Shown: positions 1-44,355 of the stretch, piece after piece | Numbering within the stretch: position 1 is the stretch's first letter | Layout of the letters: each line of letters opens with the position of its first letter | Origin: Escherichia coli | GTDB taxonomy: Bacteria; Pseudomonadota; Gammaproteobacteria; Enterobacterales; Enterobacteriaceae | Strand: one strand, 5' to 3' | Length of the DNA: 44,355 nucleotides | Assembly (NCBI RefSeq): GCF_044324785.1 | Contig: NZ_CP172130.1 | The notes under the pieces: model-generated | Databases searched by the model: none | The model's input: only the letters and a program-made list of their open reading frames with translations | What the model was told of the DNA's origin: nothing | Program-made: the position numbers and the translations under genes

Positions 1-855
1 ATGAGGCTTCAGGTGAAAACTGTAACAGGGTTAACGAAAGTCAGGCATAGAAATGAGGTTGGCGTTACTCTGGCATCTCTTTCTCTTTCTGCGAAACGGG
101 TTTTATTTCTCGCACTTTGTCAGATTGATACAAAGGAAATGTTGAATGATGATATTTTGGAGGTTGATGCTGATTTTTTTTCTAAGACAACTACTTTGGA
201 TAAATATGCTGCATATGCGGCCTTAAAAGAAGGTGCAAAAGTTCTGGCTTCAACGACATTAGTTTTAAATAGAGATGATTTAAAAACCCTATCTAATGAA
301 TTGGGAATATCAACATCTAAAAACAAGATACCTGACAGATTGGATTTAAATTTAACCGAATTTTGTGCCTATTATGATCATTTGGCTACTGTTCGTATTA
401 AATTTACTAATACTGCAAAAAGATACTTTTCAAAACTTATTGGCTCTGAAAACAGATATACAACACAGGTGTTAAAATCTGTTGTTATCTTGAACAGTGT
501 AAACTCCACAAACTTATATCAGGTTATCAGAAAATACTATAGTTTAAACCCTGCGAGTAAATCCTTCGAAATTTCAGTTGACCAACTGAAAGAGGAAATG
601 GGGCTTTATAATATTGAAAATGGTGAGAAGGTATACAGATATCCAAAGTACTCTTTTTTTATTCGTGATGTTATAAACAAAAGTATAAGAGAAATCATAG
701 AAAAGACAGAGATAAGGGATATAAAATTTTCAGTGGCAGGAAAAAAAGGACGTATGGTGCATATGCTAAGATTTGATTTTTCTCTCAATGAAGATATTTC
801 TCTTTCTGATGATGAAGCTAAATTCTTGGAAGAGTTTGATAAAAAAGTCCTCTAG
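1..855 (+). CDS. pir: Replication initiator pi protein (Rep_3 family, R6K Pir-like)
   Basis: 284-aa ORF with clear similarity, recalled from memory, to R6K pi protein (MRL.V...RHRNE...LYQLIRKHY...RDV.NK.I.EI..KTEI). Iteron array and inverted-repeat operator lie immediately upstream across the circular junction (44046..44316). Confidence 0.85.
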   Translation: MRLQVKTVTGLTKVRHRNEVGVTLASLSLSAKRVLFLALCQIDTKEMLNDDILEVDADFFSKTTTLDKYAAYAALKEGAKVLASTTLVLNRDDLKTLSNELGISTSKNKIPDRLDLNLTEFCAYYDHLATVRIKFTNTAKRYFSKLIGSENRYTTQVLKSVVILNSVNSTNLYQVIRKYYSLNPASKSFEISVDQLKEEMGLYNIENGEKVYRYPKYSFFIRDVINKSIREIIEKTEIRDIKFSVAGKKGRMVHMLRFDFSLNEDISLSDDEAKFLEEFDKKVL

Positions 856-879
856 TGAATATATGATATGAGGTAACTC

Positions 880-1326
880 ATGGCTAAAATCTATCAATTC
901 CCTCAGGGGGAAGAACGTGCTAAATTCAGGAAAGAAATAGCCAGGGAGCGTAAGAAACGTTTTGCAGTGAAAACAGGGAGCACTTTTGTTAAGTGGCTTG
1001 GCTGGGGATGGTTTTATCTTCGTCTTCTTGTCGCGAGTGTTTTACATTTTATCTTTGTTTTTGTGTTAGCCATTCTTGGTGCGTTTAAATGGGCTGTATT
1101 CTGGCTGGGTGGTATTTTGTGTGTCATCACCTGGTATCATCTCGATCACCAGTTATGGACTCCACAAAATCTGACTATACCGGTGATTACGGCAACCTGG
1201 ATTTTGGGACTGCTGGCTGAGCCTCTGATGGAGCTGCTCAACAAAACTATGCCCTGGCACAAGTTACTTGTTCCCGAACCTGCGGACGAAAGCACCGAGA
1301 ACAGTAGCGAGATAAGCCAGCAATGA
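880..1326 (+). CDS. Small membrane protein immediately downstream of pir (position of bis in R6K/IncX)
   Basis: 148-aa ORF with a basic N-terminus and two or three hydrophobic helices; GAGG-type RBS region; synteny with pir. Assignment as bis is positional only. Confidence 0.5.
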   Translation: MAKIYQFPQGEERAKFRKEIARERKKRFAVKTGSTFVKWLGWGWFYLRLLVASVLHFIFVFVLAILGAFKWAVFWLGGILCVITWYHLDHQLWTPQNLTIPVITATWILGLLAEPLMELLNKTMPWHKLLVPEPADESTENSSEISQQ

Positions 1327-1354
1327 TGCTACTCAGCGGTTATGCCAGTCCCTG

Positions 1355-1468
1355 CCTTTTCACTGTGATGCAGGATAGGGCAAACGCCGTAAAATGACGT
1401 CATTGACGCCATTTTACGGCGTTTGCCCGGTAACCTACAGTCGGTTCTTATTGGAGAATTTTATGAAA
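1355..1468. promoter_or_regulatory. oriT-like / beta-origin-like element, copy A of a ~110-bp inverted repeat pair; contains a perfect 19-bp palindrome
   Basis: GGGCAAACGCCGTAAAATG...CATTTTACGGCGTTTGCCC palindrome; about 85% identical in inverted orientation to 40331..40443 next to taxA; ends in GGAGAATTTT-ATG. Confidence 0.5.
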
Positions 1469-1819
1469 TATCAGGTGAGAGAGTTTATTAACGAAAAATA
1501 TGCTAAGGCTGTTAATATTTTAAATGATAATCTTAAAGAAAACTACCATGTTTTTTATGGAGTAAGATTAAGTGAGATTCTTTTCCCTGCCAGTGAGTAT
1601 GGCTCTGATGCATTCTTTAAAGAGTTTGAATCAATTAACAGTGTAATACTTCCATTAGTAATATTTGATTTTATAGACCGAAAGCCGATTATGGTTATCG
1701 GCTTCGATAAGATACCTGATGCCAGTTTGTTTGAAGGAACAAATATTGTGGTTCTTGAATGTACTACCCTCGCCGATCTTCTGACAAATGATAACATTTG
1801 TTTTTTATATAAAAGCTAA
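1463..1819 (+). CDS. Hypothetical protein (118 aa)
   Basis: ORF-track frame 1394..1819 trimmed to the ATG preceded by GGAGAA. The upstream 23 codons are simply the translated inverted repeat shared with the taxA upstream region. Confidence 0.5.
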   Translation: MKYQVREFINEKYAKAVNILNDNLKENYHVFYGVRLSEILFPASEYGSDAFFKEFESINSVILPLVIFDFIDRKPIMVIGFDKIPDASLFEGTNIVVLECTTLADLLTNDNICFLYKS

Positions 1820-2793
1820 GAATCTCCTATCAGTTTATATTTTCTGCTTGGGTTGCCAAGTGTTATCGAGTCCAGTTCATGTGAGTAATGATGTGTATGA
1901 TAATGTGCTGGATTTTTCAGATAATCAGGGAGTGATATTATTTTTCCGTAGCTAATTGCAGAATAAAACCAGTTGCGGAATGTCTCGCTGTTTGTTTTTA
2001 AAGCATCTTTTGGAATAAATGCTAATTTTATGTTAGAAACGTAATTAACAGGTTTAAGTGTGGTATGTCTGTTTTGTCCAAAGTCTTTTAAAGCATCTGT
2101 AAATTCATATTCTGATGTATAATTTTCTGTCTTATTACTAGGGTGTTTTATCTGGAATATGAATGAATAGTAGTTCTGGCCAAGTATTTCAACGGTGTTT
2201 GAATTTATGCTCAGTTGTTCAATAACCGCTTCTCTTTTATACTCTAATTTGTCTCTGACAGATTGATATACAACCATTGCTGCATGATGTGAACCACCAC
2301 TGTTTAAAGCCACATATCGGTCAATCCAAGAGTAATATTTAACATTAATAGGATCGCGAGGCTTGAAACCTTCATGCTCAATGTGCCATATATTATCCTC
2401 CCAGTCTGAAATATTTTCAGCTTTCAGATTTTCGGCAGGATACATCCCCTCTCCCCACGAATAAAGATCTTTGAACCAACTACCATTTATTACCTTGCTC
2501 CATCCACAACCGAAACTTTTCGAGTCAGTCAGAGATTGTATTTTGTTAAAATCGAAGTCCAGAGAGTGTTTCTTATCTGTAGTTATTAAGTTGCTCAGAA
2601 TTTCAGCCAGATCCCTGTCAATATATCTCAGTGAGTATTCGCTAAATATATTTTCAAGCTGCAATATGGTGTCTGCATCTGCTGTAGGTTTAAATAACTT
2701 AATATCAGCAAGATTTTTAAACGTTGCTGTGGTCAGTTTATGGTGATCTGTCAACCTGTAGAGGTTACAGATCAATTCGGTTAAATATCTCAT
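1816..2793 (-). CDS. Hypothetical protein (325 aa), AT-rich accessory gene, no recognised domain
   Basis: Long uninterrupted ORF convergent with the 118-aa gene; strongly AT-rich codon usage unlike neighbouring backbone genes. Confidence 0.55.
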   Translation of the reverse strand: MRYLTELICNLYRLTDHHKLTTATFKNLADIKLFKPTADADTILQLENIFSEYSLRYIDRDLAEILSNLITTDKKHSLDFDFNKIQSLTDSKSFGCGWSKVINGSWFKDLYSWGEGMYPAENLKAENISDWEDNIWHIEHEGFKPRDPINVKYYSWIDRYVALNSGGSHHAAMVVYQSVRDKLEYKREAVIEQLSINSNTVEILGQNYYSFIFQIKHPSNKTENYTSEYEFTDALKDFGQNRHTTLKPVNYVSNIKLAFIPKDALKTNSETFRNWFYSAISYGKIISLPDYLKNPAHYHTHHYSHELDSITLGNPSRKYKLIGDS

Positions 2794-2817
2794 AGATTTT
2801 CATCCATGCTTCTATGG

Positions 2818-3099
2818 TTAGAATTTTGCAGACTCAAGCAACCAGTGATTCTTTATGTTTTCATCCTGGCTGTTGTACATCGCCAGCGCCGCTTTGAGAA
2901 CGGTTGTTTTGCTCTGCCCTGTTCTGATAGCTTCAGCTTCCAGTATGTCCTCAAAATGGGCAGAAAGTCTGAAGTTCATCAACTTTGGTTTACCCACTAC
3001 AGGCGCTCTGGTAGCGCCGGAGATAAAACGCGCGGTTTCTGCGTTTGTTGCTGGTTGCTGAGATTCATCGATGTTCGGACGGTTTAGTTTCAAAGCCAT
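2818..3099 (-). CDS. Small partition/centromere-binding protein, ribbon-helix-helix type (ParG/ParB-like)
   Basis: 93-aa ORF immediately downstream of the parA-like gene; start chosen at ATG preceded by AAGGGGA; basic N-terminus and short size typical of ParG-like partners. Confidence 0.6.
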   Translation of the reverse strand: MALKLNRPNIDESQQPATNAETARFISGATRAPVVGKPKLMNFRLSAHFEDILEAEAIRTGQSKTTVLKAALAMYNSQDENIKNHWLLESAKF

Positions 3100-3198
3100 G
3101 ACAATTTCCCCTTGTACGGTATGCATTAATAGTAAATATCATACCGTCTTTATATTATCTTTACAATGTAAAGATTGTTATAGATGGTATTGATATTA

Positions 3199-3861
3199 CT
3201 ATAAAATTCCAATTTCCTGCGCTACTAGTTCAATCTGTGCTTTCGCTGTTGAAAGGCTTGATGCCCGGCTAACGTCATGTACCCCTGCCCCTTCATTACA
3301 GGCGCTTTCATACACATCCAGCTCGGATATCCGGGTTTTAAGAGGTTGAATCCAGATGTTGTCCGACCGCAGTAATTTATCCAGATCAATGGCCGCTTTT
3401 CTGTGGCGGGGTTTTGCTGAGTTGATTCTGGTGAACAGCACCCACGGTTCCAGGGCTGCGTTAGCTTTCTGAGCGGTGCGGATTTTCTCTGTAACACTGG
3501 TCAGTGTTTCGCTTTCGAAATCAGAGGACGGCTTAACCAGTGTTACCACGATATCTGATACTGTCAGGGCGCTACGGAACTCCTGGCTGTCGTGGCCGGG
3601 GCAATCGACAATGAGGACTTCACACAGCTTACTAAGTCGCTTAATTTCATTGCTGACGTTTCCGTAAGCTGCGTGAACCGGGATAGTGAGTAAGCCGTTA
3701 TCTGTCCGCTTTTCGTTCCAGCTCAACAGATCGTGGTTTTTATCTGTCTTGAGGATAATTACCGACTTACCTTTATTGACTAGCATTGAGCCTGTGTTAG
3801 CCACGTAGGTACTTTTTCCTACACCACCCTTATCTGATACGACAAGCAAGATTTTACCCAT
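3199..3861 (-). CDS. parA: ParA/ParF-family partition ATPase
   Basis: Deviant Walker A motif KGGVGKST at the N-terminus; 220 aa; followed by a small basic protein; flanked by repeat arrays. Confidence 0.85.
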   Translation of the reverse strand: MGKILLVVSDKGGVGKSTYVANTGSMLVNKGKSVIILKTDKNHDLLSWNEKRTDNGLLTIPVHAAYGNVSNEIKRLSKLCEVLIVDCPGHDSQEFRSALTVSDIVVTLVKPSSDFESETLTSVTEKIRTAQKANAALEPWVLFTRINSAKPRHRKAAIDLDKLLRSDNIWIQPLKTRISELDVYESACNEGAGVHDVSRASSLSTAKAQIELVAQEIGIL

Positions 3862-3882
3862 TTGAGAATTCCTCTCTTTATC

Positions 3883-4110
3883 ATGTAAAGATCATGTAAA
3901 GATCGTCTTGTCTTTACATTGTGTGTTTTCTGTAAAGATGATTTTATCTTTACAGTGTCTTTATATTACATAGGATTTACCATGTAAAGCACAAATAAAG
4001 ACAATCATGTATTTATGTTATCTTTATTTTGTAAAGACTAGCGCATCATTATATTGGCTTTACATAGTAAATCAGTACTTGTCTTTACATCATATTTACG
4101 TTGTAAATTT
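3883..4110. repeat. Array of about 11 TGTAAAG/CTTTACA heptamer repeats in both orientations (candidate centromere/operator, possibly overlapping a res site)
   Basis: Repeated CATGTAAAG, CTTTACA, CTGTAAAG, TTGTAAAG motifs between the par operon and the resolvase gene; a related palindrome CTTTACAATGTAAAG lies at about 3150..3175. Confidence 0.5.
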
Positions 4111-4223
4111 TCATGTGACATTGTCACTTTATGACCAGAGGTCTGTTTTCTGGTTCTTTTAGAGTGTGCCTTTCCTGTCGATCTACTTTCTGGTGCATTT
4201 TGGGTATAGTGGTATAACCTTAT

Positions 4224-4880
4224 GTGAACCGGTTCTGTAATATGACTTCAAATGTACCAACAAGCTTTGTCCGCGCTTATCTGAGAGCTTCAACAGCAGA
4301 ACAGGATGCTTCGCGTGCCCTGGAAACTATCGAGGCTTTTGCCAGGGAAAGAGGCCTGATCATTTGCAGCTACTATATTGAGAATGAATCCGGCACCCGT
4401 CTTGAGCGCCCGGAACTTTTTCGTCTTCTGAGAGATTGCCAACAAAATGACATTTTGCTTATCGAGGATGTGGACAGACTTTCCCGCCTGTCAGGGGAAG
4501 ACTGGAATACGTTGAAGAAAATGATCCGGCAGAAAGACATCCGGGTTATGGCGGTGAATGTGCCGACGACATGGATTAATTCTGGTATGAGTGAGTTTGA
4601 TAGCCGGTTGTTTGCAGCCATTAACGATATGCTGCTGGATATGCTGGCCGCTGTTGCCAGAAGGGACTATGAACAACGGCGGGAACGCCAGAAACAAGGG
4701 ATAGAGAAAGCAAGGAAAGACGGCAAATATAAAGGGCGTAAACCTAATCAAGCCAGACATGATGCAATTATCAGGTTGATAGAAAGCGGTAGCTCCTGGA
4801 CACAGGTACAGAAAGTGCTAGGGTGCAGCCGTGGCACAATCAGTAGCGCAATAAAACGTAAATCCCGGCAATCACTCTAG
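4224..4880 (+). CDS. Serine recombinase (resolvase family), probable multimer-resolution resolvase
   Basis: N-terminal catalytic motif AYLRASTAEQ; size and C-terminal HTH region typical of resolvases. The true start may be the ATG at 4242 (MTSNVP...). Confidence 0.8.
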   Translation: MNRFCNMTSNVPTSFVRAYLRASTAEQDASRALETIEAFARERGLIICSYYIENESGTRLERPELFRLLRDCQQNDILLIEDVDRLSRLSGEDWNTLKKMIRQKDIRVMAVNVPTTWINSGMSEFDSRLFAAINDMLLDMLAAVARRDYEQRRERQKQGIEKARKDGKYKGRKPNQARHDAIIRLIESGSSWTQVQKVLGCSRGTISSAIKRKSRQSL

Positions 4881-5067
4881 TGAGTAGGGAAGCTGTTATC
4901 CTGAATTACTTTGGATATGGGCATATATGCTGGAATAGGGCATTAGATAAAGTAATTGAGCATGTGAATGTTGTAACTAATTCAGGCTGAGCAGAAAATG
5001 CTGTATGTCCAGTCTGTACTGGAATTATACTGGCAACCATGATCATCACAGGAAGAACAAGTAATAG

Positions 5068-5592
5068 ATGGCGACTGAGTGGGTGGATGTGGCTGATAAT
5101 GCCGTTAAAATTGGGCTTGGCTCTGCGCTAACAATATTGGGCGGTTATTTGACGCTCAAATTATCACAGCAGCACGAGTTAAGGAAAGAAGCATTAATTC
5201 AGCGACGTAAAGATTTTGAGGTGAAAGCTGAGCGTTACGTGAATTTTTTATCCTGTTCAAGAATGATGTTACAGAAATATATGATGTCCTCATTAAGACA
5301 TGACTGTGAAGATTATATTGAATATACAAGGCTGCATGAAACGGTATCCCTTACATGCGCAAGTAATACTATGAGAAAGCTGGCCTTTGATGCTTACAAC
5401 GCCGTATCTGATGCCTGCACAATGGGAACAGCAAATCGCGATGAAAAAAAACCAGTCAGGGAAAAAGCTAAAGTGGCTTTAGATAAGTTTCAGGGATTTG
5501 CCAGTGAAGAACTACGTCATGAGAAAGCTGCAATTGAGGTAATGAACAAAAAGCGGGCATTTTGGTCCTTTGGGCGACAAACTGCGCGATGA
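5068..5592 (+). CDS. Hypothetical protein with one N-terminal transmembrane helix (174 aa)
   Basis: Hydrophobic segment VKIGLGSALTILGGYLTL followed by a charged, probably coiled-coil region; AT-rich. Confidence 0.5.
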   Translation: MATEWVDVADNAVKIGLGSALTILGGYLTLKLSQQHELRKEALIQRRKDFEVKAERYVNFLSCSRMMLQKYMMSSLRHDCEDYIEYTRLHETVSLTCASNTMRKLAFDAYNAVSDACTMGTANRDEKKPVREKAKVALDKFQGFASEELRHEKAAIEVMNKKRAFWSFGRQTAR

Positions 5593-5841
5593 TGGTGTCT
5601 GGAACGCGGAAAATCTTGTTTTCTACTCAACAAGAAGAGAGGCAAAAAGAAAGTCGCGTGCTTTTTCTAACACTAAGAGACAGAGATGCCGAAATATTTG
5701 TCACAAGAAAAACTGGTAACAATGGCTATGAAGATGGGATGATTTATGAATGTAATCCCTGAACATTTAATCCTTTTAGAAAAATTCAAATAAAATTTAG
5801 TCAAGAAAAGTGAATACGTTTATGTTTCATAAGGAGTTTTT

Positions 5842-6663
5842 ATGTTGGGTACTTCGTTTCAACAGTTTTCGATAGAGGCGCTTCTTGCTAGTGCTTCACT
5901 ACGCAGTGGACTGACAGCATTGAATAAGTGTAAATATCATGATAAAGGCAGCTTTTATAATGCTTTTTTTCAACTGTCAATTGGTCTGGAACGTTTTTTT
6001 AAAATTATTTATGTTGTTCAGTATATGATTGAAAATGATTTGAATAAACCAACATATATCCATTTGAGGAAATTAGGTCATGATATAAGCATTTTACATC
6101 AAAATGCAGTAAATATTGCAATCAAATACGAGAAAAGAGACAAAGGCAAATGGGTCTTGAATGATGAGCAATCTGCAATATTGACAATGCTATCGGAATT
6201 TGGGAAAGAAACTCGGTATTATAACTTAAATACTATTATTGGAGATAAAAAACTAATGAATGACCCTCTTGAGCAATGGAATTATATTTTGGAGTATTGC
6301 TACTGGAAGTATACTTCAACAACTAAAAGAGAGAGATTGAGTCAAGAAGTAATCTCATGGGCTGAGAGAAATCGATTGTATGGTTTTACTAATGAATTTG
6401 GCCTCGATGGTCATATTATGACGTATGTAGATCAGTATCTATTGAACTGGAAAGTAAACAAAATTTCGCCTTGCATTGCATGGGAAATAATTAGCATGTT
6501 GCAACCGTATTACTTTTTGCTAATGAGATTACGAGATACTGTGCAGTTGATGGAACAAGATAAAGGAATTAAAGACCCTTTAGTACCATACTTTCATGAA
6601 ATTTTCCCATATTTCCTTTTAGATCGTGCAACAGCGAAAAGACGTAGGAATTGGCTTGATTAG
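5842..6663 (+). CDS. Hypothetical protein (273 aa), no recognised domain
   Basis: Long ORF with AGGAG RBS (aaggagtttttATG); AT-rich; co-directional with the upstream 174-aa ORF. Confidence 0.55.
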   Translation: MLGTSFQQFSIEALLASASLRSGLTALNKCKYHDKGSFYNAFFQLSIGLERFFKIIYVVQYMIENDLNKPTYIHLRKLGHDISILHQNAVNIAIKYEKRDKGKWVLNDEQSAILTMLSEFGKETRYYNLNTIIGDKKLMNDPLEQWNYILEYCYWKYTSTTKRERLSQEVISWAERNRLYGFTNEFGLDGHIMTYVDQYLLNWKVNKISPCIAWEIISMLQPYYFLLMRLRDTVQLMEQDKGIKDPLVPYFHEIFPYFLLDRATAKRRRNWLD

Positions 6664-6742
6664 CCGCAATACTATTTCTGAACAGAATGAGTGTATGTCC
6701 AAGTCGGGCGAGAAATTAAACGAGGGGCGTAAAAAAGGCCGC

Positions 6743-6922
6743 TTACGCGACCTCAGCCTTTTGCGGTTTTGGCTTGGTGATATACCACGATAGACAACCG
6801 ACAATAAAACTCATGAACATTCCAGTAAAACGATCATCGATGCCTGGAAACAGGCAACCGACAAACATCGCAACAGGGAAAGGAAGAAGTAAACAGCGCC
6901 CCAAAATGCTCATAAAATCCAT
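6743..6922 (-). CDS. Small hydrophobic protein (59 aa, two predicted transmembrane helices)
   Basis: GGAGG RBS then ATG (MDFMSIL...); immediately downstream of the 31-aa peptide gene and a GC-rich hairpin (6943..6968). Confidence 0.3.
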   Translation of the reverse strand: MDFMSILGRCLLLPFPVAMFVGCLFPGIDDRFTGMFMSFIVGCLSWYITKPKPQKAEVA

Positions 6923-6988
6923 AAATCCTCCTTTGTTAAAGGGCAGGAAGCGGTGCACTTCCTGCCCTTAGTTACGTTTCCGCAGTCA

Positions 6989-7084
6989 TCAATCGATGAA
7001 CTGACGGATCAGTTCCAGAACTGCAATCAGCGCGTTTGCAACGGCGACCACAGCCCTGAGAACGATGATTAACAGGTTAATCAT
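6989..7084 (-). CDS. Candidate type I toxin: 31-aa hydrophobic peptide MINLLIIVLRAVVAVANALIAVLELIRQFID (DinQ/TisB-like)
   Basis: ATG with GGAG 6 nt upstream; the SD lies in a CUCCAG/CUGGAG hairpin; single transmembrane helix; absent from the ORF track because it is under 60 aa. Confidence 0.4.
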   Translation of the reverse strand: MINLLIIVLRAVVAVANALIAVLELIRQFID

Positions 7085-7344
7085 CCGTTTCTCCAGGTTG
7101 ATACTGGAGGAAGTCGCCGTTGCTTGCTCATACATCGCCTGTCACAACGGCTCTCTCACATTGTTGGATGTAGAGTACCTTCCCCCTGCCAGAGCACTGA
7201 ACACAGCACCACCTGTTTGTTCAGCCAGGACTTTAATTCGTTCATACCCAGATAGCGCAGGGTTTAGAAGCAAGGGAGGCACACTGTACAGCGCCAACAC
7301 AAAGATTATACGGGGTCTGACGCTCAGTGGAACGAAAACTCACG

Positions 7345-18588: not shown

Positions 18589-18852
18589 TTATCGTCTCTT
18601 CGCCCACTCTTTTTCATCATCGGTGAGTTGTTCTTTATGCAAATAATCACCAGGGACAGGGGGAGGAGTAACCAGTTTAGGACGCCCATTATCATCACGA
18701 ACCGTCACCAGACCAACTACCTCACCATTTTCTTTAAGCGCCCATGCAGCCAGTTGGTATACTGTTGACTTTCCTGCCACACCGGAGACATTATCGTGAC
18801 GGAAATACCAGTCTGTCGCAGGGATAATTTGTTTGTAGGATGTATTACTCAT
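18589..18852 (-). CDS. Hypothetical protein (87 aa) downstream of hns
   Basis: ORF co-directional with hns-hha-topB; followed by a hairpin plus T-rich stretch on the minus strand (about 18548..18580). Confidence 0.5.
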   Translation of the reverse strand: MSNTSYKQIIPATDWYFRHDNVSGVAGKSTVYQLAAWALKENGEVVGLVTVRDDNGRPKLVTPPPVPGDYLHKEQLTDDEKEWAKRR

Positions 18853-18902
18853 GGATTTTCTTCCTTAACAAAATGATGATATAAAACTATATCCTTGCCA
18901 TA

Positions 18903-19364
18903 TTACTGCTCATCTGTTACTCCGTTCAAACTCTTATTGATACGAAAATCTTCCAGAGAACGCCCGGCTTTCAACGCTTCATCAATCGGTTTTGGCGCAC
19001 GTCCACGACCAGACCAGTATTTCGTTTCACCATTTTCTTCAAATTGATACTTGGGTGGCGCTTTTGGTAACGTTTTTTTACGTGATTTTGGTGCTTCTTC
19101 GGACAGACCAAGCAGTTCTTCCGGTGAGAAACCCTCTCCGGCGATTAACTGAAGCAGTTCCTGACGTTTCCGTTCACGCTCTGCTCGTTCAGCCGCTTCA
19201 CGTTCAGCATCTTCACGACGTTCTTCAATAACAACGTTGAGCTTTTCCTGCATTTCGAGCAACTGCTCAAAATCAATCTCACGGGCAAACACACGCAATG
19301 AACGAATATTCATCATAGTCCGGCTGATAATGCCGTATTCATCTTCTTTAGTCAGTTCGCTCAT
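18903..19364 (-). CDS. hns: Plasmid-encoded H-NS-family nucleoid-associated protein
   Basis: 153 aa; N-terminal coiled-coil oligomerisation region and C-terminal DNA-binding motif (YWSGRGRAPK) characteristic of H-NS. Confidence 0.8.
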   Translation of the reverse strand: MSELTKEDEYGIISRTMMNIRSLRVFAREIDFEQLLEMQEKLNVVIEERREDAEREAAERAERERKRQELLQLIAGEGFSPEELLGLSEEAPKSRKKTLPKAPPKYQFEENGETKYWSGRGRAPKPIDEALKAGRSLEDFRINKSLNGVTDEQ

Positions 19365-19379
19365 AATTAATCCTCTTGT

Positions 19380-19586
19380 TTAATGGACGTACTTCCATAC
19401 GCCGGAAGGAACCTTATCATAAAGTTTATTCATCACCAGTTCTGCACGGCGGTGATCTGCGGCAGAATAAAATGCCTCTGATTCTGATAAAGGCAGCTTG
19501 TAACGGTTAATCTCAATAACTTTTTCAAGAGTATCTCTTGATGTACATTTTCTTAACTGAAAAAGCCATTCCTGCTTTGTTTTCAC
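19380..19586 (-). CDS. hha: Hha/YmoA-family H-NS co-regulator
   Basis: 68-aa protein with Hha-like sequence (…[15 protein letters not shown]…); sits between topB and hns. Confidence 0.75.
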
Positions 19587-21736
19587 TTCTTAGCCCTTGC
19601 CGGAAAACCCAGCTTCCCTGTTTTCTTATCCTCAAGGACAAGAACTGTATCATACGTTCCACCACTTTTCTTTTTAAATCCCTTAATCAAATCGGTTTTC
19701 CCTGATTTAACCAGTTTTTCGGCCTGTGCCTGGGTGATTTTCTTACCAGAAAACTCACTCCAGATTTTAAATTCACATCCGGTACAGAAATAACCTTTCG
19801 GCCTGATAACAATATGTTTACCACAGGAAGGGCAGGGAGAGTCCAGGCGTTGAAACTGCCCTGCTGGCGCAGCGGGTTCAATCTTCATCTCGCCCAGGTC
19901 AACATCAGAAATCATGCCTGTCAGTTCACCGTACAGCTCATTAATAAACTCTTCAACCGTCAGGTCGCCATTTTCAATGGCTGTCTGCTTTTCAGACCAT
20001 AATGCTGTCATATCAGGATTAACCGCTATACCAGGCAGGGCATCAATAAGCGCATATCCGGTATCAGTAGGAATAAGTTTCCCTTTTTCCAGCGTGATAT
20101 AGTTTCTTTTCTTCAGCGTTTCCAGAATGGCTGCGCGGGTAGCTGGCGTACCAATGCCACCATGTTCATCTTTTTTGTCTTTATCCTTATCCTTCAACAA
20201 TTTTTTAATTGTTGGATCAGTGACAAAATCCGCGACACGAACAAGCGCAGCAAGCAAGGAGGCTTCGGTGAATAACGGCGGCGGTGTTGTTTTCTTCTCA
20301 TTAACAATAACTTCTTTTGTCGTCAGTGTTTCTCCTGTGCGAATTTTACAGAGCAGTTCAAAAGCGGAATCATCATTATCTTCTGATTCACCTTCGTCTG
20401 TGGTTTCCGCGCCAAGAAACGCCTCAAATCCGCTGTCAGTTGTTTTTCTGGCACGGGCATAGAACGACTCATCACCACACTGAATGGCAACCGATACTTC
20501 CTGGTATGCTTTTTCAGGCATGAACTGAACAAGATAGTGTTGTGCGATCGCCAGGTAAACATTGCGCTCGTCGGTACTGAGTGCGTTAACATCAGGCACA
20601 CTGGCGGTCGGGATTATCGCAGTATGCGCAGTCACCTTTGCACTGTTAAACGCCTTGCTTTTACGTGAAGAATCAATATCCAGCGACTGAGGAAAGACTG
20701 ATTTCAGGGCATCGATAACCTGCGGCGCTTCGCTGAATTGTTCATCAGAAAGATATGAGCAATCAGAGCGGTTATAAGTAATCGCTTTATATTTTTCACG
20801 TAATTGTTGCGTAATATCCAGCGTTTTTTGTGCCGTCATTTTGAACTTTTTGTTCATGTATTGCTGGAGTCTGACCAGGTTAAACGGCAACGGCGCAGCC
20901 GTTTTTTTATCATCAGTTGCTGCCGCTTCAACTGTAGCCGGTTTTCCTGCAAGGGATGCTGCCGTTCCGTCTGCCCACGCTTTATCAAGTAATTTACGGT
21001 CTGTCAGCGGAGCAAATTCCCCTGGCTTCCAGTTCGCCCTGATAACATCAGCACCACGCTGAAAGACTCCGGTCATGGTGTAGTAAAAACTGGATTTATG
21101 GTTCTGGTTAGCACGGGTACGATTCACAATCAGGCCAAGAACGGGCGTCTGGACGCGCCCGACAGACAGAACGCCCTGATATCCTCTGGCTTTTGCAGGA
21201 ATGGTGTAAGCACGCGTCATGGAGAAGCCATAGACGGCATCAGCAACTGAACGCGCCAGCGCCTTAAGGTAAAGCCCTTTGAAATCACGATTATCTTTAA
21301 GATTTGCCAGTGCCTTTTTCACTGCCGGAAGCGTGTTGTCGTTAATCAGAACGCGCTTTACGGGTTTTGTGTTTCCTGCATATTCCAGGACTTCATCAAC
21401 AAGTAGCTGTCCCTCATCATCAGGATCGCCAGCGTGAACAATTTCAGTCACGTCTCCACGTCTGATAAGTTCGAGAATCGTTTTAACCTGTTTTGCTGCA
21501 CTTTCAACAGGCTGATACTTCACGGGATAAAGACGTAAAGGAAGCGTTTCAACCTTCCAGGCTTTGTATTCAGGATTATAGTTTTCCGGCGGTTGTGATT
21601 CGATAATATGACCAAAACAGTTAGTCACAATGGCGTTATCACTTTCAAACCAGCCATCATGACGGGTGAAATTGCCCCCAAGAGCCTTAACAATATCATT
21701 TGCTACTGCGGGTTTTTCTGCAATAAAAAGTTTCAT
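19583..21736 (-). CDS. topB: DNA topoisomerase III (type IA) with C-terminal zinc-ribbon domains
   Basis: 717 aa; N-terminal TOPRIM (MKLFIAEKP...), type IA core, C-terminal Cys-rich repeats (CPSCGK..., CTGC...). Confidence 0.85.
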
Positions 21737-21740
21737 TTTG

Positions 21741-22328
21741 TTATCCTTTACATTGAATTAATCTTTTGGCACAACGGATAGCGCGTTCTTCTGATACTTC
21801 CTGTTGCCAGTTATCTTCACTTACAGGTTGTTTGAATCTGCGCTCACAGCCATTAAAGGCAAAAATTCCCTCACGGTTAAGTATATTAGTTGCAATATCC
21901 CAGTCTTTAATTCTCAAAAAGGCTGTTACAGCAAAACCAGAATACGAAGCAATTTTTGAAATGATGCATTCATCAGCTTTTATTAACGCGGCAAAAGGAA
22001 CTATCTTCTGATGACCACACGAAATCATAGGGAGTGTGTGAATATCATAATAAGCTATTGAATGACAATCCATGCGGGTGTCATCAATAGCTGCCAGCCA
22101 GAATCCTGTCTGGTCTTTTATTTTTCTGCTAATATCAGAATCTGAAACACCAGGATTTAATAAATATCCACCATAGCAGACATGGAAGGGGTGAACAGAT
22201 TCATCAATATCAGGAAGTTCTTTTACCGGATTTTCTTTCCAGTCCTTCAGAACACCAAATTCAAGAGCATCCAGCAAAAACTTTCGTTCAAATCCATCAA
22301 ACAATGCATATTGCATAATAACCACCAA
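21741..22328 (-). CDS. Hypothetical protein (195 aa)
   Basis: ORF 5 bp upstream of topB on the same strand; no recognised motif. True start may be the internal ATG (MQYALF...). Confidence 0.5.
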   Translation of the reverse strand: MVVIMQYALFDGFERKFLLDALEFGVLKDWKENPVKELPDIDESVHPFHVCYGGYLLNPGVSDSDISRKIKDQTGFWLAAIDDTRMDCHSIAYYDIHTLPMISCGHQKIVPFAALIKADECIISKIASYSGFAVTAFLRIKDWDIATNILNREGIFAFNGCERRFKQPVSEDNWQQEVSEERAIRCAKRLIQCKG

Positions 22329-22340
22329 AGAGTATCTGAT

Positions 22341-22958
22341 TTATATAACTAATGCACTTTCAATAGACGGTTGTCTTTTGAATAAAGAACAATCTGTATT
22401 CAATCGTTCAGACTGAATAGTGTGAAGTAAAAGGCTTTCTTCTCTGGACAGAAGGAAGTCACCCCATTCGAACTCTTTCCACATATCATGACTGTTTTCA
22501 CCAGGCTTATTTAATAAGGACTCCATTTTGGGCTGGATTCTGGCTGGAGGATTATTTTCATAAGCTGAATGTACCCTGTCACTCCACTTATCAAAAGAAC
22601 CATTTAATAGAATTTCCTGTGATACCATATCAAAATCATCATCTTCTATATAGGTATTTACCCGATGATAAATCAATCCCATATCTTCAATATCCCAGGT
22701 GTATATAGTAGTAAACCATCTTAATTTTTTATCTGTTTGCAAAACGAGGCCATTGACTGACTTTCTTCCTTTTCGCATTCCAACCCATAAACATTTGTTA
22801 GGCCACGGTCTCCCCACAGATAATGATTTATCATCAATAGTTAAATTAAGTTCAGGTATGGAGATAGATTTAAGACTACATTTATTAGCCATTCGATGAA
22901 AAAGTTTAGGTACAATATGCAAGTACATATAGATTTCCTTTATCTTTAGTGTGCTCAA
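22341..22958 (-). CDS. Hypothetical protein (205 aa)
   Basis: Co-directional, tightly spaced with neighbours; AT-rich; no recognised motif. Confidence 0.5.
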   Translation of the reverse strand: MSTLKIKEIYMYLHIVPKLFHRMANKCSLKSISIPELNLTIDDKSLSVGRPWPNKCLWVGMRKGRKSVNGLVLQTDKKLRWFTTIYTWDIEDMGLIYHRVNTYIEDDDFDMVSQEILLNGSFDKWSDRVHSAYENNPPARIQPKMESLLNKPGENSHDMWKEFEWGDFLLSREESLLLHTIQSERLNTDCSLFKRQPSIESALVI

Positions 22959-23275
22959 ATAAGTCCTGATTTGTTGATATCGATACCAGACTTATCAGCA
23001 AGAGCGACCAAAAACTTTTCCTGTGAATCAAGCCAACCACTTACCCACGGATATTCATCCAGAATTTCAGGATGTTGATTCTTTATAAGTTCAAGCAGTT
23101 CTCTGTTTTCAGATATTCGCTTATTAACACCGCCCTGTGTGCGCTTTATCGTTTCAGACAGTGAATTGAGTCTGTAATGGACACGCCTGTAATATTTAAC
23201 AACTATAAATAAAATCACAATCAAAGCTATAACCCATACGCAGAACAATACTTCTGAAAATAAATGGATATTCAT
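22955..23275 (-). CDS. Hypothetical membrane-anchored protein (106 aa, one N-terminal transmembrane helix)
   Basis: Hydrophobic N-terminus LFCVWVIALIVILFIVV; 4-bp overlap with the downstream gene. Confidence 0.5.
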   Translation of the reverse strand: MNIHLFSEVLFCVWVIALIVILFIVVKYYRRVHYRLNSLSETIKRTQGGVNKRISENRELLELIKNQHPEILDEYPWVSGWLDSQEKFLVALADKSGIDINKSGLI

Positions 23276-23334
23276 TTAAGCCTCCTTAATTTTATGCCGC
23301 CATTTCATCCATTATGACTGTGAAGTATTCAGCA

Positions 23335-23739
23335 TTAGTATTCATCTTCATAAGGTAGCCAATCGTAATCGTTTGAGTTCCAGTCAATTGGAAGAAATGG
23401 CTCTGTTTGTTTATGGCAGGAGAGGCAAACATAAATATTTTTCTCTTTATGAAAAATCATCGACTTACATTTATCACAGTCGCACCAACCCTCGACTGGT
23501 TCAGGGCATTCAGGTAATTCTATCTCCTGATGTTTACCATATTTTTTCCATTCCTCGGCATCCTGATAACCTCCCCATACTGCTTGTGTAAAACTGTCGA
23601 TATAGTCACCTGACTTATTTTTATCAAAATTAAATTTATATACTTCGCCATTTAGTTCAAATGACAGATCAAGGTCAGGTAGTAATTGCTTTTCGAAGCG
23701 TTGTTGTAACTCTTTCTTTTCTTTGGGGGATAAAGCCAT
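23335..23739 (-). CDS. Hypothetical Cys-rich protein (134 aa), putative zinc ribbon
   Basis: C-terminal CPEPVEGWCDCDKC...CLSCHK cluster. Confidence 0.5.
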   Translation of the reverse strand: MALSPKEKKELQQRFEKQLLPDLDLSFELNGEVYKFNFDKNKSGDYIDSFTQAVWGGYQDAEEWKKYGKHQEIELPECPEPVEGWCDCDKCKSMIFHKEKNIYVCLSCHKQTEPFLPIDWNSNDYDWLPYEDEY

Positions 23740-23754
23740 AAAAACCTCTATCAG

Positions 23755-24291
23755 TTAGTTATGTTTGTATCGCCACTCCCACGGTGGAACCGGATTTGCA
23801 TCGGCCCACAAACCGCGTTTTTGTTCCTGAGCTTCCCGTTGTAGAGCCGGTAATGACTCATCCACGTTGTAACGTTCATATACCCATGCAGCGCCAGACT
23901 GAACCATAAAGCGGCTGGCATCCGTGCCGTTCGTCGTGAACACATGACCGATAATGCGTCCGTAGCGGTCTTTATGTGAATAAGAGACTGTCACCTGTTT
24001 ACCTGCAACCAGAGTTTTAAGCTGACTAGTTGACCAGCGTCCAAAAGGTTGTTTCTTTTCAGGGGCATCGATGTTTATCAATCGGACTCGGATCGGAACT
24101 TCATACACAACAATTTTTGCGGGTAGTGTTTTAATTTCTATAGTGTCGCCATCGAGAACACGAATAACTTTCCCCTGGATTTCCAGGTTTAATGTAGAAA
24201 GTATTCCTGCTAAAGCACCAGGTATTCCACCTGCATTTGCAGACTGAAAAGCAGTAAACAGGAATAAAATCACGCTTAAAAAAATCCTCAT
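23755..24291 (-). CDS. Secreted thermonuclease (SNase-like) family nuclease
   Basis: N-terminal signal peptide (MRIFLSVILFLFTAFQSANA); conserved SNase-like motifs (VIRVLDGDTI, RLINIDAPE, KDRYGRI..., GLWAD). Confidence 0.75.
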   Translation of the reverse strand: MRIFLSVILFLFTAFQSANAGGIPGALAGILSTLNLEIQGKVIRVLDGDTIEIKTLPAKIVVYEVPIRVRLINIDAPEKKQPFGRWSTSQLKTLVAGKQVTVSYSHKDRYGRIIGHVFTTNGTDASRFMVQSGAAWVYERYNVDESLPALQREAQEQKRGLWADANPVPPWEWRYKHN

Positions 24292-24722
24292 TCAACGTCT
24301 CCTTTTCTCTTTCTACGATAAAATAGTTCTTCCAGTGCACAAAAATTAAAGGTAAACCAGACCACAAAGCCAATAACAACTGACGACCAATAAAAATATC
24401 GAATAGAACCGTCAACAGATTCCTGCCAGTCAGCAGCATCAACTAACGTTGTTATACATTTATTTTTTAATACATGTTCAGTTGTGGAGTTTGTCAACTC
24501 CATATCCTGTGGTACGCCCTTTTCGAAAAGACAGACGTTAACCTTATCAGAAGGAGTATCGGTTATAAGCCCCCTAGCCTCTTTTAAAAATGAACCAGCA
24601 GTTGAGTTATTAAACGAAAAAAACATAAAAACAACAAATAAAGATATTGATGGGGCTGTGATAAAACTAAAAACAAAAACTTGCCGAAGCATACGATTGA
24701 CATAACTAAATTTATTCATCAT
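24288..24722 (-). CDS. Hypothetical integral membrane protein (144 aa)
   Basis: Several hydrophobic segments; 4-bp overlap with the nuclease gene. Confidence 0.5.
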   Translation of the reverse strand: MMNKFSYVNRMLRQVFVFSFITAPSISLFVVFMFFSFNNSTAGSFLKEARGLITDTPSDKVNVCLFEKGVPQDMELTNSTTEHVLKNKCITTLVDAADWQESVDGSIRYFYWSSVVIGFVVWFTFNFCALEELFYRRKRKGDVE

Positions 24723-24803
24723 AAAACTAACGCCCTTCGGTTGTTCAACCCCGCAAATTCCAGATTAAAATCTGGAATCTGCGGCGTTTACATTTATCTC
24801 TGT

Positions 24804-25061
24804 TCAGAAGAATTCTGGATAAATTTTAACCTCATTAATTTCTTCAACTGAAATACGCTCTGGCATAGTCCTCGAACAATACTTTGTGAGAGGAGTTTCT
24901 TTGCAGTTACCTGCTTTACCGGGCGCAATCGTTGCCTCGTAGTTATGAATGATGGCGTTCATAGTCTTATCATCCAATGCATGAGCAGGATTACCAGCTA
25001 TAAAGCCAGAGTGCCCTGCTTTTATTGCATTAAGAAAATCAATCTTTTCTTTTTTTTTCAT
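24804..25061 (-). CDS. Hypothetical protein (85 aa)
   Basis: ORF within the transfer-region gene string. Confidence 0.4.
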   Translation of the reverse strand: MKKKEKIDFLNAIKAGHSGFIAGNPAHALDDKTMNAIIHNYEATIAPGKAGNCKETPLTKYCSRTMPERISVEEINEVKIYPEFF

Positions 25062-25066
25062 ATCAT

Positions 25067-25369
25067 CTACCCCTTAATCTTACCGAACTTACTCATGATT
25101 TTCGATATAGCAGCAGGATCAGCCGTTGAACACTGATTCAGAAATGCTTTACGGGCATCAAAAGTTTTACTCCAGCGAATGCTTCCTTTTTTCTTTTTCA
25201 GAATATTAAAAAAATCCTTTTCAGCACTTCTGCACTCACTCCCTCCACCTTGCCCGACTGCTTTTCCATATAAGCAAAGTACCGAAGCGCAAGGGTCAGA
25301 TGCATACGCAGGTGCTGTCAGCCAGGACACAGTAAAAATTACGATTAGACTTTTGCATATCTTTTTCAT
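25067..25369 (-). CDS. Small secreted Cys-containing protein (100 aa)
   Basis: Signal peptide MKKICKSLIVIFTVSWLTAPAYA. Confidence 0.5.
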   Translation of the reverse strand: MKKICKSLIVIFTVSWLTAPAYASDPCASVLCLYGKAVGQGGGSECRSAEKDFFNILKKKKGSIRWSKTFDARKAFLNQCSTADPAAISKIMSKFGKIKG

Positions 25370-25779
25370 GGTAACCTCTGAACATTTATTCTTGACAGAT
25401 AAATTTCAACATAGTCATTATTCAACCATCTTTTTAGTGGCTGATATTCAATAACACCTGTTGCACCATTTTTTCTTAGCCAGTCTTTCGCTGACCAGTA
25501 ACTATCAAAAGAAGATGTCCTTACAACTATTTTTTCAGAGTGGGCAACTGCATAAAAAACAGAATCATCGTAAAGACGATTTTCTGGTTTAAAATCAGGC
25601 AACACCTTACTCCATAAGGAATTTATATTATCTGATTTAATAACGTTAGATGTTGGTGTCCAGTTCATTATTTGTGTATTCATAACTTCAGGCCGTCTTT
25701 CCCATTCAACCTGTGGCGGTTCAGGTGGAGAGGAACAGGCTGTGAGGAGAAGAATACTGATCATAAGTATTTTTTTCAT
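25366..25779 (-). CDS. Lipoprotein (137 aa) downstream of taxB
   Basis: Lipobox LLTAC after a signal peptide; 4-bp overlaps with both neighbours. Confidence 0.55.
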   Translation of the reverse strand: MKKILMISILLLTACSSPPEPPQVEWERRPEVMNTQIMNWTPTSNVIKSDNINSLWSKVLPDFKPENRLYDDSVFYAVAHSEKIVVRTSSFDSYWSAKDWLRKNGATGVIEYQPLKRWLNNDYVEIYLSRINVQRLP

Positions 25780-27617
25780 AGCAAAACCTCAGACTCCAGC
25801 TCCCCTACGGAGAGCATTTTTTCTTTTGACGGATATTTAAGCCCTTTCACACCAAATATTTTTTTCGTCTTATTTAGTTCCATCGTCAATGATGCCAGTT
25901 TAGGACTGACCTTCATTAACCTGTCCATAAAATACGGATCAAGGTAATAAAGTGCCTTTTCTGCTTTAACAGGGTTCTCCCCCTTCAGGATGATAAATTC
26001 TTCTTTAAAGTCCAGCGTTCCCAGCTCCTGTGGAAGCACCAGTGCTCTTCGGGCTTCACTTTCTGATTCGCCCTGTGAAGCTGATCGTCCCCGGCTCTTG
26101 CTTGTGCTCTTTGATGTGGTTGTAATATACCCAAGTTTTTCTGATATCTTCGCGGCATCATCCTCTTCGCTGACAGCATAGATAATACGGCATGGATGAG
26201 CACTCATCAGCGTTTTGGCTCCCTCAATACCATAGATTTCATTTAGCTGACTGATATTCTGATAAATCGTCAGCAGTTTAAGTTTAAAACCTGCAATATA
26301 CCCTGACCCCTTTTTAATAATTGGCATATAACCAATCGAAGGGAACTCATCAAGAAACATCAGGCAGTCATGTTTCAGGGTGGGATCAAAATCAGGATTT
26401 TCACGCAATGTCACTTCAACAACGAAGTTGAAAAACAGGTTCAGAAAATCGTAAGCCAGAGATATATCTTCCGCATTAACACCGACATAAACAGTGATAT
26501 CTTCCCGTCGCAACTGACGGAGATCGAAATCATTACCATCAGTACATTTACGAACGGTTGGGAGATAAAACAGGCTCATTTTCTTACGGAAAGAACCATC
26601 AATGCTTGAACGCTGTTCATCTTCCGTTTCGTGATATTCCCTGATTTTGGTCAGGGCATCGCGCAAATGATACAACGCGTTTTCATCAAGTCCGTTTGTT
26701 CCCTCCAGTTCTTCCCGCTTACTGAGTATCAGTTCCCTGTCAATATTGCTGTACAGGTCGACGACAGAACCGATTGAGAAAACGGGTTTAAGCCCGAACT
26801 CATTAAGCCAGGACGGCTCATAGTTAATAAAGAAATGAAGCAACTTAGCCAGTCCTGTCCAGTACTGACCAGCAAGGTTATTAAAGTGCGCTTCTGCCCC
26901 TGTCATGCCGTAAGACGGAAACAGAATTTCAATCAGTTTAAGCAGATCCTTAGCACCACTCTCTGCTTTTAAATCAATATAGAAAAGGGGGTTAAACTGA
27001 TGTGTCTTACTGTTGAATGGGTCGAGAAGATAAACTTTATTACCCAGCAGTATTTCACGCACCTTACTGGTGATTTTCCACAATTCCTGTTTTGGATCTA
27101 ACGCAATCAGAGAGTGTTTTCTGACCAGAAGATTAGGGATACCAATGGCGGCACCTTTACCGGCGCGGGTTCCTGCACCAAGAGATACAAAATCCGGGGC
27201 GGTATACCACAGATATTTTCCTTTATACGCGCCGACCAGAATATCCGTATCATTTTCTGTCTCCCACTTAAGCAGTTTTGATTTTTTTAAATCATTGTCA
27301 CTGGCAAACTTCGCATCACCATAAAGAGCAACATCCATTTTATTCAGTTGCCAGATAACAAAAACAGGCACAATGAGAGACGAAACCATACCTGACAAAA
27401 GAGAAGGTATGGCAGTCAGTCTGATATCTGTACGTATATTACTCTCTGTTATTATTTTCCAGAGCAACATGGAATCAAAATTTTTCCATATATACAGTGG
27501 TGTTTTTCCGTTCAGGAAATAAACAGAAACAGAACCAGCATAATAGGTCACGAGACACATAACCAGACCGATAAAAACCCACTGGCCTTTATCGGGGAGT
27601 TTTAAAGACATAATCAC
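25776..27617 (-). CDS. taxB: Type IV coupling protein (VirD4/TraG family)
   Basis: 613 aa; N-terminal transmembrane helices; Walker A GAGTRAGKG; position directly after virB11. Confidence 0.85.
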   Translation of the reverse strand: MIMSLKLPDKGQWVFIGLVMCLVTYYAGSVSVYFLNGKTPLYIWKNFDSMLLWKIITESNIRTDIRLTAIPSLLSGMVSSLIVPVFVIWQLNKMDVALYGDAKFASDNDLKKSKLLKWETENDTDILVGAYKGKYLWYTAPDFVSLGAGTRAGKGAAIGIPNLLVRKHSLIALDPKQELWKITSKVREILLGNKVYLLDPFNSKTHQFNPLFYIDLKAESGAKDLLKLIEILFPSYGMTGAEAHFNNLAGQYWTGLAKLLHFFINYEPSWLNEFGLKPVFSIGSVVDLYSNIDRELILSKREELEGTNGLDENALYHLRDALTKIREYHETEDEQRSSIDGSFRKKMSLFYLPTVRKCTDGNDFDLRQLRREDITVYVGVNAEDISLAYDFLNLFFNFVVEVTLRENPDFDPTLKHDCLMFLDEFPSIGYMPIIKKGSGYIAGFKLKLLTIYQNISQLNEIYGIEGAKTLMSAHPCRIIYAVSEEDDAAKISEKLGYITTTSKSTSKSRGRSASQGESESEARRALVLPQELGTLDFKEEFIILKGENPVKAEKALYYLDPYFMDRLMKVSPKLASLTMELNKTKKIFGVKGLKYPSKEKMLSVGELESEVLL

Positions 27618-28645
27618 TCCTTCAGTTTTCTGAAATAATCATCAAAATGAAGTTGTCTGTAGTAAATGCCGGAAGCGAACCGAAAATCTTCATCATCAAG
27701 GTATTTAATACTCATGATAATATCAATATTACTCAGTACACGTCTTAAAATGACATTGAATGGTAGATTCTGACATTCAGGATTCATATAACATCGCTGG
27801 ACAATCCCAAGCACGGCATATTCAGGACTACTTTCGTGAACGGTGGTAATGTTTCCTGCATGGCCTGAACTCGATGCTTTCAGAAAATCCCATGCCTCAG
27901 CTCCCCTGATTTCTGTCATCAGAATCCTGTCCGGATTCATACGAAAACAGGAACGCAGAAGACTCGCTGAGGTAATAATCTTACTCTCCCCCTCTGCCGG
28001 ATAGTAAAGTTTTACATGGTTTTTATGAAATCTGAATTTTGCCTCATCAGTATCTTCAATAGAAATACACCGCAGATGATGCGGTATATATTCCAGACAG
28101 GCATTTGCAAAGGTGGTTTTACCTGACCCTGTTCCTCCACAGAAAACTATCGTTTTCCCCTGACTCAGTGATTCAGGTATAACCCGTTCAAAATATCCGG
28201 AAGTGATTAAAGCAGAAATATTATCTTCCATAACAGAGTCACCACTTAAACCACTGACGCGTGAATAAAATCCCTGTTTTATAAATTTGTCATGACTGAT
28301 AAAAATACCTGACGGCTTACGGATTGTTATAGAAACAGTATCTTTTTCAGTTGCCGGTGGGATCACAACCTGAACACGTTCTCCACCCGGAAGCGTGGCA
28401 GAACGCAGGGGATATTCAGGAGTCACAGAACCGCCGTCATGAAAATCGGCCAGTGTGGATGCAAAAGAAAGACAATCACTGTAACTCATCTTTTGTTCAT
28501 ACCATTGCCACTTTCCCCTGACCTTTATAAATATTTCTCCTGGTCGGTTAACAGCGATTTCCGTGACACCATCAGTCTCATTCAGCCAGTGATAAAAATA
28601 GTCGTTAACCACATCATAAATCAGATGTCTGTTTTCGTTATTCAC
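27614..28645 (-). CDS. pilX11: T4SS ATPase VirB11 homologue
   Basis: 343 aa; Walker A GGTGSGKTT. Confidence 0.85.
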   Translation of the reverse strand: MNNENRHLIYDVVNDYFYHWLNETDGVTEIAVNRPGEIFIKVRGKWQWYEQKMSYSDCLSFASTLADFHDGGSVTPEYPLRSATLPGGERVQVVIPPATEKDTVSITIRKPSGIFISHDKFIKQGFYSRVSGLSGDSVMEDNISALITSGYFERVIPESLSQGKTIVFCGGTGSGKTTFANACLEYIPHHLRCISIEDTDEAKFRFHKNHVKLYYPAEGESKIITSASLLRSCFRMNPDRILMTEIRGAEAWDFLKASSSGHAGNITTVHESSPEYAVLGIVQRCYMNPECQNLPFNVILRRVLSNIDIIMSIKYLDDEDFRFASGIYYRQLHFDDYFRKLKE

Positions 28646-28646
28646 A

Positions 28647-29852
28647 TTAACCCCCTTTCATTTTCAGTTTATAAATACCTGAAAAATCCAGATCCTGACC
28701 GACAATCAGAGTAATAATTTCTCCCTGATTTTTATAAAGCGTTGGCGGGATATTCACACTATTAGAAAATGCTTCGCGTGCTATATCAGCAAAAGCCTGG
28801 CGGCTGTTAGCTGTATAGTCCGTCTGACTGTCCCTGTTATTCTGAGCAATACCACTGGCCGCCTGACTTAAATCCGGTATCATCCCGACCATCATTGCAC
28901 CAAGAAAACGTTCACTGAAATGAGTGTCAATCCAGCCAGAAGCACCGGCTTCGCCTAACGCGCCAGCCGCCTGTGAGTCAACCAGGGGAATATCAATAAA
29001 AGGCTTACTGCGGGTACGTAGCTTATAAGCCATAACAAACACACGCCCTTGTCCATGATTTAAAGACCCGGCCTTATACATCAGTTTTGCGGCGGTTCCT
29101 CTTTCGATAAGTTTTACATTGCCACTGGCGCTGTATATATCACTGTTGACCGTACATTCCAGTTTCCCCGCCAGGTCAGAAACAAAACGCCTGTCCAGTG
29201 AACAGGGAATTGATGTCCCTTCCGGGATAAACAAATTTGGGTCATATGGAAGTTTCGTTATTTTCGCCAGTGGCGCAGATTCTGTAGCCTGTGCGGTTGC
29301 TTTTGCTTCATCCTTTTTATCGCTTTCTGGCTCACTGGCCGCAGTATGTGAAACTGACGTTCCCGCTGAACTGCTGCTGTTTCCTGCCTGGCTGCCATCA
29401 AGAGAAACGTCAAGTGCACGGCTGAAGCTCTGCTGTTTATTTTCCGGCGGTTCAGTCTTTTCAGAAGAAATGACTTTTTCTTCCTCTGGTTTCTCTGTTT
29501 TTTTCTGTGCGGTATTAAAAGGATCGATATCTTCGCTCAGTCCGGTCTGACGTTTAGCCTCTCCGGTTGCAAGCGGCTGACTTGCGGGTTTCTCATCCCC
29601 TGACGACACAGAACGGATAATGGACGGGATATAATAAACAGAAACACCGGCAGCAAGCAGAAGAAAACCCACGACGAGGATAATCATCCCTTTACGTGAT
29701 TTTTTAAGTTTTTCAATACCAAGCTGCAATGCTGGCTTGCCAAGCTCTTCTTCCGGGGTCTTCCCGGCCTGTTCCAGTTCTTTCTGTCTGCGTTCCCGTA
29801 ACTGCTGTTCAATTTCGGTTGCAGTCGGGATTTTATTTTCCTGTTCAGTCAC
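28647..29852 (-). CDS. pilX10: T4SS VirB10 homologue
   Basis: 401 aa; N-terminal transmembrane helix, Pro/Glu-rich linker, conserved C-terminal domain; gene order. Confidence 0.8.
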   Translation of the reverse strand: MTEQENKIPTATEIEQQLRERRQKELEQAGKTPEEELGKPALQLGIEKLKKSRKGMIILVVGFLLLAAGVSVYYIPSIIRSVSSGDEKPASQPLATGEAKRQTGLSEDIDPFNTAQKKTEKPEEEKVISSEKTEPPENKQQSFSRALDVSLDGSQAGNSSSSAGTSVSHTAASEPESDKKDEAKATAQATESAPLAKITKLPYDPNLFIPEGTSIPCSLDRRFVSDLAGKLECTVNSDIYSASGNVKLIERGTAAKLMYKAGSLNHGQGRVFVMAYKLRTRSKPFIDIPLVDSQAAGALGEAGASGWIDTHFSERFLGAMMVGMIPDLSQAASGIAQNNRDSQTDYTANSRQAFADIAREAFSNSVNIPPTLYKNQGEIITLIVGQDLDFSGIYKLKMKGG

Positions 29853-30778
29853 TGGATCACCTCTTTCTTAACATCCGGGGATACCGTATCTCCGGCTGGT
29901 AAACGTACTTTTCCGAAGCCCTGGTTCTCAATCCCCACCACCTGCTCACCAAGACGTAAAACAAAACGCTTATCAACCGGTACGCCAACAGCCGTAAAAC
30001 TTCCGCTCTGTTTAATCACAGGATTGGTAAGAGTCTCCTGCATACCGTTCATCACAAAGACGCTGGGAATTTTCTTTAACGGACTGAAGCCGAACCAGGT
30101 ATAACGACCATCGTCATATGCATAATCAGGGCTGATATCCTGGCTGCCTTCAGCAACCCGCTTCCAGTACTGCCAGTTACGGGGCGATTTCGCATTTTCC
30201 AGGGAACGGTTGATTGCCTGTTCCTCCAGGCGTCTGGCAAGAGTCTCTGTGCGTTTCTTCTCAATTTCGGCCTGTTCTTTCCGGCGTTCCTGCGGATACT
30301 GGTAATTCACCACAAACGCAATTTTCTCCGGCTGTCGGAACGTTCTGGCGTTCAGCTCCATGCTGTAATTACGTTTCGTGGTACGAACAAACAGATTCGT
30401 TCGCCAGCGTTCAAGCTCATTTTCCGGGTCAAGAGCAACACTGACGGATTCAGAAGAGGTATTACCGTTTTCATCCGTATTATTTTTCTGAACAGTCTGT
30501 TTAACAGGACGAACTTCCAGATATACCAGGTTATCTTCTTTATTAACCGCCCATCCCTGCGGAAAACCAGTTCTGGCACTGATAACTGTTTCATCTTCAT
30601 CAAATACCAGTGTGGTGGTGTATCCAACGGCACTGTTAATTATGGTGGTATTATTGGGGTTATAACTGACTATCTGATTGCGTGGGTCAAAGCGACTGCC
30701 TGAAGGAAGAACAGCAGCATTACAGACGTGCGCCGCCATCAGAAGCGCCATAATTAACGCTCCTTTATTCATTTTCAT
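29849..30778 (-). CDS. pilX9: T4SS VirB9 homologue
   Basis: 309 aa with signal peptide; gene order between virB8 and virB10. Confidence 0.8.
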   Translation of the reverse strand: MKMNKGALIMALLMAAHVCNAAVLPSGSRFDPRNQIVSYNPNNTTIINSAVGYTTTLVFDEDETVISARTGFPQGWAVNKEDNLVYLEVRPVKQTVQKNNTDENGNTSSESVSVALDPENELERWRTNLFVRTTKRNYSMELNARTFRQPEKIAFVVNYQYPQERRKEQAEIEKKRTETLARRLEEQAINRSLENAKSPRNWQYWKRVAEGSQDISPDYAYDDGRYTWFGFSPLKKIPSVFVMNGMQETLTNPVIKQSGSFTAVGVPVDKRFVLRLGEQVVGIENQGFGKVRLPAGDTVSPDVKKEVIQ

Positions 30779-30782
30779 ATTA

Positions 30783-31496
30783 TTAACCTCTGGCTTCTTT
30801 ATCGCGAACGTAGCTTGTTACAACGAACTTAAGAGGATTGTTATTACGTTCCCCTGACACCATTTCAACCTGCGGTTCGATACGATAAGTCAGGCGAACA
30901 TTCCAGAACTCCTGGCGGGTTTGTCCGGTAGCAACATCCCTGATGGTCAGACGAAAACGAATATACGCACCGATATCTTTATCATCCGTCCGTGACGAAG
31001 GTGAAATTATGACAGATGGATTATCCTGAACCATTGCCGTTTTTTCTGCTTTGTTATAAACAAGTTTTGGTGCCTGTTCACTGTTAAATAATGCGTTATA
31101 ATCTGCCGCGACATTCTCCGCGCTGCAAGCCATTACATAATCATAATCATGCTGGAGACTGAAAAAATTATAACCTTCACGATGTTTTATATACTGGGTG
31201 ATAAAATATCGGGCAATGGCTTCGTTTTCAGAAAGATTTTCTTTTTTAACAGAAGTCAGACGTTCAGCCACACCTGTAACCTTATCGATAAGGTAGGCAT
31301 CAACAACTGTTGTTTTCAGTGGTAATGCTGCATTTAATGCAAGTAAAGACAGCCCACCAATTAACATGCCTCCGATACCACCGAATTTATAAATACGATT
31401 CATTCTCTCCTGTAGTGCAATGTTTTTTTCTTCAAACGAAACTGATGAGTCAGTAACGTCTTTTTTATTTTTAAATCCGGGAAGTTTAAATTCCAT
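30783..31496 (-). CDS. pilX8: T4SS VirB8 homologue
   Basis: 237 aa; single N-terminal transmembrane helix; gene order. Confidence 0.8.
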   Translation of the reverse strand: MEFKLPGFKNKKDVTDSSVSFEEKNIALQERMNRIYKFGGIGGMLIGGLSLLALNAALPLKTTVVDAYLIDKVTGVAERLTSVKKENLSENEAIARYFITQYIKHREGYNFFSLQHDYDYVMACSAENVAADYNALFNSEQAPKLVYNKAEKTAMVQDNPSVIISPSSRTDDKDIGAYIRFRLTIRDVATGQTRQEFWNVRLTYRIEPQVEMVSGERNNNPLKFVVTSYVRDKEARG

Positions 31497-31614
31497 TTTG
31501 CATTACCTCAGCAGAATTAACAGGTTCGCTTTTCCCGGAAACGGGCGGTAGTTTATGTGACGCCTGACAACCAGCGAGACAAAGCGTCACGAAAGCCACA
31601 ATAAGTAGTTTCAT
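31486..31614 (-). CDS. pilX7: T4SS VirB7-like lipoprotein (42 aa)
   Basis: MKLLIVAFVTLCLAGCQ... lipobox; overlaps the pilX8 start; not in the ORF track because it is under 60 aa. Confidence 0.6.
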   Translation of the reverse strand: MKLLIVAFVTLCLAGCQASHKLPPVSGKSEPVNSAEVMQNGI

Positions 31615-31740
31615 AATATGAACACCTGTATAACAGATTAATATTTACAGAAGACTCAGTCTGAACAAAGAAAATAGATCGCGACAAGCCCGTTAATTAT
31701 GAAAAGAACATTTAAAATGGTATCAACACTCATAATTAAA

Positions 31741-32874
31741 TCACCCTCCATACATTTTCTTTGCCCTCTCAATAGCTGCCTGACGAAGCTTTTTGGCACC
31801 AATATTAACGCCCTGTCCGGCCAGGTTAGCGGTCTTACCCGTTATTCCCGGAGACTGACCAAACCCGCCTTCCTGACGACGCAGACCTTTCCATGCACCA
31901 ATACCGGCATTTCTGCCCATACCAAGTGCGCCACGCGCCATACGGGATGCACCGAAAACGCCAGCACCAATCCCCATAGCGGCTGCGCCCTGCATGGCAC
32001 CTTCAACACCCACACCTGCAATCTGTGAAGCATAACTTTTCGCCTGCCAGATAATCCAGGCCATGAAAATGCCAGCAGCTAATGAAGTTACTCCCGTTTG
32101 AAGAAGATTGTTTTCTGATGCTGTAGCAATAGACGTACTTAATGCCATGTTTAATTGCCATGTCCCAGCTCTTAGTGCTAATGCTGCAAATAGAAAAACC
32201 AGTAACGAGCTAAAATTAAGCTGTAGCCAGCTATTAAACATTTGCCGAAGGAAACCAAACATCAAACACATGATAAATATTGGCGCAGTGACAGAAAGTA
32301 ATAGTAATGTTAATTCAGCAGCTGCAAATACTATAGAACAAAGCAATAATGCCAAAACACCACCAACATAAGTTAATAAAGCACCAATCCCACCGGCAAC
32401 AGGCACAGTAGATGTATCTTTATCAAAAATAAGAGTTGCAACTTGTATAACCTTCACCCATAACTGATCCATCCATACCCACGGATCTCCCCCTGCCAAT
32501 GTATTTTTCAATCCATCAATAGCATCTGTTGCTGATGTAAGTATTCCCCCTGTATTCTTAACAAAAAGCAATATTATGTAAAACCTACAGATATTCCAGA
32601 TAAAATCAGGTACAGGTGTCTGTTGTTTCCTTGCTAATACAGTAAAGGCATACCATAAAACATACAGAGAAACTCCATATTTACCAAGAGTATAAGCCAC
32701 ATCTGAATATTCACTTAATTTTCCAGATATACTCTTATTGAGAATGTTAAATATAACTTCATGAGTTGTCTGAAAAAAATCAGAATCAAACCCAGGAACA
32801 CCTCCCGCATTTGCGGGAGAGGTTACATTACCTGATAAATCAGTACCATCCGGTATACCAGTGACAATCCCCAT
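31741..32874 (-). CDS. pilX6: T4SS VirB6 homologue (polytopic membrane protein)
   Basis: 377 aa, multiple transmembrane segments; gene order. Confidence 0.8.
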   Translation of the reverse strand: MGIVTGIPDGTDLSGNVTSPANAGGVPGFDSDFFQTTHEVIFNILNKSISGKLSEYSDVAYTLGKYGVSLYVLWYAFTVLARKQQTPVPDFIWNICRFYIILLFVKNTGGILTSATDAIDGLKNTLAGGDPWVWMDQLWVKVIQVATLIFDKDTSTVPVAGGIGALLTYVGGVLALLLCSIVFAAAELTLLLLSVTAPIFIMCLMFGFLRQMFNSWLQLNFSSLLVFLFAALALRAGTWQLNMALSTSIATASENNLLQTGVTSLAAGIFMAWIIWQAKSYASQIAGVGVEGAMQGAAAMGIGAGVFGASRMARGALGMGRNAGIGAWKGLRRQEGGFGQSPGITGKTANLAGQGVNIGAKKLRQAAIERAKKMYGG

Positions 32875-32883
32875 ACATCACCC

Positions 32884-33111
32884 TCAATTTATTGGTAAAC
32901 CAACCGCCTTTCTCCGTTCAAAAGACAAATGTGCTCGCTTAACGTTCTTACAATTATCAGAATCGCTACCAGACTTCTGACACTCTTCAAATTTTTTGTA
33001 TGTCTCCTTCGGATGTGCAAGCCACCAATCAACCGATTTTGTTTCTTCAAAACATCCAGAAAGACTAAAAACAGATATAATGACAAGGCCAGCAGTAGCG
33101 ATACTTTTCAT
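32884..33111 (-). CDS. Small lipoprotein between virB5 and virB6, positionally equivalent to the entry-exclusion protein Eex of pKM101-type systems
   Basis: Signal peptide with lipobox LSGC (MKSIATAGLVIISVFSLSGC); 75 aa. Confidence 0.5.
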   Translation of the reverse strand: MKSIATAGLVIISVFSLSGCFEETKSVDWWLAHPKETYKKFEECQKSGSDSDNCKNVKRAHLSFERRKAVGLPIN

Positions 33112-33870
33112 TTAATCATCCTCATATGATTTCATTGCCATATAAGCTTTTCTGTAAGAAGGAGGCACGGCTTCACGTTGCTGTTTTCTGAAAGAAGCCT
33201 GAGCCATCTTCTCTTTATATTCTGCAAGATCTCGCTGCTTATCGCGATACATTTGATACTGAAATTTGAGCTTCTCGAACTTCAGTTGTTCAAGTGCAAC
33301 AGCGTTTGTTGCATCCTGCGTGGCCTTCGTATCCTTCGCATTTTTGACTTGATCAATAAGGTCTTTCATCGTCTGGTTGTCCTGACGAAGCTTGCTCTCC
33401 AGCTTGTTACCGTATTCCACGCTTGCCAGTTGAGAAAGGAACGTCGCTTCACATCCCCGTACCAGGTCGCCGGAATATCCCAGGTTCTGGCAGGTATCCG
33501 TTACTTTGTAATCCGACAATAACGATTTGGCCTGTTCCGATAACGCCCCTTCAGGATTTTTAATGTAATCGTCAATAAAAGCATTCCCCTGATCATAAAT
33601 CTGCATCAGTTCCTGACTCACTGACTGTGCGGACTGCACCAGTCCCTGCACATCACGGATACCCGTTTTTGACAGCAGCTCCTGTTTGTACGCATTTATC
33701 TGATTTTCGTAATGTTTTACCGTTTCCGCCCATTGCTTAAGGCGTTCTGTCCATCGTCCGGCTTCAATCGCCCATTCAGGGTTGGCGTCGATGGCAACAG
33801 GTATCCCTGCCTGAGCGCCGGAAATAACAATCAGTGAAGCGACGAATGCCGCCATAATTTGCTTTTTCAT
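33112..33870 (-). CDS. pilX5: T4SS VirB5 homologue (minor pilus subunit)
   Basis: 252 aa with signal peptide; helical content; gene order. Confidence 0.75.
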   Translation of the reverse strand: MKKQIMAAFVASLIVISGAQAGIPVAIDANPEWAIEAGRWTERLKQWAETVKHYENQINAYKQELLSKTGIRDVQGLVQSAQSVSQELMQIYDQGNAFIDDYIKNPEGALSEQAKSLLSDYKVTDTCQNLGYSGDLVRGCEATFLSQLASVEYGNKLESKLRQDNQTMKDLIDQVKNAKDTKATQDATNAVALEQLKFEKLKFQYQMYRDKQRDLAEYKEKMAQASFRKQQREAVPPSYRKAYMAMKSYEDD

Positions 33871-33880
33871 TGGTGATTCC

Positions 33881-36634
33881 TCAAATCAGGTTCGCCTGTT
33901 CCAGATAGGTATCAAGCCACTCTTCCGGCTTCATTCCTTCTTTCCAGATTTCATCGAACAGTTCTAACTGGGGTTTTGATGCACTGAGAACCGGTAAGTA
34001 ATACGCTGCTTTTCCCAGCTCCAGTCTGGCAAAAGCAGCAAAATCATCACTTTCACCTTTCCTCTGTGGGTTCTTAACAACCAGGAACTGGCGGGACAGC
34101 GGATCAATAGCTTTAATTTTGTCAAAATAAAGCTCCCTGACCTGCAAACCATCAACATATTCACTACGTTTGGCTTTCGGGTTTGCCAGATAGATATGAG
34201 TGGCGCATTGCTCACGAACCGCTGCCGCAATGGGTGATTTAATCAGTTCATCCGGTGACTGTGTGGCTACGACAAGCACCATATCGAGTTTGCGTCCGGT
34301 TTTCAGTTTGTTGTAAACAAAGTCCCTGAACGCTTCGTTATTGATCCATTGCCAGAACTCATCCATGTAGATAAGAAGCCTGCGACCATCGGCCAGCATG
34401 GTGACCCGATAGATGAGATAGAATGAAGCAGCACTGGCCAGCACCTTATTATCCAGGAACTCCGTTCCATCAATACCGAAAACATCCAGGTTATCGACAT
34501 CAAACGTGTCTTCCCGATTGTCGAACACCCAGCCAAACTCTTCCCCCTGCGTCCACGGCTTAAGACGGGCTTTAAGTCCATGACGTTTGGTTTCAGTATC
34601 ATCCGGCTCCTGGATAAGAGGCCGTAGTTTACTGATAGGATAAGAGCGATCTGACCGTTGCATAAGACGTTCAACCGCATCTGAAATCAGGCTGTTCTGG
34701 TAATCATCGAGCGGCTCACTGTTGAGAGTACAAAGCAGCCTCACCAGGTCCTTCATAAAAGCGATATTACGTTTTGTTGGCGGCAGTGCGGCGGGATTCC
34801 AGCCTGTCGGCTCTCCCTCCTTCACCCGGTAATAAGATCCCCCCATAGCCCGTATACCGACTTCACCTGCCCGGTCTTTATCGAAAAAAACCGTGGTCAG
34901 TTTTTTCAGTTTTCTGTTTGCAGGGAATGATTCCGGCGTACCGAACTGCTGGGCGGCAAATGCTTTTGTCATCAGTAATACGGTTTTACCCACGTTAGAC
35001 GTACCGAGAATTTCGGTATGCCCCAGCGTCGGGTTCTTACCGAAGAAATTCTGATGTTCAGTCGTCATATGGTAATTCAGATGGTAGATATCATTACCTG
35101 ACCCCCGAAGAGTAATCAGTTTTTCCCCCCAGGTATTTCCTTTTTCTTTTCCTGAAAAGAAATTATGAAAACTTTCCATTTCAGCAAAATTAAGACTACT
35201 GAGGGTACTCAGACGAGGGCGAAGCGTATAATTTCCTGGAAGCTGAGCAAAATAAGCTGCGCCAAGACTCAGTGTTGAATAAGTGACAATCAGCCCCAAA
35301 TCTTCCAGAGTGGAAGTCACGATATTGGTGTCTTTCACCAGACGCTCCGGTGAATCCGCAAAGACAACCAGGGTCTGATGCGATTTCCCGAAAGAAATAT
35401 ATCCGCTGGAAACCATATCCAGTCCGACTTTCAGATCTGCCAGCAAAGATTTGGCAGCATCATCCGTCATTTCCAGCTTATCGATCTGATCATCCAGCGC
35501 CTTAATCGCTGACTGCTTATCCATCGCAGTAAAGGACGATGTCACGACATACTCAACGGGGAGATACATCAGAGCATCCAGAATACCGGCATCCGTCTCC
35601 TGAAAATAATCCTTAATCTCTATGCAACGAAAATACCGGGCATGGTCTGACGCGGTAATTTGTCCGGCATCATTACCAAAGAACAGGTCTTTTCCTCCCA
35701 GATATGTATAAAACGGACTACTGCTAACCCTGACCTTTTGCCATCGACCAGAAAGCAGATACTGGAACAGAGATAACTGATCTGAATAAACAACCCCATG
35801 ATCTTCATAAAGCCCAAGACGTCGGGAATGAAAACGGGACAGATAGGTGTTCAACCTGTCGCAAATTTCATTCATTTCATTAACAGGCTCTTTAAAGATA
35901 TCTTTTTGTTTTTTACCGCGTGAAAAGAAATGCGTTACTTTATCTTCCGTAGTAAAAGGTTTAAAACAAATCGTCAGAAATAATTTATTCTCGAAAAATT
36001 CAGACTGAGGGAATGACTCGTAATAATCATTCATTACTCTGTTCACAAAAGGAATTTTACTGTTAAATACTGGTCTGACGTCCTTTTTACATCTGATACG
36101 ATGAGGATACAGCGTAACAGATTTCCCTTCAAAGCTACGTATAAGCGTATTGAGCTGATCTGTCAGAATTGACAAATCTTCAGAATCAACACACTCAAAG
36201 TAAGCACCGTCTATCTGCCAGGTTGCCAGCAAATCCCGGTTTTTTGTAACGATAATGTTGTCAGTGATATGTGAAGAGTACGGAATTAACTCTTCAACAG
36301 AAGACTGGTCTTTCAGCTTCATAAAGTTATCCACTTTTGAAATATCAACTTCGTCGTACTGGCTCCCCGCATAATGGACTGCGCTGAATCGCTTGTTTGA
36401 TAAAGGATGCCCTTTGACAAGGGTTCTCAGATACAGAAGGTCAAAAAAGCGTTCATCAAACTGTGTTACACGCCTGATGGCATACCAGCCAGGAAGAATG
36501 AGGGCGTACATAGCCTCATGAATCCAGACACCAAGCAGAACACAAATAATGCACATTCCAAGAAAGGGGTAGAGCGGAACGCCCAGCCCCCTTATTAAAG
36601 CAGGGCGCGTAAGACCTTTAAAAAGAGTACTCAT
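33881..36634 (-). CDS. pilX3-4: T4SS VirB3-VirB4 fusion ATPase
   Basis: 917 aa; N-terminal VirB3-like membrane segment fused to VirB4 ATPase (Walker A GTSNVGKT). Confidence 0.85.
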   Translation of the reverse strand: MSTLFKGLTRPALIRGLGVPLYPFLGMCIICVLLGVWIHEAMYALILPGWYAIRRVTQFDERFFDLLYLRTLVKGHPLSNKRFSAVHYAGSQYDEVDISKVDNFMKLKDQSSVEELIPYSSHITDNIIVTKNRDLLATWQIDGAYFECVDSEDLSILTDQLNTLIRSFEGKSVTLYPHRIRCKKDVRPVFNSKIPFVNRVMNDYYESFPQSEFFENKLFLTICFKPFTTEDKVTHFFSRGKKQKDIFKEPVNEMNEICDRLNTYLSRFHSRRLGLYEDHGVVYSDQLSLFQYLLSGRWQKVRVSSSPFYTYLGGKDLFFGNDAGQITASDHARYFRCIEIKDYFQETDAGILDALMYLPVEYVVTSSFTAMDKQSAIKALDDQIDKLEMTDDAAKSLLADLKVGLDMVSSGYISFGKSHQTLVVFADSPERLVKDTNIVTSTLEDLGLIVTYSTLSLGAAYFAQLPGNYTLRPRLSTLSSLNFAEMESFHNFFSGKEKGNTWGEKLITLRGSGNDIYHLNYHMTTEHQNFFGKNPTLGHTEILGTSNVGKTVLLMTKAFAAQQFGTPESFPANRKLKKLTTVFFDKDRAGEVGIRAMGGSYYRVKEGEPTGWNPAALPPTKRNIAFMKDLVRLLCTLNSEPLDDYQNSLISDAVERLMQRSDRSYPISKLRPLIQEPDDTETKRHGLKARLKPWTQGEEFGWVFDNREDTFDVDNLDVFGIDGTEFLDNKVLASAASFYLIYRVTMLADGRRLLIYMDEFWQWINNEAFRDFVYNKLKTGRKLDMVLVVATQSPDELIKSPIAAAVREQCATHIYLANPKAKRSEYVDGLQVRELYFDKIKAIDPLSRQFLVVKNPQRKGESDDFAAFARLELGKAAYYLPVLSASKPQLELFDEIWKEGMKPEEWLDTYLEQANLI

Positions 36635-36652
36635 AGTGCGCCCATCCTTTAA

Positions 36653-36982
36653 TTACGCAAGCCAGTTAGGAATATATGGTGCAACAATAAAGATGATAAT
36701 TCCGATAACGAGTGGGACTATCCATGCGGTATGTTGACGCGAAAATAATGCAATATATCCAATAACAAGAGCCATAATTGTAATTGCCGGTTTACGAACA
36801 TCCGTTAAAAAATCAATTATTTTCTGTAAAAAACCAGTTGTCTTCGTAGACACATCATCCGCAAAAGCAGGTTCTGCAACACAAAGCATCAACGCAGCCA
36901 TAAATAGAGAAAGCGTTAAATAACGTTTATTCAGATTTAATTTCGACATCTTTTGTTTCCTTTTCATTCGATACAGTGCCAC
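36653..36982 (-). CDS. pilX2: T4SS VirB2-type pilin
   Basis: 109 aa; long signal peptide and two hydrophobic helices typical of VirB2 pilins. Confidence 0.75.
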   Translation of the reverse strand: MALYRMKRKQKMSKLNLNKRYLTLSLFMAALMLCVAEPAFADDVSTKTTGFLQKIIDFLTDVRKPAITIMALVIGYIALFSRQHTAWIVPLVIGIIIFIVAPYIPNWLA

Positions 36983-37610
36983 GTATGGCGTATTGAGGAT
37001 ATATAATGATTTCTTCAGGTGTGATAGTCGTCTTGTTCTCCTTTTTAATCATTTCCTTTACAGAGGGAACAATAAAAATTTTTTTGTTATCAGGAGGGCT
37101 AAATCCTATACGTTGTACATAACTTGTATTATTAAATTCAGGTTCTGGTTTTACTCCTGTTTCTGGATTACCGGAATAATAGCAACTCAACCCGCGCACT
37201 AAGTCGCCACCTCGTTTATAACAGTCAACCAGTATTTTTTCTGATACCTTAAGATTTTCGCATGGATCAAACATTTTCTCTGCTGTCGTACCGAACTTTG
37301 CAAAATTGGTACTCGTTATTTGCATAAGTCCTACAGAGTAACGATGGTTCCGTGATTCAATGTTTTTAACGATACTAAGTGCTGCCTCCTTTGATTCAGG
37401 AAAGTAAGATACTACGCCTTTATCACCAGGTTTGTGTTTAACCTTTGGTATTATTTCCGCAATCGCATATGGGTTAAAACCTGATTCAACCCTGGCGACT
37501 TCGTGCGTTGTGTCAGGATGAACGCTGGCAGCGCATTGCATGGCAAGCGCAAGAAAAGTAGAAGTAGATAACATAAATATTCCACATTCAGAACACCGGG
37601 GCGCTATCAC
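36927..37610 (-). CDS. pilX1: T4SS VirB1-type lytic transglycosylase
   Basis: SLT-domain motifs (ESGFNPYA, GLMQI); signal peptide begins at the internal ATG (MLSTSTFLALA...), so the true start is probably 37571. Confidence 0.8.
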   Translation of the reverse strand: MIAPRCSECGIFMLSTSTFLALAMQCAASVHPDTTHEVARVESGFNPYAIAEIIPKVKHKPGDKGVVSYFPESKEAALSIVKNIESRNHRYSVGLMQITSTNFAKFGTTAEKMFDPCENLKVSEKILVDCYKRGGDLVRGLSCYYSGNPETGVKPEPEFNNTSYVQRIGFSPPDNKKIFIVPSVKEMIKKENKTTITPEEIIIYPQYAIRGTVSNEKETKDVEIKSE

Positions 37611-37819
37611 TCGTCAGGAATATCAGCCCCATGAATAAGCTCTTTCATCGCCTGAGATTTGTATTTTTTAATAAGATACTGAACAAAACCAGAATCAGAG
37701 ATACGCCTCCCCCTCTTGAAACTTATTTCAATTGCAATTTTTTCAACTTCAACACGAACTTCTGTAGGAAGGTAGAGTACATTGCGTTGCGGTTTCCGCT
37801 TTCCTTTTATAGCTGTCAT
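37607..37819 (-). CDS. Small basic protein (70 aa) upstream of pilX1, possible regulator
   Basis: ORF with 4-bp overlap onto pilX1; overlaps the 3' end of the actX frame in another frame, so one of the two boundaries is uncertain. Confidence 0.35.
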   Translation of the reverse strand: MTAIKGKRKPQRNVLYLPTEVRVEVEKIAIEISFKRGRRISDSGFVQYLIKKYKSQAMKELIHGADIPDE

Positions 37820-38303
37820 TTTTTAACCTGTCGTATTTTCTGTTACACACATAGTCGGCAAAGACTTGTCCACGCTTTGAAGCGTCTGCAAGGAGAAGTA
37901 TTTTTGCCAGACAGGAGTTATTCATCAGGCTTAAATTCATCGAAAAAATCTTCTCCTGCTCTTTTACTTCATTTATGACACTTAGAGGAACTTCAGCAGG
38001 ATATTCACCAAAACTGACCAGTCCATAAACATTTTTCATCCGGGTAAAGCAGGATGGATGTACAACCTCAAAATCCAGAAGAACGAATACATAACCGGGA
38101 AACATTGGCATGATTTGTCCCCTGTATGCACTACAGTCACGCCTCTTATAGAAAGTGCGTATAACTGGATTGTAGTAAGCGATACCGCTCCGGGATAACT
38201 GCAACAGAACCGACTGATGAAAATGCGGAGAACACTGAAGCAGGTAAAACTGTTTCTGTCCTTTCATACTCAATCCCCGATATACAGATGTGACAAAACA
38301 CAA
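37749..38303 (-). CDS. actX: NusG/RfaH-like transcription antiterminator (ActX-type activator of the pilX operon)
   Basis: Family assignment is mainly positional (first gene of the pilX operon), with weak sequence resemblance to NusG-like proteins; probable true start at the internal ATG (MKGQKQFYLL...). Confidence 0.6.
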   Translation of the reverse strand: MCFVTSVYRGLSMKGQKQFYLLQCSPHFHQSVLLQLSRSGIAYYNPVIRTFYKRRDCSAYRGQIMPMFPGYVFVLLDFEVVHPSCFTRMKNVYGLVSFGEYPAEVPLSVINEVKEQEKIFSMNLSLMNNSCLAKILLLADASKRGQVFADYVCNRKYDRLKNDSYKRKAETATQCTLPSYRSSC

Positions 38304-38619
38304 GCCAACCGTGGTTGCTTGTGAGAAATCACGCCCCTATGAAGAGAGACTTTTTACTATTGCGCGAAGTTTATACTACAAGTGGCTTATGCTAAGTTCA
38401 ACACATAAAACAGATCTTTCGATCTTGATAAATCAATTTTTCTTTCATTTATTCCATGTAAACAATAAAACATAGAATATTCATCTTTTGCAGATCTATT
38501 TTTTAGATCGATAGATCGAATGATAGCTAAAACGCAGAATTTCGATCTGTTTTTAAGGCGAAAAGATGAGCAAGCGAACTAAAATAAATATTTTTCTCGC
38601 ATAATCAATACATTAAATC

Positions 38620-39792
38620 TTATAAGCCCAAAAACTTAATCCCTGTTTTCAGCTTCTGTTCTGACTGTAACGTGGATGCTTTCTGCTGCGTAAACTGCGC
38701 CATTCGCTGTTGTTGCTTCAACAGCATATCAGGGCTGTTCAGTACCAGCTCTTTGCTGGCTGAAGGTGTTCTGTCTACGCCCTTAACCCCCAGATTTTCT
38801 AACTGCCACTCATTTCTGTGAACCGTTTTCCAGCCATGCTGAACACCATTTTTATCGAGCGCCGGGATTTTTACTTCTTTCTGACCAAGTTTCTTCAGTC
38901 TGACAAGATCACCTGCTTTAACGCTTTCCCGCGAACATAAGTCCCCAAAATCAGCCCCCCAGTATGTTTTCTCAACCCCCTTGTTAAGAGTCTTTAGCTT
39001 TATAAAATGTTGCTTAGACTTTGTTTTATCGTTCTGATAATGGTCATAGCCAATATCAACAACCTCATAAACACCTTTCTGTCTTTTTGGTGCTGTATTA
39101 TGTGCATCTTTAACAGACTGATTAAGTCCATGCTGTTGCTTATGGGTCGCTTTAACGTCATAACCTTTTAACTTCAACTCTTCACAAAAACCTGTACGAA
39201 TTTCCCGTAAATCTTTTTTCCTGATATCAGCGCGTTTACCGTCATTATCTCGGATACGAAAAACAACATGAACGTGAGGATGTTCTTTCTTATCACAGTG
39301 GTATCCAAGAACAAAACGGTGATTAGGATATTTTTTCTGCATCGTTTTCCTGACAGACTCCAGCAAATCTTCAGGCTTTACTTTCGCTGAAACTGGAGGC
39401 GAGAAGACAATATTCTGTGTGATTTTTTTATTTTCTTTACCTTTATCATTCATCACATGCTGAGGATCATTAGCACGATCTATCATGTGCTCTTTAGCTT
39501 CCAGAATTTCGTCACCCGTCCATACCCGACCGCTTTCACTCATCACTGGTAGCTCTGACTCACGGCTCATATAATCAATACTGTTCCGAATCCCCTGACG
39601 AGTAATAGCACCTCCAGATATTTTGACAACAACCTCCTTACTGGCACCCTTGCGGTTGATACGTTCCTGAACATTGCGGCTATAGTTCTTTCCACCATTT
39701 TTGACTTTGTGAGCGAAAGCTGACTTACGACCATTTTCTGATGACTTTCGTTTAACACGATATTCTTTATCAACGTAAACGCCCATAATCAC
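38620..39792 (-). CDS. taxC: Conjugative relaxase (MOBP-type)
   Basis: 390 aa; histidine triad HPHVHVV and N-terminal catalytic region; adjacent to taxA and the oriT-like repeat. Confidence 0.8.
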   Translation of the reverse strand: MIMGVYVDKEYRVKRKSSENGRKSAFAHKVKNGGKNYSRNVQERINRKGASKEVVVKISGGAITRQGIRNSIDYMSRESELPVMSESGRVWTGDEILEAKEHMIDRANDPQHVMNDKGKENKKITQNIVFSPPVSAKVKPEDLLESVRKTMQKKYPNHRFVLGYHCDKKEHPHVHVVFRIRDNDGKRADIRKKDLREIRTGFCEELKLKGYDVKATHKQQHGLNQSVKDAHNTAPKRQKGVYEVVDIGYDHYQNDKTKSKQHFIKLKTLNKGVEKTYWGADFGDLCSRESVKAGDLVRLKKLGQKEVKIPALDKNGVQHGWKTVHRNEWQLENLGVKGVDRTPSASKELVLNSPDMLLKQQQRMAQFTQQKASTLQSEQKLKTGIKFLGL

Positions 39793-40334
39793 ATCTCCAC
39801 TTTATTTGAAACAGTTCTCCCTTTACATAACATAATGTAATTCTCAAACTGATTCTTAAGATTAAAAATTTCTGTTGTAAGACGCTCCGCATCCTGATAG
39901 AAACCATCTTTATCAAGAACCCTGGTCTGATCATTAACAATGATATAATGGAAATTACGACCGATCTTATCAATTGAATTACGGCAACGATTCATCATCA
40001 GCAGTTCCTGGTCAAAGAAATCCAGTTCATTTTCAAGTGTCGTCTGTATGCGGTAACGACATTCTCGTGATAACGTCCATCCGTGACGATTAGCAGCTCT
40101 TTCAATATCAGCCCTTTGTTTACCTGTTAAGTACATCGTTGTTTTGATAAAATCATTATTATCAAAAAACGTATTTATATCCTTACTGACAGCTTTACTT
40201 TTTAATAAAGCATTTGCTAAAAGTTTCATGCCTTTAGCTACTGTTAAAGCTGGTTCATCCGGATAAAGAGTTTTAAGGCAATCCAGCAAATCATCATGCT
40301 GATTTTCATCAATTCTGAATTGAACTTTTTTCAT
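39789..40334 (-). CDS. taxA: Relaxosome accessory protein
   Basis: 181 aa from the ATG preceded by GGAGAA; the 23-codon extension in the ORF track is the translated inverted repeat. Confidence 0.65.
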   Translation of the reverse strand: MKKVQFRIDENQHDDLLDCLKTLYPDEPALTVAKGMKLLANALLKSKAVSKDINTFFDNNDFIKTTMYLTGKQRADIERAANRHGWTLSRECRYRIQTTLENELDFFDQELLMMNRCRNSIDKIGRNFHYIIVNDQTRVLDKDGFYQDAERLTTEIFNLKNQFENYIMLCKGRTVSNKVEM

Positions 40335-40443
40335 AAAATTCTCCAACAAGAACCGACTGTAGGTCACCGGGCAAATGTTGCGGAATGGCGTCAGAGACGT
40401 CATTTTGCAGTGTTTGCCCTATCCTGCATCGCAGTGAATCTGG
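40331..40443. promoter_or_regulatory. oriT-like / alpha-origin-like element, copy B of the inverted repeat pair
   Basis: About 85% identical (inverted) to 1355..1468, including the GGGCAAAC...GTTTGCCC palindrome and the shared GGAGAATTTTATGAAA translation start. Confidence 0.5.
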
Positions 40444-40659
40444 CGCCGCTCATAAATTGTGCTTGAGCATCAACAAAAATGCAAAAAGGCTGATGTTGTC
40501 ATGGCTGAACATACGTACGTCTGCGACCGGAAACCCGATCAATGCGGTAAGGACAGTGCCGTCAGGTTCGCTCCGCGAACGGTCTGGCAGGAAGCGCAAG
40601 CGCAGTCCCGCGCAATATATCAGAAAGCACCTCCCGAAATACGGGAGGGCTTCGGCTAT

Positions 40660-40932
40660 TCAGCTAAGGTTGCTCTGTTCAGGTTGCTGAGTGTAGCCTT
40701 CCATGCCCTGACGGGCATCAAAAAGCCAGCGCCGGAAGTTACTCATTCTTTCAAGGTTAGCTTTGCTTGGTTTTTTGCCACGATTACCACTTAATATCCG
40801 CCAGACTCGTATTCCTGCTTTATTAGTCCAGTGCAGAACAATTTCTCCTTTGCTGTTAAAAGCAAGAGAAAAGCGTACAGCGCCTTGCCGCAATTCTCCA
40901 CTGACAAAGGACACAAAATCATGTTTTGTCAT
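40660..40932 (-). CDS. Hypothetical small protein (90 aa), presumed leading region
   Basis: Fourth of four tightly packed small ORFs downstream of a strong promoter. Confidence 0.45.
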   Translation of the reverse strand: MTKHDFVSFVSGELRQGAVRFSLAFNSKGEIVLHWTNKAGIRVWRILSGNRGKKPSKANLERMSNFRRWLFDARQGMEGYTQQPEQSNLS

Positions 40933-40944
40933 AAAGCCTCCGGT

Positions 40945-41142
40945 TTATTTATCTGTTCTCTTTTGTGTCTTTTTTTCCAGTGCTTTTCTGAGTAATGCCA
41001 TATACTCAGGAAAGACATGGAATGGCATCAAAGGGAAAACCGGACGCCCACCCTTTTCAACGTCATTTATTGCTGATAATATGCGTTCCGACATTTTATT
41101 CCTCGCAATAGAATCAGGTGTCACGGTATCAGGTTGCCCCAC
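40945..41142 (-). CDS. Hypothetical small protein (65 aa)
   Basis: Tightly packed small ORF in the same string. Confidence 0.4.
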   Translation of the reverse strand: MGQPDTVTPDSIARNKMSERILSAINDVEKGGRPVFPLMPFHVFPEYMALLRKALEKKTQKRTDK

Positions 41143-41163
41143 AACCTGATACCATCTTTATCT

Positions 41164-41343
41164 TTACTTTATTAACTTCTCAATTGCTTCTTTTTTTGCT
41201 TTCTCCTGTTCTGATGGTGGGTATGCAAGGTCATACCAGTTATCAATACAATGAATAACTCTTTCTTTAGATAATCCACATTGCTCAAACCAAAATTTTA
41301 TATTTCGGTTTAATGATGCTTTTGCGCTAAACTCTCTTTCCAT
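41164..41343 (-). CDS. Hypothetical small protein (59 aa)
   Basis: MEREFSAKASLNRNIKFWFEQCGLSKERVIHCIDNWYDLAYPPSEQEKAKKEAIEKLIK; found by manual translation (under the ORF-track cutoff). Confidence 0.35.
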   Translation of the reverse strand: MEREFSAKASLNRNIKFWFEQCGLSKERVIHCIDNWYDLAYPPSEQEKAKKEAIEKLIK

Positions 41344-41385
41344 TTTCAGACCTTTACTAAAAGGGGGAATATCCCCCCTGATTAA

Positions 41386-41715
41386 TTAGTAGTAAGAAGA
41401 AAATCGATGTTTTTCTTCCGGTAGAGTTTTATACGCAGTTTCAAAATCTTCGATTTTGATTGCCAGCTCATCACCAAAATCTTTTATCTGACGCTTAAAA
41501 CATTCACCAGTAAAATCATTTAAAACGGGAGTTTTAAAGCCGACCATTGAATCGGTATATTCTGAATTGGCGCGAATCTCGCGAACGGTGACGGTTTTTT
41601 TACCGTGAACAGAAAGAACCTGGTAGAAGGTTACATTGGTTTGCTCATAGCCCCATGATGATACAAAGATATCACCAACAGAGACAGTATCATTTTTAAA
41701 AGTTAATACTTTCAT
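41386..41715 (-). CDS. Hypothetical protein (109 aa), first gene behind duplicated promoter-operator-leader copy 1
   Basis: Start directly preceded by GGGAGCTAAA and a conserved leader hairpin. Confidence 0.5.
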   Translation of the reverse strand: MKVLTFKNDTVSVGDIFVSSWGYEQTNVTFYQVLSVHGKKTVTVREIRANSEYTDSMVGFKTPVLNDFTGECFKRQIKDFGDELAIKIEDFETAYKTLPEEKHRFSSYY

Positions 41716-41805
41716 TTTTAGCTCCCGCCCAGCTTGGGCTCTGGATGAAAGAGAACCTGTTTCCCTTTCCTGTGTTTTATTATACCTGCATTTGCAGGTA
41801 TGGCA
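41716..41805 (-). promoter_or_regulatory. Promoter-operator-leader cassette, copy 1 (TTGCCA-16 bp-TATAAT with ACCTGCAAATGCAGGT palindrome; leader hairpin GCCCAAGCTGGGC)
   Basis: About 90 bp, roughly 90% identical to 42627..42716. Confidence 0.6.
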
Positions 41806-41807
41806 AG

Positions 41808-42029
41808 TTATTTTTTTACCAGCCTGTAAGACGGATGCATATTTGCTAATAACAATAAATACTGATATTCACCAATAGATAAAGAACGACTGGCCTTACC
41901 TGCACTTTCTTTCATCTGCCAGGAATTCAGTTGATAACCAAAAATATCAGCAGCTTCTTTAAGAGTAAGACCTGCCGCAACCCGCGCATTCTTTACTTCT
42001 TCAGGTGTAGGTTTATTCTGCATTTTCAT
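41808..42029 (-). CDS. Small HTH (XRE-like) DNA-binding protein (73 aa)
   Basis: Helix-turn-helix signature ...AAGLTLKEAADIFGY...; overlaps the upstream 81/85-aa ORF by 17 nt. Confidence 0.55.
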   Translation of the reverse strand: MKMQNKPTPEEVKNARVAAGLTLKEAADIFGYQLNSWQMKESAGKASRSLSIGEYQYLLLLANMHPSYRLVKK

Positions 42030-42270
42030 CCCCTTTTGTCAGACAATCACACAAAACCCCATTATCCAGAAGCATCAATGATGCCAGGTTGAGTTTTTCG
42101 TCCATTATCAATTTTCTTACTGTTTTCCTGCTTTTAGTTTTATCAATCGTCTTAACATATTTTAAGACGTGAAAAACCGTATCCCCATCTTCATCCATCG
42201 TTCTGATTACATAGGAGTAATTACCTCTGTTTTTCTTAATTATCTTATCTTTATCCATATTATTCCTCAT
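42013..42270 (-). CDS. Hypothetical small protein (81-85 aa) translationally coupled to the HTH gene
   Basis: Probable start at 42258 (GAGGAA then ATG, MDKDK...). Confidence 0.45.
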   Translation of the reverse strand: MRNNMDKDKIIKKNRGNYSYVIRTMDEDGDTVFHVLKYVKTIDKTKSRKTVRKLIMDEKLNLASLMLLDNGVLCDCLTKGDENAE

Positions 42271-42271
42271 A

Positions 42272-42300
42272 ACTAAAAAAGGGGCTTAATGCCCCTTTTT
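42272..42300 (-). terminator. Intrinsic terminator hairpin, plausibly bidirectional
   Basis: AAAAAGGGGCATTAAGCCCCTTTTTT. Confidence 0.6.
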
Positions 42301-42302
42301 AT

Positions 42303-42626
42303 CTATAACACGGTATGTAACCCTGTTTCCTGTGTAAATAAACGCGCTAACTGATCACAATAGATATTATCGAATCTTGAAATATCTTTAACTTCAGCAC
42401 CACGTACACGAGAAAATTTCACCTGGTACGTATCAGTAAAATCCAGTTTAATTTTTACTAAGTTGATGCCTTTCATTGCAAAATTTGACGGCAAACGGAA
42501 AGTTAACCCACACTCACCGTTTTCATCAAAGTAAGAAAAACTTTTAGCACCAGTCATAACAATAAAACGATTACCACCAAGTTGACGTAAAATCTCTGTG
42601 GCTACAGATTTAGCGTAGTTTTGCAT
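42303..42626 (-). CDS. Hypothetical protein (107 aa) behind promoter-operator-leader copy 2
   Basis: Start preceded by GGGAGGTTAAA and the conserved leader hairpin. Confidence 0.5.
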   Translation of the reverse strand: MQNYAKSVATEILRQLGGNRFIVMTGAKSFSYFDENGECGLTFRLPSNFAMKGINLVKIKLDFTDTYQVKFSRVRGAEVKDISRFDNIYCDQLARLFTQETGLHTVL

Positions 42627-42716
42627 TTTTAACCTCCCGCCCACTTTGGGCTCTGGATGAAAGAGAACCTGTTTCCCTTTCTTGTGTTTTATTATACCTG
42701 CATTTGCAGGTATTGC
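42627..42716 (-). promoter_or_regulatory. Promoter-operator-leader cassette, copy 2 (TTGCAA-16 bp-TATAAT with the same palindrome and leader hairpin)
   Basis: Direct repeat of 41716..41805. Confidence 0.6.
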
Positions 42717-42771
42717 AAATTTTTAATGCTCTCGCTCTGACTGTAAACAGTCAATCATTTGATGATTAATC

Positions 42772-43053
42772 TTAGCGCAAATCTGCGATCTGATAGACTT
42801 CGCTGCTTTCCCTTCTTCCAACGGCAATAACGAGTAAAACGACTTTCTCATCAATGACTTGGTATACAAGTCTGTAGCCAGATGCACGAAGTTTGATTTT
42901 ATAGCGATCAGCATGACCATGTAACCGGGCTGCGGGTACGCGTGGATTTTCCAGCCGTTCTGCCAGTTTCTTTTTGAATTGTTCACGGATGGTGTGGCCG
43001 AGTTTCTGCCATTCCTTCAGTGCTCTACGGTCAAAAGCCAGTTCATAGGTCAT
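42772..43053 (-). CDS. stbE: RelE/ParE-family toxin of a type II toxin-antitoxin pair
   Basis: 93 aa; RelE-like sequence (…YKIKLRASGYRLVYQVIDEKVVLLVIAVGRRE…); 11-nt overlap with the upstream antitoxin gene. Confidence 0.8.
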   Translation of the reverse strand: MTYELAFDRRALKEWQKLGHTIREQFKKKLAERLENPRVPAARLHGHADRYKIKLRASGYRLVYQVIDEKVVLLVIAVGRRESSEVYQIADLR

Positions 43054-43294
43054 CCAGGTTAACCTTCACAATTTCCGGGTTTTTCATGCGCTCATCAGCA
43101 ACAGCGTTTAACTCAGCATCTTCAGCGAGTTCCCGATAGTAGGCGTAAAGTTTTGGTGGAACGCAATAGAACGCCGGTTCGTTTCGGTTCAGGATCGCAA
43201 CAGCGTCCCCTTCACCTTCAGCTACGGTTCCCATAGGATTTTTTTTCAGGTCAGTAATACTGGCCGCTGTGGTTGTCAGAATTTGATAGCTCAT
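43043..43294 (-). CDS. stbD: RelB/Phd/YefM-type antitoxin
   Basis: 83-aa acidic protein immediately upstream of and overlapping the RelE-like gene. Confidence 0.75.
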   Translation of the reverse strand: MSYQILTTTAASITDLKKNPMGTVAEGEGDAVAILNRNEPAFYCVPPKLYAYYRELAEDAELNAVADERMKNPEIVKVNLDDL

Positions 43295-43767
43295 AAGCCC
43301 TCCGCTTGTCTCATTGGCATAATAGCATCTTTAAAAGCACTCTTAAAAGTGCTTATGTTGAGAAAAACATCAGAACAGGTGAGATATGGCTCTTTCCGAC
43401 ATCGCCTTAAAACGCTCTGTAACGCGTTCTGAGCGTTTTTTCCCGTTTCGTTGTAGTCAGCTACGGTTTAACGGTTTTTAACGCCGCTCAACGCTTTTTA
43501 GCGGCCTTGTTGCTGTGATCTGTTGCCATGATCCGGATAGGAGTTCAATCTTGATCAAAATTTCCTCAAGGCAACGACTGTTTTGTAAATACCCTCTAAA
43601 ACGCGCTGTATCGCATTCTGAGCGATTTTTTCGATTTCGCATGTTTTCACCATGGTTGTATCGAACGAAGCGGCAGAAAGCGATTCAGGGCTTCTCAGTG
43701 AAAGATCCAAAAAGGATCAATCAACGGATCGTATGAGCTGAACTCTTCTGGTTTTGAGAAAGGAGAC

Positions 43768-43825
43768 ACCGCTCGCCGCAGCCGAACGACCGAGCGTAGC
43801 GAGTTAGTGAGCGAGGAAGCGGAAT
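43768..43825 (+). other. Segment resembling the ColE1/pMB1 region CCGCTCGCCGCAGCCGAACGACCGAGCGCAGCGAGTCAGTGAGCGAGGAAGCGGAAG (possible single-strand initiation / primosome assembly site)
   Basis: Recognised from memory of pBR322/pUC sequence, with a few mismatches. Confidence 0.4.
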
Positions 43826-43936
43826 AGCACAGGGATTACATTAGGCACTTACGCACAGTGGTTAAAAAATGAGCATATTGTTTTTATGTGTGGTTGTCTT
43901 GGTTCAGAGTGATCTGTCCTCCGGGTTTACGCAAAG

Positions 43937-43945
43937 TTATCCACA
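43937..43945 (+). promoter_or_regulatory. Consensus DnaA box TTATCCACA flanking the iteron origin
   Basis: Perfect 9-mer; a second near-match CATCCACAG lies at 44178..44186 directly after the last iteron. Confidence 0.5.
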
Positions 43946-44045
43946 GGCGCTGTGCATTTAAAAAACTTATCTTTTCTTCTTGATCTTAAAAACTTAAAAA
44001 CTTAGAGCGTCGTAACATTATGATAAATATAATAAAAAAACGCTA

Positions 44046-44177
44046 AACATGAGAGGATTTTTAACGTAAGGTGAGAGGATCTTTAACATAAGGTGAGAAG
44101 ATTTTTAAGTAAGGGTGAGAAGATTTTTCACTAAAGATGAGAGGATTTTTAACGAAAGGTGAGAGGATTTTTAAGTA
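44046..44177 (+). repeat. Six tandem 22-bp iterons of a gamma-type (pi-dependent) replication origin
   Basis: AACATGAGAGGATTTTTAACGT / AAGGTGAGAGGATCTTTAACAT / AAGGTGAGAAGATTTTTAAGTA / AGGGTGAGAAGATTTTTCACTA / AAGATGAGAGGATTTTTAACGA / AAGGTGAGAGGATTTTTAAGTA; AT-rich flanks. Confidence 0.85.
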
Positions 44178-44260
44178 CATCCACAGGCTAAAAAAATATC
44201 ATGTAAAACATGATGTTATGAATTCATTTTGATGTGAATACATAAAGATCTTTATATCTA

Positions 44261-44316
44261 AAGGTGATAAGTTTTTTAACTAAAGGTTGTAATGTGTTGT
44301 TGTCATACAACCTTTA
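44261..44316 (+). promoter_or_regulatory. pir promoter/operator: iteron-like box AAGGTGATAAGTTTTTTAACTA plus 10-bp inverted repeat AAAGGTTGTA-N14-TACAACCTTT
   Basis: Lies just upstream of the pir ATG across the circular junction. Confidence 0.6.
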
Positions 44317-44355
44317 TAGGGTTATCATTTAGCCAAGTGATACGACTTATCTATA

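What the first reader, a model, noticed from the sequence alone, without database searches (positions are those of the whole stretch)
1355..1468. Pair of ~110-bp inverted repeats with internal palindromes at 1355..1468 and 40331..40443: candidate dual oriT / alpha and beta origins
The two copies are about 85% identical, in opposite orientation, and each ends in the same GGAGAATTTT-ATG start fused to an unrelated gene (the 118-aa ORF and taxA). Copy A holds a perfect 19-bp palindrome, a typical nic-site-proximal structure. They lie roughly 1.5 kb and 3.7 kb either side of the iteron origin. As I recall, R6K has alpha and beta origins on either side of gamma and two functional oriTs, which this layout fits. 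Two oriTs in inverted orientation would have consequences for transfer direction and recombination.
Basis: partly seen in the sequence, partly recalled or inferred. Interest (0 to 1): 0.55.

Follow-up and report, generated by a model that had tools for sequence, protein, structure and literature searches.

The report
The two IncX plasmid transfer origins
The two 110-bp inverted repeats are the known pair of conjugative transfer origins (oriT-alpha and oriT-beta) that flank the replication region of R6K-type (IncX) plasmids, so the finding is real and correctly read but already described.

Summary
The repeat is real: arms 1359-1468 and 40329-40438, 110 nt, 87% complementary. The window is a complete circular IncX1 plasmid with a MOBP relaxase and a type-T mating system. 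Copy A lies between bis and ddp3/taxD. Copy B lies just upstream of taxA-taxC.

On one strand, each copy reads: an invariant 21-nt block, a 24-bp hairpin, then TATCCTG|C. That motif is the nick-site consensus of MOBP relaxases and is identical to the RP4 nick octamer. The nicked strands are opposite, so both origins lead into the 5.3-kb replication segment.

The same pair, at the same two positions, is present in R6K (87-89% identity), IncX3, IncX5, IncX4 and a Providencia plasmid. Small Col plasmids carry the 83-nt core alone.

[quoted passage not shown] One such plasmid, pECTm80, has a beta copy identical to this one.

My additions are minor:
- The hairpin pairs better on the nicked strand (98.6% vs 82.9% of cells).
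- The two copies evolve in concert within each plasmid.
- The perfect palindrome of copy A is a rare allele.
- No inversion isomers were found.

The vegetative alpha/beta origin role rests on synteny and literature only.

Verdict: already known, low interest.

The parts
1359..1468 (-). Long inverted repeat, beta copy (oriT-beta); the nicked (transferred) strand is predicted to be the minus strand
   Evidence: 88.7% identical to R6K 28054-28159; 100% identical to pECTm80 NC_015472.1
1370..1377 (-). Nick motif TATCCTG|C; predicted nick between 1371 and 1370 on the minus strand
   Evidence: MOBP consensus YATCCTG|Y and RP4 octamer TATCCTGC from PMC3772185; invariant in all copies aligned. Nick position is inferred by analogy, not measured.
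1378..1428 (-). 24-bp hairpin with a 3-nt loop (nick-proximal arm 1378-1401, loop 1402-1404, distal arm 1405-1428); the perfect 19-bp palindrome is 1378-1396 with 1410-1428
   Evidence: -31.8 kcal/mol, z -8.9
1429..1449 (-). Conserved distal block (nicked strand: AAGAACCGACTGTAGGTTACC); candidate binding site for an accessory relaxosome protein
   Evidence: nearly invariant across IncX1/2/3/5 and the Providencia plasmid; kept in orphan oriT cores of Col plasmids. The binding role is inferred.
1453..1465 (+). Shine-Dalgarno GGAG plus the ATG of ddp3, inside the repeat
   Evidence: the NCBIfam DDP3 profile starts at residue 1
1463..1819 (+). ddp3/taxD (118 aa)
   Evidence: NCBIfam DDP3 171.8 bits; RefSeq annotation of the near-identical record
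880..1326 (+). bis-like ORF (148 aa); it would enter first from oriT-beta, with the transferred strand as its template
   Evidence: named bis in PMC3332091
1..855 (+). pir/repX replication initiator
44050..44181 (+). Six 22-bp iterons (gamma origin)
40329..40438 (+). Long inverted repeat, alpha copy (oriT-alpha); the nicked strand is predicted to be the plus strand
   Evidence: 87.3% identical to R6K 22702-22818
40420..40427 (+). Nick motif TATCCTG|C; predicted nick between 40426 and 40427 on the plus strand
   Evidence: inferred by analogy with RP4
40369..40419 (+). 24-bp hairpin (arm 40369-40392, loop 40393-40395, arm 40396-40419). It has six G.T pairs on the nicked strand, which become A.C mismatches on the other strand.
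   Evidence: -19.7 kcal/mol, z -3.9, against -16.3, z -2.6 for the complement
40348..40368 (+). Conserved distal block AAGAACCGACTGTAGGTCACC
39789..40334 (-). taxA/ddp1, relaxosome accessory protein (181 aa); its Shine-Dalgarno sequence (40341-40344) and ATG lie inside the repeat
   Evidence: NCBIfam DDP1 236 bits
38620..39792 (-). taxC/ddp2, MobP1-family relaxase
   Evidence: NCBIfam MobP1 436 bits, cutoff 200; MOB-suite type MOBP
40660..43294 (-). Block of small ORFs plus the stbD/relE toxin-antitoxin pair, all on the minus strand; it would enter first from oriT-alpha, with the transferred strand as template
   Evidence: the early-expression role is inferred

Best explanation
The two repeats are the oriT-alpha and oriT-beta of an IncX (R6K-type) conjugative plasmid.

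Each copy is a complete MOBP-type origin of transfer. On the strand to be transferred it reads, 5' to 3': a conserved 21-nt block, a 24-bp hairpin, then the nick site TATCCTG|C. The TaxC relaxase, helped by TaxA and probably Ddp3/TaxD, would assemble on each copy. It would cut after the G, stay bound to the 5' end, and pilot that strand through the PilX/VirB type IV secretion system.

Because the copies are inverted, the nicks fall on opposite strands: plus at 40426|40427 and minus at 1371|1370. Both origins therefore send the 5.3-kb replication segment (small ORFs, toxin-antitoxin pair, gamma iterons, pir, bis) in first and the tax and pilX genes in last. A strand started at one origin meets only the complement of the other origin, so it cannot terminate early and delete part of the plasmid.

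In IncX1, X2 and X3 the repeat also carries the ribosome-binding site and start codon of the gene on its outer side. This ties expression of taxA-taxC and of ddp3 to the same DNA.

Shown here: the sequence anatomy, the homology to R6K, the conservation and the gene context. Inferred: the exact nick position, the strand polarity and the protein binding sites. Taken from the literature: that both origins work in R6K.
For: - Repeat confirmed.
- TATCCTGC lies directly 3' of the hairpin in both copies. It matches the MOBP consensus and the RP4 nick octamer (PMC3772185).
- Adjacent MobP1 relaxase, DDP1 and DDP3.
- The plasmid is typed IncX1, MOBP, MPF_T.
- The same two-copy inverted layout at the same two positions is found in R6K, IncX3, IncX5 and an untyped Klebsiella plasmid. 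It is also found in IncX4 (TaxC only 35% identical; repeat pair 98.9% identical) and in a Providencia plasmid (pair 96.9% identical).
- The 83-nt core alone occurs in 2.2-kb and 8.6-kb Col plasmids.
- The hairpin forms standard pairs in 98.6% of cells on the nicked strand against 82.9% on the complement. Counted by type, that is 41 G.T against 2 A.C.
- Copies within a plasmid share lineage-specific changes.
- Literature: PMC3402527, PMC3332091, bioRxiv 10.1101/2024.01.30.577996, PMC11915502, and the citations of Avila et al. 1996.
Against: - Nothing here measures nicking or mobilisation for this plasmid.
- The nick position and strand are assigned only by analogy with RP4.
- The primary R6K papers were not readable here.
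- The two copies are only 85-87% identical to each other in this plasmid, less than in the other IncX groups examined. Their hairpins differ (perfect in beta, six wobble pairs in alpha), so they may not work equally well.
- pECTm80, which carries the same beta allele, was not mobilised by the RK2-type helper pRK600 (PMC3332091). That helper supplies a different relaxase, so this is not a fair test.
Confidence: 0.9

Rival explanations
1. The repeats are only a duplicated promoter, leader and translation-start cassette that co-regulates taxA-taxC and ddp3. They have no role in DNA transfer.
For: Both copies end in the same GGAGAATTTTATGAAA fused to unrelated genes. The conserved block next to the start codon could contain a weak -10 (TACAGT; my reading of the sequence).
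Against: - The promoter scan finds no sigma-70-like site inside either copy.
- The core is kept in small Col plasmids with no gene downstream.
- In IncX4 the repeat stops before the ribosome-binding site.
- The nick motif and hairpin are the most conserved parts.
- A regulatory role alongside oriT, as in RP4, is still likely.
Confidence: 0.03
2. The repeats act mainly as the alpha and beta vegetative replication origins, activated from the gamma iterons by the initiator protein. Transfer would be a minor role or absent.
For: - The layout matches R6K: alpha 3.4-3.6 kb on the far side of gamma, beta 1.5-1.65 kb beyond pir and bis.
- PMC3332091 places the alpha and beta origins at the long inverted repeats.
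- The title of Flashner et al. [quoted passage not shown]
Against: - No iteron-like site within 3 mismatches of 16 lies outside the gamma origin region. The same scan is equally blind in R6K, so this test is inconclusive.
- The MOBP nick motif, the relaxase next door and the orphan copies on Col-type replicons are explained by transfer, not by initiator-dependent replication.
- The two roles do not exclude each other, and both probably hold in R6K.
Confidence: 0.05
3. Only one of the two copies is a working oriT in this particular plasmid. The other is a decaying or altered duplicate.
For: - The alpha and beta cores are only 84.8% identical here, against 94.6-100% in R6K, IncX3, IncX4 and others.
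- The beta allele with the perfect palindrome is rare: 33 of 812 records that match this region.
- The alpha hairpin has six wobble pairs.
Against: - Both copies keep the nick motif, the nick-proximal arm (one change) and the distal block intact.
- All alpha-hairpin substitutions keep pairing on the nicked strand.
- Plasmids that lost the tax region keep the beta copy.
- The lineage with this allele pair is widespread in E. coli and Salmonella.
Confidence: 0.12
4. The repeats are terminal inverted repeats of a mobile element, or sites of a site-specific inversion system, that carries the 5.3-kb replication module.
For: They are inverted repeats bracketing a discrete module.
Against: - No transposase or invertase lies between them.
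- The outer ends run straight into start codons.
- No record among 1922 matches covers the junction expected after inversion. About 790 of those records are at least 95% identical to the query.
Confidence: 0.01

Closest known systems
[quoted passage not shown] 1997; Flashner et al. 1996)
   Same: - Two inverted copies at the same positions: upstream of taxA-taxC, and between bis and ddp3.
- 87-89% nucleotide identity to R6K 22702-22818 and 28054-28159.
- Same nick motif, hairpin position, distal block and fused start codons.
- Same spacing around the gamma origin.
   Different: - The window is IncX1, not IncX2. Its iterons and initiator differ.
- The hairpin arms differ at several positions.
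- The window's two copies are less alike (84.8% against 94.6% in R6K).
- Its beta copy is a perfect palindrome.
pECTm80 / pE001 lineage of IncX1 plasmids (PMC3332091)
   Same: The beta repeat and its flanks are 100% identical over 221 nt (H96-H98). The paper annotates oriT-alpha and oriT-beta within these repeats, with ddp3(taxD), bis, repB, stbDE, ddp1(taxA) and ddp2(taxC) in the same order.
   Different: pECTm80 has lost the pilX genes and is not conjugative. The window keeps the full type IV secretion system.
RP4/RK2 (IncP, MOBP) oriT
   Same: Nick octamer TATCCTG|C; an inverted repeat just 5' of the nick on the nicked strand; the origin sits directly upstream of an accessory-protein and relaxase operon (traJ-traI against taxA-taxC).
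   Different: RP4 has a single oriT. There is no sequence similarity outside about 10 nt at the nick. Here the hairpin ends directly at the TATCCTG motif and is longer (24 bp). TaxA has no Pfam match.
Other dual-oriT elements (ICEclc, pAD1), as listed in PMC5587640
   Same: Two origins of transfer on one element.
   Different: Unrelated relaxase families and sequences. I did not examine how those pairs are arranged.

Membership tests
IncX long inverted repeats carrying oriT-alpha / oriT-beta (R6K type) | Two copies in inverted orientation flanking the pir/gamma-origin replication region | tested here: met
   Arms 1359-1468 and 40329-40438; iterons 44050-44181 and pir 1-855 lie between them on the circle
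IncX long inverted repeats carrying oriT-alpha / oriT-beta (R6K type) | Sequence homology to the R6K repeats | tested here: met
   88.7% over 106 nt and 87.3% over 118 nt to NZ_LT827129.1
IncX long inverted repeats carrying oriT-alpha / oriT-beta (R6K type) | One copy next to taxA-taxC, the other next to bis/ddp3 | tested here: met
   NCBIfam DDP1, MobP1 and DDP3; RefSeq annotation of the near-identical record
IncX long inverted repeats carrying oriT-alpha / oriT-beta (R6K type) | Each copy alone supports TaxC-dependent mobilisation | not testable with these tools
   Reported for R6K by Avila et al. 1996 (title cited); not measured for this plasmid
MOBP-type origin of transfer | Nick-region consensus YATCCTG|Y | tested here: met
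   TATCCTGC at 1370-1377 (minus) and 40420-40427 (plus); consensus from PMC3772185
MOBP-type origin of transfer | Inverted repeat immediately 5' of the nick on the nicked strand | tested here: met
   The 24-bp hairpin ends at the base before TATCCTG
MOBP-type origin of transfer | Cognate MOBP relaxase encoded on the element | tested here: met
   MobP1 436 bits, cutoff 200; MOB-suite MOBP
MOBP-type origin of transfer | Site- and strand-specific cleavage with covalent 5' attachment of the relaxase | not testable with these tools
   Needs biochemistry
R6K alpha and beta vegetative replication origins | Position relative to gamma and pir (alpha a few kb on the far side, beta just beyond pir and bis) | tested here: met
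   3.6 kb and 1.5 kb here; 3.4 kb and 1.65 kb in R6K
R6K alpha and beta vegetative replication origins | Initiator-binding iteron or half-iteron at the distal origin (feature recalled from my own knowledge of R6K) | tested here: inconclusive
   No match within 3 mismatches of 16 outside 44050-44280. The same scan finds none near the repeats in R6K either.
R6K alpha and beta vegetative replication origins | Replication starts there in vivo | not testable with these tools
   Needs 2D gels or start-site mapping

The most novel reading that the evidence does not exclude
The pair of inverted oriTs may define a two-sided leading region. In all six annotated IncX-type plasmids examined, every gene between the origins points toward the nearer origin. 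The strand launched from oriT-beta is therefore the template for bis and pir. The strand launched from oriT-alpha is the template for the small-ORF, repressor and toxin-antitoxin block. Which origin fires would decide which establishment genes can be expressed from single-stranded DNA on entry.

Two related points:
- The hairpin appears to be selected on the transferred strand only (41 G.T against 2 A.C).
- It has been 'perfected' independently in two lineages, in opposite directions, as if by template switching within a quasi-palindrome. This suggests it really does extrude in vivo.
Probability: 0.25. Interest if true: 0.4.

Novelty: already known. Interest (0 to 1): 0.15.

Why it matters
IncX plasmids spread NDM, KPC, mcr-1, qnrS and, here, TEM-1 and aminoglycoside resistance genes. 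Knowing that each backbone has two working transfer origins affects three things:
- Predicting mobility. Derivatives that lost the tax and pilX genes still keep oriT-beta. Small Col plasmids typed 'non-mobilizable' carry the core.
- Interpreting oriT counts in surveys.
- Designing oriT-based tools or transfer blockers.

None of this is new for the family. For this window the value is a correct annotation, plus a few testable details on strand-specific hairpin selection and on how the two copies are kept alike.

Tried and rejected
- Sigma-70 promoter scan of both repeats: no site inside either copy.
- Iteron scan for initiator sites near the repeats: none. The R6K control shows the scan cannot see them, so I did not use this result.
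- Search for inversion isomers with a chimeric bis-repeat-taxA junction: 0 of 1922 records cover 80% or more of it.
- Exact-match scan of species-representative genomes for the invariant 19-mer: only three short contigs, assigned to Streptomyces and to Clostridia/Lachnospiraceae MAGs. These look like contamination or mis-binning and added little diversity.
- Pfam on TaxA and Ddp3: nothing significant, only a weak DUF2726 hit for Ddp3.
- PHROGs on the ORFs between the origins: only unknown-function families and a weak repressor hit.
- Folding the 238-nt non-coding stretch just past the alpha nick, as a candidate single-strand initiation signal: not more structured than shuffles (z -1.6 and -1.9).
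- Rfam on the whole window: only the integron leader and AgrB, unrelated to the finding.
- Primary R6K papers and reviews (PubMed 8757282, PMC3691012, PMC98921) are not held. No supplement held the reference oriT_R6K sequence.
- The longer in-frame ORFs starting at ATG 1394 and 40403 inside the palindrome were rejected as real starts. The family profiles begin at the downstream ATG, and the extension is disrupted in other IncX plasmids, for example by the deletion in the Klebsiella plasmid.

Full report
**Observation**

The inverted repeat exists as described. The repeat finder gives arms 1359-1468 and 40329-40438, 110 nt, 87% complementary. A pairwise alignment shows continuous similarity from TTCACTG to GGAGAATTTTATGAAA. 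blastn scores the pair at E = 2e-34.

**Context**

The window is a whole circular plasmid. It is collinear with NZ_CP104480.1, which is typed IncX1, MOBP, MPF_T. Its two ends are adjacent in NZ_CP031110.1.

The gene order is: pir (1-855), bis (880-1326), copy A, ddp3 (1463-1819), then partition and resistance genes, then the pilX/virB genes. After those come taxC (38620-39792, minus), taxA (39789-40334, minus), copy B, a run of small minus-strand ORFs with stbD/relE (40660-43294), and six 22-bp iterons (44050-44181).

NCBIfam assigns TaxC to the MobP1 relaxases (436 bits, cutoff 200), TaxA to DDP1 (236 bits, cutoff 150) and the 118-aa ORF to DDP3 (171.8 bits, cutoff 140). All three profiles start at residue 1 of the ORFs that begin at the shared ATG.

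**Anatomy**

Each copy, read on one particular strand, has four parts:
- a 21-nt block, AAGAACCGACTGTAGGT(C/T)ACC;
- a 24-bp hairpin with a 3-nt loop;
- the octamer TATCCTGC, directly after the hairpin;
- about 11 more shared bases.

The octamer is at 1370-1377 on the minus strand and at 40420-40427 on the plus strand. It equals the MOBP nick consensus YATCCTG|Y and the RP4 nick sequence (PMC3772185). As in RP4, the inverted repeat lies 5' of the nick and the accessory and relaxase genes lie beyond it.

As single-stranded DNA, the copy A strand that carries the motif folds at -31.8 kcal/mol (z -8.9). The copy B strand folds at -19.7 (z -3.9), against -16.3 (z -2.6) for its complement.

**Comparison**

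A distant blastn search finds the repeat in 2273 PLSDB records, mostly Escherichia, Klebsiella and Salmonella.

I fetched R6K (NZ_LT827129.1, IncX2), an IncX3 NDM-5 plasmid, an IncX5 Serratia plasmid and an untyped Klebsiella plasmid. Each has exactly two copies, inverted, one upstream of taxA and one between bis and ddp3. Identity to the R6K copies is 88.7% and 87.3%.

The layout also holds far beyond detectable nucleotide similarity:
- An IncX4 mcr-1 plasmid, whose TaxC is only 35% identical, has a 94-nt pair that is 98.9% identical.
- A Providencia plasmid (TaxC 52% identical) has a 97-nt pair that is 96.9% identical.

In both, the pair sits at the same two positions, and TATCCTGC directly follows a hairpin of different sequence. 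In IncX4 the repeat stops short of the ribosome-binding site.

Plasmids that have lost the transfer genes keep the beta copy. The 83-nt core (block, hairpin, nick) occurs alone in a 2.2-kb Col(MG828) plasmid and in an 8.6-kb ColE1-like plasmid. MOB-suite types both as non-mobilisable.

These orphan copies and the IncX4 boundary show that the conserved unit is an oriT, not a promoter or translation-start cassette.

**Details that go slightly beyond the literature I could read**

1. *Strand-specific pairing.* The hairpin's imperfections are almost all G.T on the strand carrying the nick motif. Over 12 distinct stems there are 41 G.T and 2 A.C, with G.T at nine pair positions and A.C at one. With the pair-counting tool, 98.6% of 216 cells form standard pairs on that strand, against 82.9% on the complement. 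This fits a hairpin that acts in the single-stranded transferred DNA. A C-to-T mutation bias on that strand is the alternative explanation.
2. *Concerted evolution.* Copies within a plasmid share lineage-specific changes. Within-plasmid identity is 100% (IncX3 and the Klebsiella plasmid), 98.9% (IncX4), 96.9% (Providencia), 94.6% (R6K), 89.1% (IncX5) and 84.8% (this window). R6K and the Klebsiella plasmid are only 77-89% identical to the IncX1 and IncX3 copies.
3. *A rare allele.* The window's beta copy is the odd one. Its distal arm differs at five positions from other IncX1 beta copies, and each change makes it the exact complement of the proximal arm. The IncX5 alpha copy has been perfected in the opposite direction. 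This looks like template switching within a quasi-palindrome. The perfect allele occurs in 33 of 812 matching records, all of the pE001/pECTm80 lineage.
4. *No inversion.* None of 1922 records contains the junction expected if recombination between the repeats had inverted the replication segment.

**Mechanism**

The best explanation is the established one. TaxC, with TaxA and probably Ddp3/TaxD, forms a relaxosome on each copy, nicks after the G of TATCCTG, and leads that strand into the recipient.

From the orientation of the motifs, the plus strand would leave from 40427 toward higher coordinates. The minus strand would leave from 1370 toward lower coordinates. Both origins therefore lead with the 5.3-kb replication segment and finish with the tax and pilX genes. 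Neither strand carries the other origin in cleavable form, which avoids premature termination and deletion.

The nick position and polarity are inferred by analogy with RP4. That both origins work is taken from the R6K literature.

In six of six annotated IncX-type plasmids, all genes between the origins point toward the nearer origin. This is the orientation reported for leading-region genes in general (PMC11541004). It suggests a two-sided leading region, but conserved synteny makes it effectively a single observation.

**Alpha and beta replication origins**

The layout around gamma matches R6K. PMC3332091 places the alpha and beta origins at these repeats. The title of Flashner et al. [quoted passage not shown] I could not test this from sequence. 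An iteron scan finds nothing near the repeats, but it finds nothing near them in R6K either.

**What is known**

- PMC3402527 states that conjugative IncX plasmids carry two oriTs within long inverted repeats, one near taxC and one near repX, and calls this a hallmark of the group.
- PMC3332091 annotates oriT-alpha and oriT-beta in pECTm80, whose beta repeat is identical to the window's.
- A 2024 preprint notes that oriT_R6K is typically duplicated in MOBP1 plasmids.
- A 2025 paper maps H-NS-like binding to the two oriTs of IncX3.
- The founding experiment is Avila, Nunez and de la Cruz 1996, which I could only see cited.

**Verdict**

The feature is already known. Interest is low.

**Limits**

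- There are no functional data for this plasmid.
- The comparative set is about 20 copies from 11 replicons, many of them related by descent.
- The strand asymmetry and the concerted evolution are patterns, not proofs of mechanism.

Noticed in passing
window 41715-41812 and 42627-42724: A 98-nt direct repeat (92% identical). Each copy carries a near-consensus sigma-70 promoter on the minus strand (TTGCCA-16-TATAAT, 11 of 12 matches; second copy 10 of 12), with a 10-bp palindrome in the spacer. The copies lie just upstream of ORF109 (41386-41715) and ORF113 (42303-42644). This looks like a duplicated, operator-controlled promoter in the alpha-side leading region. A small HTH-like ORF (41808-42029; weak PHROG repressor hit) lies between them.
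   Followed up: partly
window 1378-1428; L005 (IncX5) alpha copy: The perfect palindrome of the beta copy is a minority allele: 33 of 812 matching PLSDB records, all of the pE001/pECTm80 lineage. It differs from other IncX1 beta copies by five changes in one arm that make it complementary to the other arm. The IncX5 alpha copy was perfected in the opposite direction. This suggests template switching within a quasi-palindrome.
   Followed up: partly
L010 810-891 (OW969597.1, 2.2 kb); L011 7133-7215 (NZ_CP056713.1, 8.6 kb); L006 186-267: Small Col-type plasmids typed 'non-mobilizable' carry only the 83-nt IncX oriT core (distal block, hairpin, TATCCTGCATC), with no relaxase. They are likely hitchers on IncX plasmids.
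   Followed up: partly
window 2435-2442(-), 8940-8947(+), 13836-13843(-), 37996-38003(-): There are four further exact TATCCTGC octamers besides the two in the repeats. That makes six in the window against 0.99 expected, and none of 100 shuffles reached six. None has similarity to the repeat, and the excess is unexplained.
   Followed up: no
L006, L007, L008 (genome contigs): IncX repeat sequences turn up on short contigs assigned to Streptomyces capoamus (604 bp) and to Lachnospiraceae and Clostridia MAGs. L007 holds both copies, inverted and 6.3 kb apart. These are probably contamination or mis-binned enterobacterial plasmid fragments.
   Followed up: no
L012 1425-1952 (IncX4); window 1463-1819: In IncX4 the slot occupied by ddp3 holds a DUF2726-domain protein. 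The window's Ddp3 gives a weak Pfam DUF2726 hit (E = 0.0066). Ddp3/TaxD may therefore be a short, diverged DUF2726 relative.
   Followed up: no
window 10270-10569, 11585-11884, 15185-15484; 7312-7349 / 17967-18004; 14219-14294; 18107-18194: The resistance region holds three identical repeats that correspond to IS26 copies, and a perfect 38-bp Tn3-family inverted repeat pair 10.6 kb apart. Rfam matches the integron AAC_AAD leader/attI and the AgrB antisense RNA, which lies in the part of the backbone where the near-identical record has the dqlB type I toxin gene.
   Followed up: no
window 1474-1493: GGTGAGAGAGTTTATTAACG, in the first codons of ddp3, resembles an iteron (GGTGAGAGGATTTTTAACG) apart from one extra base. 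I saw it by eye only. It is not conserved in the IncX2 or IncX3 ddp3 genes, so it is probably chance.
   Followed up: no

What the first reader, a model, noticed from the sequence alone, without database searches (positions are those of the whole stretch)
3883..4110. Dense heptamer repeat array upstream of the partition operon
About 11 copies of TGTAAAG/CTTTACA in mixed orientation, with a matching palindrome downstream of the small par gene (about 3150..3175). Repeat blocks on both sides of the operon suggest a bipartite centromere or combined operator/centromere. Part of the array may also be the resolvase res site.
Basis: seen in the sequence. Interest (0 to 1): 0.4.

Follow-up and report, generated by a model that had tools for sequence, protein, structure and literature searches.

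The report
Partition-protein binding array of an IncX1 plasmid
The repeat block is real and is most likely the DNA site (centromere plus gene switch) that a small plasmid-encoded protein coats so that a ParA motor can segregate this IncX1 resistance plasmid; it is an uncharacterised example of a well-known kind of system, not a new mechanism.

Summary
Nine exact TGTAAAG/CTTTACA copies lie in 3884-4089, against 0.06 expected from local shuffles. Counting degenerate copies, about 19 RTAAAG sites (consensus AATGTAAAGAYA) fill 3876-4108. They are spaced 9, 11 or 16 bp apart and partly form 36-bp units. In IncX3 relatives the cores are 96% invariant and the spacers 60%.

The window is an IncX1 plasmid. 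The array lies upstream of a ParF-like type Ib ParA gene (220 aa) followed by a 93-aa predicted ribbon-helix-helix (RHH) gene. The most likely reading is a centromere/operator coated by RHH dimers.

- The palindrome at 3159-3173 lies between parA and the small gene, not downstream of the operon. It is one full copy of the 36-bp unit. The same layout recurs in 12 of 13 related lineages, whatever their repeat motif.
- The res site is not in the array. Sister IncX1 plasmids carry the same resolvase next to a true TP228-type parFG cassette with ACTC boxes and no RTAAAG array.

I found no published description of this centromere. Binding and centromere activity are untested. Verdict: new member of a known kind, modest interest.

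The parts
3876..4108 (.). Array of about 19 RTAAAG/CTTTAY sites in mixed orientation (9 exact TGTAAAG heptamers). Core starts are 3876-, 3885+, 3896+, 3912-, 3932+, 3948-, 3959-, 3975-, 3984+, 3995+, 4011-, 4022-, 4031+, 4047-, 4058-, 4067+, 4083-, 4094-, 4103+. Proposed centromere/operator.
   Evidence: core columns 96% invariant against 60% for spacers across IncX1/IncX3
3995..4108 (.). Three tandem 36-bp super-repeat units (RTAAAG-N10-CTTTAY-N5-CTTTAY-N3-) starting at 3995, 4031 and 4067, closed by the site at 4103. Partial units start at 3896 and 3932.
   Evidence: the repeat finder family D1 with 36-bp spacing; units shown in register
3960..3988 (-). Best candidate parA promoter: -35 TTTACA (3988..3983), 17-nt spacer, -10 TATAAA (3965..3960). 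Both hexamers lie inside repeat sites. Prediction only.
   Evidence: 10 of 12 consensus matches; these columns are invariant in IncX3. The stricter scan does not list it because the -10 lacks T at position 6.
3199..3861 (-). parA: 220-aa type Ib Walker ATPase (KGGVGKS), distantly ParF-like
3132..3173 (.). One complete copy of the 36-bp unit plus its closing site, in the parA-to-small-gene spacer: GTAAAT-N10-CTTTAT-N5-CTTTAC-aat-GTAAAG. It includes the palindrome at 3159-3173. A promoter-like site for the small gene overlaps it (-35 TTGTAA 3166..3161, -10 TATGAT 3143..3138).
   Evidence: (D1 reference copy). The equivalent spacer in relatives carries their own repeats.
2818..3099 (-). 93-aa predicted ribbon-helix-helix protein, the presumed centromere-binding protein. 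It has a disordered N-terminal tail with a conserved TARFI motif, a strand K39-L45 (KLMNFRL), and helices at 47-60, 64-77 and 80-92.
   Evidence: Public records annotate the start at 3099.
4112..4241 (+). Candidate res / resolvase-control region, distinct from the array: palindrome GTGACAttGTCAC (4115-4127), 24-nt direct repeats (4142-4165 and 4182-4205), palindrome GAACCGGTTC (4228-4237), and promoter-like TCTACT-17-TATAGT (4182-4210).
   Evidence: (D5)
4224..4880 (+). Divergently transcribed serine resolvase. The longest ORF starts at GTG 4224; public records annotate the start at 4242.

Best explanation
The array is the cis-acting site of a type Ib plasmid partition system on an IncX1 plasmid.

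Proposed mechanism, by analogy with other type Ib systems:
1. Dimers of the 93-aa RHH protein each recognise one RTAAAG core through their paired beta-strands (strand KLMNFRL, with N42 and R44 conserved).
2. They cooperatively coat about 19 sites over roughly 235 bp. The sites are spaced 9, 11 or 16 bp apart.
3. The coated array is the partition complex. The protein's disordered N-terminal tails (conserved TARFI motif) contact and stimulate the 220-aa ParF-like ParA ATPase, which positions plasmid copies over the nucleoid.
4. The array covers the likely parA promoter, so the same binding should repress the operon. It would then act as both centromere and operator.
5. A single 42-bp copy of the repeat unit sits between parA and the RHH gene. 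It gives a second binding locus that most likely tunes expression of the RHH gene itself, as an internal operator/promoter or a roadblock. It may also add to centromere strength.

Shown here: the anatomy, the conservation, and the association with the gene pair. Inferred: binding, centromere activity and repression.
For: Identity and gene context:
- The window is an IncX1 plasmid.
- The ATPase aligns over its full length to TP228 ParF (4dzz, E=1.2e-7) and matches NCBIfam ParA_partition.
- A profile of the small protein's homologues hits only the CopG RHH repressor (E=0.57). The AlphaFold model has the helix pair plus a third helix. Nearly all Foldseek hits are RHH proteins, including CopG (target TM 0.75-0.80) and ParG 1p94. 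Public sources name its homologues CopG/RHH family.

The array itself:
- Enrichment is 9 exact heptamers against 0.06 expected locally.
- Cores are 96% invariant and spacers 60% across IncX1/IncX3 (Fisher p=2.5e-10). The result holds when cores are defined in IncX3 instead.
- RTAAAG arrays persist upstream of homologous parA genes in IncX3, IncX5, an Enterobacter ludwigii plasmid, IncI2 and Morganella. The IncI2 locus has no adjacent resolvase or DUF6685 gene.
- Lineages with a different RHH beta-strand carry different repeats in the same two places: SRTYRL with GTAAATAC, KLASFRI with GTGACATAC/ATGTACATCA, and RINLTM with GTGTATNAATACAC.
- In 12 of 13 lineages the parA-to-RHH spacer shares more 7-mers with the region upstream of parA than any coding control or any of 300 shuffles.
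- Paired-site arrangements occur nowhere else in the 44-kb window, except a terminator-like T-tract at 41156.

Precedents:
- ParG dimers coat 20 ACTC boxes that act as both centromere and operator (PMC3130281).
- Omega dimers bind heptad arrays that overlap the promoters of both the delta and omega genes (PMC3074150).
Against: - No binding, stability or transcription data exist for this cassette in the literature I could search.
- The RHH assignment rests on weak sequence and fold scores (E about 0.6-1) and on a monomer model in which the strand is not formed.
- Promoter calls are consensus matches only. The best parA candidate has a -10 without the conserved final T, and the promoter-like site for the small gene is not evident in IncI2.
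- Motif-to-strand covariation is not a clean code. NFRL strands occur with both GTAAAGA and GTAAATAC repeats.
- Unexplained: sister IncX1 plasmids encode a 101-103-aa protein whose RHH domain is close to this one (about 86% aa identity for P0043). Over 71 aligned codons in L021, 18 differ synonymously and 31 non-synonymously. Yet the one such plasmid scanned whole (45 kb) has no RTAAAG cluster.
Confidence: 0.75

Rival explanations
1. The array is only a transcriptional operator. It autoregulates the par operon, and perhaps the divergent resolvase gene, while the true centromere lies elsewhere.
For: The CTTTACA core resembles a -35 hexamer, and promoter-like matches fall inside the array on both strands. 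RHH partition proteins are known repressors (PMC3130281, PMC3074150).
Against: No other cluster of these sites exists anywhere in the 44-kb window. About 19 sites over 235 bp is far more than repression needs. In TP228 and pSM19035 the operator arrays are themselves proficient centromeres (PMC3130281, PMC3074150).
Confidence: 0.1
2. Part of the array is the res site, or accessory sites, of the divergently transcribed serine resolvase.
For: The array ends only about 115-135 bp from the resolvase start. The two genes share one intergenic region.
Against: - The same resolvase, with homology starting at 4144, sits beside a TP228-type parFG cassette that has ACTC boxes and no RTAAAG sites.
- The IncI2 locus carries the array with no adjacent resolvase.
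- Distinct conserved motifs fill 4112-4241. The palindrome GTGACANNGTCAC is kept in both cassette types.
Confidence: 0.04
3. The repeats are bound by a protein other than the 93-aa RHH protein, for example the downstream DUF6685 protein or a host factor.
For: An RHH domain close to this one exists in plasmids without any RTAAAG array. No binding data exist.
Against: The DUF6685 gene is absent from the IncI2 locus, and the E. ludwigii record annotates no DUF6685 gene beside its par genes; both keep the array. Only the ParA/RHH pair is constantly linked to the repeats. Repeat motifs change when the RHH strand changes. Type Ib ParA proteins lack a specific DNA-binding domain (established knowledge).
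Confidence: 0.08
4. The array is a set of replication iterons or an auxiliary IncX origin.
For: IncX (R6K-type) plasmids have several origins, and the region is AT-rich (27% GC).
Against: The Rep3/pi-type iterons are 22-bp TGAGAGGATTTTTAAC-type repeats found only at 44048-44280, upstream of the rep gene. None occurs in or near the array. The array also travels with par genes on the IncI2- and IncX3/IncX5-typed replicons.
Confidence: 0.01

Closest known systems
TP228 ParF-ParG-parH/OF (type Ib; Hayes laboratory)
   Same: Both have a small Walker ParA that aligns full-length to ParF, and a small RHH adaptor with a flexible N-terminal tail. Both have about 20 short degenerate boxes in mixed orientation upstream of the operon, proposed to serve as centromere and operator. 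Both sit next to a divergent resolvase on IncX backbones.
   Different: The small protein is not a ParG family member: it has no PF09274 hit and no sequence match to 1p94. The ATPase scores well below the NCBIfam ParA_partition equivalog cut-off (94.8 against 180 bits). Boxes are RTAAAG hexamers spaced 9, 11 or 16 bp apart in 36-bp units, not ACTC tetramers on an 8-bp period. This cassette also has an extra repeat unit between the two genes. True parFG/ACTC cassettes occur as an alternative allele in other IncX1 plasmids. Published 'IncX1 parFG(H)' statements (PMC3097218, PMC3402527) probably describe that TP228-type allele, not the one in this window.
pSM19035 delta-omega-parS (type Ib, Firmicutes)
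   Same: An RHH adaptor binds 7-bp-class repeats in direct and inverted orientation. Arrays lie upstream of both the ATPase gene and the RHH gene and overlap promoters (PMC3074150, PMC5016525).
   Different: Omega heptads (WATCACW) are contiguous, whereas the sites here are spaced. Here the genes look like one operon with a 99-bp spacer. No third array sits at a copy-control gene: there is no cluster elsewhere in the window, and the look-alike palindrome before the rep gene is not conserved in IncX3. There is no detectable sequence relationship.
pB171 par2 (parC1/parC2) and IncI1 pESBL ParAB-parS
   Same: These are enterobacterial type Ib systems with a small adaptor and two arrays of short repeats in direct and inverted orientation. 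In pESBL, about one protein binds per octamer by EMSA (PMC7602700).
   Different: Their second array lies downstream of the operon; here it lies between the genes. The motifs differ (pESBL has GATAACAA). Homology to these systems was not tested because the pB171 record was not available.
R1 ParR-parC (type II)
   Same: An RHH adaptor binds repeats that flank and overlap the operon promoter, with helical-turn (about 11 bp) spacing of some neighbouring sites.
   Different: The motor there is actin-like ParM, not a Walker ParA. Its repeats are direct and regular.

Membership tests
Type Ib ParABS partition locus | Short Walker-type ParA (about 200-220 aa) with deviant Walker A and no N-terminal DNA-binding domain | tested here: met
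   The protein is 220 aa with KGGVGKS at residues 11-17. It hits Pfam AAA_31, CbiA and MipZ, and NCBIfam ParA_partition at E=4.8e-27. It aligns full-length to ParF 4dzz.
Type Ib ParABS partition locus | Small centromere-binding protein (usually RHH) encoded directly downstream of parA | tested here: met
   A 93-aa ORF lies 99 bp downstream of parA. Its homologue profile hits only CopG (E=0.57). The AF2 model shows the helix pair. The Foldseek list is dominated by RHH proteins. Scores are individually weak but mutually consistent.
Type Ib ParABS partition locus | Array of short direct/inverted repeats next to the operon | tested here: met
   About 19 RTAAAG sites lie at 3876-4108, with 9 exact heptamers against 0.06 expected.
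Type Ib ParABS partition locus | The adaptor binds the repeats, and the repeats confer partition and incompatibility in cis | not testable with these tools
   Needs EMSA or footprinting and plasmid stability or incompatibility assays. Indirect support comes from core-over-spacer conservation and lineage-specific repeats.
TP228 ParFGH family | Adaptor belongs to the ParG family (Pfam PF09274) | tested here: not met
   The small protein has no Pfam or NCBIfam hit and no sequence match to 1p94 at E<=10. A true PF09274 ParG is seen in the alternative IncX1 cassette.
TP228 ParFGH family | Centromere/operator made of ACTC tetramer boxes with 4-bp AT-rich spacers | tested here: not met
   The motif here is AATGTAAAGAYA with 9, 11 or 16-bp spacing. 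ACTC/GAGT boxes are visible instead in L014 and L015.
TP228 ParFGH family | ATPase is a close ParF orthologue | tested here: not met
   The match to ParF is only E=1.2e-7 over the full length. The NCBIfam ParA_partition score is 94.8 bits against a 180-bit cut-off. The protein is 220 aa against 206 aa for ParF.
pSM19035-type split arrangement | Adaptor-binding repeats precede both the ATPase gene and the adaptor gene | tested here: met
   A unit at 3132-3173 lies between the genes. The same layout is seen in 12 of 13 lineages by a motif-agnostic 7-mer test.
pSM19035-type split arrangement | Each array overlaps a mapped promoter, so the genes are transcribed separately | tested here: inconclusive
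   Promoter-like sites overlap both repeat blocks. These are consensus matches only, and the internal site is not evident in IncI2. No transcription start-site data were available.
Serine-resolvase res site | The site travels with its resolvase gene | tested here: not met
   The same resolvase (96-98% identity from window 4144 rightward) occurs without any RTAAAG array. The array occurs without an adjacent resolvase on the IncI2 locus.
Rep3/pi iterons | Repeats match the plasmid's iteron sequence | tested here: not met
   Iterons lie at 44048-44280 only.

The most novel reading that the evidence does not exclude
This would be a widespread, unstudied subfamily of type Ib partition loci. It serves IncX1, the IncX3 carbapenemase plasmids, IncX5, IncI2 and many other enterobacterial plasmids. 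Its hallmark is one adaptor-binding repeat unit between the motor gene and the adaptor gene, in addition to the upstream centromere array. That internal unit would give the adaptor its own feedback control and so set the ParA-to-adaptor ratio. Because IncX1, IncX3, IncX5 and IncI2 share the same RTAAAG core and a very similar RHH domain, their centromeres may cross-react. That would cause partition incompatibility between these plasmid groups, or allow the cloned array to be used to cure them.
Probability: 0.3. Interest if true: 0.5.

Novelty: new member of a known kind. Interest (0 to 1): 0.33.

Why it matters
This par cassette is common. The ParA protein is at least 99% identical in 1,315 plasmid records, including the 46-kb IncX3 plasmids that spread blaNDM-5. 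Published IncX descriptions either borrow the TP228 'parFGH' label, which probably describes a different cassette allele, or state that the centromere and adaptor could not be found (PMC5868456, for IncX6).

Pinning down the binding motif, the site map and the internal unit gives concrete targets:
- stability and incompatibility experiments;
- plasmid-curing constructs;
- correct annotation, since public records currently label the ATPase 'MipZ' or 'peptidyl-arginine deiminase' and the adaptor 'hypothetical'.

Mechanistically it adds one more geometry to the known RHH-coated centromeres rather than a new principle.

Tried and rejected
- **Chance or AT-richness:** rejected by whole-window and local dinucleotide shuffles.
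- **Iterons or an auxiliary origin:** rejected, because iterons occur only at 44048-44280.
- **Structured RNA:** no Rfam match in 2700-4400. The parA-to-RHH spacer folds as a long hairpin (z=-3.6), but this follows from the DNA palindromes and no U-tract follows it.
- **A third adaptor site at the rep promoter, as in pSM19035 copS:** the palindrome ATAAAGATCTTTAT at 44241-44254 looked suggestive. IncX3 has a different GATC-centred palindrome there with no RTAAAG, so I dropped it.
- **CTTTATCTTTACTTTAT at 41156:** it follows a GC-rich hairpin and is also present in a plasmid with the other par cassette, so I read it as a terminator T-tract.
- **Membership in the TP228 ParFGH family:** tested and not met (see the membership table).
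- **A clean amino-acid-to-base recognition code from covariation:** not obtained. NFRL strands pair with both GTAAAGA and GTAAATAC repeats.
- **Widening the lineage sample with a genome-contig scan:** it returned only 4 loci.
- **Testing homology to pB171 par2:** the record was not in the collections.
- **Literature searches:** searches for IncX, IncX3 or IncI2 with centromere, for ParG, and for the motif string found no description of this array. Subscription-only papers such as the pOLA52 description could not be read.

Full report
**What the window is.** Region 2800-4900 is 100% identical to many 38-50-kb Escherichia and Salmonella plasmids typed IncX1. Gene order on the minus strand is:
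- a 220-aa Walker ATPase (3861..3199);
- a 99-bp spacer;
- a 93-aa ORF (3099..2818; public records use this start);
- a DUF6685 gene.

A serine resolvase is transcribed divergently from 4224/4242. The finding's coordinates are the left two-thirds of the 362-380-bp region between parA and the resolvase gene.

**Checking the observation.** The window holds 15 exact TGTAAAG/CTTTACA matches. Nine are in 3884-4089 and two form CTTTACAATGTAAAG at 3159-3173. The region is AT-rich (27% GC), so I shuffled it locally. This gave 0.06 exact heptamers expected against 9 observed, and 0.46 RTAAAG against 13 observed.

A weight matrix built from the sites gives the consensus AATGTAAAGAYA. Alignment with three relatives shows 18 shared site positions plus a conserved TGTAAAT at 4102-4108. 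The array therefore holds about 19 sites from 3876 to 4108, several of them degenerate in this plasmid but intact in relatives.

Spacing between neighbouring cores is 9, 11 or 16 bp. The right half is three tandem 36-bp units of the form RTAAAG-N10-CTTTAY-N5-CTTTAY-N3.

The palindrome is also real, but it lies between parA and the small gene, not downstream of the small gene. With its neighbours (3132-3173) it is one complete copy of the 36-bp unit plus the closing site.

**Evidence of selection.** IncX3 plasmids carry the same cassette. Their parA differs from this one at 20 sites, all synonymous. The small gene is 85% identical and the array 77% identical.

Within the array, core columns are 96% invariant across four plasmids against 60% for spacer columns (Fisher p=2.5e-10). 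The contrast holds when cores are defined in IncX3 rather than in the window (93% against 66% identity). More distant loci can no longer be aligned but still carry RTAAAG arrays upstream of parA. These are IncX5, an Enterobacter ludwigii plasmid, IncI2 and Morganella.

**The proteins.** The ATPase has the deviant Walker A motif KGGVGKS. It matches NCBIfam ParA_partition at E=4.8e-27, though below the equivalog cut-off. It aligns end to end with TP228 ParF (4dzz) at E=1.2e-7. It is a type Ib ParA and only distantly ParF-like.

The small protein has no Pfam or NCBIfam hit. Four lines of evidence point to an RHH fold:
- Its homologues are named CopG/RHH by public sources.
- A profile of 22 homologues hits only the CopG repressor over the whole beta-alpha-alpha unit (E=0.57).
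- The AlphaFold model has a disordered residue 1-45 region and helices at 47-60, 64-77 and 80-92.
- The Foldseek list is almost entirely RHH proteins, including CopG (target TM 0.75-0.80), Arc, ParG 1p94, RHH antitoxins and McdB, although no E-value is significant for so short a domain.

The alignment shows a near-invariant strand L40-x-N42-F43-R44-L45 and a conserved TARFI motif in the tail. Two readings follow by analogy. The alternate strand residues would read bases, as in other RHH proteins (my own knowledge). The tail arginine would stimulate the ATPase, as reported for the ParG tail (PMC3130281).

**Linking protein and repeats.** Only the ParA/RHH pair is always next to the repeats. The IncI2 locus has the array but no resolvase or DUF6685 gene beside it.

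Lineages with a different strand sequence have different repeats in the same two positions:

| Strand sequence | Repeat motif |
|---|---|
| SRTYRL | GTAAATAC |
| KLASFRI (IncX4) | GTGACATAC / ATGTACATCA |
| RINLTM | GTGTATNAATACAC palindromes |

The relation is not a clean code, because NFRL strands occur with both GTAAAGA and GTAAATAC. It is still what a cognate protein-site pair predicts.

A motif-agnostic test looked at the parA-to-RHH spacer in 13 lineages. In 12 of them the spacer shares more 7-mers with the 300 bp upstream of parA than any coding-sequence control or any of 300 shuffles. Repeats before both genes are therefore a family trait, not a peculiarity of this plasmid.

**How it most likely works.** ParG dimers each load on one ACTC box and coat 20 boxes that act as both centromere and operator (PMC3130281). 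Omega dimers bind heptads in either orientation in arrays overlapping the promoters of the delta and omega genes (PMC3074150, PMC5016525).

By the same logic, RHH dimers would coat the RTAAAG array. They would recruit and stimulate ParA through their tails and repress the operon.

The best parA promoter candidate is -35 TTTACA (3988..3983), a 17-nt spacer, and -10 TATAAA (3965..3960). Both hexamers lie inside repeat sites and in columns invariant in IncX3. A promoter-like site for the small gene is -35 TTGTAA (3166..3161), -10 TATGAT (3143..3138). It overlaps the internal unit and is kept in IncX3 and IncX5 but not clearly in IncI2.

The internal unit therefore probably gives adaptor-specific feedback, either as an operator or as a roadblock. 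An accessory centromere role cannot be excluded. All of this paragraph is inference.

**The res idea.** Other IncX1 plasmids carry the same resolvase at 96-98% identity, but their homology to this window starts only at 4144. To the left of it they have a genuine TP228-type cassette:
- a 206-aa ParF;
- a 76-aa ParG with Pfam PF09274;
- ACTC/GAGT boxes with AT-rich spacers;
- no RTAAAG sites.

Both cassette types keep a palindrome GTGACANNGTCAC just left of the breakpoint. The stretch 4112-4241 contains further conserved blocks, 24-nt direct repeats and a GAACCGGTTC palindrome. The res site is therefore most likely 4112-4241, abutting the array but separate from it.

This comparison also bears on published statements that IncX1 plasmids carry 'parFG' or 'parFGH' (PMC3097218, PMC3402527). 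Those statements probably describe the TP228-type allele, not the cassette in this window.

**What does not fit.** In the parFG-type plasmids a third gene follows parG. It encodes a 101-103-aa protein whose C-terminal RHH domain is close to this window's protein (about 86% aa identity for P0043) and whose N-terminal half differs. Over 71 aligned codons, 18 differ synonymously and 31 non-synonymously, with the RHH part well kept. Yet the complete 45-kb plasmid has no cluster or pair of RTAAAG sites. Its target is unknown. This is a caveat for the assumption that this RHH domain recognises RTAAAG.

**Novelty.** Within the searchable literature I found no description of this array or any experimental work on this cassette. 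An IncX6 paper states that ParB and parC could not be located (PMC5868456). The principle of an RHH adaptor coating a repeat array upstream of a type Ib operon is well established. I therefore class this as a new member of a known kind, with a modestly unusual geometry and an internal unit reminiscent of pSM19035.

Noticed in passing
window 4144 (breakpoint); L014/L021 NZ_CP133431.1, L015, L019: IncX1 backbones come with two alternative partition cassettes beside the same resolvase. One is the ParA220/RHH93/RTAAAG cassette seen here. The other is a true TP228-type parF-parG cassette with ACTC boxes. Homology resumes at window 4144, just right of a shared GTGACANNGTCAC palindrome. This suggests cassette exchange at or near res.
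   Followed up: partly
L019 2501-2806; L021 2804-3115 (minus strand): A 101-103-aa gene lies directly downstream of parG in parFG-type IncX plasmids. Its RHH domain is close to the window's 93-aa protein (about 86% aa identity for P0043), but its N-terminal half differs. It appears to be under purifying selection. The whole plasmid has no RTAAAG cluster, so its target is unknown.
   Followed up: partly
window 3199-3861 compared with L004 678-1340: ParA is 100% identical in protein between IncX1 and IncX3, with 20 nucleotide differences, all at third codon positions. The adjacent small gene (85%) and the array (77%) are much more diverged. The cause is either very strong constraint on ParA or a mosaic history.
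   Followed up: partly
window 4112-4241: Candidate res site: palindrome GTGACAttGTCAC (4115-4127), 24-nt direct repeats 40 bp apart (4142-4165 and 4182-4205), palindrome GAACCGGTTC (4228-4237), and a promoter-like TCTACT-17-TATAGT (4182-4210). These blocks are conserved across three resolvase alleles.
   Followed up: partly
window 44048-44280: Six 22-bp iterons (TGAGAGGATTTTTAACGTAAGG type) and a seventh, more diverged copy at 44263 lie upstream of the Rep3/pi-type rep gene that starts at window position 1. A perfect palindrome ATAAAGATCTTTAT at 44241-44254 lies between them. IncX3 has a different GATC-centred palindrome at that position.
   Followed up: yes
window 3095-3210 (minus strand): The parA-to-RHH spacer folds as RNA into a long imperfect hairpin (-26.4 kcal/mol, z=-3.6), with no U-tract after it. 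This is probably a by-product of the DNA palindromes, but it could affect read-through or mRNA processing.
   Followed up: no
window 41128-41175: A hairpin CAGGTTG-N5-CAACCTG is followed by CTTTATCTTTACTTTAT. It looks like a terminator and mimics three par-type cores on a 6-bp period. It is also present in the parFG-type plasmid, so it is unrelated to this par cassette.
   Followed up: yes
window 6989-7084 (minus strand): The near-identical plasmid record annotates a DinQ-like type I toxin gene, dqlB, here. Loci of this type were recently shown to stabilise IncX3 plasmids (PMC12317039).
   Followed up: no
window 1816-2793 (minus strand): A 325-aa DUF6685 gene starts 24 bp after the RHH gene's stop, on the same strand. 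It is present in IncX1 and IncX5 loci and absent from the IncI2 locus; the E. ludwigii record annotates none there. It may be an accessory passenger of the par operon.
   Followed up: no
L022 (SFGN01000043.1): A contig labelled 'Lachnospiraceae bacterium MAG' encodes the identical 93-aa protein and a ParA whose first 25 residues match the window's ParA. It is probably an enterobacterial plasmid contig mis-binned into that genome.
   Followed up: no
public records of this cassette: The ParA gene is annotated as 'division plane positioning ATPase MipZ' or 'peptidyl-arginine deiminase', and the RHH gene as 'hypothetical protein'. These labels are misleading for a partition pair.
   Followed up: yes

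What the first reader, a model, noticed from the sequence alone, without database searches (positions are those of the whole stretch)
6989..7311. Candidate type I toxin gene (31-aa peptide) at the Tn3 insertion site
On the minus strand a 96-nt ORF encodes MINLLIIVLRAVVAVANALIAVLELIRQFID, a single-helix peptide in the style of TisB/DinQ/Ldr toxins. Its SD (GGAG) sits inside a CUCCAG/CUGGAG hairpin, the usual translation-inactive leader of such toxins. About 80-115 nt upstream in the predicted 5' UTR (7163..7198) is a block that a divergently encoded sRNA (18105..18198) would base-pair with. A perfect TATAAT on the minus strand lies exactly at the Tn3 junction (7305..7310), so the Tn3 insertion may have replaced the native -35 region of the toxin promoter. 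I am not aware of such a module in IncX backbones.
Basis: partly seen in the sequence, partly recalled or inferred. Interest (0 to 1): 0.78.

Follow-up and report, generated by a model that had tools for sequence, protein, structure and literature searches.

The report
DqlB–AgrB toxin–antitoxin split by Tn3
The 31-residue ORF is the already described plasmid toxin DqlB, and its RNA antitoxin AgrB now lies 10.7 kb away because a Tn3-type resistance transposon landed between the two genes; the module is known and annotated, also on IncX plasmids, so only the split is a curiosity.

Summary
The 31-aa ORF (6989..7084, minus) scores 72.8 bits against NCBIfam NF041473, 'DinQ-like type I toxin DqlB' (cutoff 35). 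RefSeq annotates dqlB at this position on identical IncX1 plasmids. The proposed sRNA is Rfam AgrB (18107..18194, 68.8 bits, gathering score 40). Its first 32 nt pair with the dqlB leader at 7164..7195 (28 Watson-Crick, 3 G-U, 1 mismatch). Toxin leader and antitoxin co-vary across 12 modules from different plasmid groups.

A Tn3-family element (38-bp IRs at 7312..7349 and 17967..18004, 5-bp duplication TATAC) sits between the two genes. It abuts position -13 of the family-conserved dqlB -10 box. Removing it in silico gives a sequence identical over 1203/1203 bases to natural 33,657-bp IncX1 plasmids.

The dql family was named in 2016. DqlB-AgrB was shown to be a toxin-antitoxin/addiction module on IncL pOXA-48 and IncX3 pOXA-484 in 2025, and dqlB was reported on 53% of IncX plasmids.

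The only new details are the transposon splitting the module and a second, independent Tn3-family insertion 1 bp away in pOLA52. Verdict: already known; low interest.

The parts
6989..7084 (-). dqlB coding sequence: 31-aa hydrophobic single-helix type I toxin (stop codon included)
   Evidence: NF041473 72.8 bits against a cutoff of 35. Annotated dqlB / WP_000609149.1 on identical plasmids. 84-97% identical to alleles from IncX3, IncX4, IncI, IncL/M and IncN. 15 synonymous against 5 non-synonymous codon changes versus the IncL/M allele.
6939..6969 (-). dqlB 3' terminator stem-loop (GGGCAGGAAG...CTTCCTGCCC followed by UUU)
   Evidence: Scan hit. Conserved with compensatory changes in all 11 aligned mRNAs, K-12 dinQ included.
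7091..7109 (-). Hairpin that sequesters the SD: CUCCAG (7109..7104), 7-nt loop, CUGGAG (7096..7091) containing the SD GGAG
   Evidence: Pairing probability 0.93-1.0. Covariation CUCCAG/CUGGAG versus CUCCAU/AUGGAG. Corresponds to sequences 3 and 4 of the dinQ switch (PMC5066626).
7164..7195 (-). AgrB target site in the dqlB 5' UTR (mRNA nt about +104 to +135). It includes the dinQ 'sequence 2' equivalent.
   Evidence: 28 WC + 3 GU + 1 mismatch with AgrB nt 1-32; -57.7 kcal/mol against -21.6 +/- 3.8 for shuffles. Each module's leader matches its own AgrB best.
7298..7298 (-). Inferred dqlB transcription start (G of GUUGG). Predicted mRNA 7298 to about 6935, 365 nt, with AUG at +215.
   Evidence: It aligns with the +1 of K-12 dinQ, which I placed by counting back from the published position of the start codon (G195; PMC5066626). 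G-T-Y-A/G-R is conserved in all 12 modules. Inferred by homology, not measured.
7305..7310 (-). dqlB -10 box TATAAT
   Evidence: TATAAT/TATACT/TATGAT in all 12 aligned modules. The 2016 paper marks conserved -10 elements.
7307..7311 (.). Left copy of the 5-bp target-site duplication TATAC
   Evidence: Present once in natural empty sites.
7312..7349 (+). Tn3-family 38-bp terminal inverted repeat (tnpA end). The 5'-truncated tnpA (from 7345 up to the IS26 boundary at 10269/10270) reads towards dqlB.
   Evidence: Exact IR match; ORF list and IS26 boundary.
17967..18004 (-). Tn3-family 38-bp terminal inverted repeat (bla end)
   Evidence: Exact IR match. The blaTEM-1 ORF and a terminator-like hairpin lie just inside.
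18005..18009 (.). Right copy of the target-site duplication TATAC
18070..18098 (+). agrB promoter TAGACA-17-TAATAT, left intact 65 bp outside the transposon
   Evidence: Promoter scan, 9/12. Its position fits the AgrB 5' end at about 18107.
18107..18194 (+). AgrB antitoxin sRNA: largely unpaired 5' seed, internal stem-loop, intrinsic terminator
   Evidence: Rfam RF02891, 68.8 bits against gathering 40, full length 1-84. Fold -33.1 kcal/mol, z = -5.5.

Best explanation
This is a DqlB-AgrB type I toxin-antitoxin (plasmid addiction) module of the dinQ family, cut in two by a transposon.

How the module works (by homology with dinQ and with the tested dqlB modules):
- dqlB is transcribed from the -10 box at 7310..7305, starting near G7298, as a 365-nt mRNA.
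- The primary transcript is translationally inert because the SD GGAG is locked in the CUCCAG/CUGGAG hairpin.
- A 5'-proximal segment pairs with the G-rich segment around 7190..7175, and this keeps the hairpin closed.
- 5' processing would free that segment to invade the hairpin and expose the SD.
- AgrB (18107..18194), made from its own promoter, pairs through its first 32 nt with 7164..7195. This re-closes the hairpin and creates an RNase III substrate, so no toxin is made while the plasmid is present.
- In plasmid-free segregants the antitoxin can no longer be replenished, and the 31-aa peptide inserts in the inner membrane and kills or arrests the cell.

What happened in this plasmid: a Tn3-family transposon carrying blaTEM-1, since rearranged by IS26 (10,693 bp in all), inserted between -14 and -13 of the dqlB promoter and duplicated TATAC. 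The -10 box, the whole mRNA, and the agrB gene with its promoter are all intact. Everything upstream of -13 is now transposon DNA, and the two genes are 10.7 kb apart. Because AgrB acts in trans, the module most probably still works.

Shown here: identity of both genes, complementarity, conserved RNA structure, and the insertion event.
Inferred from homologues: the switch, RNase III cleavage, toxicity and addiction.
Unknown: current promoter strength.
For: - Toxin: NF041473 72.8 bits. Same ORF annotated dqlB on identical IncX1 plasmids. 90% identical to an IncX3 allele and 84% to a pOXA-48-type IncL/M allele. Synonymous changes exceed non-synonymous ones.
- Antitoxin: RF02891 68.8 bits, with a terminator and strong fold and a promoter.
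- Pairing: 31 of 32 positions pairable, z about -9.6. Own-pair matches are 23-29 of 30 against a cross-pair mean of 19 over 12 modules.
- RNA architecture: 27 of 76 consensus pairs have compensatory changes, including the SD hairpin, SL2, SL4 and the terminator. The predicted +1 fold pairs the 5' segment with the AgrB target region and closes the SD hairpin.
- Insertion: IRs and target duplication. The empty site is 1203/1203 identical in 12 natural plasmids. 16 PLSDB plasmids show the identical left junction and 17 the identical right junction.
- Separation tolerated: in one record (NZ_CP133918.1) the two halves lie about 131 kb apart on one arc of the 164.8-kb circle, about 34 kb on the other.
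- Experimental basis in homologues: dinQ/agrB (PMC3567139, PMC5066626); toxicity, AgrB rescue and killing on plasmid loss for pOXA-48 (PMC12365149); toxicity and plasmid stabilisation for IncX3 pOXA-484 (PMC12317039).
Against: - No transcript or toxicity data exist for this IncX1 allele or for the split arrangement.
- The region upstream of -13 has been replaced. The promoter scan finds no sigma-70 site on the minus strand at the junction, so dqlB could be silenced.
- Thermodynamic folding reproduced the closed state but opened the SD hairpin for only one of five trial 5' truncations (P = 0.32 at +45). The switch is therefore not demonstrated in silico for this allele.
- All occupied-site plasmids are 100% identical over the module. 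The lineage is too young to show whether selection still maintains the toxin.
Confidence: 0.85

Rival explanations
1. The module is genuine but dead in this plasmid. By removing everything upstream of -13, the Tn3 insertion silenced dqlB. AgrB is then a harmless leftover, and the plasmid relies on its RelE/ParE-type module and partition system.
For: The upstream promoter DNA, including an AT-rich stretch, has been replaced by the IR. No sigma-70-like site is called at the junction. Silencing the toxin is always viable, so such insertions would survive. A second, independent Tn3-family insertion 1 bp away in pOLA52 would fit selection for, or tolerance of, toxin attenuation. A RelE/ParE-family toxin with a partner annotated as plasmid stabilization protein lies on the same backbone.
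Against: The family has no conserved -35 at all. The native hexamer at 17-bp spacing is AATGAA (1/6), whereas the IR supplies GTTCCA (3/6) at the same spacing. The -10 box is regenerated exactly by the target duplication. The truncated tnpA and the IS26 tnp gene are co-oriented with dqlB, and no terminator was recognised in the tnpA-dqlB interval, so read-through can supply transcripts. The ORF, SD and leader are unmutated in every occupied-site plasmid.
Confidence: 0.25
2. The locus works like chromosomal dinQ: an SOS-induced membrane modulator under LexA control rather than a plasmid addiction module.
For: It is homologous to dinQ in peptide, leader and antitoxin. A published scan of another plasmid (pTF2) listed a weak LexA-like site next to dqlB, and the same 20-mer occurs here at 7211..7230.
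Against: The dinQ LexA box CTGTATGATTATCCAG overlaps the -10 box. The IncX1 equivalent is CTGTATAATCTTTGTG, which has lost the CAG half-site, and none of the other ten plasmid modules aligned has a CTG-N10-CAG box at that position. The only CTG-N10-CAG in the module lies inside the transcribed leader stem SL2. NF041472 (true DinQ) scores 25.3, below its cutoff of 30. Plasmid homologues behave as addiction modules.
Confidence: 0.05
3. The ORF and the shared block are chance features of non-coding DNA beside a transposon.
For: The ORF is very short, and a 16-mer repeat somewhere in a 44-kb window is not in itself rare.
Against: Curated HMM and covariance-model hits are well above threshold. The locus is conserved in thousands of plasmids with excess synonymous change. 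The RNA pairs and the toxin-antitoxin duplex both co-vary.
Confidence: 0.01

Closest known systems
DqlB-AgrB of IncX3 plasmid pOXA-484 (PMC12317039) and of IncL plasmid pOXA-48 (PMC12365149)
   Same: Same toxin family: 90% identical to an IncX3 allele and 84% to a pOXA-48-type IncL/M allele sampled here. Same divergent trans-acting AgrB with a roughly 35-nt complementary block in the 5' UTR, and the same leader architecture. Those modules were shown to be toxic and rescued by AgrB. The IncX3 module stabilised a test plasmid, and the pOXA-48 module killed cells on plasmid loss.
   Different: This is the IncX1 allele, not itself tested. Toxin and antitoxin genes are separated by a 10.7-kb Tn3/IS26 resistance region inserted at -13 of the toxin promoter. 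The IncX1 intergenic region is longer and its agrB promoter differs (TAGACA-17-TAATAT inside an inverted repeat).
Chromosomal dinQ-agrA/agrB of E. coli K-12 (PMC3567139, PMC5066626)
   Same: Homologous peptide core (10/13 identical), a homologous 5' UTR with the SD hairpin, SL2, SL4 and terminator, an AgrB of the same Rfam family, and antisense pairing far upstream of the SD.
   Different: No LexA box at the promoter. One AgrB copy instead of agrA plus agrB. 31 aa with an AUG start against 27 aa with GUG. The leader is about 20 nt longer (AUG at +215 against GUG at +195). Plasmid-borne with an addiction role. Below the NF041472 cutoff.
tisB-istR1 (E. coli)
   Same: As noted in PMC5066626: a small hydrophobic inner-membrane toxin, an inert primary transcript activated by 5' processing, and a divergently encoded trans sRNA that pairs in the leader far from the SD.
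   Different: No sequence relationship: no TisB family appears even at E <= 10. The dinQ paper points to differences in how SD accessibility is regulated in tisB, though it does not exclude a standby mechanism for dinQ. tisB is SOS-controlled.
hok/sok (plasmid R1 parB)
   Same: Plasmid post-segregational killing by a type I module. The toxin mRNA is kept inert by structure. A 5'-3' end pairing is also predicted here (columns 1-5 with 321-325).
   Different: Sok is cis-encoded, overlaps the mRNA and acts through the mok leader ORF, and activation is by 3' trimming. AgrB is trans-encoded from a duplicated leader segment, and activation in the dinQ family is by 5' processing. The peptide family is unrelated.

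Membership tests
DqlB (DinQ-like B) type I toxin, NCBIfam NF041473 | Whole-protein HMM score above the curated equivalog cutoff | tested here: met
   72.8 bits against a cutoff of 35, aligned 1-31 of 31.
DqlB (DinQ-like B) type I toxin, NCBIfam NF041473 | Short single-helix hydrophobic peptide with the family's signature residues, under purifying selection | tested here: met
   84-97% identical to the seven 31-aa alleles from other plasmids aligned. 15 synonymous against 5 non-synonymous codon differences versus IncL/M.
DqlB (DinQ-like B) type I toxin, NCBIfam NF041473 | dinQ-type 5' UTR: conserved -10, SL2, SL4, SD-sequestering hairpin and Rho-independent terminator (Kristiansen 2016) | tested here: met
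   Alignment of 12 modules. The consensus fold has compensatory changes in each element.
DqlB (DinQ-like B) type I toxin, NCBIfam NF041473 | Mutually exclusive pairings 1:2, 2:3 and 3:4 that open the SD after 5' processing | tested here: inconclusive
   1:2 and 3:4 are predicted in the full-length RNA. Opening appeared for only one of five trial truncations (P(hairpin) 0.32). Needs SHAPE or in vitro translation.
DqlB (DinQ-like B) type I toxin, NCBIfam NF041473 | Toxic when expressed; rescued by AgrB | not testable with these tools
   Shown only for the pOXA-48 and pOXA-484 alleles.
AgrB antisense RNA, Rfam RF02891 | Covariance-model score above the gathering threshold over the full model | tested here: met
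   68.8 bits against 40, model positions 1-84 of 84, at 18107..18194.
AgrB antisense RNA, Rfam RF02891 | 5' region complementary to the cognate toxin leader | tested here: met
   28 WC + 3 GU + 1 mismatch over 32 nt. Co-varies with its own leader in 12 modules.
AgrB antisense RNA, Rfam RF02891 | Encoded divergently, immediately upstream of the toxin gene | tested here: not met
   In this window the genes are 10.7 kb apart. The feature is met in the ancestral empty site (about 110 bp between the two start sites). This is a secondary change caused by the transposon, not an argument against homology.
True DinQ (SOS-regulated), NCBIfam NF041472 | HMM score above cutoff | tested here: not met
   25.3 bits against a cutoff of 30.
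True DinQ (SOS-regulated), NCBIfam NF041472 | LexA box overlapping the promoter | tested here: not met
   CTGTATAATCTTTGTG lacks the CAG half-site. The only CTG-N10-CAG in the module lies in the leader.
Tn3-family transposon insertion | 38-bp terminal inverted repeats flanked by a 5-bp direct target duplication, with a matching empty site | tested here: met
   IRs at 7312..7349 and 17967..18004; TATAC on both sides; empty site 1203/1203 identical.
TisB, Ldr, Hok and other type I toxin families | Sequence membership | tested here: not met
   Only the two DinQ-related NCBIfam models hit at E <= 10. PHROGs gave only a marginal hit (E = 0.13) to a family of unknown function.

The most novel reading that the evidence does not exclude
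The dqlB promoter is a recurrent landing site for Tn3-family transposons, and the resulting arrangement has a function. The evidence for recurrence is two independent insertions 1 bp apart, in the same orientation, in two dqlB alleles that differ by about 5%. The resistance region ends up nested between toxin and antitoxin. One possible function is that it tunes toxin expression through the replaced upstream DNA and tnpA read-through. Another is that it penalises deletions running out of the resistance island into agrB, which would help lock the island into the plasmid.
Probability: 0.12. Interest if true: 0.4.

Novelty: already known. Interest (0 to 1): 0.12.

Why it matters
For annotation, the region should be labelled dqlB (toxin) and agrB (antitoxin sRNA), with the Tn3-derived resistance region recorded as an insertion in the dqlB promoter. 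It adds nothing to what is known about type I systems.

The modest points of interest are these:
- A trans-acting type I module can be pulled apart, by 10.7 kb here and by at least 34 kb in a cointegrate, in plasmids that are circulating successfully.
- The same few bases of the toxin promoter were hit twice independently by Tn3-family elements.
- Comparing the natural empty-site plasmid with the occupied one would be a ready-made test of whether the sequence upstream of the -10 box matters for a dinQ-family promoter.

Tried and rejected
- LexA/SOS control: rejected. There is no intact box at the promoter, and the published LexA-like 20-mer lies inside leader stem SL2.
- IS26 outward hybrid promoter driving the truncated tnpA into dqlB: the IS26 end supplies TTGCAA, but no acceptable -10 follows at 16-18 bp. 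Only unspecific read-through remains possible.
- In silico reproduction of the dinQ 5'-processing switch: partial only.
- The longer 48-aa ORF (6989..7135): rejected as the product. The HMM aligns only residues 18-48, the SD and AUG are conserved at the 31-aa start in all modules, and the 2016 paper notes that such N-terminal extensions are mis-annotations.
- PHROGs: no hit for the downstream 59-aa ORF, and only a marginal hit (E = 0.13, family of unknown function) for the toxin.
- Rfam at gathering threshold does not detect agrB in the IncL/M and IncN loci, although the alignment shows them. Absence of an Rfam hit is therefore not evidence of absence.
- CP088727.1, which looked like another interrupted locus (two BLAST pieces): I did not read the sequence, and no dqlB or agrB is annotated there. 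From the size of the span I guess it is the tandem two-module arrangement rather than an insertion.
- A literature search for a description of the Tn2 insertion site in IncX1 blaTEM-52 plasmids found nothing that links it to a toxin-antitoxin module.

Full report
**Observation**

On the minus strand, 6989..7084 encodes MINLLIIVLRAVVAVANALIAVLELIRQFID. The start codon is preceded by GGAG (7094..7091). That GGAG forms the 3' arm of a CUCCAG/CUGGAG hairpin (7109..7104 and 7096..7091).

The + strand at 7162..7198 repeats 18105..18141, with 30/37 identical and 16 exact. An RNA made from 18107 onwards is therefore antisense to the leader of the ORF. Its first 32 nt give 28 Watson-Crick pairs, 3 G-U pairs and 1 mismatch with 7164..7195. 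The duplex energy is -57.7 kcal/mol, against -21.6 +/- 3.8 for 500 shuffles.

TATAAT lies at 7310..7305, one base from the end of a Tn3-family inverted repeat.

**Identity of the two genes**

The peptide matches NCBIfam NF041473, 'DinQ-like type I toxin DqlB', at 72.8 bits against a curated cutoff of 35. It falls below the cutoff of the true DinQ model (25.3 against 30). RefSeq annotates this very ORF as dqlB (WP_000609149.1) on identical IncX1 plasmids.

Rfam finds one AgrB (RF02891) in the window, at 18107..18194 on the + strand. It scores 68.8 bits against a gathering score of 40 and covers the full model. It has a sigma-70-like promoter, TAGACA-17-TAATAT, at 18070..18098. Its fold has a largely unpaired 5' end, an internal stem-loop and an intrinsic terminator.

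**The insertion**

Exact 38-bp Tn3 IRs lie at 7312..7349 and 17967..18004, flanked by the direct repeat TATAC (7307..7311 and 18005..18009). Between them are:
- a 5'-truncated tnpA reading towards dqlB;
- three IS26 copies with resistance genes (by analogy with a near-identical annotated plasmid);
- tnpR and blaTEM-1.

I removed the element and one repeat copy in silico and searched PLSDB. Twelve records match at 1203/1203 bases. Six of them are 33,657 bp, which is exactly 44,355 - 10,698. In these ancestors, dqlB and agrB are adjacent and divergent.

The identical left junction is found in 16 plasmids and the identical right junction in 17. In NZ_CP133918.1 the two halves lie about 131 kb apart on one arc of the 164.8-kb circle and about 34 kb on the other.

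**Comparative evidence**

I aligned 12 modules: IncX1 (several), IncX3, IncX4, IncI-gamma/K, IncL/M, IncN and K-12 dinQ.

- *Promoter.* The -10 box is TATAAT, TATACT or TATGAT in every module, and a G-T-Y start follows at a fixed distance. I placed the dinQ +1 from the published position of the GUG start codon, G195. This puts the window's +1 at G7298, giving a 365-nt mRNA with the AUG at +215.
- *-35 element.* No -35 is conserved, and intergenic length varies widely.
- *LexA box.* The dinQ box (CTGTATGATTATCCAG) is degenerate in the plasmid modules. The IncX1 version is CTGTATAATCTTTGTG.
- *RNA structure.* RNAalifold on 11 mRNAs predicts 76 pairs, 27 with compensatory changes. These cover the SD hairpin, SL2, SL4, the terminator and a 5'-3' end pairing.
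- *Toxin-antitoxin covariation.* Each module's AgrB 5' block matches its own leader at 23-29 of 30 positions. Cross-module matches average 19.
- *Peptide.* It is 84-97% identical across Inc groups. Synonymous changes dominate, with 15 against 5 versus IncL/M.

**Mechanism**

In E. coli dinQ, the +1 transcript is inert and the +44 species is translated. AgrB binds about 70-100 nt upstream of the SD. This binding restores the closed SD hairpin and triggers RNase III cleavage. DinQ depolarises the inner membrane (PMC3567139, PMC5066626).

For the window's RNA, ViennaRNA predicts two things in the full-length transcript:
- the 5' segment (nt about 14-30) pairs with the AgrB-target region;
- the SD hairpin is closed (P = 0.93-1.0).

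Trial 5' truncations opened the hairpin in only one case, so the switch is plausible but not demonstrated in silico.

The addiction role is inferred from experiments on homologues. DqlB from pOXA-48 is toxic and rescued by agrB, and it kills cells on plasmid loss (PMC12365149). The IncX3 pOXA-484 module is toxic and stabilises a test plasmid (PMC12317039).

**Consequence of the insertion**

The transposon end abuts -13. The target duplication regenerates the -10 box, and the mRNA is untouched. agrB and its promoter are intact 65 bp beyond the other end.

Upstream of -13, the native AT-rich DNA is replaced by the IR. At 17-bp spacing the native hexamer is AATGAA (1/6), and the IR offers GTTCCA (3/6).

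The truncated tnpA and an IS26 tnp gene are co-oriented with dqlB, and no terminator was recognised between tnpA and dqlB. On the agrB side, a terminator-like hairpin follows bla (sequence read).

Sequence alone cannot tell whether dqlB is still expressed at its native level. I consider a functional split module more likely than a silenced one (about 0.6 against 0.25). Either outcome is viable, because the antitoxin is preserved.

**Second, independent hit**

pOLA52 carries two tandem dqlB-agrB modules. The second has a 27-aa allele and is about 95% identical to the window's leader. It carries a Tn3-family insertion in the same orientation, but with the duplication TTATA instead of TATAC, so it lies 1 bp away. 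An uninterrupted copy of that allele exists in pExPB5-59-1. This points to a preferred target in the AT-rich -10 region, or to tolerance of insertions there.

**Novelty**

The dql family was named in 2016 (PMC5066626). The module is annotated by PGAP, was experimentally validated in 2025, and was reported on 53.3% of IncX plasmids. The finding is therefore already known. The transposon split and the recurrent hit are minor additions.

Noticed in passing
L003 1549-1600 and L005 488-520 (pOLA52, NC_010378.1): An independent Tn3-family insertion in the -10 region of a second dqlB allele. The target duplication is TTATA instead of the window's TATAC, so it lies 1 bp away, in the same orientation. 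This suggests a preferred or tolerated target site.
   Followed up: partly
L003 540-1560; L006 297-1047 (perhaps also L016): Some IncX1-type plasmids carry two dqlB-agrB modules in tandem, each AgrB matching its own leader. The second toxin allele is 27 aa, has a weakened SD (AGAG) and a degenerate terminator stem. L016 (CP088727.1) may have the same arrangement, but I inferred that only from the length of the BLAST span.
   Followed up: partly
NZ_CP133918.1 (164,787 bp): left junction 7252-7371, right junction 138377-138496: In this large plasmid, apparently a cointegrate, the dqlB half and the agrB half of the same split module lie about 131 kb apart on one arc of the circle and about 34 kb on the other.
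   Followed up: no
window 6743-6922 (-): A conserved 59-aa ORF with two hydrophobic segments lies just downstream of the dqlB terminator. It has a strong SD (AAGGAGG) and its own terminator. It travels with dqlB in IncX1-type loci, and there is no NCBIfam or PHROG match. It might be co-transcribed by read-through, because the dqlB terminator has only a UUU tail.
   Followed up: partly
window 18070-18086 (+): A perfect inverted repeat TAGACA-ACTGG-TGTCTA overlaps the agrB -35 hexamer. It is kept, with one spacer change, in pOLA52's second module, and is specific to the IncX1-type intergenic region. It could be an operator.
   Followed up: no
window 7211-7230 (+): This is exactly the 20-mer published as a candidate LexA site for dqlB on plasmid pTF2 (PMC12211044). 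It lies inside the transcribed leader (stem SL2), about 70-90 nt downstream of the start. Its CTG-N10-CAG pattern coincides with the arms of the conserved SL2 stem, which may account for it.
   Followed up: partly
L013, L014, L015 (IncL/M, IncN): Rfam RF02891 misses agrB at the gathering threshold in the two IncL/M loci (one of them pOXA-48-like) and in the IncN locus. For L013 and L014 the alignment shows a terminator and a leader-matching 5' block. The Rfam seed appears too narrow for these branches.
   Followed up: partly
window 14219-14294 (-): Rfam AAC_AAD_leader / attI hit (74.3 bits), marking a class 1 integron attI region inside the IS26-bounded resistance segment.
   Followed up: no
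window 42779-43301 (-), by analogy with L001: A RelE/ParE-family toxin gene and an adjacent gene annotated 'plasmid stabilization protein' lie on the same backbone. They look like a second (type II) toxin-antitoxin pair, so the plasmid would not depend on DqlB-AgrB alone.
   Followed up: no

What the first reader, a model, noticed from the sequence alone, without database searches (positions are those of the whole stretch)
18903..21736. Plasmid-borne H-NS + Hha + topoisomerase III module
The three genes are co-transcribed on the minus strand. A plasmid-encoded H-NS/Hha pair is known to reduce fitness cost by silencing AT-rich horizontally acquired DNA, and this backbone is itself AT-rich. The sRNA gene and the Tn3 insertion lie directly beside this module.
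Basis: established knowledge. Interest (0 to 1): 0.3.

Follow-up and report, generated by a model that had tools for sequence, protein, structure and literature searches.

The report
IncX1 plasmid topB-hha-hns "gem" module
This is the well-known topoisomerase III / Hha / H-NS-like gene cluster of IncX resistance plasmids, whose H-NS-like protein keeps the plasmid's own conjugation genes switched off; the annotation is correct but not new.

Summary
On the minus strand lie topB (21736..19583, 717 aa), hha (19586..19380, 68 aa, GTG start overlapping the topB stop by 4 nt) and an H-NS-family gene (19364..18903, 153 aa). All three match their families strongly. The window is a complete IncX1 plasmid. 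It is a 33.66-kb backbone of 41% GC carrying a 10.7-kb Tn3-family insertion.

The trio is the named "gem" region of IncX plasmids, so it is already known. Work from 2020-2026 on IncX homologues (Sfx, HppX3, IncX1b pH-NS) shows that the main role is silencing of the plasmid's own conjugation operon. Hha acts as co-repressor. This is more specific than general silencing of AT-rich DNA. The role of TopB has not been tested.

Co-transcription is plausible but not shown. The unit probably runs on through an 87-aa ORF to a terminator at 18575..18554. In R6K the H-NS-like gene has its own promoter inside the end of topB.

Other points:
- orf191, topB, hha and the first ~60 hns codons are 97% identical to IncX4 plasmids, whose other backbone genes barely align. 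The breakpoint lies inside hns.
- The Tn3-family element splits a dqlB/AgrB toxin-antitoxin locus.

Interest is low.

The parts
19583..21736 (-). topB: plasmid type IA DNA topoisomerase III, 717 aa
   Evidence: ORF. Pfam Toprim, Topoisom_bac and Toprim_Crpt. NCBIfam NF005829 627>597 and TIGR01056 535>516. Residues 1-610 align to E. coli Topo III 1-604 at E=4e-117, with E7, D104/D106/E108 and catalytic Y321 (=Y328) conserved. The decatenation-loop region is present and 8 residues longer. The C-terminal 107 aa has a 4-Cys ribbon, C635/C638/C651/C654.
19380..19586 (-). hha: Hha/YmoA-family co-repressor, 68 aa, GTG start overlapping the topB stop (GTGA)
   Evidence: PF05321 E=8.6e-29. NF008191 109>90. 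Aligns to Hha and YmoA structures, with C14 (=C18), E21 (=E25) and D44 (=D48) conserved. IncX4 has ATG at the same position. The protein is identical in pOLA52 and IncX4 (WP_000850859.1). All 8 nt differences from IncX4 leave the protein unchanged: 7 synonymous codons plus the GTG/ATG start.
18903..19364 (-). hns paralogue of the plasmid HppX/Sfx clade, 153 aa
   Evidence: PF22470 and PF00816. Fails both the H-NS and the StpA equivalog cut-offs, 97<211 and 119<202. Has a 9-residue N-terminal extension, R21 (=R12), R24 (=R15) and an R120-G121-R122 AT-hook-like motif. It is 77% identical to IncX3 HppX3. That equals the figure published for the IncX1b pH-NS tested experimentally (PMC11880322).
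18589..18852 (-). orf87: hypothetical 87-aa ORF, probably the last gene of the same transcription unit
   Evidence: Starts 50 nt after the hns stop, behind an AAGGAAG ribosome-binding site. No significant match in Pfam, NCBIfam or PHROGs; the only PHROGs hit is marginal (phrog_188, E=0.009). Annotated as hypothetical protein WP_000072657.1. Not found after hns in pOLA52, IncX3 or IncX4.
18554..18575 (-). Intrinsic-terminator-like hairpin plus T-run: the first minus-strand terminator candidate after the module
   Evidence: 9-pair stem AAGCCTCTTGTTCAGGAGGCTT followed by TTATTTTG. IncX3 has a hairpin with the same AAGCCTC...GAGGCTT arms directly after its hns.
21741..22316 (-). orf191: hypothetical gene ending 4 nt before the topB ATG; part of the block shared with IncX4
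   Evidence: No Pfam, NCBIfam or PHROGs match. The 97.4% identity to IncX4 starts at its start codon.
19649..19678 (-). Candidate internal promoter (TTTAAA/TTAAAA, 17-18 nt, TATGAT) inside the 3' end of topB, upstream of hha; weak evidence
   Evidence: Consensus match. The total number of promoter-like hits in the region is not above the shuffle expectation (19 against 16.8). The site is not conserved in IncX3. The position parallels the sfx promoter reported at the end of topB in R6K.
38268..38620 (-). AT-rich intergenic region upstream of the NusG/RfaH-family gene (actX/prfaH homologue): inferred main target of the H-NS paralogue
   Evidence: GC is 32.9% overall and falls to 28% at 38400-38599. 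The NusG-family gene is annotated. HppX3 and pH-NS bind or repress this promoter in IncX3 (PMC11915502, PMC11880322). Not tested for this plasmid.
18107..18194 (+). Neighbour, not part of the module: AgrB-family antisense sRNA gene of a dqlB/AgrB type I toxin-antitoxin locus
   Evidence: Rfam RF02891, 68.8 bits (cut-off 40), E=9.8e-10, full length.
7312..18004 (.). Neighbour, not part of the module: Tn3-family transposon (blaTEM-1, with three IS26 copies and further resistance genes inside), flanked by the 5-bp duplication TATAC
   Evidence: Perfect 38-bp inverted repeats at 7312-7349 and 17967-18004. TATAC at 7307-7311 and 18005-18009. The uninterrupted empty site is found in the 33,657-bp IncX1 plasmid CP088733.1.

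Best explanation
The locus is the 'gem' (gene expression modulation) region of an IncX1 conjugative resistance plasmid.

Shown here from sequence:
- The region encodes a complete topoisomerase III, a complete Hha and a complete two-domain H-NS paralogue of the plasmid-specific HppX/Sfx clade.
- The genes are packed head to tail.
- They are under purifying selection.

Taken from experiments on IncX homologues:
- The H-NS paralogue oligomerises through its N-terminal domain.
- Its C-terminal domain, with an RGR AT-hook-like motif, coats AT-rich DNA of its own plasmid, above all the actX/prfaH promoter and the T4SS (vir/pilX) operon.
- This keeps conjugation repressed until a plasmid activator (the NusG/RfaH paralogue, or VirBR-type counter-silencers) overrides it.

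Inferred:
- Plasmid Hha binds the N-terminal domain of the paralogue and strengthens bridged, transcription-blocking filaments. IncX1 would then not depend on host Hha, as R6K does.
- TopB most likely either resolves replication or transfer intermediates, or adjusts plasmid supercoiling, on which binding of the paralogue depends.
- Transcription probably comes from more than one promoter and ends at the terminator after orf87.
For: Gene identities.

IncX1 context and 100% identical annotated plasmids.

The named gem region (topB, hha, hns) of IncX plasmids: PMC5868456 and PMC5023117, both citing Norman 2008.

Features of the HppX/Sfx clade found in the H-NS protein (compared with PMC11796372 and PMC7544231):
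- an N-terminal extension;
- S22 and F26 at the positions where Sfx has S19 and F23;
- a hydrophobic residue (M18) in place of H-NS N9;
- Q39 in place of H-NS L30;
- the RGR motif;
- failure of the H-NS and StpA equivalog cut-offs.

Published function:
- IncX1b phns deletion gives ~150-fold more transfer. That protein is 77% identical to the IncX3 one, as this one is.
- HppX3 binds PactX.
- Sfx plus Rho silence the R6K vir operon, and silencing depends on supercoiling.
- Host Hha co-represses with Sfx.

In the window:
- The actX upstream region is the AT-richest stretch locally, 28-33% GC.
- Purifying selection: topB differs from IncX4 topB at 38 nt but only 5 aa; hha differs at 8 nt with 0 aa changes.
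- No minus-strand terminator candidate occurs inside the cluster.
Against: - Nothing was measured on this plasmid. Function is transferred from homologues 77% identical (IncX3) or from an IncX1b plasmid whose sequence I could not compare directly.
- No study of a plasmid-borne IncX Hha or IncX TopB turned up in the searches.
- pOLA52 hha/hns clones had no effect on host biofilm or motility.
- Loss of Sfx gave no fitness or stability defect for R6K in the laboratory.
- The H-NS residue N9, important for Hha binding, is M18 here, so the Hha contact may differ.
- The promoter prediction is no better than chance.
Confidence: 0.75

Rival explanations
1. Generic 'stealth' module. The plasmid H-NS/Hha pair tops up the host H-NS pool, so the incoming AT-rich plasmid does not titrate chromosomal H-NS. 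It silences AT-rich or acquired genes in general, resistance genes included, and so lowers the fitness cost. It is not dedicated to conjugation control.
For: - The backbone is 41% GC.
- HppX3 ChIP-seq found 321 chromosomal peaks, about 62% of them overlapping H-NS sites.
- Sfx partly compensates for loss of H-NS (section heading).
- In IncX1 tet(X4) plasmids, hns expression correlated with fitness, and supplying hns in trans improved the fitness of an hns-less IncX1 plasmid (PMC8632487).
- pH-NS is described as crucial for IncX3 persistence.
Against: - Sfx, HppX3 and HppX-CROD2 bind their own plasmid preferentially and the chromosome weakly.
- Deleting sfx does not alter most chromosomal genes.
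- R6K lacking sfx shows no fitness or stability defect.
- The IncX1 tet(X4) evidence is largely correlative.
- This reading is compatible with the best explanation as a secondary effect.
Confidence: 0.3
2. TopB is the functional partner of the silencer. It acts on the plasmid to set a local DNA topology that the H-NS paralogue recognises ('cognate plasmid specificity'), or it relieves the torsional stress created by Hha-bridged filaments. The linkage of the three genes would then be mechanistic.
For: - topB directly followed by hns, or by hha then hns, recurs in IncX1, X3, X4 and X6, and in a non-IncX MPF_T plasmid, pF829-3.
- Sfx silencing is lost when gyrase is inhibited.
- The hypothesis is stated in PMC13308145 and PMC11796372.
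- topB expression is reported as co-regulated by HppX3 and VirBR.
Against: - The searches found no experiment on any IncX TopB.
- Type IA enzymes relax only strongly negatively supercoiled DNA or decatenate, and nothing explains how TopB would act on the plasmid alone.
- Linkage could simply reflect shared ancestry.
Confidence: 0.25
3. The three genes are functionally independent neighbours. TopB serves plasmid DNA metabolism, that is, decatenation of replication products or processing of transferred DNA. From my own knowledge, the same has been proposed for RP4 TraE. H-NS and Hha regulate separately.
For: - TopB keeps the decatenation-loop region that, in E. coli Topo III, is needed for decatenation (plus established knowledge).
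- The literature files the gem region under plasmid 'maintenance'.
- hha is absent from many topB-hns pairs, so the trio is not obligatory.
Against: - Translational-coupling-type overlaps occur: topB/hha GTGA here, and topB/hns 4 nt in pF829-3.
- The gene order is conserved across distant plasmids.
- orf191, topB, hha and the 5' part of hns moved between IncX1 and IncX4 as one block.
Confidence: 0.3

Closest known systems
gem (gene expression modulation) region topB-hha-hns of IncX1 plasmid pOLA52 (Norman et al. 2008, as cited in PMC5868456 and PMC5023117)
   Same: - Same gene order and strand.
- 98.2% nucleotide identity over window 18944..21750.
- The Hha protein is identical.
- TopB has the same length, with 10 aa differences.
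- H-NS is 95% identical.
   Different: - pOLA52 H-NS is 144 aa and lacks the 9-residue C-terminal tail. Similarity ends at 18944, inside the 3' end of hns.
- pOLA52 has no orf87 after hns.
- pOLA52 has a divergent SMEK-domain gene upstream of topB instead of orf191.
Sfx of R6K (IncX2) and HppX3 of IncX3 plasmids: the characterised H-NS paralogues of the HppX clade
   Same: - Encoded just downstream of topB on an IncX backbone.
- N-terminal extension, RGR motif and hydrophobic residue at the H-NS N9 position.
- 77% identity to HppX3.
- Published role as repressor of conjugation.
   Different: - IncX2 and IncX3 carry no hha and use the host's Hha. Here hha sits between topB and hns.
- The N-terminal 16 residues differ from HppX3.
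- IncX3 TopB is 775 aa and only about 72% identical in the short alignable DNA segments.
IncX4 topB-hha-hns (mcr-1 plasmids such as pLHM10-1-mcr-1; HppX of pCROD2)
   Same: - orf191, topB, hha and the first ~60 hns codons are 97.4% identical.
- Hha is identical.
- H-NS residues 1-60 are identical.
   Different: - From residue 61 on, the H-NS proteins diverge, to 62% identity overall.
- IncX4 has N-G-K where this protein has R-G-R.
- The rest of the two backbones barely align.
- hha starts with ATG in IncX4.
R27 / pSf-R27 (IncHI1) plasmid H-NS (Sfh) and Hha: the 'stealth' paradigm
   Same: A plasmid-encoded H-NS-family protein plus a plasmid Hha on an AT-rich conjugative plasmid. The pair takes part in repressing conjugation (citing the R27 work).
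   Different: - A different H-NS clade: HppH, which is close to H-NS. This protein belongs to HppX.
- From my own knowledge, unchecked here, hns and hha are not adjacent on R27 and are not linked to a topoisomerase gene.
E. coli chromosomal TopB (topoisomerase III)
   Same: The catalytic core aligns end to end, 1-610 against 1-604 (E=4e-117). The Toprim acidic residues, the catalytic tyrosine and the decatenation-loop region are all present.
   Different: - The loop is 8 residues longer and rich in K/D.
- The C-terminal ~107 aa has a 4-Cys zinc ribbon and a Toprim_Crpt repeat, instead of the short basic tail of E. coli TopB.

Membership tests
H-NS family (Pfam PF22470 + PF00816) | N-terminal dimerisation/oligomerisation domain | tested here: met
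   PF22470 E=9.4e-23, 80.4 bits against a cut-off of 24.5, residues 13-87. Aligns to Salmonella H-NS 1-83 (3nr7). R21 and R24 correspond to R12 and R15; L35 and L42 correspond to L26 and L33.
H-NS family (Pfam PF22470 + PF00816) | C-terminal DNA-binding domain with the Q/R-G-R AT-hook-like motif | tested here: met
   PF00816 E=2.9e-14, residues 104-142. The motif is W117-S-G-R120-G121-R122-A-P124.
Chromosomal H-NS or StpA orthologue (NCBIfam equivalogs NF008193, NF007656) | Score above the curated equivalog cut-off | tested here: not met
   H-NS model 97.3 bits against 211. StpA model 118.6 bits against 202. The protein belongs to the family but is neither H-NS nor StpA.
HppX / Sfx clade of plasmid H-NS paralogues | Encoded on an IncX-type plasmid downstream of topB, with clade-typical substitutions (N-terminal extension; hydrophobic residue at H-NS N9; change at H-NS L30; RGR) | tested here: met
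   IncX1 typing. Gene order. 9-residue extension, M18, Q39 and RGR, compared with the descriptions in PMC11796372 and PMC7544231. No phylogeny was built.
HppX / Sfx clade of plasmid H-NS paralogues | Represses conjugation of its own plasmid | not testable with these tools
   Published for IncX1b, IncX2 and IncX3 homologues. Not measured for this plasmid.
Hha/YmoA family (PF05321; NCBIfam NF008191) | Full-length match above the curated cut-offs | tested here: met
   PF05321, 100 bits against 25, profile positions 2-57 of 57. NF008191, 109 bits against 90. The YdgT equivalog is not met, 47.6 against 101.
Hha/YmoA family (PF05321; NCBIfam NF008191) | Residues used to contact H-NS (Hha D48, E25) and the conserved C18 | tested here: met
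   D44, E21 and C14 align to them. The role of these residues is taken from established knowledge (Hha/H-NS complex 4icg, 2mw2). Binding itself was not tested.
Bacterial DNA topoisomerase III (TIGR01056 / NF005829) | Score above the curated subfamily cut-offs, and higher than for the topoisomerase I models | tested here: met
   NF005829 627.4 against 597. TIGR01056 534.9 against 515.75. The best topo I model scores 202 against 456.
Bacterial DNA topoisomerase III (TIGR01056 / NF005829) | Toprim acidic residues, catalytic tyrosine and decatenation loop | tested here: met
   E7, D104/D106/E108 and Y321 align to E. coli E7, D103/D105/E107 and Y328. The loop region (E. coli ~502-519) is present with an 8-residue insertion. 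Enzymatic activity cannot be tested here.
IncX 'gem' region | topB, hha and hns in that order on an IncX backbone, between the T4SS genes and the accessory region | tested here: met
   98.2% identical to the pOLA52 region. Definition taken.
   For: the 4-nt overlap, the 15-nt gap and the absence of an internal terminator candidate. Against a simple picture: orf191 lies 4 nt upstream and orf87 lies before the terminator; an sfx promoter is reported inside the end of topB in R6K. RNA data are needed.

The most novel reading that the evidence does not exclude
The gem cluster behaves as an exchangeable cassette. The block orf191, topB, hha and exactly the part of hns encoding the N-terminal domain (the Hha-binding and dimerisation part, residues 1-60) is shared at 97% identity between IncX1 and IncX4 plasmids, whose other backbone genes barely align. 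Each lineage keeps its own C-terminal linker and DNA-binding half (RGR against NGK).

If this is selected rather than accidental, Hha and its docking domain are inherited as a unit. The C-terminal half would then carry the plasmid-specific targeting ('cognate plasmid specificity').
Probability: 0.25. Interest if true: 0.4.

Novelty: already known. Interest (0 to 1): 0.15.

Why it matters
IncX plasmids spread blaNDM, mcr-1, tet(X4), blaKPC and ESBL genes. Their H-NS paralogue is a main brake on conjugation, so the module bears on how fast these plasmids spread and what they cost the host.

For this window the finding adds nothing beyond a correct annotation of a named, actively studied locus.

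Open points:
- No study of the plasmid-borne Hha (present in IncX1, X4 and X6; absent in X2 and X3) or of TopB turned up in the searches.
- The chimeric structure of hns suggests a simple domain-swap experiment to find what gives these silencers their preference for their own plasmid.

Tried and rejected
- **R6K and pCROD2.** Look-ups by accession (LT827129, FN543504) failed: neither is in the collections. Sfx and HppX-CROD2 were therefore compared only through published descriptions.
- **ops element.** GGCGGTAGNNTG with 1 mismatch gave 2 hits, against 1.24 expected by chance. Neither lies near actX. The published IncX 'ops-like' site was not retrieved.
- **Promoter scan.** 19 promoter-like sites were found against 16.8 expected, which is uninformative. 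The candidate at 19678..19649 is not conserved in IncX3, and no promoter-like site was found at the end of IncX3 topB. I do not claim an internal promoter.
- **orf191 and orf87.** No significant match in Pfam, NCBIfam or PHROGs; the only hit was a marginal phrog_188 match at E=0.009. Their functions stay unknown. I ran no further search on them.
- **orf191 codon comparison.** A naive comparison with IncX4 was invalidated by a 3-nt length difference and is not used.
- **Rejected: the H-NS gene is a captured chromosomal hns or stpA.** It fails both equivalog cut-offs.
- **Rejected: the topoisomerase is a topo I.** Topo I models score far below their cut-offs.
Full report
**1. What is there**

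ORF listing shows three head-to-tail minus-strand ORFs at exactly the reported coordinates:

| ORF | Coordinates | Length |
|---|---|---|
| topB | 21736..19583 | 717 aa |
| hha | 19586..19380 | 68 aa |
| hns | 19364..18903 | 153 aa |

Pfam assigns the following:
- 717-aa protein: Toprim, Topoisom_bac (E=7.5e-97) and Toprim_Crpt.
- 68-aa protein: HHA (E=8.6e-29).
- 153-aa protein: both H-NS domains (E=9.4e-23 and 2.9e-14).

NCBIfam's curated cut-offs refine this:
- The topoisomerase passes the topoisomerase III models (NF005829 627>597; TIGR01056 535>516). It falls far below every topoisomerase I model.
- The small protein passes the Hha model (109>90) but not YdgT.
- The H-NS-like protein fails both the H-NS (97<211) and StpA (119<202) equivalogs. 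It is a family member but neither chromosomal orthologue.

Alignment to solved structures adds detail:
- TopB aligns to E. coli Topo III over 1-610/1-604 (E=4e-117). E7, D104/D106/E108 and catalytic Y321 are conserved. The decatenation-loop region is present and 8 residues longer.
- Its extra C-terminal ~107 aa contains a CxxC...CxxC ribbon (C635, C638, C651, C654).
- Hha aligns over its whole length to Hha and YmoA, with C14, E21 and D44 at the positions of C18, E25 and D48.
- The H-NS-like protein aligns to the H-NS N-terminal domain and to the StpA and H-NS C-terminal domains. R21 and R24 correspond to R12 and R15, and the AT-hook-like motif reads R-G-R.

**2. Context**

The 4.5 kb around the module is 100% identical to many IncX1 plasmids from E. 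coli and Salmonella. Examples are pDKX1-TEM-52 and the 44,362-bp Salmonella plasmid NZ_CP104480.1. Their annotations agree with mine.

The window is essentially a whole plasmid:
- The backbone is 33,662 bp at 41.2% GC.
- A 10,693-bp Tn3-family element at 50.9% GC lies at 7312..18004. It has perfect 38-bp inverted repeats and the 5-bp target duplication TATAC.
- The uninterrupted empty site exists in the 33,657-bp IncX1 plasmid CP088733.1.

An AgrB-family sRNA gene lies at 18107..18194(+).

**3. Gene packing and transcription**

- The topB stop and the hha GTG start overlap (GTGA).
- hha and hns are 15 nt apart, with an AAGAGGA ribosome-binding site.
- orf191 ends 4 nt before the topB ATG.
- An 87-aa ORF starts 50 nt after hns.
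- On the minus strand the only terminator-like hairpins are at 18575..18554, just after orf87, and at the complement of the AgrB terminator.

The spacing is compatible with co-transcription. It suggests a unit that is longer than three genes at both ends.

Promoter prediction is uninformative: 19 sites against 16.8 expected. A candidate at 19678..19649 inside the end of topB parallels the sfx promoter reported at the end of topB in R6K. It is not conserved in IncX3.

In pOLA52 the gene upstream of topB is divergent, so topB must have its own promoter there.

Co-transcription therefore remains unproven, and the real picture probably involves several promoters.

**4. What it is called and what is known**

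The literature describes topB-hha-hns as the 'gem' (gene expression modulation) region of IncX plasmids. It was defined on the IncX1 plasmid pOLA52, and it is listed as a core IncX backbone marker. The window is 98.2% identical to the pOLA52 region.

The H-NS paralogues of IncX plasmids form the HppX clade, which has been studied intensively:
- Sfx of R6K represses conjugation where chromosomal H-NS and StpA cannot. It interacts with host Hha, and host Hha enhances the repression.
- Sfx acts with Rho during elongation of the vir operon, and its action depends on negative supercoiling.
- HppX3 binds the actX promoter and is displaced by VirBR.
- In IncX3 and IncX1b, plasmid H-NS represses the prfaH (actX) promoter. 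Deleting phns raised IncX1b transfer ~150-fold.
- The IncX1b protein is stated to be 77% identical to the IncX3 one. That is the value I obtain for the window protein, so the tested protein is probably the same or nearly so.
- HppX proteins bind their own plasmid preferentially. A 2026 preprint speculates that the adjacent topoisomerase creates the recognised topology.

In the window, the region upstream of the NusG/RfaH-family gene is the most AT-rich local stretch, 28-33% GC. This fits it being the target.

**5. Mechanism proposed**

Shown:
- The three genes are intact family members with their key residues.
- They are tightly packed.
- They are under purifying selection. Against IncX4, topB has 38 nt but only 5 aa differences, and hha has 8 nt differences and none in the protein.

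Transferred from homologues: the H-NS paralogue coats the AT-rich transfer region of its own plasmid and keeps conjugation low.

Inferred:
- The plasmid's own Hha docks on the N-terminal domain and strengthens bridging, which makes IncX1 independent of host Hha.
- TopB either decatenates plasmid DNA or tunes the supercoiling on which silencing depends.

Fitness effects were reported for IncX3 and for IncX1 tet(X4) plasmids. No effect was found for R6K.

**6. Distribution of the trio**

hha is not universal. A small survey gave:

| Plasmid group | Arrangement |
|---|---|
| IncX1 (window, pOLA52) | topB-hha-hns |
| IncX4 | topB-hha-hns in pLHM10-1-mcr-1; in NZ_CP083882 hha-hns after a gap where no topB is listed |
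| IncX6 | topB-hha-hns |
| IncX2 (R6K) | topB-hns only |
| IncX3 | topB-hns only |
| p40EC-5, typed 'IncX1' | topB-hns only |
| pF829-3, non-IncX MPF_T | topB-hns only, 4-nt overlap |

In PLSDB, Hha at 95% identity or more occurs in about 776 records. The H-NS protein at 90% or more occurs in about 317.

**7. Mosaic structure (extra observation)**

Against an IncX4 mcr-1 plasmid, the only long similarity is window 19161..22316. This block covers orf191, topB, hha and the first ~60-68 codons of hns, at 97.4% identity. The T4SS regions give only a 240-bp match at 68%.

At protein level:
- The two H-NS paralogues are identical for residues 1-60 and then diverge. IncX4 has N-G-K in place of R-G-R.
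- The C-terminal half of the window protein is close to IncX3 HppX3.
- pOLA52 differs again at the extreme C-terminus.

hns is thus a recombination hot spot. One breakpoint separates the Hha-docking and dimerisation domain from the linker and DNA-binding half. I could not determine the direction of exchange, nor whether this has been reported.

**8. Verdict**

The annotation is correct. The module is already known, so interest is low. The residual interest lies in the plasmid Hha and TopB, for which the searches found no functional study, and in the chimeric hns.

Noticed in passing
window 7312..18004, with flanks 6982..7311 and 18005..18194: The Tn3-family element (TSD TATAC) sits between a dqlB type I toxin ORF (~6982..7077, minus strand) and its AgrB-family sRNA gene (18107..18194, plus strand). 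The two halves are contiguous in CP088733.1 and in IncX4. The minus strand of the empty site reads ...CATCTGTATAATC..., an extended -10 (TGTATAAT) straddling the insertion point, so the insertion may have destroyed or rewired the toxin promoter. The plus strand at 7165-7198 resembles the 5' part of the AgrB RNA, so its complement in the dqlB 5' UTR is the likely antisense target.
   Followed up: partly
window 19161..22316, compared with L006 (IncX4 pLHM10-1-mcr-1) 1962..5116: orf191, topB, hha and the first ~60 codons of hns are 97.4% identical between this IncX1 plasmid and IncX4, while the rest of the backbones barely align. The breakpoint lies inside hns. The proteins share residues 1-60 and differ in the linker and DNA-binding half (RGR here, NGK in IncX4).
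   Followed up: partly
window 18589..18852 (minus strand) and 18554..18575: An 87-aa ORF with no significant family match lies between hns and the terminator. In IncX3 a hairpin with the same AAGCCTC...GAGGCTT arms follows hns directly. The ORF looks like a lineage-specific insertion into the 3' end of the unit.
   Followed up: partly
window 19583..19586, compared with L003 ~4501: hha starts with GTG in IncX1 (window and pOLA52) but with ATG at the same position in IncX4. In both cases the start overlaps the topB stop codon by 4 nt, and the TopB C-terminus is unchanged.
   Followed up: yes
window 20158..20181 (TopB residues ~519-526) and 19583..19903 (C-terminal 107 aa): The plasmid TopB has an 8-residue K/D-rich insertion in the decatenation-loop region. 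It also has a C-terminal 4-Cys zinc ribbon plus a Toprim_Crpt repeat, both absent from E. coli TopB.
   Followed up: partly
window 14219..14294 (minus strand) and about 8700..16000: Inside the Tn3-family element there is an AAC_AAD_leader/attI match (Rfam RF02912, 74.3 bits). The near-identical record NZ_CP104480.1 annotates three IS26 copies flanking aadA2, lnu(F) and aac(3)-IId here. Resistance genes appear to have accumulated by IS26 activity within the transposon.
   Followed up: no
window 38268..38620: The intergenic region upstream of the NusG/RfaH-family gene (actX/prfaH homologue) falls to 28% GC. A canonical ops element (GGCGGTAGNNTG, 1 mismatch allowed) was not found there.
   Followed up: partly
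L011 (NZ_OY754446.1 pF829-3) 970..3560: A plasmid not typed as IncX (IncFIB replicon, MOBC relaxase, MPF_T) also carries topB followed by an H-NS-family gene, with a 4-nt overlap. The topB-hns pairing therefore extends beyond IncX.
   Followed up: no

What the first reader, a model, noticed from the sequence alone, without database searches (positions are those of the whole stretch)
21741..23739. Uncharacterised four-gene operon between topB and the secreted nuclease
Four co-directional, closely spaced ORFs (195 aa, 205 aa, 106 aa with one transmembrane helix, 134 aa with a CxC..CxxC zinc-ribbon-like cluster) have no recognisable catalytic motifs. They lie between the H-NS/Hha/TopB module and an SNase-like nuclease. 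The combination of membrane anchor, Zn-ribbon protein and two unknown proteins is worth testing as a defence, exclusion or establishment module.
Basis: inference. Interest (0 to 1): 0.55.

Follow-up and report, generated by a model that had tools for sequence, protein, structure and literature searches.

The report
Variable accessory genes before plasmid topB
Four real but uncharacterised small genes sit at the tail of an IncX1 resistance plasmid's transfer operon, in a slot whose contents are swapped between related plasmids. They behave as independent accessory genes rather than one four-part system, and no tool result assigns them a function.

Summary
The four ORFs exist, all on the minus strand, and are conserved coding genes (dN/dS 0.04-0.44). 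The window is a complete IncX1 plasmid. The genes are not a self-contained operon. They lie in a long co-directional unit: prfaH/actX, pilX1-11, taxB, Cag12, TrbM, SNase, the four genes, topB, hha, hns. The only strong terminator follows hns/orf87.

They are not IncX core. IncX3 has an AAA+ ATPase in this slot, IncX4 mcr-1 plasmids have nothing, and IncI2 has PcfJ. Each gene has its own distribution (249 to 2231 plasmid records). Only 59 of 1379 matching records carry about the whole block.

- orf205 is a Pfam DUF6012 protein, predicted as a beta-sandwich.
- orf195 (really 191 aa) belongs to a Pfam-less family found in conjugation clusters from Enterobacteria to Bacillus.
- orf106 is membrane-anchored; its soluble domain recurs near topoisomerase III in IncP-like plasmids.
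- orf134 carries a conserved six-Cys/His zinc module.

None matches defence, phage, NCBIfam or PDB libraries.

Best reading: a recombination hotspot holding independent, probably non-enzymatic, host- or DNA-transaction-interfering proteins. The hotspot structure is shown here; the function is inferred. Interest is modest.

The parts
23335..23739 (-). orf134: acidic (pI 4.6) 134-aa protein. The N-terminal half is found only in its close relatives. The C-terminal ~50-aa module has six Cys and one His (CP-x6-WCDCxKCK-x13-CLxCHK...NSNDWL).
   Evidence: ORF; pI. Invariant C78/C86/C88/C91/C105/C108/H109. No significant Pfam hit (best 0.11). No PDB sequence match. Found in 313 plasmid records. The zinc module alone is reused at the N-terminus of L009_144 (64% identity).
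22955..23275 (-). orf106: N-terminal membrane anchor (residues 8-26) plus a conserved helical domain (about residues 46-93) that is probably cytoplasmic.
   Evidence: Found in 249 plasmid records, but only residues 35-99 are conserved outside IncX. Soluble homologues lie two genes upstream of topoisomerase III in an IncP-type plasmid and also occur in Cupriavidus. Borderline SpoIISA_toxin hit, i-E 0.0018.
22341..22928 (-). DUF6012 protein (195 aa from the ATG; the longest ORF runs to 22958). The predicted fold is almost entirely beta-strand, a sandwich.
21741..22316 (-). orf191 (191 aa from the ATG; the longest ORF runs to 22328). Member of a family with no Pfam model. Its stop codon is 4 nt from the topB start.
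23755..24291 (-). Upstream conserved flank of the slot: thermonuclease (SNase) with a signal peptide.
   Evidence: The 3' end (about 23754-23771) is the left breakpoint shared by IncX1, IncX3 and IncX4 plasmids and by the IncI2 remnant.
18903..21736 (-). Downstream module topB-hha-hns (the Sfx-type H-NS). It lies on the same strand and is separated from orf191 by 4 nt.
   Evidence: The orf191-topB-hha module is shared at about 94-96% identity with IncX4 and IncI2 plasmids.
18554..18575 (-). First strong terminator-like hairpin downstream of the block, after orf87. Probable end of the long transcription unit.
37749..38303 (-). actX/prfaH (NusG/RfaH-like antiterminator) at the head of the pilX-taxB unit that runs into the block.
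   Evidence: Annotation. Its antiterminator function in IncX1 and IncX3 plasmids was shown experimentally in PMC11880322.
40329..40438 (.). oriT-alpha arm of the 110-nt long inverted repeat (partner arm at 1359-1468). Carries a nic-like TATCCTGC motif at 40420 on the + strand. It is used here to place the block outside the leading region.
   Evidence: The two oriTs within long inverted repeats of IncX plasmids are described in PMC3402527.

Best explanation
The region is a cargo slot, not a four-component machine.

Shown here:
- The four genes lie at the distal end of the long minus-strand transfer unit: prfaH/actX, pilX1-11, taxB, Cag12, TrbM, orf85, orf144, SNase, then orf134, orf106, DUF6012, orf191, then topB, hha, hns.
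- The interval between the 3' end of the SNase gene and the 5' end of orf191/topB is a recombination hotspot with conserved flanks.
- Different IncX1, IncX3, IncX4, IncX-like and IncI2 plasmids carry different cargo in that interval.
- Each of the four genes belongs to a separate plasmid-borne family with its own distribution.

Inferred:
- The genes are transcribed by read-through with the T4SS genes. This happens when PrfaH antitermination is on and plasmid H-NS/Hha repression is off, that is, in transfer-competent donors and in fresh transconjugants.
- Their products are small, probably non-enzymatic binding proteins: a beta-sandwich, a zinc module with an acidic tail, a membrane-tethered helical domain, and an alpha/beta protein with no matching solved fold.
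- Each acts on its own to bias host or plasmid DNA transactions in the plasmid's favour, in an establishment, anti-defence-like or host-interference role. In this they would work alongside TopB, Hha and H-NS.
- Turnover of the slot reflects conflict-driven or host-specific selection.
For: Structure of the locus (shown):
- Whole-plasmid map and strand.
- No internal terminator; short gaps between genes.
- PrfaH antitermination and H-NS repression of the IncX1/IncX3 transfer operon are shown experimentally in PMC11880322.

Variable slot with fixed flanks:
- IncX4 mcr-1 plasmid: TrbM, then orf191.
- IncX4 and IncX3: SNase, AAA+ ATPase, then orf191 or topB.
- IncX4: SNase, orf106, 250-aa gene, 91-aa gene, orf191.
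- IncX4: SNase, orf134, orf191, with a 60-nt DUF6012 remnant.
- IncX-like: SNase, zinc-module protein, 101-aa gene, 128-aa gene, DUF6012, topB.
- Metagenome contig: SNase, orf134, DUF6012, topB.
- IncI2: SNase remnant, PcfJ, orf191, topB, hha.

Independent distributions:
- 313, 249, 2231 and 1204 plasmid records for the four genes.
- 313 records have IncX1-type TaxB (at least 95% identity) and 952 have IncX3-type TaxB.
- Only 59 records carry the full block.

Real genes: dN/dS 0.04-0.44.

Non-enzymatic look:
- High-confidence AF2 models with only generic or no PDB neighbours.
- No hits in NCBIfam, PADLOC, PHROGs or PDB sequences.

Context of homologues elsewhere:
- DUF6012 sits in co-directional arrays of small ORFs beside orphan methyltransferases. 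These include DUF4942/YdiA, a leading-region-enriched family in the supplement of PMC11541004. It also sits beside a PAPS-reductase-like gene and an HNH gene.
- An orf191 homologue occurs in the gene set SSB, TopB, H-NS, PcfJ, Hha, SNase.

Modularity typical of conflict proteins:
- DUF6012 is fused to at least five different C-terminal domains.
- One of these is homologous to its upstream neighbour in Klebsiella plasmids.
- Another is homologous to the C-terminal domain of the zinc-module protein L009_144.
Against: - No direct functional evidence exists for any of the four genes.
- The block is not in the leading region. It lies about 22-28 kb from either oriT along the direction of transfer, whereas known plasmid anti-defence genes concentrate in the leading region (PMC11541004).
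- No known anti-defence, SSB or PsiB gene is adjacent in the window.
- Conserved polar residues leave an enzymatic role open. In DUF6012 these are H4, N44, K45, H88, D96, R118 and R175. In orf191 they are D16, E19, N147, R148 and E158.
- Read-through transcription is inferred from a consensus scan only.
- The context sample for homologues is small (about 14 DUF6012 and about 10 orf191 neighbourhoods) and partly non-independent, because several are IncX relatives.
Confidence: 0.4

Rival explanations
1. TopB accessory factors. orf191 and/or DUF6012 (and perhaps the orf106 domain) bind the plasmid topoisomerase III. They would load or regulate it on conjugative or replicative DNA intermediates. 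In this reading the slot holds alternative TopB partners.
For: - The orf191 stop is 4 nt from the topB start.
- The orf191-topB-hha unit is shared by IncX1, IncX4 and IncI2 plasmids.
- DUF6012 lies directly upstream of two divergent TopB types in L009, L031 and L032.
- DUF6012 lies one gene downstream of TopB in a non-IncX relaxase-TopB element, L016.
- orf106-domain homologues lie two genes upstream of topoisomerase III in an IncP-type plasmid.
- An orf191 homologue occurs in the gene set SSB-TopB-HNS-PcfJ-Hha-SNase.
Against: - Most sampled homologues have no TopB nearby. For DUF6012 these are IncHI2, Klebsiella IncFIB/HI1B, Pseudomonas and Xanthomonas plasmids and loci L015, L017, L018 and L020. 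For orf191 these are Vibrio, Bacillus and loci L022-L024.
- IncX3 TopB is preceded by an AAA+ ATPase instead.
- Three of the DUF6012-TopB adjacencies are IncX relatives, so they may reflect shared ancestry rather than selection.
Confidence: 0.2
2. Donor-side conjugation accessory proteins. The products would fine-tune T4SS, pilus or DNA-processing functions without being essential.
For: - The genes lie on the transfer-gene strand with no terminator between them and taxB/pilX, so co-transcription is likely.
- orf191 homologues sit inside conjugation clusters in very different plasmids: after VirD4-TrbM-PcfJ (L024), after TraF/lytic transglycosylase (Vibrio), inside a T4SS/Tad-like cluster (L023), and in the pXO2-like transfer region of Bacillus.
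- orf106 is membrane-anchored.
Against: - IncX3 plasmids and IncX4 mcr-1 plasmids lack three or all four genes and are still typed as conjugative.
- Deleting the hypothetical genes around the IncX3 transfer region changed transfer less than 12-fold (PMC11880322). Those were not the same four genes.
- DUF6012 is usually not in transfer clusters.
Confidence: 0.15
3. Inter-plasmid competition (fertility inhibition or exclusion of rival elements). This would be analogous to FipA, Osa and PifC, which are encoded next to transfer genes.
For: - The position next to TrbM/KikA and a nuclease resembles the kikA-nuc-fipA neighbourhood of IncN plasmids (own knowledge; R46 map).
- Rapid cargo turnover is expected for competition genes.
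Against: - R46 DUF6710, which I take to be FipA, shows no similarity to any of the four proteins or to the orf191 or DUF6012 profiles.
- There is no Osa/ParB-like or PifC-like domain.
- An EexN entry-exclusion lipoprotein is already present in the pilX cluster.
Confidence: 0.1
4. An anti-phage defence, abortive-infection or toxin-antitoxin cassette. For example, orf106 would be a membrane toxin neutralised by a neighbouring gene product.
For: - Borderline Pfam hit of orf106 to SpoIISA_toxin (i-E 0.0018).
- The slot holds an AAA+ ATPase in IncX3 and IncX4, with weak P-loop-only hits to IetA/IteA models.
- The locus shows hotspot behaviour.
Against: - There were no PADLOC hits for any of the four genes, even at E <= 1.
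- No nuclease, NTPase or other effector domain is present.
- orf106 has different downstream partners in different plasmids.
- Its homologues outside IncX lack the TM segment.
- The plasmid already carries stbDE (RelE/ParE) and a DinQ-like type I toxin.
Confidence: 0.07

Closest known systems
Leading-region anti-defence islands of conjugative plasmids (Samuel & Burstein 2024, PMC11541004)
   Same: - Arrays of small, co-directional, mostly unannotated plasmid genes with high turnover.
- DUF6012 homologues elsewhere sit next to orphan methyltransferases, including DUF4942/YdiA, a family enriched in leading regions.
- Relative to oriT-alpha, the genes are on the strand whose template is the transferred strand.
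   Different: - The block lies 22-28 kb from either oriT in the direction of transfer. It is not in the 5.3-kb segment between the two oriTs, which is the leading region.
- No known anti-defence, SSB or PsiB gene and no Frpo-type element was identified next to it.
- Neither DUF6012 nor its Pfam accession PF19475 appears in the supplementary files of that paper held as text.
IncX topB-(hha)-hns/sfx module, the plasmid nucleoid or 'stealth' functions (PMC11796372, PMC11880322)
   Same: - Same strand, with no terminator found between the four genes and this module.
- Immediately adjacent (4-nt gap).
- Exchanged together with orf191 between IncX1, IncX4 and IncI2 plasmids.
   Different: - topB and hns are listed as IncX backbone genes, and hns/Sfx has a demonstrated role in repressing conjugation.
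- The four genes are variable and have no demonstrated role.
- They have no DNA-binding or topoisomerase domains.
Variable-gene hotspots with conserved flanks in conjugative elements, such as the SXT/R391 ICE hotspots (own knowledge, not tested here)
   Same: Fixed insertion interval between conserved backbone genes, holding alternative cargo in different relatives.
   Different: - This slot is small (0-2 kb) and lies inside a transfer operon.
- Its cargo consists mostly of small proteins of unknown function rather than recognisable defence or resistance genes.
kikA-nuc-fipA neighbourhood of IncN plasmids pKM101/R46
   Same: A TrbM/KikA-like gene and a secreted nuclease lie next to accessory genes at the edge of the T4SS cluster.
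   Different: - The IncN nuclease is a phospholipase-D-type enzyme, not an SNase.
- FipA (DUF6710) is unrelated to any of the four proteins.

Membership tests
Pfam DUF6012 (PF19475) | Significant, near full-length match to the family HMM | tested here: met
   E = 3.8e-35; residues 11-203 of the 205-aa ORF align to model positions 1-196 of 200. RefSeq also names it a DUF6012 family protein.
[quoted passage not shown] | Present in all IncX subgroups at a syntenic position | tested here: not met
   IncX3 has none of the four genes. IncX4 mcr-1 plasmids have only orf191. Other IncX4 and IncX-like plasmids have other combinations. Only 59 of 1379 records carry the whole block.
Single multi-gene system (a functional module) | The component genes co-occur and keep their order across relatives | tested here: not met
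   Record counts are 313, 249, 2231 and 1204. Alternative combinations were observed. A deletion variant keeps a 60-nt DUF6012 remnant.
Self-contained operon | Own promoter upstream of the first gene and a terminator after the last | tested here: not met
   There is a 15-nt gap to the SNase gene and a 4-nt gap to topB. No minus-strand terminator-like site occurs before 18575. This rests on a consensus scan only; no transcript data were available.
Known anti-phage defence systems (PADLOC-DB 2.0) | At least one component matches a defence-protein model | tested here: not met
   no families for any of the four proteins at E <= 1. Only the neighbouring SNase matches a candidate model.
Leading-region anti-defence island | Located in the first kilobases that enter the recipient, just downstream of the nic site | tested here: not met
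   The oriT long inverted repeat is at 1359-1468 and 40329-40438, with nic-like motifs at 1370 (-) and 40420 (+). The block is therefore 22-28 kb along the transfer path. The nic position is inferred from similarity to the RP4 nic motif (own knowledge). That motif occurs 12 times in the window, so it is weak on its own.
Leading-region anti-defence island | Co-located with known anti-defence, SSB, PsiB or orphan methyltransferase genes | tested here: inconclusive
   Not met in the window. Met for DUF6012 homologues in other plasmids: DUF4942, Dam-like and N6 methyltransferases.
Zinc-ribbon proteins | Two conserved Cys knuckles (CxxC-type) about 10-20 residues apart | tested here: met
   C88-x2-C91 and C105-x2-C108, plus C78, C86 and H109, are invariant in 9 sequences. 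No Pfam zinc-ribbon family is matched significantly (best 0.11). Metal binding was not tested.
SpoIISA-type membrane toxin (type II TA) | Significant match to the toxin family and a conserved adjacent antitoxin | tested here: not met
   The i-Evalue of 0.0018 is above the tool's 0.001 line for a significant domain. The downstream partner differs between plasmids, and homologues outside IncX lack the TM segment.
FipA fertility-inhibition protein (DUF6710, IncN) | Sequence homology to FipA | tested here: not met
   no BLASTP hit, and scores below zero against the orf191 and DUF6012 profiles. The identification of R46 DUF6710 as FipA is from my own knowledge.
TopB-associated accessory proteins (proposed here, not an established family) | Adjacency to a type IA topoisomerase gene across independent plasmid backbones | tested here: inconclusive
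   Adjacent in IncX1, IncX4 and IncI2 plasmids and in loci L009, L016, L025, L031, L032 and L013. Absent in most other sampled contexts.
'DNA topoisomerase III' and 'exodeoxyribonuclease V subunit beta' (names given to orf191 and orf134 in public records) | Toprim/Topoisom_bac domains, or RecB helicase-nuclease domains, respectively | tested here: not met
   No Pfam, NCBIfam or PDB match. The proteins are 191 and 134 aa. The names appear.

The most novel reading that the evidence does not exclude
DUF6012, the orf134-type zinc module and the small 'X' domain are linked by gene fusions and recur next to plasmid topoisomerase III. The X domain is free-standing in L027, fused to the zinc module in L009_144, and fused to DUF6012 in P0133, P0223 and P0234. 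Together with the orf191 family, which has no Pfam model, these could form a previously unrecognised modular class of conjugation-linked proteins. Such proteins would either neutralise recipient defences or redirect TopB during plasmid establishment. They would be encoded outside the leading region and expressed by read-through of the transfer operon.
Probability: 0.15. Interest if true: 0.6.

Novelty: new member of a known kind. Interest (0 to 1): 0.3.

Why it matters
IncX1, IncX4 and IncI2 plasmids are major vehicles of mcr-1, tet(X4), blaNDM and other last-line resistance genes. orf191 alone is present in about 1200 sequenced plasmids and DUF6012 in about 2200, yet neither has a known role.

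If the slot upstream of topB collects establishment or anti-defence factors outside the leading region, that would widen where such genes are looked for. It could also help explain differences in host range and fitness between closely related resistance plasmids.

Two practical points follow:
- The public names 'DNA topoisomerase III' (orf191) and 'exodeoxyribonuclease V subunit beta' (orf134) are unsupported by any domain or fold evidence and should not be propagated.
- The four genes should be tested singly, not as one system.

Tried and rejected
- NCBIfam, PADLOC and PHROGs scans of all four proteins found nothing.
- Pfam recognised only DUF6012.
- PDB sequence searches with profiles or single sequences found nothing.
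- AFDB50 Foldseek for orf191 found only uncharacterised family members. Pseudouridine-synthase hits at E 0.01-0.06 and TM about 0.3 were rejected.
- hhalign of the orf191 profile against the DUF6012 profile showed they are unrelated (probability 0.2%).
- FipA/DUF6710 of R46 as a relative: rejected.
- The 196-aa gene between TopB and DUF6012 in L016 as an orf191 homologue: rejected.
- P0082, an SNase::orf134 'fusion' protein, is a single sequence that looks like an internal deletion joining the two genes. It was not used as evidence.
- The AAA+ ATPase of the IncX3/IncX4 slot as a known defence ATPase: only P-loop-local hits, so rejected as evidence.
- Literature searches for DUF6012, for the RefSeq protein accessions and for PcfJ function gave nothing usable.
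- The search for related loci with the 76-sequence and 14-sequence DUF6012 alignments failed because no stretch was conserved enough. The 6-sequence alignment returned only 3 loci, so the planned neighbourhood statistic could not be made.
- The nic-like motif YATCCTGY occurs 12 times in the window, so on its own it does not locate oriT. The 110-nt inverted repeat does.
Full report
**What is there.** The window is a complete IncX1 conjugative plasmid. It is 100% identical over the queried 2.5 kb to E. coli pAMSC5. Its ORF coordinates match those of the 44,362-bp Salmonella IncX1 plasmid NZ_CP104489.1 to within a 7-bp offset. The four ORFs exist on the minus strand: orf134 (23739..23335), orf106 (23275..22955), a 205-aa ORF (22958..22341) and a 195-aa ORF (22328..21741).

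The last two most likely start at the ATGs at 22928 and 22316, giving 195 and 191 aa. Three things support this:
- Shine-Dalgarno-like sequences upstream.
- The RefSeq gene models.
- Family N-termini that begin exactly there.

All four genes are under purifying selection in pairwise comparisons with alleles from other plasmids (dN/dS 0.04-0.44). For orf134 the closest comparison has only six differences. orf106 has one strong TM segment (residues 8-26). orf134 has an invariant C78/C86/C88/C91/C105/C108/H109 cluster followed by an NSNDWL motif.

**Operon context.** The four genes are not a unit of their own. On the minus strand the plasmid carries one long co-directional series:
- stbDE, small ORFs, taxA/ddp1, the taxC relaxase;
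- actX/prfaH, pilX1-11, taxB (VirD4), Cag12 lipoprotein, TrbM/KikA;
- orf85, orf144, a secreted SNase;
- orf134, orf106, DUF6012, orf191;
- topB, hha, hns, orf87.

Gaps inside the block are 15-59 nt, and the gap to topB is 4 nt. The first strong minus-strand terminator-like hairpin downstream is at 18575-18554, after orf87. Promoter-like matches are not above the shuffled expectation. Published experiments show that the NusG-like PrfaH (ActX) is an antiterminator required for virB/pilX expression in IncX1 and IncX3 plasmids. They also show that plasmid H-NS represses it (PMC11880322; see also PMC11796372). That the four genes are transcribed by read-through of this unit is my inference.

**The proteins.**
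- *orf106 and orf134.* No significant Pfam, NCBIfam, PHROG, PADLOC or PDB hits.
- *Public names.* 'DNA topoisomerase III' for orf191 and 'exodeoxyribonuclease V subunit beta' for orf134 have no domain or fold support.

**Core or variable?** Variable. The cargo between the SNase gene (or TrbM) and orf191/topB differs by plasmid:

| Plasmid | Gene order in the slot |
|---|---|
| This window (IncX1) | SNase, orf134, orf106, DUF6012, orf191, topB |
| IncX4 mcr-1 | TrbM, orf191, topB (nothing between) |
| IncX4 (L011) | SNase, AAA+ ATPase (420 aa), orf191 |
| IncX3 (L026) | SNase, AAA+ ATPase, topB, hns (none of the four genes) |
| IncX4 (L012) | SNase, orf106 (95%), 250-aa gene, 91-aa gene, orf191 |
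| IncX4 (L029) | SNase, orf134, orf191 |
| IncX-like, Citrobacter (L009) | SNase, zinc-module protein, 101-aa gene, 128-aa gene, DUF6012 (71%), topB, hns (no orf191) |
| Metagenome contigs (L030/L031) | SNase, orf134, DUF6012, TopB (86%), Hha |
| Providencia (L032) | TaxB, Cag12, TrbM, ..., DUF6012 (54%), TopB (38%) |
| IncI2 mcr-1 (L008) | unannotated SNase remnant, PcfJ, orf191, topB, hha (orf191 96% at protein level) |

blastn places the breakpoints at the SNase 3' end (about 23754-23771) and at the orf191 5' end (22316-22342). The L029 variant lacks 23310..22401 but keeps the last 60 nt of DUF6012, so it is a deletion derivative.

Record counts in PLSDB:
- orf134: 313.
- orf106: 249, of which only 96 are at least 80% identical.
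- DUF6012: 2231.
- orf191: 1204.
- TaxB at least 95% identical (IncX1-type): 313; TaxB 90-95% identical (IncX3): 952.

Only 59 of 1379 DNA-matching records cover at least 80% of the 2.5-kb query.

**Contexts elsewhere and fusions.**
- DUF6012 occurs on IncHI2, Klebsiella IncFIB/HI1B, Pseudomonas and Xanthomonas plasmids and on metagenomic plasmids. It is typically inside co-directional arrays of small unknown ORFs, often next to orphan methyltransferases, a PAPS-reductase-like gene or an HNH gene. The methyltransferases include DUF4942/YdiA, a Dam-like enzyme and an N6_Mtase. DUF4942/YdiA is among the families enriched in plasmid leading regions (supplement of PMC11541004).
- In L016 the order is NikA, relaxase, TopB, a 196-aa gene, DUF6012.
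- About 300-aa DUF6012 proteins carry at least five different C-terminal extensions. One extension (P0123) is homologous to the gene upstream of DUF6012 in the Klebsiella plasmid (54% identity over 92 aa). Another (P0133, P0223, P0234) is homologous to the C-terminal domain of the zinc-module protein L009_144, though more weakly (44% over 54 aa, about 38-44 bits). That domain is free-standing in L027. This is a Rosetta-stone-type hint that the zinc-module and DUF6012 families work in the same process.
- orf191 homologues at 31-54% identity lie after VirD4-TrbM-PcfJ (L024), inside a T4SS/Tad-like cluster (L023), in a small-ORF array (L022), and in the gene set SSB-TopB-HNS-PcfJ-Hha-SNase-x-x-orf191 (L025).
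- In Vibrio pVA1-type plasmids orf191 homologues follow TraF and a lytic transglycosylase. In a Bacillus pXO2-like plasmid a homologue sits in the transfer region.
- The soluble domain of orf106 recurs two genes upstream of topoisomerase III in an IncP-type mcr-1 plasmid and in a Cupriavidus plasmid.

**Position relative to oriT.** IncX plasmids have two oriTs within long inverted repeats (PMC3402527). The window has a 110-nt inverted repeat at 1359-1468 and 40329-40438 (87% complementary). Each arm carries a TATCCTGC motif like the RP4 nic sequence (own knowledge), at 1370 on the minus strand and 40420 on the plus strand. Whichever copy is used, the 5.3 kb between them enters the recipient first. 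That segment holds small ORFs at 40.6-42.6 kb, stbDE and pir. The four-gene block follows 22-28 kb later, so it is not in the leading region.

**Interpretation.** Shown here: real genes; the tail of a transfer-gene series; a hotspot with fixed flanks; four independent families; no known catalytic or defence domains. Inferred: co-expression with the T4SS and TopB/Hha/H-NS, and individual roles as binding proteins that help the plasmid cope with the host (establishment or anti-defence-like). I give this 0.4.

Rivals:
- TopB accessory factors (0.2). Supported by recurrent adjacency, weakened by the many TopB-less contexts.
- Non-essential donor-side conjugation helpers (0.15). Best fit for orf191.
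- Inter-plasmid competition (0.1). FipA is unrelated.
- Defence or toxin-antitoxin cassette (0.07). PADLOC is negative, partners vary, and the SpoIISA hit is borderline.

**Comparison and novelty.** The genes are already annotated as hypothetical proteins in hundreds to thousands of public plasmid records, and one is a Pfam DUF. What this analysis adds:
- They are not one system.
- They occupy an exchangeable slot shared by IncX1, IncX3, IncX4 and IncI2 backbones.
- orf191 belongs to a widespread, Pfam-less, conjugation-cluster-associated family.
- DUF6012 is a modular beta-sandwich family linked by fusions to its neighbours.

This is a new member of a known kind (a variable accessory or hotspot region of a conjugative plasmid), of modest interest unless the fusion-linked, TopB-proximal module proves functional.

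**Caveats.**
- The neighbourhood samples are small and partly non-independent.
- The planned genome-wide neighbourhood scan returned only three loci.
- Transcription and oriT usage are inferred.
- No experiment bears directly on any of the four genes.

Noticed in passing
window 18107-18194 (+) and 6989-7084 (-): An Rfam AgrB antisense sRNA (68.8 bits) lies at 18.1 kb. The DinQ-like type I toxin gene dqlB (MINLLIIVLRAVVAVANALIAVLELIRQFID) lies at 7.0 kb. The IS26/integron resistance region (about 7.1-18.0 kb, higher GC) sits between the toxin gene and its presumed antisense regulator.
   Followed up: partly
window 1359-1468 and 40329-40438: A 110-nt long inverted repeat (87% complementary) marks the two IncX oriT copies. 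Each arm has a TATCCTGC nic-like motif in opposite orientation. The 5.3 kb between them (small ORFs at 40.6-42.6 kb, stbDE, pir) would therefore be the leading region from either oriT. None of the five small ORFs tested there has a significant NCBIfam match.
   Followed up: partly
window 21741-22316 and 23335-23739; P0005, P0008, P0060-P0066: Public records name the 191-aa protein 'DNA topoisomerase III' and the 134-aa protein 'exodeoxyribonuclease V subunit beta'. No domain, profile or fold result supports either name, so this looks like propagated misannotation.
   Followed up: yes
L008:3570-4047 (IncI2 mcr-1 plasmid pHLJ109-92): An unannotated remnant of the IncX-type SNase gene, 92% identical, lies upstream of PcfJ-orf191-topB-hha. 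This indicates that the IncI2 module derives from, or was exchanged with, the IncX arrangement.
   Followed up: partly
L026:5642-6904 and L011:3818-5080: IncX3 plasmids and some IncX4 plasmids carry a 420-aa classic-clade AAA+ ATPase in the same slot, directly upstream of topB or orf191. It matches PF00004 and is closest to proteasome-activating nucleotidase, CDC48 and FtsH models. Its N-terminal 180 residues are unassigned.
   Followed up: partly
window 24288-24722 (orf144) and 24804-25061 (orf85): Two more unassigned genes lie between TrbM and the SNase. orf144 has hydrophobic segments at both ends, and its stop overlaps the SNase start by 4 nt. In IncX3 and some IncX4 plasmids an unrelated 102-108-aa membrane protein occupies that position. 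orf85 has 47-62% identical relatives in IncX4 plasmids.
   Followed up: no
window 1816-2793 (-), 5068-5592 (+), 5842-6663 (+), 880-1326 (+): Other backbone ORFs with no NCBIfam assignment. One of them is annotated in RefSeq as a DUF6685 protein. In another IncX-like plasmid (L027) a DUF6685 gene lies just downstream of hns.
   Followed up: no
L033:7001-7576 (Bacillus paranthracis plasmid), L034:6001-6582 (Vibrio pVPA3-1): Distant orf191 homologues (28-40% identical to the Vibrio alginolyticus homologue used as query) sit inside the conjugation regions of a pXO2-like Gram-positive plasmid and of the shrimp-pathogen pVA1-type plasmid. The family therefore spans phyla and tracks transfer clusters.
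   Followed up: partly

What the first reader, a model, noticed from the sequence alone, without database searches (positions are those of the whole stretch)
24757..24790. Near-perfect 16-bp-arm palindrome in an intergenic gap of the transfer-region gene string
CCGCAAATTCCAGATT-AA-AATCTGGAATCTGCGG lies between the 85-aa and 144-aa genes. It is not followed by a T-run on either strand, so it looks more like an operator or RNA processing site than a terminator.
Basis: seen in the sequence. Interest (0 to 1): 0.25.

Follow-up and report, generated by a model that had tools for sequence, protein, structure and literature searches.

The report
Conserved RNA hairpin between plasmid genes
The palindrome is real and is the core of a roughly 70-base element, conserved across IncX-type resistance plasmids, that folds as a 20-base-pair hairpin in the messenger RNA between two genes and is followed by an almost invariant leader for the next gene; it is not a protein-binding operator or a classical terminator, but its exact job is still untested.

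Summary
The palindrome exists, but at 24751-24784, not 24757-24790. It extends to 20-nt arms (24747-24788) and is the only long tight inverted repeat in the 44-kb window, which is an IncX1 plasmid backbone.

Both flanking genes are on the minus strand. On that sense strand the single arm mismatch becomes a G·U pair.

Across 34 distinct copies from IncX1/X3/X4/X5-type and related plasmids, 94% of stem cells pair and 15 of 19 pairs show compensatory double changes. On the 21-copy hand alignment, non-Watson-Crick pairs are G·U on the sense strand 33 times against 2 on the antisense strand. So a single strand folds, most likely the mRNA. This rules out a symmetric dsDNA operator.

An almost invariant 20-nt block, GAACAACCGAAGGGCGUUAG (24746-24727), directly follows the hairpin. 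Unrelated downstream genes often start 2-6 nt after it, so it acts as a portable leader with a Shine-Dalgarno-like AAGGG.

There is no U-tract and no room for a promoter. The real oriTs lie about 15 kb away, and there is no Rfam match.

Best reading: an unannotated intercistronic mRNA punctuation element that is read through, probably an RNase III/stability hairpin plus a translation leader. The function is inferred, not shown. Interest is moderate.

The parts
24747..24788 (-). Full hairpin: 20-nt arms (sense RNA 5'-AACGCCGCAGAUUCCAGAUU / AAUCUGGAAUUUGCGGGGUU-3') with a G·G mismatch at the 4th pair from the base and one G·U pair
   Evidence: 19 modelled pairs, 94-95% of cells paired, 10/19 (A1) and 15/19 (A2) pairs with compensatory double changes, 0/500 shuffles
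24751..24784 (-).
24766..24769 (-). Hairpin loop (UUUA in the RNA); the loop-proximal CAGAUUUUAAUCUG is conserved in most IncX1/X4/X5 copies but replaced in divergent copies
24727..24746 (-). Nearly invariant single-stranded 3' block GAACAACCGAAGGGCGUUAG directly after the hairpin; the only variants seen are G[A/C/G]AGGG, GGG->GGA and the diverged L012 copy
24733..24738 (-). Shine-Dalgarno-like GAAGGG inside the block, 10 nt before the AUG of the 144-aa gene (weak here at -5.4 kcal/mol; a canonical GGAGGG in some copies at -10.6)
24720..24722 (-). Start codon of the downstream 144-aa gene, 4 nt after the block
24804..24806 (-). Stop codon (UGA) of the upstream 85-aa gene, 15 nt before the hairpin base

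Best explanation
The palindrome is the stem of a cis-acting RNA element within the polycistronic transfer-region transcript of IncX-type plasmids. When the minus strand is transcribed, the intercistronic RNA folds into a 19-21-bp hairpin that begins 1-18 nt after the stop codon of the preceding gene. An almost invariant unpaired 20-nt leader, GAACAACCGAAGGGCGUUAG, follows at once, carries a Shine-Dalgarno-like AAGGG/GGAGG and very often abuts the next start codon. I propose that RNA polymerase reads through the element and that it works after transcription as a punctuation mark. The long perfect helix would be cut by the host double-strand-specific RNase III, or would otherwise act as a decay barrier, so that the upstream secretion/coupling-protein segment and the downstream segment get independent lifetimes. 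The hairpin would also insulate the conserved leader, so that the next cistron starts translation from a constant, context-independent ribosome-binding site. Shown: the structure, its strand, its conservation, its covariation, its position relative to stop and start codons, and the lack of terminator, promoter, operator and oriT features. Inferred: read-through, RNase III or decay-barrier action, and the leader's role in translation. The cause of the leader's near-invariance is unexplained. The element persists in plasmids whose own proteins are highly divergent, so I suspect a conserved host partner.
For: Structure and strand. The sense-strand fold is -31.6 kcal/mol, z = -6.4. In 35 distinct variants the sense strand averages -28.7 kcal/mol against -22.3 for the + strand. 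In the hand-made alignment A1 (21 sequences), 95.5% of cells pair, 10/19 pairs show double changes and 0/500 shuffles reach that; slid controls pair at 32-50%. In the model-based alignment A2 (34 sequences), 94.3% pair and 15/19 pairs show double changes. There are 33 sense-only G·U against 2 antisense-only, over 9 columns against 2.

Conservation beyond the flanks. Of 581 plasmid records, many share only about 60 bp centred on the element while neighbouring genes differ. A true IncX4 plasmid with no NusG paralog, another relaxase and a rearranged T4SS keeps it at 98% identity.

Intercistronic geometry. An upstream stop codon lies 1-18 nt before the hairpin base in most copies. An ATG lies 2-6 nt after the block in 16 of 38 distinct contexts, in front of unrelated genes (thermonuclease, TrbM-like, 61-, 67- and 144-aa). 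A GGAGGG variant sits 7 nt before an AUG.

Not the operon's end in every plasmid. Copies lie between VirD4 and TrbM (L015), between Cag12 and a TrbM-like gene (L053) and between Cag12 and TrbM in IncX3 pNDM-HN380 (L077:34284-34356); some plasmids have two copies. In IncX4, trbM is co-transcribed with the pilX operon (PMC8725589).

Stem length of 19-21 bp is kept even where the stem sequence is unrelated. From established knowledge, this is the size class of E. coli RNase III hairpin substrates, and it is far above the 7-8 bp typical of E. coli terminators (figure quoted in PMC10325885).

No U-tract, terminator or promoter call, and no Rfam family.
Against: No transcript, cleavage or half-life data exist for this site, so function is inferred from anatomy. 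G·T wobble is also tolerated in single-stranded DNA, so the strand asymmetry alone does not separate RNA from minus-strand ssDNA. The Shine-Dalgarno match in the window's own copy is weak (-5.4 kcal/mol, no better than 69% of composition-matched shuffles). In 22 of 38 contexts the next start codon is further away or absent, so translation cannot explain the invariance of all 20 nt. Constant stem length could be a passive result of compensatory evolution rather than a molecular-ruler constraint. In IncX4, the genes reported as induced by PixR end at about trbM/cds6, which fits some termination or attenuation at the element, although induction had already decayed from 250-fold to 4.8-fold by then. 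The metagenome and genome scans required an exact block, so those copies are biased towards block invariance; the unbiased BLAST classes still show it.
Confidence: 0.45

Rival explanations
1. Partial transcription terminator or attenuator marking the 3' boundary of the pilX/vir-taxB transfer operon. The unusually long stem would stop some polymerases, possibly including those modified by the plasmid's NusG-like antiterminator ActX/PrfaH, and so limit expression of the downstream nuclease-topB-hha-hns genes.
For: In most plasmids the element follows the last small gene after taxB-Cag12-TrbM. The window encodes a NusG paralog upstream of the T4SS genes. Long stems of at least 14-15 bp make terminators resistant to processive antitermination in the pLS20 conjugation operon (PMC10325885). 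At the equivalent position after trbM, IncX3 has a related 12-bp hairpin followed by AACAUUUUUUA. In IncX4 the PixR-induced gene set ends at about trbM/cds6 (PMC8725589).
Against: There is no U-tract. The RNA after the stem is GAACAACCGAAGGG, and in the pLS20 study shortening the U-tract abolished both termination and resistance. Genes begin 2-6 nt after the block with no room for a promoter, so they need read-through. Copies sit upstream of trbM, which is part of the operon. The element is kept in IncX4 plasmids that lack any NusG paralog.
Confidence: 0.2
2. A single-stranded DNA signal. The minus-strand hairpin plus the conserved flank would act on ssDNA made during conjugation or lagging-strand synthesis, for example as a priming (ssi-type) site or as a secondary nick/termination site for a relaxase-like enzyme.
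For: The architecture, a covarying hairpin of arbitrary sequence next to an invariant flank, is the classic layout of oriT, Rep nick sites and ssi signals (established knowledge). The strand asymmetry is equally compatible with G·T in ssDNA. IncX plasmids have two inverted oriTs, so either strand can be transferred.
Against: The known IncX oriTs lie in the long inverted repeats at 1359-1468 and 40329-40438, with the MOBP nick motif CCTATCCTG|C. The block bears no resemblance to that motif and is single-copy in the window (PMC3402527, PMC3332091). The element's position is tied to gene punctuation, from stop codon to hairpin to SD-like block to start codon, and it occurs up to twice per plasmid in the sense orientation. 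A DNA priming or nick site has no reason to respect that geometry. The element is kept in plasmids with unrelated relaxases.
Confidence: 0.08
3. A conserved junction for modular exchange. The block and hairpin would persist mainly because they serve as the homologous crossover point at which small accessory genes are swapped between IncX backbones, with little regulatory role of their own.
For: Homology between plasmid subgroups breaks sharply at the block's 3' end (...GUUAG), and different genes are joined at the same point. In pSC4R-tetX4 an aph(3')-Ia/IS26 segment abuts it. pCROD2 carries an extra hairpin-only relative between two small genes.
Against: Passive recombination scars do not show compensatory substitutions that maintain pairing, nor a sense-strand G·U bias. 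The block stays invariant while the adjacent stem diverges completely, which indicates purifying selection on the block's sequence.
Confidence: 0.1
4. A double-stranded DNA operator bound by a dimeric regulator.
For: Near-perfect dyad symmetry. The loop-proximal CAGATT-AAAA-TCTG is conserved in many copies.
Against: The arms covary rather than keep a half-site sequence, and whole stems are replaced in some copies. Mismatches are strand-asymmetric. No promoter overlaps the site. The element is conserved among plasmids with different regulators: ActX/PrfaH against PixR (PMC8725589, PMC11880322).
Confidence: 0.03

Closest known systems
RNase III processing hairpins in polycistronic transcripts (e.g. 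phage T7 early-region R1.1-type signals; rnc and rpsO-pnp leaders) - from established knowledge
   Same: An intercistronic position, a helix of about 20 bp (two turns), tolerated G·U pairs, no U-tract, and placement just upstream of a ribosome-binding site.
   Different: No cleavage has been demonstrated here. T7 signals usually carry an internal loop that directs single-strand cleavage, whereas this stem is nearly perfect. None of the known signals has an invariant 20-nt 3' flank shared between unrelated downstream genes.
Intercistronic mRNA-stabilising stem-loops (REP/BIME elements in malEFG; puf operon hairpins) - from established knowledge
   Same: A transcribed hairpin right after a stop codon inside an operon, expected to block 3'-to-5' exonucleases and set different abundances for the operon's segments.
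   Different: REP elements are chromosomal, multi-copy and shorter, with a conserved sequence. This element is plasmid-borne (292 of 294 places in E. coli genomes are on plasmids), has 1-2 copies per replicon, has a 20-bp stem of free sequence, and is coupled to a fixed leader.
Antitermination-resistant long-stem terminator TerR of the pLS20 conjugation operon (PMC10325885)
   Same: An exceptionally long stem (15 bp in TerR, 19-20 bp here) in a conjugation operon that starts with a processive antitermination factor (ActX/PrfaH in the window).
   Different: TerR has a 10-U tract that is required for termination and resistance, and this element has none. This element also occurs inside the transfer gene string and in plasmids without an antiterminator.
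oriT / relaxase nick regions (inverted repeat plus conserved nick sequence; RP4-type YATCCTG|Y)
   Same: A covarying inverted repeat directly next to an invariant sequence on one strand.
   Different: The plasmid's real oriTs are elsewhere and carry the MOBP motif. The block has no similarity to that motif and is not next to a relaxase gene. Its geometry follows stop and start codons.

Membership tests
Intrinsic (Rho-independent) terminator | Stable G+C-containing RNA stem-loop | tested here: met
   -31.6 kcal/mol, 19-20 bp
Intrinsic (Rho-independent) terminator | U-rich tract immediately 3' of the stem | tested here: not met
   The sense strand continues GAACAACCGAAGGG; the terminator scan finds nothing at this site on either strand
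Intrinsic (Rho-independent) terminator | Transcript release at the site | not testable with these tools
   Needs in vitro transcription or Term-seq. Indirect evidence against tight termination: start codons lie 2-6 nt after the block with no promoter space
Palindromic dsDNA operator | Conserved half-site sequence on both arms, symmetric on the two strands | tested here: not met
   The arms covary and are replaced outright in some copies; 33 against 2 strand-asymmetric G·U
Palindromic dsDNA operator | Overlap with or proximity to a promoter it controls | tested here: not met
   Only one weak 9/12 match, whose -10 overlaps the 144-aa start codon and is not conserved; promoter-like sites are no more frequent than in shuffles
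oriT (MOBP type) | Inverted repeat next to the relaxase's nick motif (YATCCTG|Y) and close to the relaxase/accessory genes | tested here: not met
   The nick motif CCTATCCTGC lies in the long inverted repeat at about 40420 next to taxA/taxC; the element is about 15 kb away and lacks the motif (PMC3402527)
RNase III substrate hairpin | Continuous dsRNA helix of about two turns (about 20 bp) in a transcribed region | tested here: met
   19-21-nt arms in all 34 copies, on the sense strand, between co-directional genes
RNase III substrate hairpin | rnc-dependent cleavage with 2-nt 3' overhangs | not testable with these tools
   Requires RNA end mapping in rnc+ and rnc- cells or an in vitro cleavage assay
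Any described RNA family (Rfam 15) | Covariance-model match at or near the gathering score | tested here: not met
   The best hits score 12-19 bits with E of 3-9 against unrelated eukaryotic families
ops-type recruitment site for RfaH/ActX/PrfaH | ops-like non-template-strand motif in the 5' leader of an operon controlled by a NusG paralog | tested here: not met
   GGGCGTTAG matches 7/8 of the GGCGGTAG core, but such matches occur at chance frequency. The mapped IncX3 site is a different sequence in the prfaH leader (PMC11880322). The element persists in plasmids without a NusG paralog
Antitermination-resistant long-stem terminator (TerR type) | Long stem plus a long U-tract at the end of an operon that has a processive antiterminator | tested here: not met
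   The long stem is present. The U-tract is absent. The position is not always at the operon's end, and an antiterminator is not always present

The most novel reading that the evidence does not exclude
The hairpin plus invariant leader is a previously undescribed, self-contained cis-regulatory RNA module of conjugative IncX-type plasmids. It would be recognised through its invariant single-stranded block by a specific, conserved host factor (a ribonuclease, an RNA chaperone or the ribosome itself). It would set the expression ratio between the DNA-transfer machinery and the downstream establishment and maintenance genes (nuclease, topoisomerase III, Hha, H-NS), and it could be moved in front of new genes as a unit.
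Probability: 0.3. Interest if true: 0.55.

Novelty: new variant of a known kind. Interest (0 to 1): 0.4.

Why it matters
IncX plasmids are major carriers of mcr-1, blaNDM, blaKPC and tet(X4). Their transfer genes are known to be controlled at transcription initiation and elongation (PixR, ActX/PrfaH, H-NS/Sfx). No post-transcriptional element has been described for them in the papers I could find and read.

This roughly 70-nt motif is more conserved than the protein genes around it. It is present in about 5% of complete E. coli genomes and is unannotated in the records examined. It has clean covariation support, which is rare for plasmid non-coding sequence.

If it partitions the long transfer transcript or sets translation of the genes behind it, it adds a layer to the trade-off between conjugation and fitness cost. 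It would also be a compact, portable "hairpin + RBS" insulator of possible use in synthetic operon design. If it does nothing measurable, it is at least a sharp marker of recombination junctions in IncX backbone evolution.

Tried and rejected
1. oriT. Rejected: the real oriTs were located in the 110-nt long inverted repeats with the MOBP nick motif, the block is single-copy and dissimilar, and the literature agrees.

2. ops-like site for ActX/PrfaH in the block (GGGCGTTAG against GGCGGTAG). Rejected: such matches occur at chance frequency, the mapped IncX3 site differs, and the element is present in plasmids lacking the factor.

3. Sigma-70 promoter using TTGAAC/TGAACA of the block as the -35, or a + strand promoter TGTTCA-18-TAAAAT with its -10 in the loop. 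Rejected: the -10 or -35 is not conserved across contexts, loop and arm-length insertions change the spacing, and the scan shows no enrichment (sequences).

4. Small ORF across the element. Rejected: the arms covary with G·U pairs and the flanks are not conserved.

5. Tus/Ter site (GTTGTAAC core, from memory). Rejected by eye: the block has GTTGTTCAAC, a 2-nt insertion.

6. GcvB sRNA pairing with the C/A-rich ACAACCG. Rejected: the duplex energy with the real gcvB sequence is -21.6 kcal/mol against -22.9 +/- 3.0 for shuffled targets (one search timed out).

7. Rfam families: none.

8. A small second hairpin within the block, or pairing of the block with the 5' arm base (AACGCC with GGCGUU). 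Noted but unsupported, because the block does not vary enough to test covariation.

9. R6K and pHNSHP23 records could not be fetched, and the figures of the RNA-seq papers are not held, so published coverage across the site could not be read.

10. pOLA52/pIS15_43 and IncX3 papers: no transcript map of this region.

Full report
OBSERVATION. The quoted 34-nt sequence occurs once in the window, at 24751-24784 rather than 24757-24790. The repeat finder extends it to 20-nt arms, 24747-24766 and 24769-24788, at 90% complementarity with 2 nt between them. It is one of only two tight inverted repeats in the 44,355 bases; the other is a 14-nt palindrome at 32429-32448. Both flanking ORFs are on the minus strand. 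The 85-aa gene (24804-25061) is upstream and the 144-aa gene (24288-24722) is downstream. On the + strand the single core mismatch is A·C. On the minus (sense) strand it is G·U. The 81-nt intergenic RNA folds at -31.6 kcal/mol against -14.5 +/- 2.7 for shuffles, z = -6.4. No terminator-like site is reported at this position on either strand. Promoter-like matches in the region are not enriched: 5 found against 6.4 expected.

WHAT THE WINDOW IS. The region is 100% identical to IncX1 plasmids such as pDKX1-TEM-52. The local minus-strand gene order is virB11, taxB (VirD4-type coupling protein), Cag12-family lipoprotein, TrbM/KikA, the 85-aa gene, [palindrome], the 144-aa gene, thermonuclease, then further genes to topB, hha and hns. 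Pfam confirms Cag12, TrbM, a MobA/VirD2-type relaxase at 38620-39792 and a NusG-family protein (ActX/PrfaH) at 37749-38303.

CONSERVATION. A sensitive BLAST of 351 bp around the palindrome hit 581 plasmid records. In a large share of them the only shared DNA is about 60 bp, roughly window 24724-24797, while the genes on both sides differ. Thirteen representatives were fetched. They were typed IncX1, X4, X5, 'IncU' or untyped, and all were MOBP. In each, the element follows the small genes behind taxB and precedes a variable gene: the 144-aa gene, a 102-aa gene, thermonuclease, DUF6012, or an aph(3')-Ia insertion.

Extracting the copies showed two components. The first is the hairpin, whose arm sequences change in a compensatory way. 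The second is a nearly invariant block immediately 3' of it on the sense strand, GAACAACCGAAGGGCGUUAG (window 24746-24727). Exact-pattern scans with the block found 4 loci in species-representative genomes (Hafnia, Serratia and others) and 55 metagenome contigs. These gave 35 distinct variants with stems as different as AACCUCGAAAACAAACAGAUU and AACUGUUCAGGCCGCAGAUU.

The element occurs in 278 of 5,426 complete E. coli genomes. Of 294 places, 292 are on plasmids, and none carries an RNA or regulatory annotation. It is absent from phages and from Rfam.

STRUCTURE AND STRAND. On a hand-made alignment of 21 distinct sense-strand copies (A1), the 19-pair helix is paired in 95.5% of cells and 10 pairs show changes on both sides. 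No shuffle out of 500 reaches any of the five measures. Sliding the partners by 1-3 columns drops pairing to 32-50%.

A covariance model built from A1 recovered further copies. On the resulting 34-sequence alignment, 94.3% of cells pair and 15 of 19 pairs show double changes. That alignment is fitted to the model, so it leans towards the structure. The hand alignment does not have this caveat.

RNAfold energies favour the sense strand, at a mean of -28.7 against -22.3 kcal/mol. In A1 there are 51 non-Watson-Crick cells. Of these, 33 are G·U only on the sense strand and 2 only on the antisense strand, over 9 columns against 2. A double-stranded protein site is symmetric and cannot generate this bias, so the folded molecule is the sense single strand.

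WHAT IT IS NOT. It is not oriT. IncX oriTs lie in long inverted repeats near taxC and near the replicon (PMC3402527, PMC3332091). In the window these are 1359-1468 and 40329-40438. The taxA-proximal copy carries the MOBP nick motif CCTATCCTG|C. The block is single-copy and unrelated to that motif.

It is not an ops-type site. GGGCGTTAG resembles the RfaH ops core, but such matches occur at chance frequency. The mapped PrfaH site of IncX3 is a different hairpin in the prfaH leader (PMC11880322). The element is retained at 98% identity in IncX4-type plasmids that use PixR and have no NusG paralog (L003 = p31 is listed among IncX4 plasmids in Table S1 of PMC8725589).

It is not a canonical terminator, because it has no U-tract. 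The pLS20 TerR precedent for long-stem, antitermination-resistant terminators depends on its U-tract (PMC10325885).

It is not a promoter. The candidate hexamers are not conserved across contexts (sequences).

It is not a GcvB target. Pairing with the real gcvB sequence is no better than with shuffled targets.

GEOMETRY RELATIVE TO GENES. In most copies the stop codon of the preceding ORF lies 1-18 nt before the hairpin base, and often overlaps it (GAUAAC). After the block, 16 of 38 distinct downstream contexts have an ATG at +2, +4 or +6. These ATGs open unrelated genes: thermonuclease in L016 and L022, a TrbM-like gene in L053, 61- and 67-aa genes, and the 144-aa gene of the window. The block therefore behaves as a portable leader whose AAGGG sits 8-12 nt before the start codon.

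The only frequently variable position of the block is the second base of G[A/C/G]AGGG. In the GGAGGG variant an AUG follows directly, with a 7-nt spacing and -10.6 kcal/mol against the anti-SD. The window's GAAGGG is weak, at -5.4 kcal/mol and no better than shuffles. The SD role therefore rests on position, and it does not explain why all 20 nt are fixed.

There is no room for a promoter between the hairpin and these start codons, so the downstream genes must be expressed from transcripts that contain the hairpin.

POSITION IN THE OPERON. The covariance model found a full copy in IncX3 pNDM-HN380 between Cag12 and TrbM (L077:34284-34356). Its stem sequence is completely different (AACGCCGGAUUAAUAAAAUU...) but its arms are again 20 nt. 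Second copies occur in L006, L031 and L032. In L015 the element lies between VirD4 and TrbM, and in L053 between Cag12 and a TrbM-like gene. In IncX4, Cappable-seq found a single TSS, and RT-PCR showed that cds9-pilX1-11-taxB-trbM form one operon (PMC8725589). So the element is not simply the end of the operon. It can sit inside a co-transcribed string.

Hairpin-only relatives without the block also occur at equivalent intercistronic positions. pCROD2 has one at L002:2993-3025 with two sense-strand G·U pairs. IncX3 has one after trbM, followed by a U6 run.

MECHANISM. Shown: a sense-strand hairpin under selection for pairing, an adjacent sequence-constrained single-stranded block, and placement in the order stop codon, hairpin, SD-like block, start codon.

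Inferred: the element is read through and acts on the mRNA. I commit to this reading. It punctuates the polycistronic transfer-region transcript. The 19-21-bp helix is in the size class of E. coli RNase III hairpin substrates (established knowledge) and well above the 7-8 bp of typical E. coli terminators. It is processed or acts as a decay barrier, which uncouples the stability of the upstream and downstream segments. It also keeps the following leader in a constant, unpaired context for translation initiation.

I put 0.45 on this package: about 0.6 that the element acts at the RNA level at all, and roughly half of that on RNase III specifically. The near-invariance of the block is unexplained. 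Because the plasmids' own proteins are highly divergent, it points to a conserved host partner.

RIVALS. A U-less attenuator or terminator (0.2). A recombination junction with little function (0.1). A single-stranded DNA signal (0.08). A dsDNA operator (0.03). The remaining probability is unassigned.

VERDICT. The 'RNA processing site' option is the right kind of explanation but is unproven. The element is an unannotated, covariation-supported RNA motif of IncX-type plasmids, best described as a new variant of the known class of intercistronic mRNA hairpins. Interest is moderate (0.4).

Noticed in passing
window 37749-38303 (-) and leader ~38325-38337: A NusG-family ActX/PrfaH gene lies upstream of the T4SS genes. 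Its leader contains GGGGCGTGATTTC, which matches the end of the conserved block (AGGGCGTTAGTTT) at 9 of 13 positions. This is probably coincidence, because the element also occurs in plasmids without a NusG paralog.
   Followed up: partly
window 1359-1468 and 40329-40438: 110-nt long inverted repeats (87% complementary). The taxA-proximal copy carries the MOBP-type nick motif CCTATCCTG|C on the + strand. These are the two IncX oriTs described in the literature.
   Followed up: partly
window 32429-32448: The only other tight palindrome in the window (ATAAGAGTTGCAAC / GTTGCAACTTGTAT, GTTGCAAC core), inside the T4SS gene region.
   Followed up: no
window 10322-11044, 11637-12359, 15237-15959 (all -): Three ORFs of identical length (240 aa) that share an identical 12-mer, consistent with three IS26-type insertion sequence copies bracketing the resistance region.
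   Followed up: no
L002:2993-3025 (pCROD2) and L077:33884-33915 (pNDM-HN380): Hairpin-only relatives of the element at other intercistronic positions. The pCROD2 copy has a 15-bp stem with two sense-strand G·U pairs and no block. The IncX3 copy after trbM has a 12-bp stem followed by AACAUUUUUUA and a strong GGGAGG Shine-Dalgarno sequence.
   Followed up: partly
L019:1334-1405 and L064 (metagenome contigs): The invariant block also occurs behind an unrelated hairpin, downstream of a 310-aa ORF that by eye resembles a plasmid replication-initiator gene (no domain search was run), on a small contig that does not look IncX. The block may therefore travel beyond IncX backbones.
   Followed up: partly
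alignment A2, 4th pair from the helix base (window 24750 with 24785): In 19 of 34 copies this position is a conserved G·G mismatch. In those copies the 5' base AACGCC is perfectly complementary to GGCGUU inside the block, so an alternative pairing that would partly mask the SD is conceivable. It could not be tested because the block does not vary.
   Followed up: partly
NZ_CP128258.1 (hit H1): A related IncX1 plasmid has an IS903B insertion within the 2.2-kb region around the element. The exact insertion point was not examined.
   Followed up: no

What the first reader, a model, noticed from the sequence alone, without database searches (positions are those of the whole stretch)
32884..33111. 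Eex-position lipoprotein inside the T4SS operon
A 75-aa lipoprotein sits between the virB5 and virB6 homologues, the position of the entry-exclusion gene in pKM101-type systems. It may set the exclusion specificity of this plasmid.
Basis: partly seen in the sequence, partly recalled or inferred. Interest (0 to 1): 0.35.

Follow-up and report, generated by a model that had tools for sequence, protein, structure and literature searches.

The report
IncX1 plasmid entry-exclusion lipoprotein gene
This small gene is the already-annotated entry-exclusion lipoprotein (eex) of an IncX1 resistance plasmid. Comparing related plasmids shows that it and the front part of the neighbouring VirB6 gene change together, which fits a matched lock-and-key pair deciding which sister plasmids are kept out.

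Summary
A 75-aa lipoprotein ORF (32884-33111, minus strand; lipobox LSG|C) lies between the VirB5 and VirB6 homologues of an IncX1 plasmid's transfer operon.

It matches NCBIfam NF033894, "EexN family lipoprotein" (74 bits, cutoff 33). It is 33% identical to the pKM101/R46 EexN. It is already annotated as EexN (WP_000835348.1) in more than 100 plasmid records identical over this region. The gene is therefore known, although I found no exclusion assay for any IncX plasmid.

The specificity idea gains comparative support:
- Among IncX1 backbones that are 96-100% identical, only mature Eex (57-70% aa identity) and the first ~285 residues of VirB6 (56-75%) are strongly diverged, in one sharply bounded block with saturated dS.
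- Record counts for the eex allele and the virB6-N allele match exactly in PLSDB (155/155 and 64/64).
- In IncX4, eex lies 4.8 kb from virB6. Two separate divergent blocks exist there, and the same 20 plasmids carry both alleles.
- IncN has a similar variable block covering virB5, eexN and virB6.

Best reading: a recipient-side periplasmic lipoprotein that blocks cognate donors, probably by recognising VirB6-N. The donor target and the membrane location are inferred, not shown.

The parts
32884..33111 (-). eex: 75-aa EexN-family entry-exclusion lipoprotein gene (stop codon included)
   Evidence: ORF. NF033894 74.3 bits, cutoff 33. Identical gene annotated 'EexN family lipoprotein' WP_000835348.1 in NZ_CP104480.1.
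33052..33111 (-). Codons 1-20: signal peptide and lipobox LSGC (Cys20 is the lipidated residue)
   Evidence: Sequence. 69 of 74 family members have a lipobox. AF2 pLDDT is about 60 here, against more than 90 for residues 21-75.
33022..33051 (-). Codons 21-30 (FEETKSVDWW): family-conserved start of the mature protein, identical in the window and the L005 allele
   Evidence: Alignments.
32887..33021 (-). Codons 31-75: the allele-specific part of mature Eex. It holds helix 2, the conserved Cys44/Cys54 pair, helix 3 and the short tail ending LPIN.
   Evidence: This 137-nt stretch is >=99% identical in 155 PLSDB records and has no other blastn hit. dN is 0.55-0.61 against the other IncX1 alleles, with dS saturated. 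Helices.
33119..33123 (-). GAGGA Shine-Dalgarno-like motif 7 nt before the eex ATG, inside the end of virB5 (translational coupling)
   Evidence: Read directly from the sequence. No sigma-70-like promoter was found upstream of eex inside virB5.
33112..33870 (-). virB5 (pilX5) homologue, 252 aa
   Evidence: PF07996. 99.2% identical to L005; the last ~10-30 codons diverge in L006 and L008.
32020..32874 (-). virB6 (pilX6) codons 1-285: the variable N-terminal/transmembrane part that co-varies with eex. Proposed donor-side specificity determinant.
   Evidence: 56-75% aa identity between IncX1 alleles, dS 1.0-1.9. >=95% identical in exactly 155 PLSDB records, the same number as the eex allele.
31741..32019 (-). 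virB6 codons 286-377: invariant C-terminal tail (stop included); right boundary of the allelic cassette
   Evidence: 97.8-100% aa identity in all IncX1 alleles.
31486..31614 (-). 42-aa VirB7-like lipoprotein ORF (lipobox LAGC), overlapping the virB8 start. This, not eex, is the structural T4SS lipoprotein.
   Evidence: ORF. Weak VirB7 match NF010433, E 0.095. 100% conserved in L005, L006 and L008. Annotated 'conjugal transfer protein' in CP099199.1.

Best explanation
The ORF is the eex gene of an IncX1 conjugative plasmid. It encodes a small secreted lipoprotein of the EexN family. It is made in plasmid-carrying cells, translationally coupled to virB5 and virB6 in the pilX operon. After signal-peptide cleavage it is lipid-anchored at Cys20. 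Its roughly 55-residue three-helix domain, probably stapled by a Cys44-Cys54 disulfide, faces the periplasm. When a donor with the same exclusion type mates with this cell, Eex blocks a post-contact step of transfer, so redundant transfer and lethal zygosis are avoided. Specificity lies in residues 31-75 of Eex. It is matched to the variable N-terminal ~285 residues of the donor's VirB6, so eex plus virB6-N behave as one allelic exclusion-group cassette. What is shown: the ORF, the lipobox, family membership, synteny, and allelic co-variation with virB6-N. What is inferred: the exclusion phenotype (by homology to pKM101 EexN), VirB6-N as the target, the disulfide, and which membrane carries the anchor. 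The confidence of 0.8 is for the core claim, an EexN-type entry-exclusion factor that carries allele-specific exclusion. For VirB6-N as the donor target alone I would give about 0.5.
For: Family and position:
- NF033894 scores 74 bits against a cutoff of 33.
- 33% identity over 54 aa to R46/pKM101 EexN, with the shared motif VDW[WY]..H.KE....EEC.K....CKN.
- The same virB5-eex-virB6 order occurs in R46.
- pKM101 eex is the experimentally defined exclusion gene (Pohlman 1994, as cited in PMC8923210).

Fold:
- The AF2 model has pLDDT above 90 for residues 21-75, with helices 27-31, 34-47 and 52-69.
- Cys20, Cys44 and Cys54 are at least 90% conserved.
- 60 of 69 members have exactly two Cys in the mature part, spaced 10 residues apart in 47.

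Specificity cassette in IncX1:
- Against three other IncX1 backbones, most T4SS proteins are 96-100% identical. VirB2 is lower at 86-94%. The strongly diverged ones are Eex (57-70%) and VirB6 (75-81%).
- The divergent block is sharply bounded, from window ~33021/33215 to ~32016.
- dS is saturated inside the block and 0.01-0.08 outside it.
- Allele record counts match exactly: 155/155 and 64/64.
- VirB2 is identical in L005 and L008 although their Eex differs. The VirB5 C-terminus is identical in the window and L005 although their Eex differs. VirB6-N is therefore the only T4SS part that differs in every pair.

Non-adjacent test in IncX4:
- eex lies 4.8 kb from virB6. There are two separate divergent blocks with 97-100% identical DNA between them.
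- The same 20 accessions carry both alleles.

IncN: R46 and pN3 show a similar variable block over virB5, eexN and virB6.

Literature:
- The donor target in IncP/IncW/IncN is 'unknown', with VirB6 suspected from adjacency (PMC11493245).
- Known donor partners in other systems are all VirB6 homologues (PMC12282955).
Against: - No exclusion assay exists for this protein or any IncX eex that I could find.
- In IncX1 the co-variation is confounded by physical adjacency (9 nt).
- In IncX4 the two allele sets could simply mark two clonal lineages. Other small divergent patches exist there too (taxA, the pixR-like gene, the virB2 3' end).
- In IncX4, L006, L008 and IncN the block also includes the VirB5 C-terminus or all of virB5. 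In RP4 the VirB5 homologue TrbJ itself contributes to exclusion and resistance (PMC11045733). VirB5 may therefore be a target or co-target.
- How a recipient's periplasmic lipoprotein could reach a donor VirB6, which sits at the base of the T4SS stalk, is unexplained.
- The +2 residue is Phe, not Asp, and only 7 of 69 family members have Asp there. Inner- versus outer-membrane anchoring cannot be decided.
Confidence: 0.8

Rival explanations
1. Eex is the exclusion factor, but the donor-side determinant is not VirB6-N. The target would be VirB5 (pilus tip/stalk), especially its C-terminus, or another component. On this view virB6-N divergence hitch-hikes with eex, or reflects VirB5-VirB6 structural co-evolution or phage/host-range pressure.
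For: - The divergent block includes the last ~10-37 codons of virB5 in L006, L008 and IncX4, and all of virB5 in IncN.
- In RP4, recipient-expressed TrbJ (VirB5 homologue) as well as TrbK protects against the cognate T4SS (PMC11045733).
- VirB5 is the part of the machine expected to touch the recipient.
- eex and virB6 are only 9 nt apart in IncX1.
Against: - The window and L005 have 99.2% identical VirB5, with identical C-termini, yet different mature Eex and VirB6-N. The left breakpoint lies inside eex.
- In IncX4 the virB6-N block co-occurs with the eex allele across 4.8 kb of conserved DNA.
- All three IncX1 alleles share the same right boundary inside virB6.
Confidence: 0.2
2. The lipoprotein is mainly an immunity or protective factor against envelope damage by the cognate T4SS (lethal zygosis, T4SS-mediated antagonism), rather than a block to DNA entry as such.
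For: In RP4, TrbK and TrbJ expressed in recipients confer cognate-specific resistance to T4SS killing that is independent of DNA transfer (PMC11045733). Eex-type genes occur as orphans on small non-conjugative plasmids. This fits a purely protective role.
Against: This overlaps with entry exclusion rather than replacing it. pKM101 eex was defined by reduced plasmid entry (cited). TrbK is not a detectable homologue of EexN (hhalign probability 3.6%), so carrying the result over is by analogy only.
Confidence: 0.1
3. It is a structural or assembly lipoprotein of the T4SS (VirB7-like), needed in the donor for pilus or channel function, and not an exclusion factor.
For: It is a small lipoprotein encoded inside the T4SS operon and translationally coupled to virB5 and virB6.
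Against: - A separate, 100% conserved VirB7-like lipoprotein ORF sits in the canonical place before virB8 (31486-31614).
- eex has been relocated out of the virB5/virB6 position in IncX4 and IncX7 (PMC8725589).
- Eex is the least conserved protein of the operon, which would be unusual for a structural core part.
- One natural plasmid contig carries eex cut by IS2.
Confidence: 0.04

Closest known systems
EexN of IncN plasmids pKM101/R46 (NCBIfam NF033894; Pohlman, Genetti & Winans 1994)
   Same: Both are 75 aa and are lipoproteins. They share the core motif VDW[WY]..H.KE....EEC.K....CKN with two conserved Cys. Both lie between the VirB5 and VirB6 homologues of an MPF_T system.
   Different: Identity is only 33% over 54 aa. 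The +2 residue is Phe here and Asp in R46, so membrane sorting may differ. The plasmid backbone differs (IncX1/MOBP versus IncN/MOBF). Function has been shown for pKM101 but not for any IncX plasmid.
eex of other IncX plasmids (R6K IncX2, pOLA52/R485 IncX1, IncX3, IncX4)
   Same: Same family, annotated eex/EexN. It lies between pilX5 and pilX6 in most subgroups (PMC8725589; PMC5955891).
   Different: The window allele is the short-tailed 75-aa form. It is 57-70% identical over the aligned part to the 94-95-aa alleles of other IncX1 plasmids, and 48-51% identical to the IncX4 alleles. In IncX4 and IncX7 the gene sits upstream of pilX1.
TrbK of IncP plasmids (RP4/R751)
   Same: It is the same size (75 aa in R751), is a lipoprotein, has two Cys in the mature part, and lies between the VirB5-like trbJ and the VirB6-like trbL. 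It is a demonstrated entry-exclusion factor.
   Different: There is no detectable sequence homology beyond the signal peptide (hhalign probability 3.6%). TrbK has Asp at +2 and is located in the inner membrane.
TraS/TraG of F-like plasmids and Eex/TraG of SXT/R391 and IncA/C elements
   Same: The logic is the same: a recipient-side exclusion protein paired with an adjacent donor-side VirB6-family protein, with allelic exclusion groups inside one plasmid family.
   Different: Those exclusion proteins are polytopic inner-membrane proteins, not lipoproteins. Their specificity determinants are cytoplasmic, and the MPF type is F or G, not T. They are not homologous to EexN.

Membership tests
EexN family lipoprotein (NCBIfam NF033894) | Sequence match to the family HMM above the curated cutoff | tested here: met
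   74.3 bits against a cutoff of 33, E 5.2e-21, covering residues 4-62 and profile positions 4-63 of 65.
EexN family lipoprotein (NCBIfam NF033894) | N-terminal lipoprotein signal peptide with a lipobox Cys | tested here: met
   MKSIATAGLVIISVFSLSG|C. 69 of 74 aligned family members have a lipobox.
EexN family lipoprotein (NCBIfam NF033894) | Small mature domain with two conserved Cys about 10 residues apart and the (V)DW[WY]..H motif | tested here: met
   Cys44 and Cys54 are at least 90% conserved, spaced 10 residues apart as in 47 of 60 members. The motif is shared with R46 EexN.
EexN family lipoprotein (NCBIfam NF033894) | Encoded in an MPF_T transfer operon between the virB5 and virB6 homologues | tested here: met
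   This feature is not universal: in IncX4 the gene lies upstream of virB1.
EexN family lipoprotein (NCBIfam NF033894) | Expression in a recipient lowers entry of the cognate plasmid (exclusion index well above 1) | not testable with these tools
   No IncX exclusion assay was found in the literature searches. R6K eex is called 'putative'.
TrbK (IncP entry-exclusion lipoprotein) | Sequence homology to TrbK | tested here: not met
   hhalign of the family alignment A1 against R751 TrbK gave probability 3.6%, with only the signal peptide aligned. There was no Pfam hit.
VirB7 (T4SS core lipoprotein) | Match to VirB7 models, and a position immediately upstream of and overlapping virB8 | tested here: not met
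   The eex product gave no VirB7 hit. A different ORF (31486-31614) occupies the VirB7 position and has the weak VirB7 match.
TraS / SXT-type Eex (inner-membrane exclusion proteins) | Polytopic inner-membrane protein without a lipobox | tested here: not met
   The mature Eex is hydrophilic and helical, with one cleavable signal peptide only.

The most novel reading that the evidence does not exclude
eex residues 31-75 and VirB6 residues 1-285 (sometimes with the VirB5 C-terminus) form a balanced-polymorphism 'exclusion-group' cassette. It splits IncX1 into at least four mutually non-excluding groups, and IncX4 and IncN into at least two each. It also identifies the presumably periplasmic N-terminal part of VirB6 as the so-far unknown donor target of EexN-type lipoproteins in MPF_T systems. 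The window and CP099199.1 (L005) plasmids differ essentially only in this cassette and have identical VirB5. They therefore offer a ready-made natural swap experiment.
Probability: 0.45. Interest if true: 0.55.

Novelty: already known. Interest (0 to 1): 0.3.

Why it matters
IncX1 plasmids spread resistance genes among E. coli, Salmonella and Klebsiella from food animals and people. Exclusion type decides which related plasmids can enter a cell that already carries one. That affects co-residence, recombination between resistance plasmids, and plasmid epidemiology.

The gene itself is routine annotation. The comparative pattern around it bears on an open point: the donor target of lipoprotein-type exclusion factors in IncN/IncW/IncP/IncX systems is still described as unknown (PMC11493245). 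The eex/virB6-N co-variation gives a concrete hypothesis that can be tested cheaply. It also suggests that typing schemes for IncX and IncN plasmids could usefully record the exclusion allele.

Tried and rejected
- Pfam gave no hit for Eex.
- A PDB sequence profile search returned only signal-peptide noise, E > 0.3.
- Foldseek of the AF2 model against PDB found nothing with E < 1, so there is no structural precedent.
- Homology to TrbK was tested and rejected.
- A sigma-70 promoter scan found no site upstream of eex within virB5, so there is no evidence for independent transcription.
- P0009 looked like a discordant case, with a different Eex and an identical VirB6. It turned out to be the window allele cut by IS2 at a contig end, so it is not a recombinant.
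- The P0013 contig (L010) is riddled with frameshifts and was discarded.
- P0006 (L009) is a scrambled remnant on a Yersinia IncFII-like contig and says nothing about linkage.
- The long proteins hit in the representative search (P0035, P0042, P0043) match only short hydrophobic stretches and were ignored.
- I did not try a fused Eex-VirB6 AF2 prediction. The tool returns no inter-residue error or coordinates, so an interface could not be judged.
- My global alignment gave 89% for R46 versus pN3 VirB4. This conflicts with 96-100% nucleotide identity and is probably an alignment or frame artefact, so I did not use it.

Full report
**1. Observation**

The ORF exists exactly as described. It runs 32884..33111 on the minus strand, starts with ATG and encodes 75 aa. 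The N-terminus MKSIATAGLVIISVFSLSG|C is a lipoprotein signal peptide with lipobox LSGC.

The gene is wedged between a 252-aa VirB5 homologue (33112..33870, PF07996) and a 377-aa VirB6 homologue (31741..32874, PF04610). The virB5 stop TAA abuts the eex ATG, with GAGGA 7 nt upstream. The eex stop lies 9 nt before the virB6 ATG. The three genes are therefore probably translationally coupled. A simple scan found no sigma-70-like promoter in front of eex.

The surrounding operon is a complete MPF_T system on the minus strand:
- VirB1, 36927..37610
- VirB2, 36653..36982
- a VirB3-VirB4 fusion, 33881..36634
- VirB5, Eex and VirB6 as above
- a 42-aa VirB7-like lipoprotein, 31486..31614
- VirB8, VirB9, VirB10 and VirB11, ending at 27614
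- a NusG/RfaH-like ActX upstream

**2. Identity of the window and of the gene**

Window 31400-34000 is 100% identical to well over 100 PLSDB plasmids typed IncX1/MOBP/MPF_T, from E. coli, Salmonella and Klebsiella. In them the gene is annotated 'EexN family lipoprotein' (WP_000835348.1).

The protein matches NCBIfam NF033894 at 74.3 bits against a cutoff of 33. It has no Pfam family. It aligns with the R46/pKM101 protein named eexN at 33% identity over 54 aa. That protein is also 75 aa and lies between the VirB5- and VirB6-like genes. The shared motif is VDW[WY]..H.KE....EEC.K....CKN.

IncX papers already call this gene eex (PMC5955891; PMC8725589). The R6K preprint still calls it 'putative'. 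I found no exclusion assay for any IncX plasmid. Experimental proof exists for pKM101 (Pohlman et al. 1994, cited).

**3. The protein**

The family has 87 clusters at 50% identity in 1.84 billion proteins, nearly all 70-95 aa long. In a 74-sequence alignment, Cys20, Cys44 and Cys54 are at least 90% conserved. 69 of 74 members have a lipobox. 60 of those 69 have exactly two Cys in the mature part, spaced 10 residues apart in 47.

AF2 with this alignment gives a confident model: pLDDT above 90 for residues 21-75, with helices 27-31, 34-47 and 52-69. The two Cys sit at the end of helix 2 and the start of helix 3. A disulfide staple in the periplasm is my inference.

No PDB sequence or fold relative was found. 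IncP TrbK has the same size, lipoprotein nature, position and proven function, but it is not detectably homologous (hhalign probability 3.6%).

The +2 residue is Phe. Across the family it is Gly in 16 members, Lys in 14, Phe in 9 and Asp in only 7. R46 EexN and TrbK have Asp. Under the E. coli +2 rule (general knowledge), most members, including this one, would not be retained in the inner membrane. Localisation is therefore open.

**4. Does it set specificity? Comparative test in IncX1**

I compared the window with three other IncX1 backbones: L005 (CP099199.1), L006 (NZ_CP091660.1) and L008 (NZ_CP120320.1).

- Most T4SS proteins are 96-100% identical. VirB2 is lower, at 86-94%. The strongly diverged ones are Eex, at 70/57/59%, and VirB6, at 81/80/75%.
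- A 100-nt sliding comparison shows one sharply bounded divergent block. The left edge is at about 33021 against L005, inside eex after codon 30. Against L006 and L008 it is at about 33215, in the last codons of virB5. The right edge is at about 32016 in all three, at virB6 codon 285.
- The last 92 residues of VirB6 are 98-100% identical.
- Inside the block dS is saturated: 1.0-1.9 for virB6-N, and not calculable for eex codons 33 to the end. In the flanks dS is 0.01-0.08.
- dN is 0.55-0.61 for mature Eex and 0.17-0.28 for VirB6-N.

The alleles are therefore ancient relative to the backbone. They are either maintained or imported, not recent mutations.

In PLSDB the allele-specific part of eex is >=99% identical in 155 records, with no other blastn hit. 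The matching virB6-N is >=95% identical in exactly 155 records. For the L005 allele the counts are 64 and 64.

VirB2 is identical in L005 and L008 although their Eex and VirB6-N differ. The VirB5 C-terminus is identical in the window and L005 although their Eex differs. VirB6-N is thus the only T4SS part that differs whenever Eex differs.

**5. Controlling for adjacency**

Adjacent genes co-vary trivially. IncX4 gives a natural control, because there eex lies upstream of virB1, 4.8 kb from virB6 (also noted in PMC8725589).

pNG14043 and pUA1138 are 97-100% identical over the backbone. VirB1 is 99.5% identical, VirB3-4 99.7%, and VirB8 and VirB9 100%. They have two separate divergent blocks:
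- one over a pixR-like gene plus eex (Eex 47% aa identity);
- one over the last ~37 codons of virB5 plus the first ~250 codons of virB6.

The pUA1138 eex allele is >=99% identical in 20 records. Its virB6-N allele is >=99% identical in 20 records. These are the same 20 accessions. The second-tier alleles (95.3% for eex, 97.9% for virB6-N) share every accession visible in both lists.

In IncN, R46 and pN3 differ in one block (79-94% nt identity) covering virB5, eexN and virB6 up to about 80 nt before its end, within flanks that are 97-100% identical.

The pattern is therefore general for this type of transfer system. It remains correlative. Clonal structure could produce the IncX4 concordance, and the VirB5 C-terminus is often included in the block.

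**6. Mechanism**

*Shown:* a conserved lipoprotein of the EexN family, and allele-level coupling with VirB6-N.

*Inferred:* it acts in the recipient to block cognate donors. Residues 31-75 carry specificity. The most variable VirB6 segments are residues 1-60, 106-180 and 241-270. By analogy with Agrobacterium VirB6 topology (my recollection, not tested here), these are periplasmic and form the recognised surface.

This matches the F TraS/TraG and SXT Eex/TraG logic and the field's suspicion. PMC11493245 states that the target in IncP/IncW/IncN 'remains unknown' and that adjacency suggests VirB6. PMC12282955 notes that all known donor partners are VirB6 homologues.

Two points are unexplained. 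It is unclear how a recipient's periplasmic protein meets a donor VirB6 at the base of the stalk. It is also unclear whether VirB5 participates. In RP4, TrbJ (the VirB5 homologue) and TrbK each protect recipients in a cognate-specific way (PMC11045733).

**7. Verdict**

The gene is already known and annotated, so the finding itself is ordinary. The added value is the eex/virB6-N allelic cassette. It turns 'may set the exclusion specificity' into a concrete experiment using natural plasmid pairs.

Noticed in passing
L004 (NZ_CP030792.1, 4231 bp) 2415-3762; L003 (NZ_CP148294.1, 4237 bp) 481-1194 and 3455-4235: Tiny 'non-mobilizable' E. coli plasmids carry orphan exclusion modules and no other transfer genes. 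pAPEC-O2-211B has Rep_1, an EexN lipoprotein and a full-length VirB6 (PF04610). Two further 4195-bp plasmids are 83% identical to it over this module. The other plasmid (L003) has VirB5, RepL, EexN and a partial VirB6. This recalls SGI1, which evades IncC exclusion by substituting a VirB6 homologue (PMC11493245).
   Followed up: partly
L011 (GCA_047801145.1 contig DBFKOR010000035.1) 1-312; corresponds to window ~33021: A natural copy of the window's eex allele is interrupted by IS2 exactly after codon 30. This removes the signal peptide, while virB6 downstream is 99.7% identical. The junction coincides with the recombination breakpoint seen between the window and the L005 allele.
   Followed up: partly
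L015 (NZ_KY120364.1) 7196-7870 and 12371-13245 vs L016 (NZ_MW655525.1): In IncX4 plasmids eex sits upstream of virB1, next to a pixR-like regulator gene. That regulator gene is itself only 43% identical between two otherwise 97-100% identical backbones. A second, separate divergent block covers the virB5 3' end and the virB6 5' part.
   Followed up: yes
window 36416-36812 (virB2 3' half and the start of virB3-4): This is a second, smaller divergence hotspot. It is 70-82% nt identical to L006, and VirB2 pilin is 85% aa identical. L005 and L008 share one VirB2 allele, 94% identical to the window's. It is not linked to the eex allele and may reflect pilus-phage or recipient-contact pressure.
   Followed up: partly
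window 31486-31614 (-): A 42-aa VirB7-like lipoprotein ORF (MKLLIVAFVTLCLAGC...) overlaps the virB8 start and is 100% conserved in all IncX1 variants. It is missing from the gene table of NZ_CP104480.1 but is annotated 'conjugal transfer protein' in CP099199.1.
   Followed up: partly
L002 (R46) 7498-9397 vs L017 (pN3, NC_015599.1): IncN plasmids show the same phenomenon. A 1.9-kb block covering virB5, eexN and most of virB6 is 79-94% identical, within flanks that are 97-100% identical. PLSDB holds 146 records >=99% identical to the R46 query and 511 in the 90-95% identity band, which includes pN3 at 92.4%.
   Followed up: partly
L009 (Yersinia contig JBLWET010000978.1) 3407-4627: A scrambled remnant lies next to an IncFII repA on a 72-kb contig, without a T4SS. 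It consists of a partial virB5, an eex 84% identical to the window's, a repeated virB5 fragment and a 76-codon virB6 fragment.
   Followed up: no
window 27128-27527 and 28728-29127: There are minor divergent patches. The 3' part of the coupling-protein (VirD4/TaxB-like) gene is 86-93% identical to L005 and L008. Part of virB10 is 88-93% identical to L008 only.
   Followed up: no
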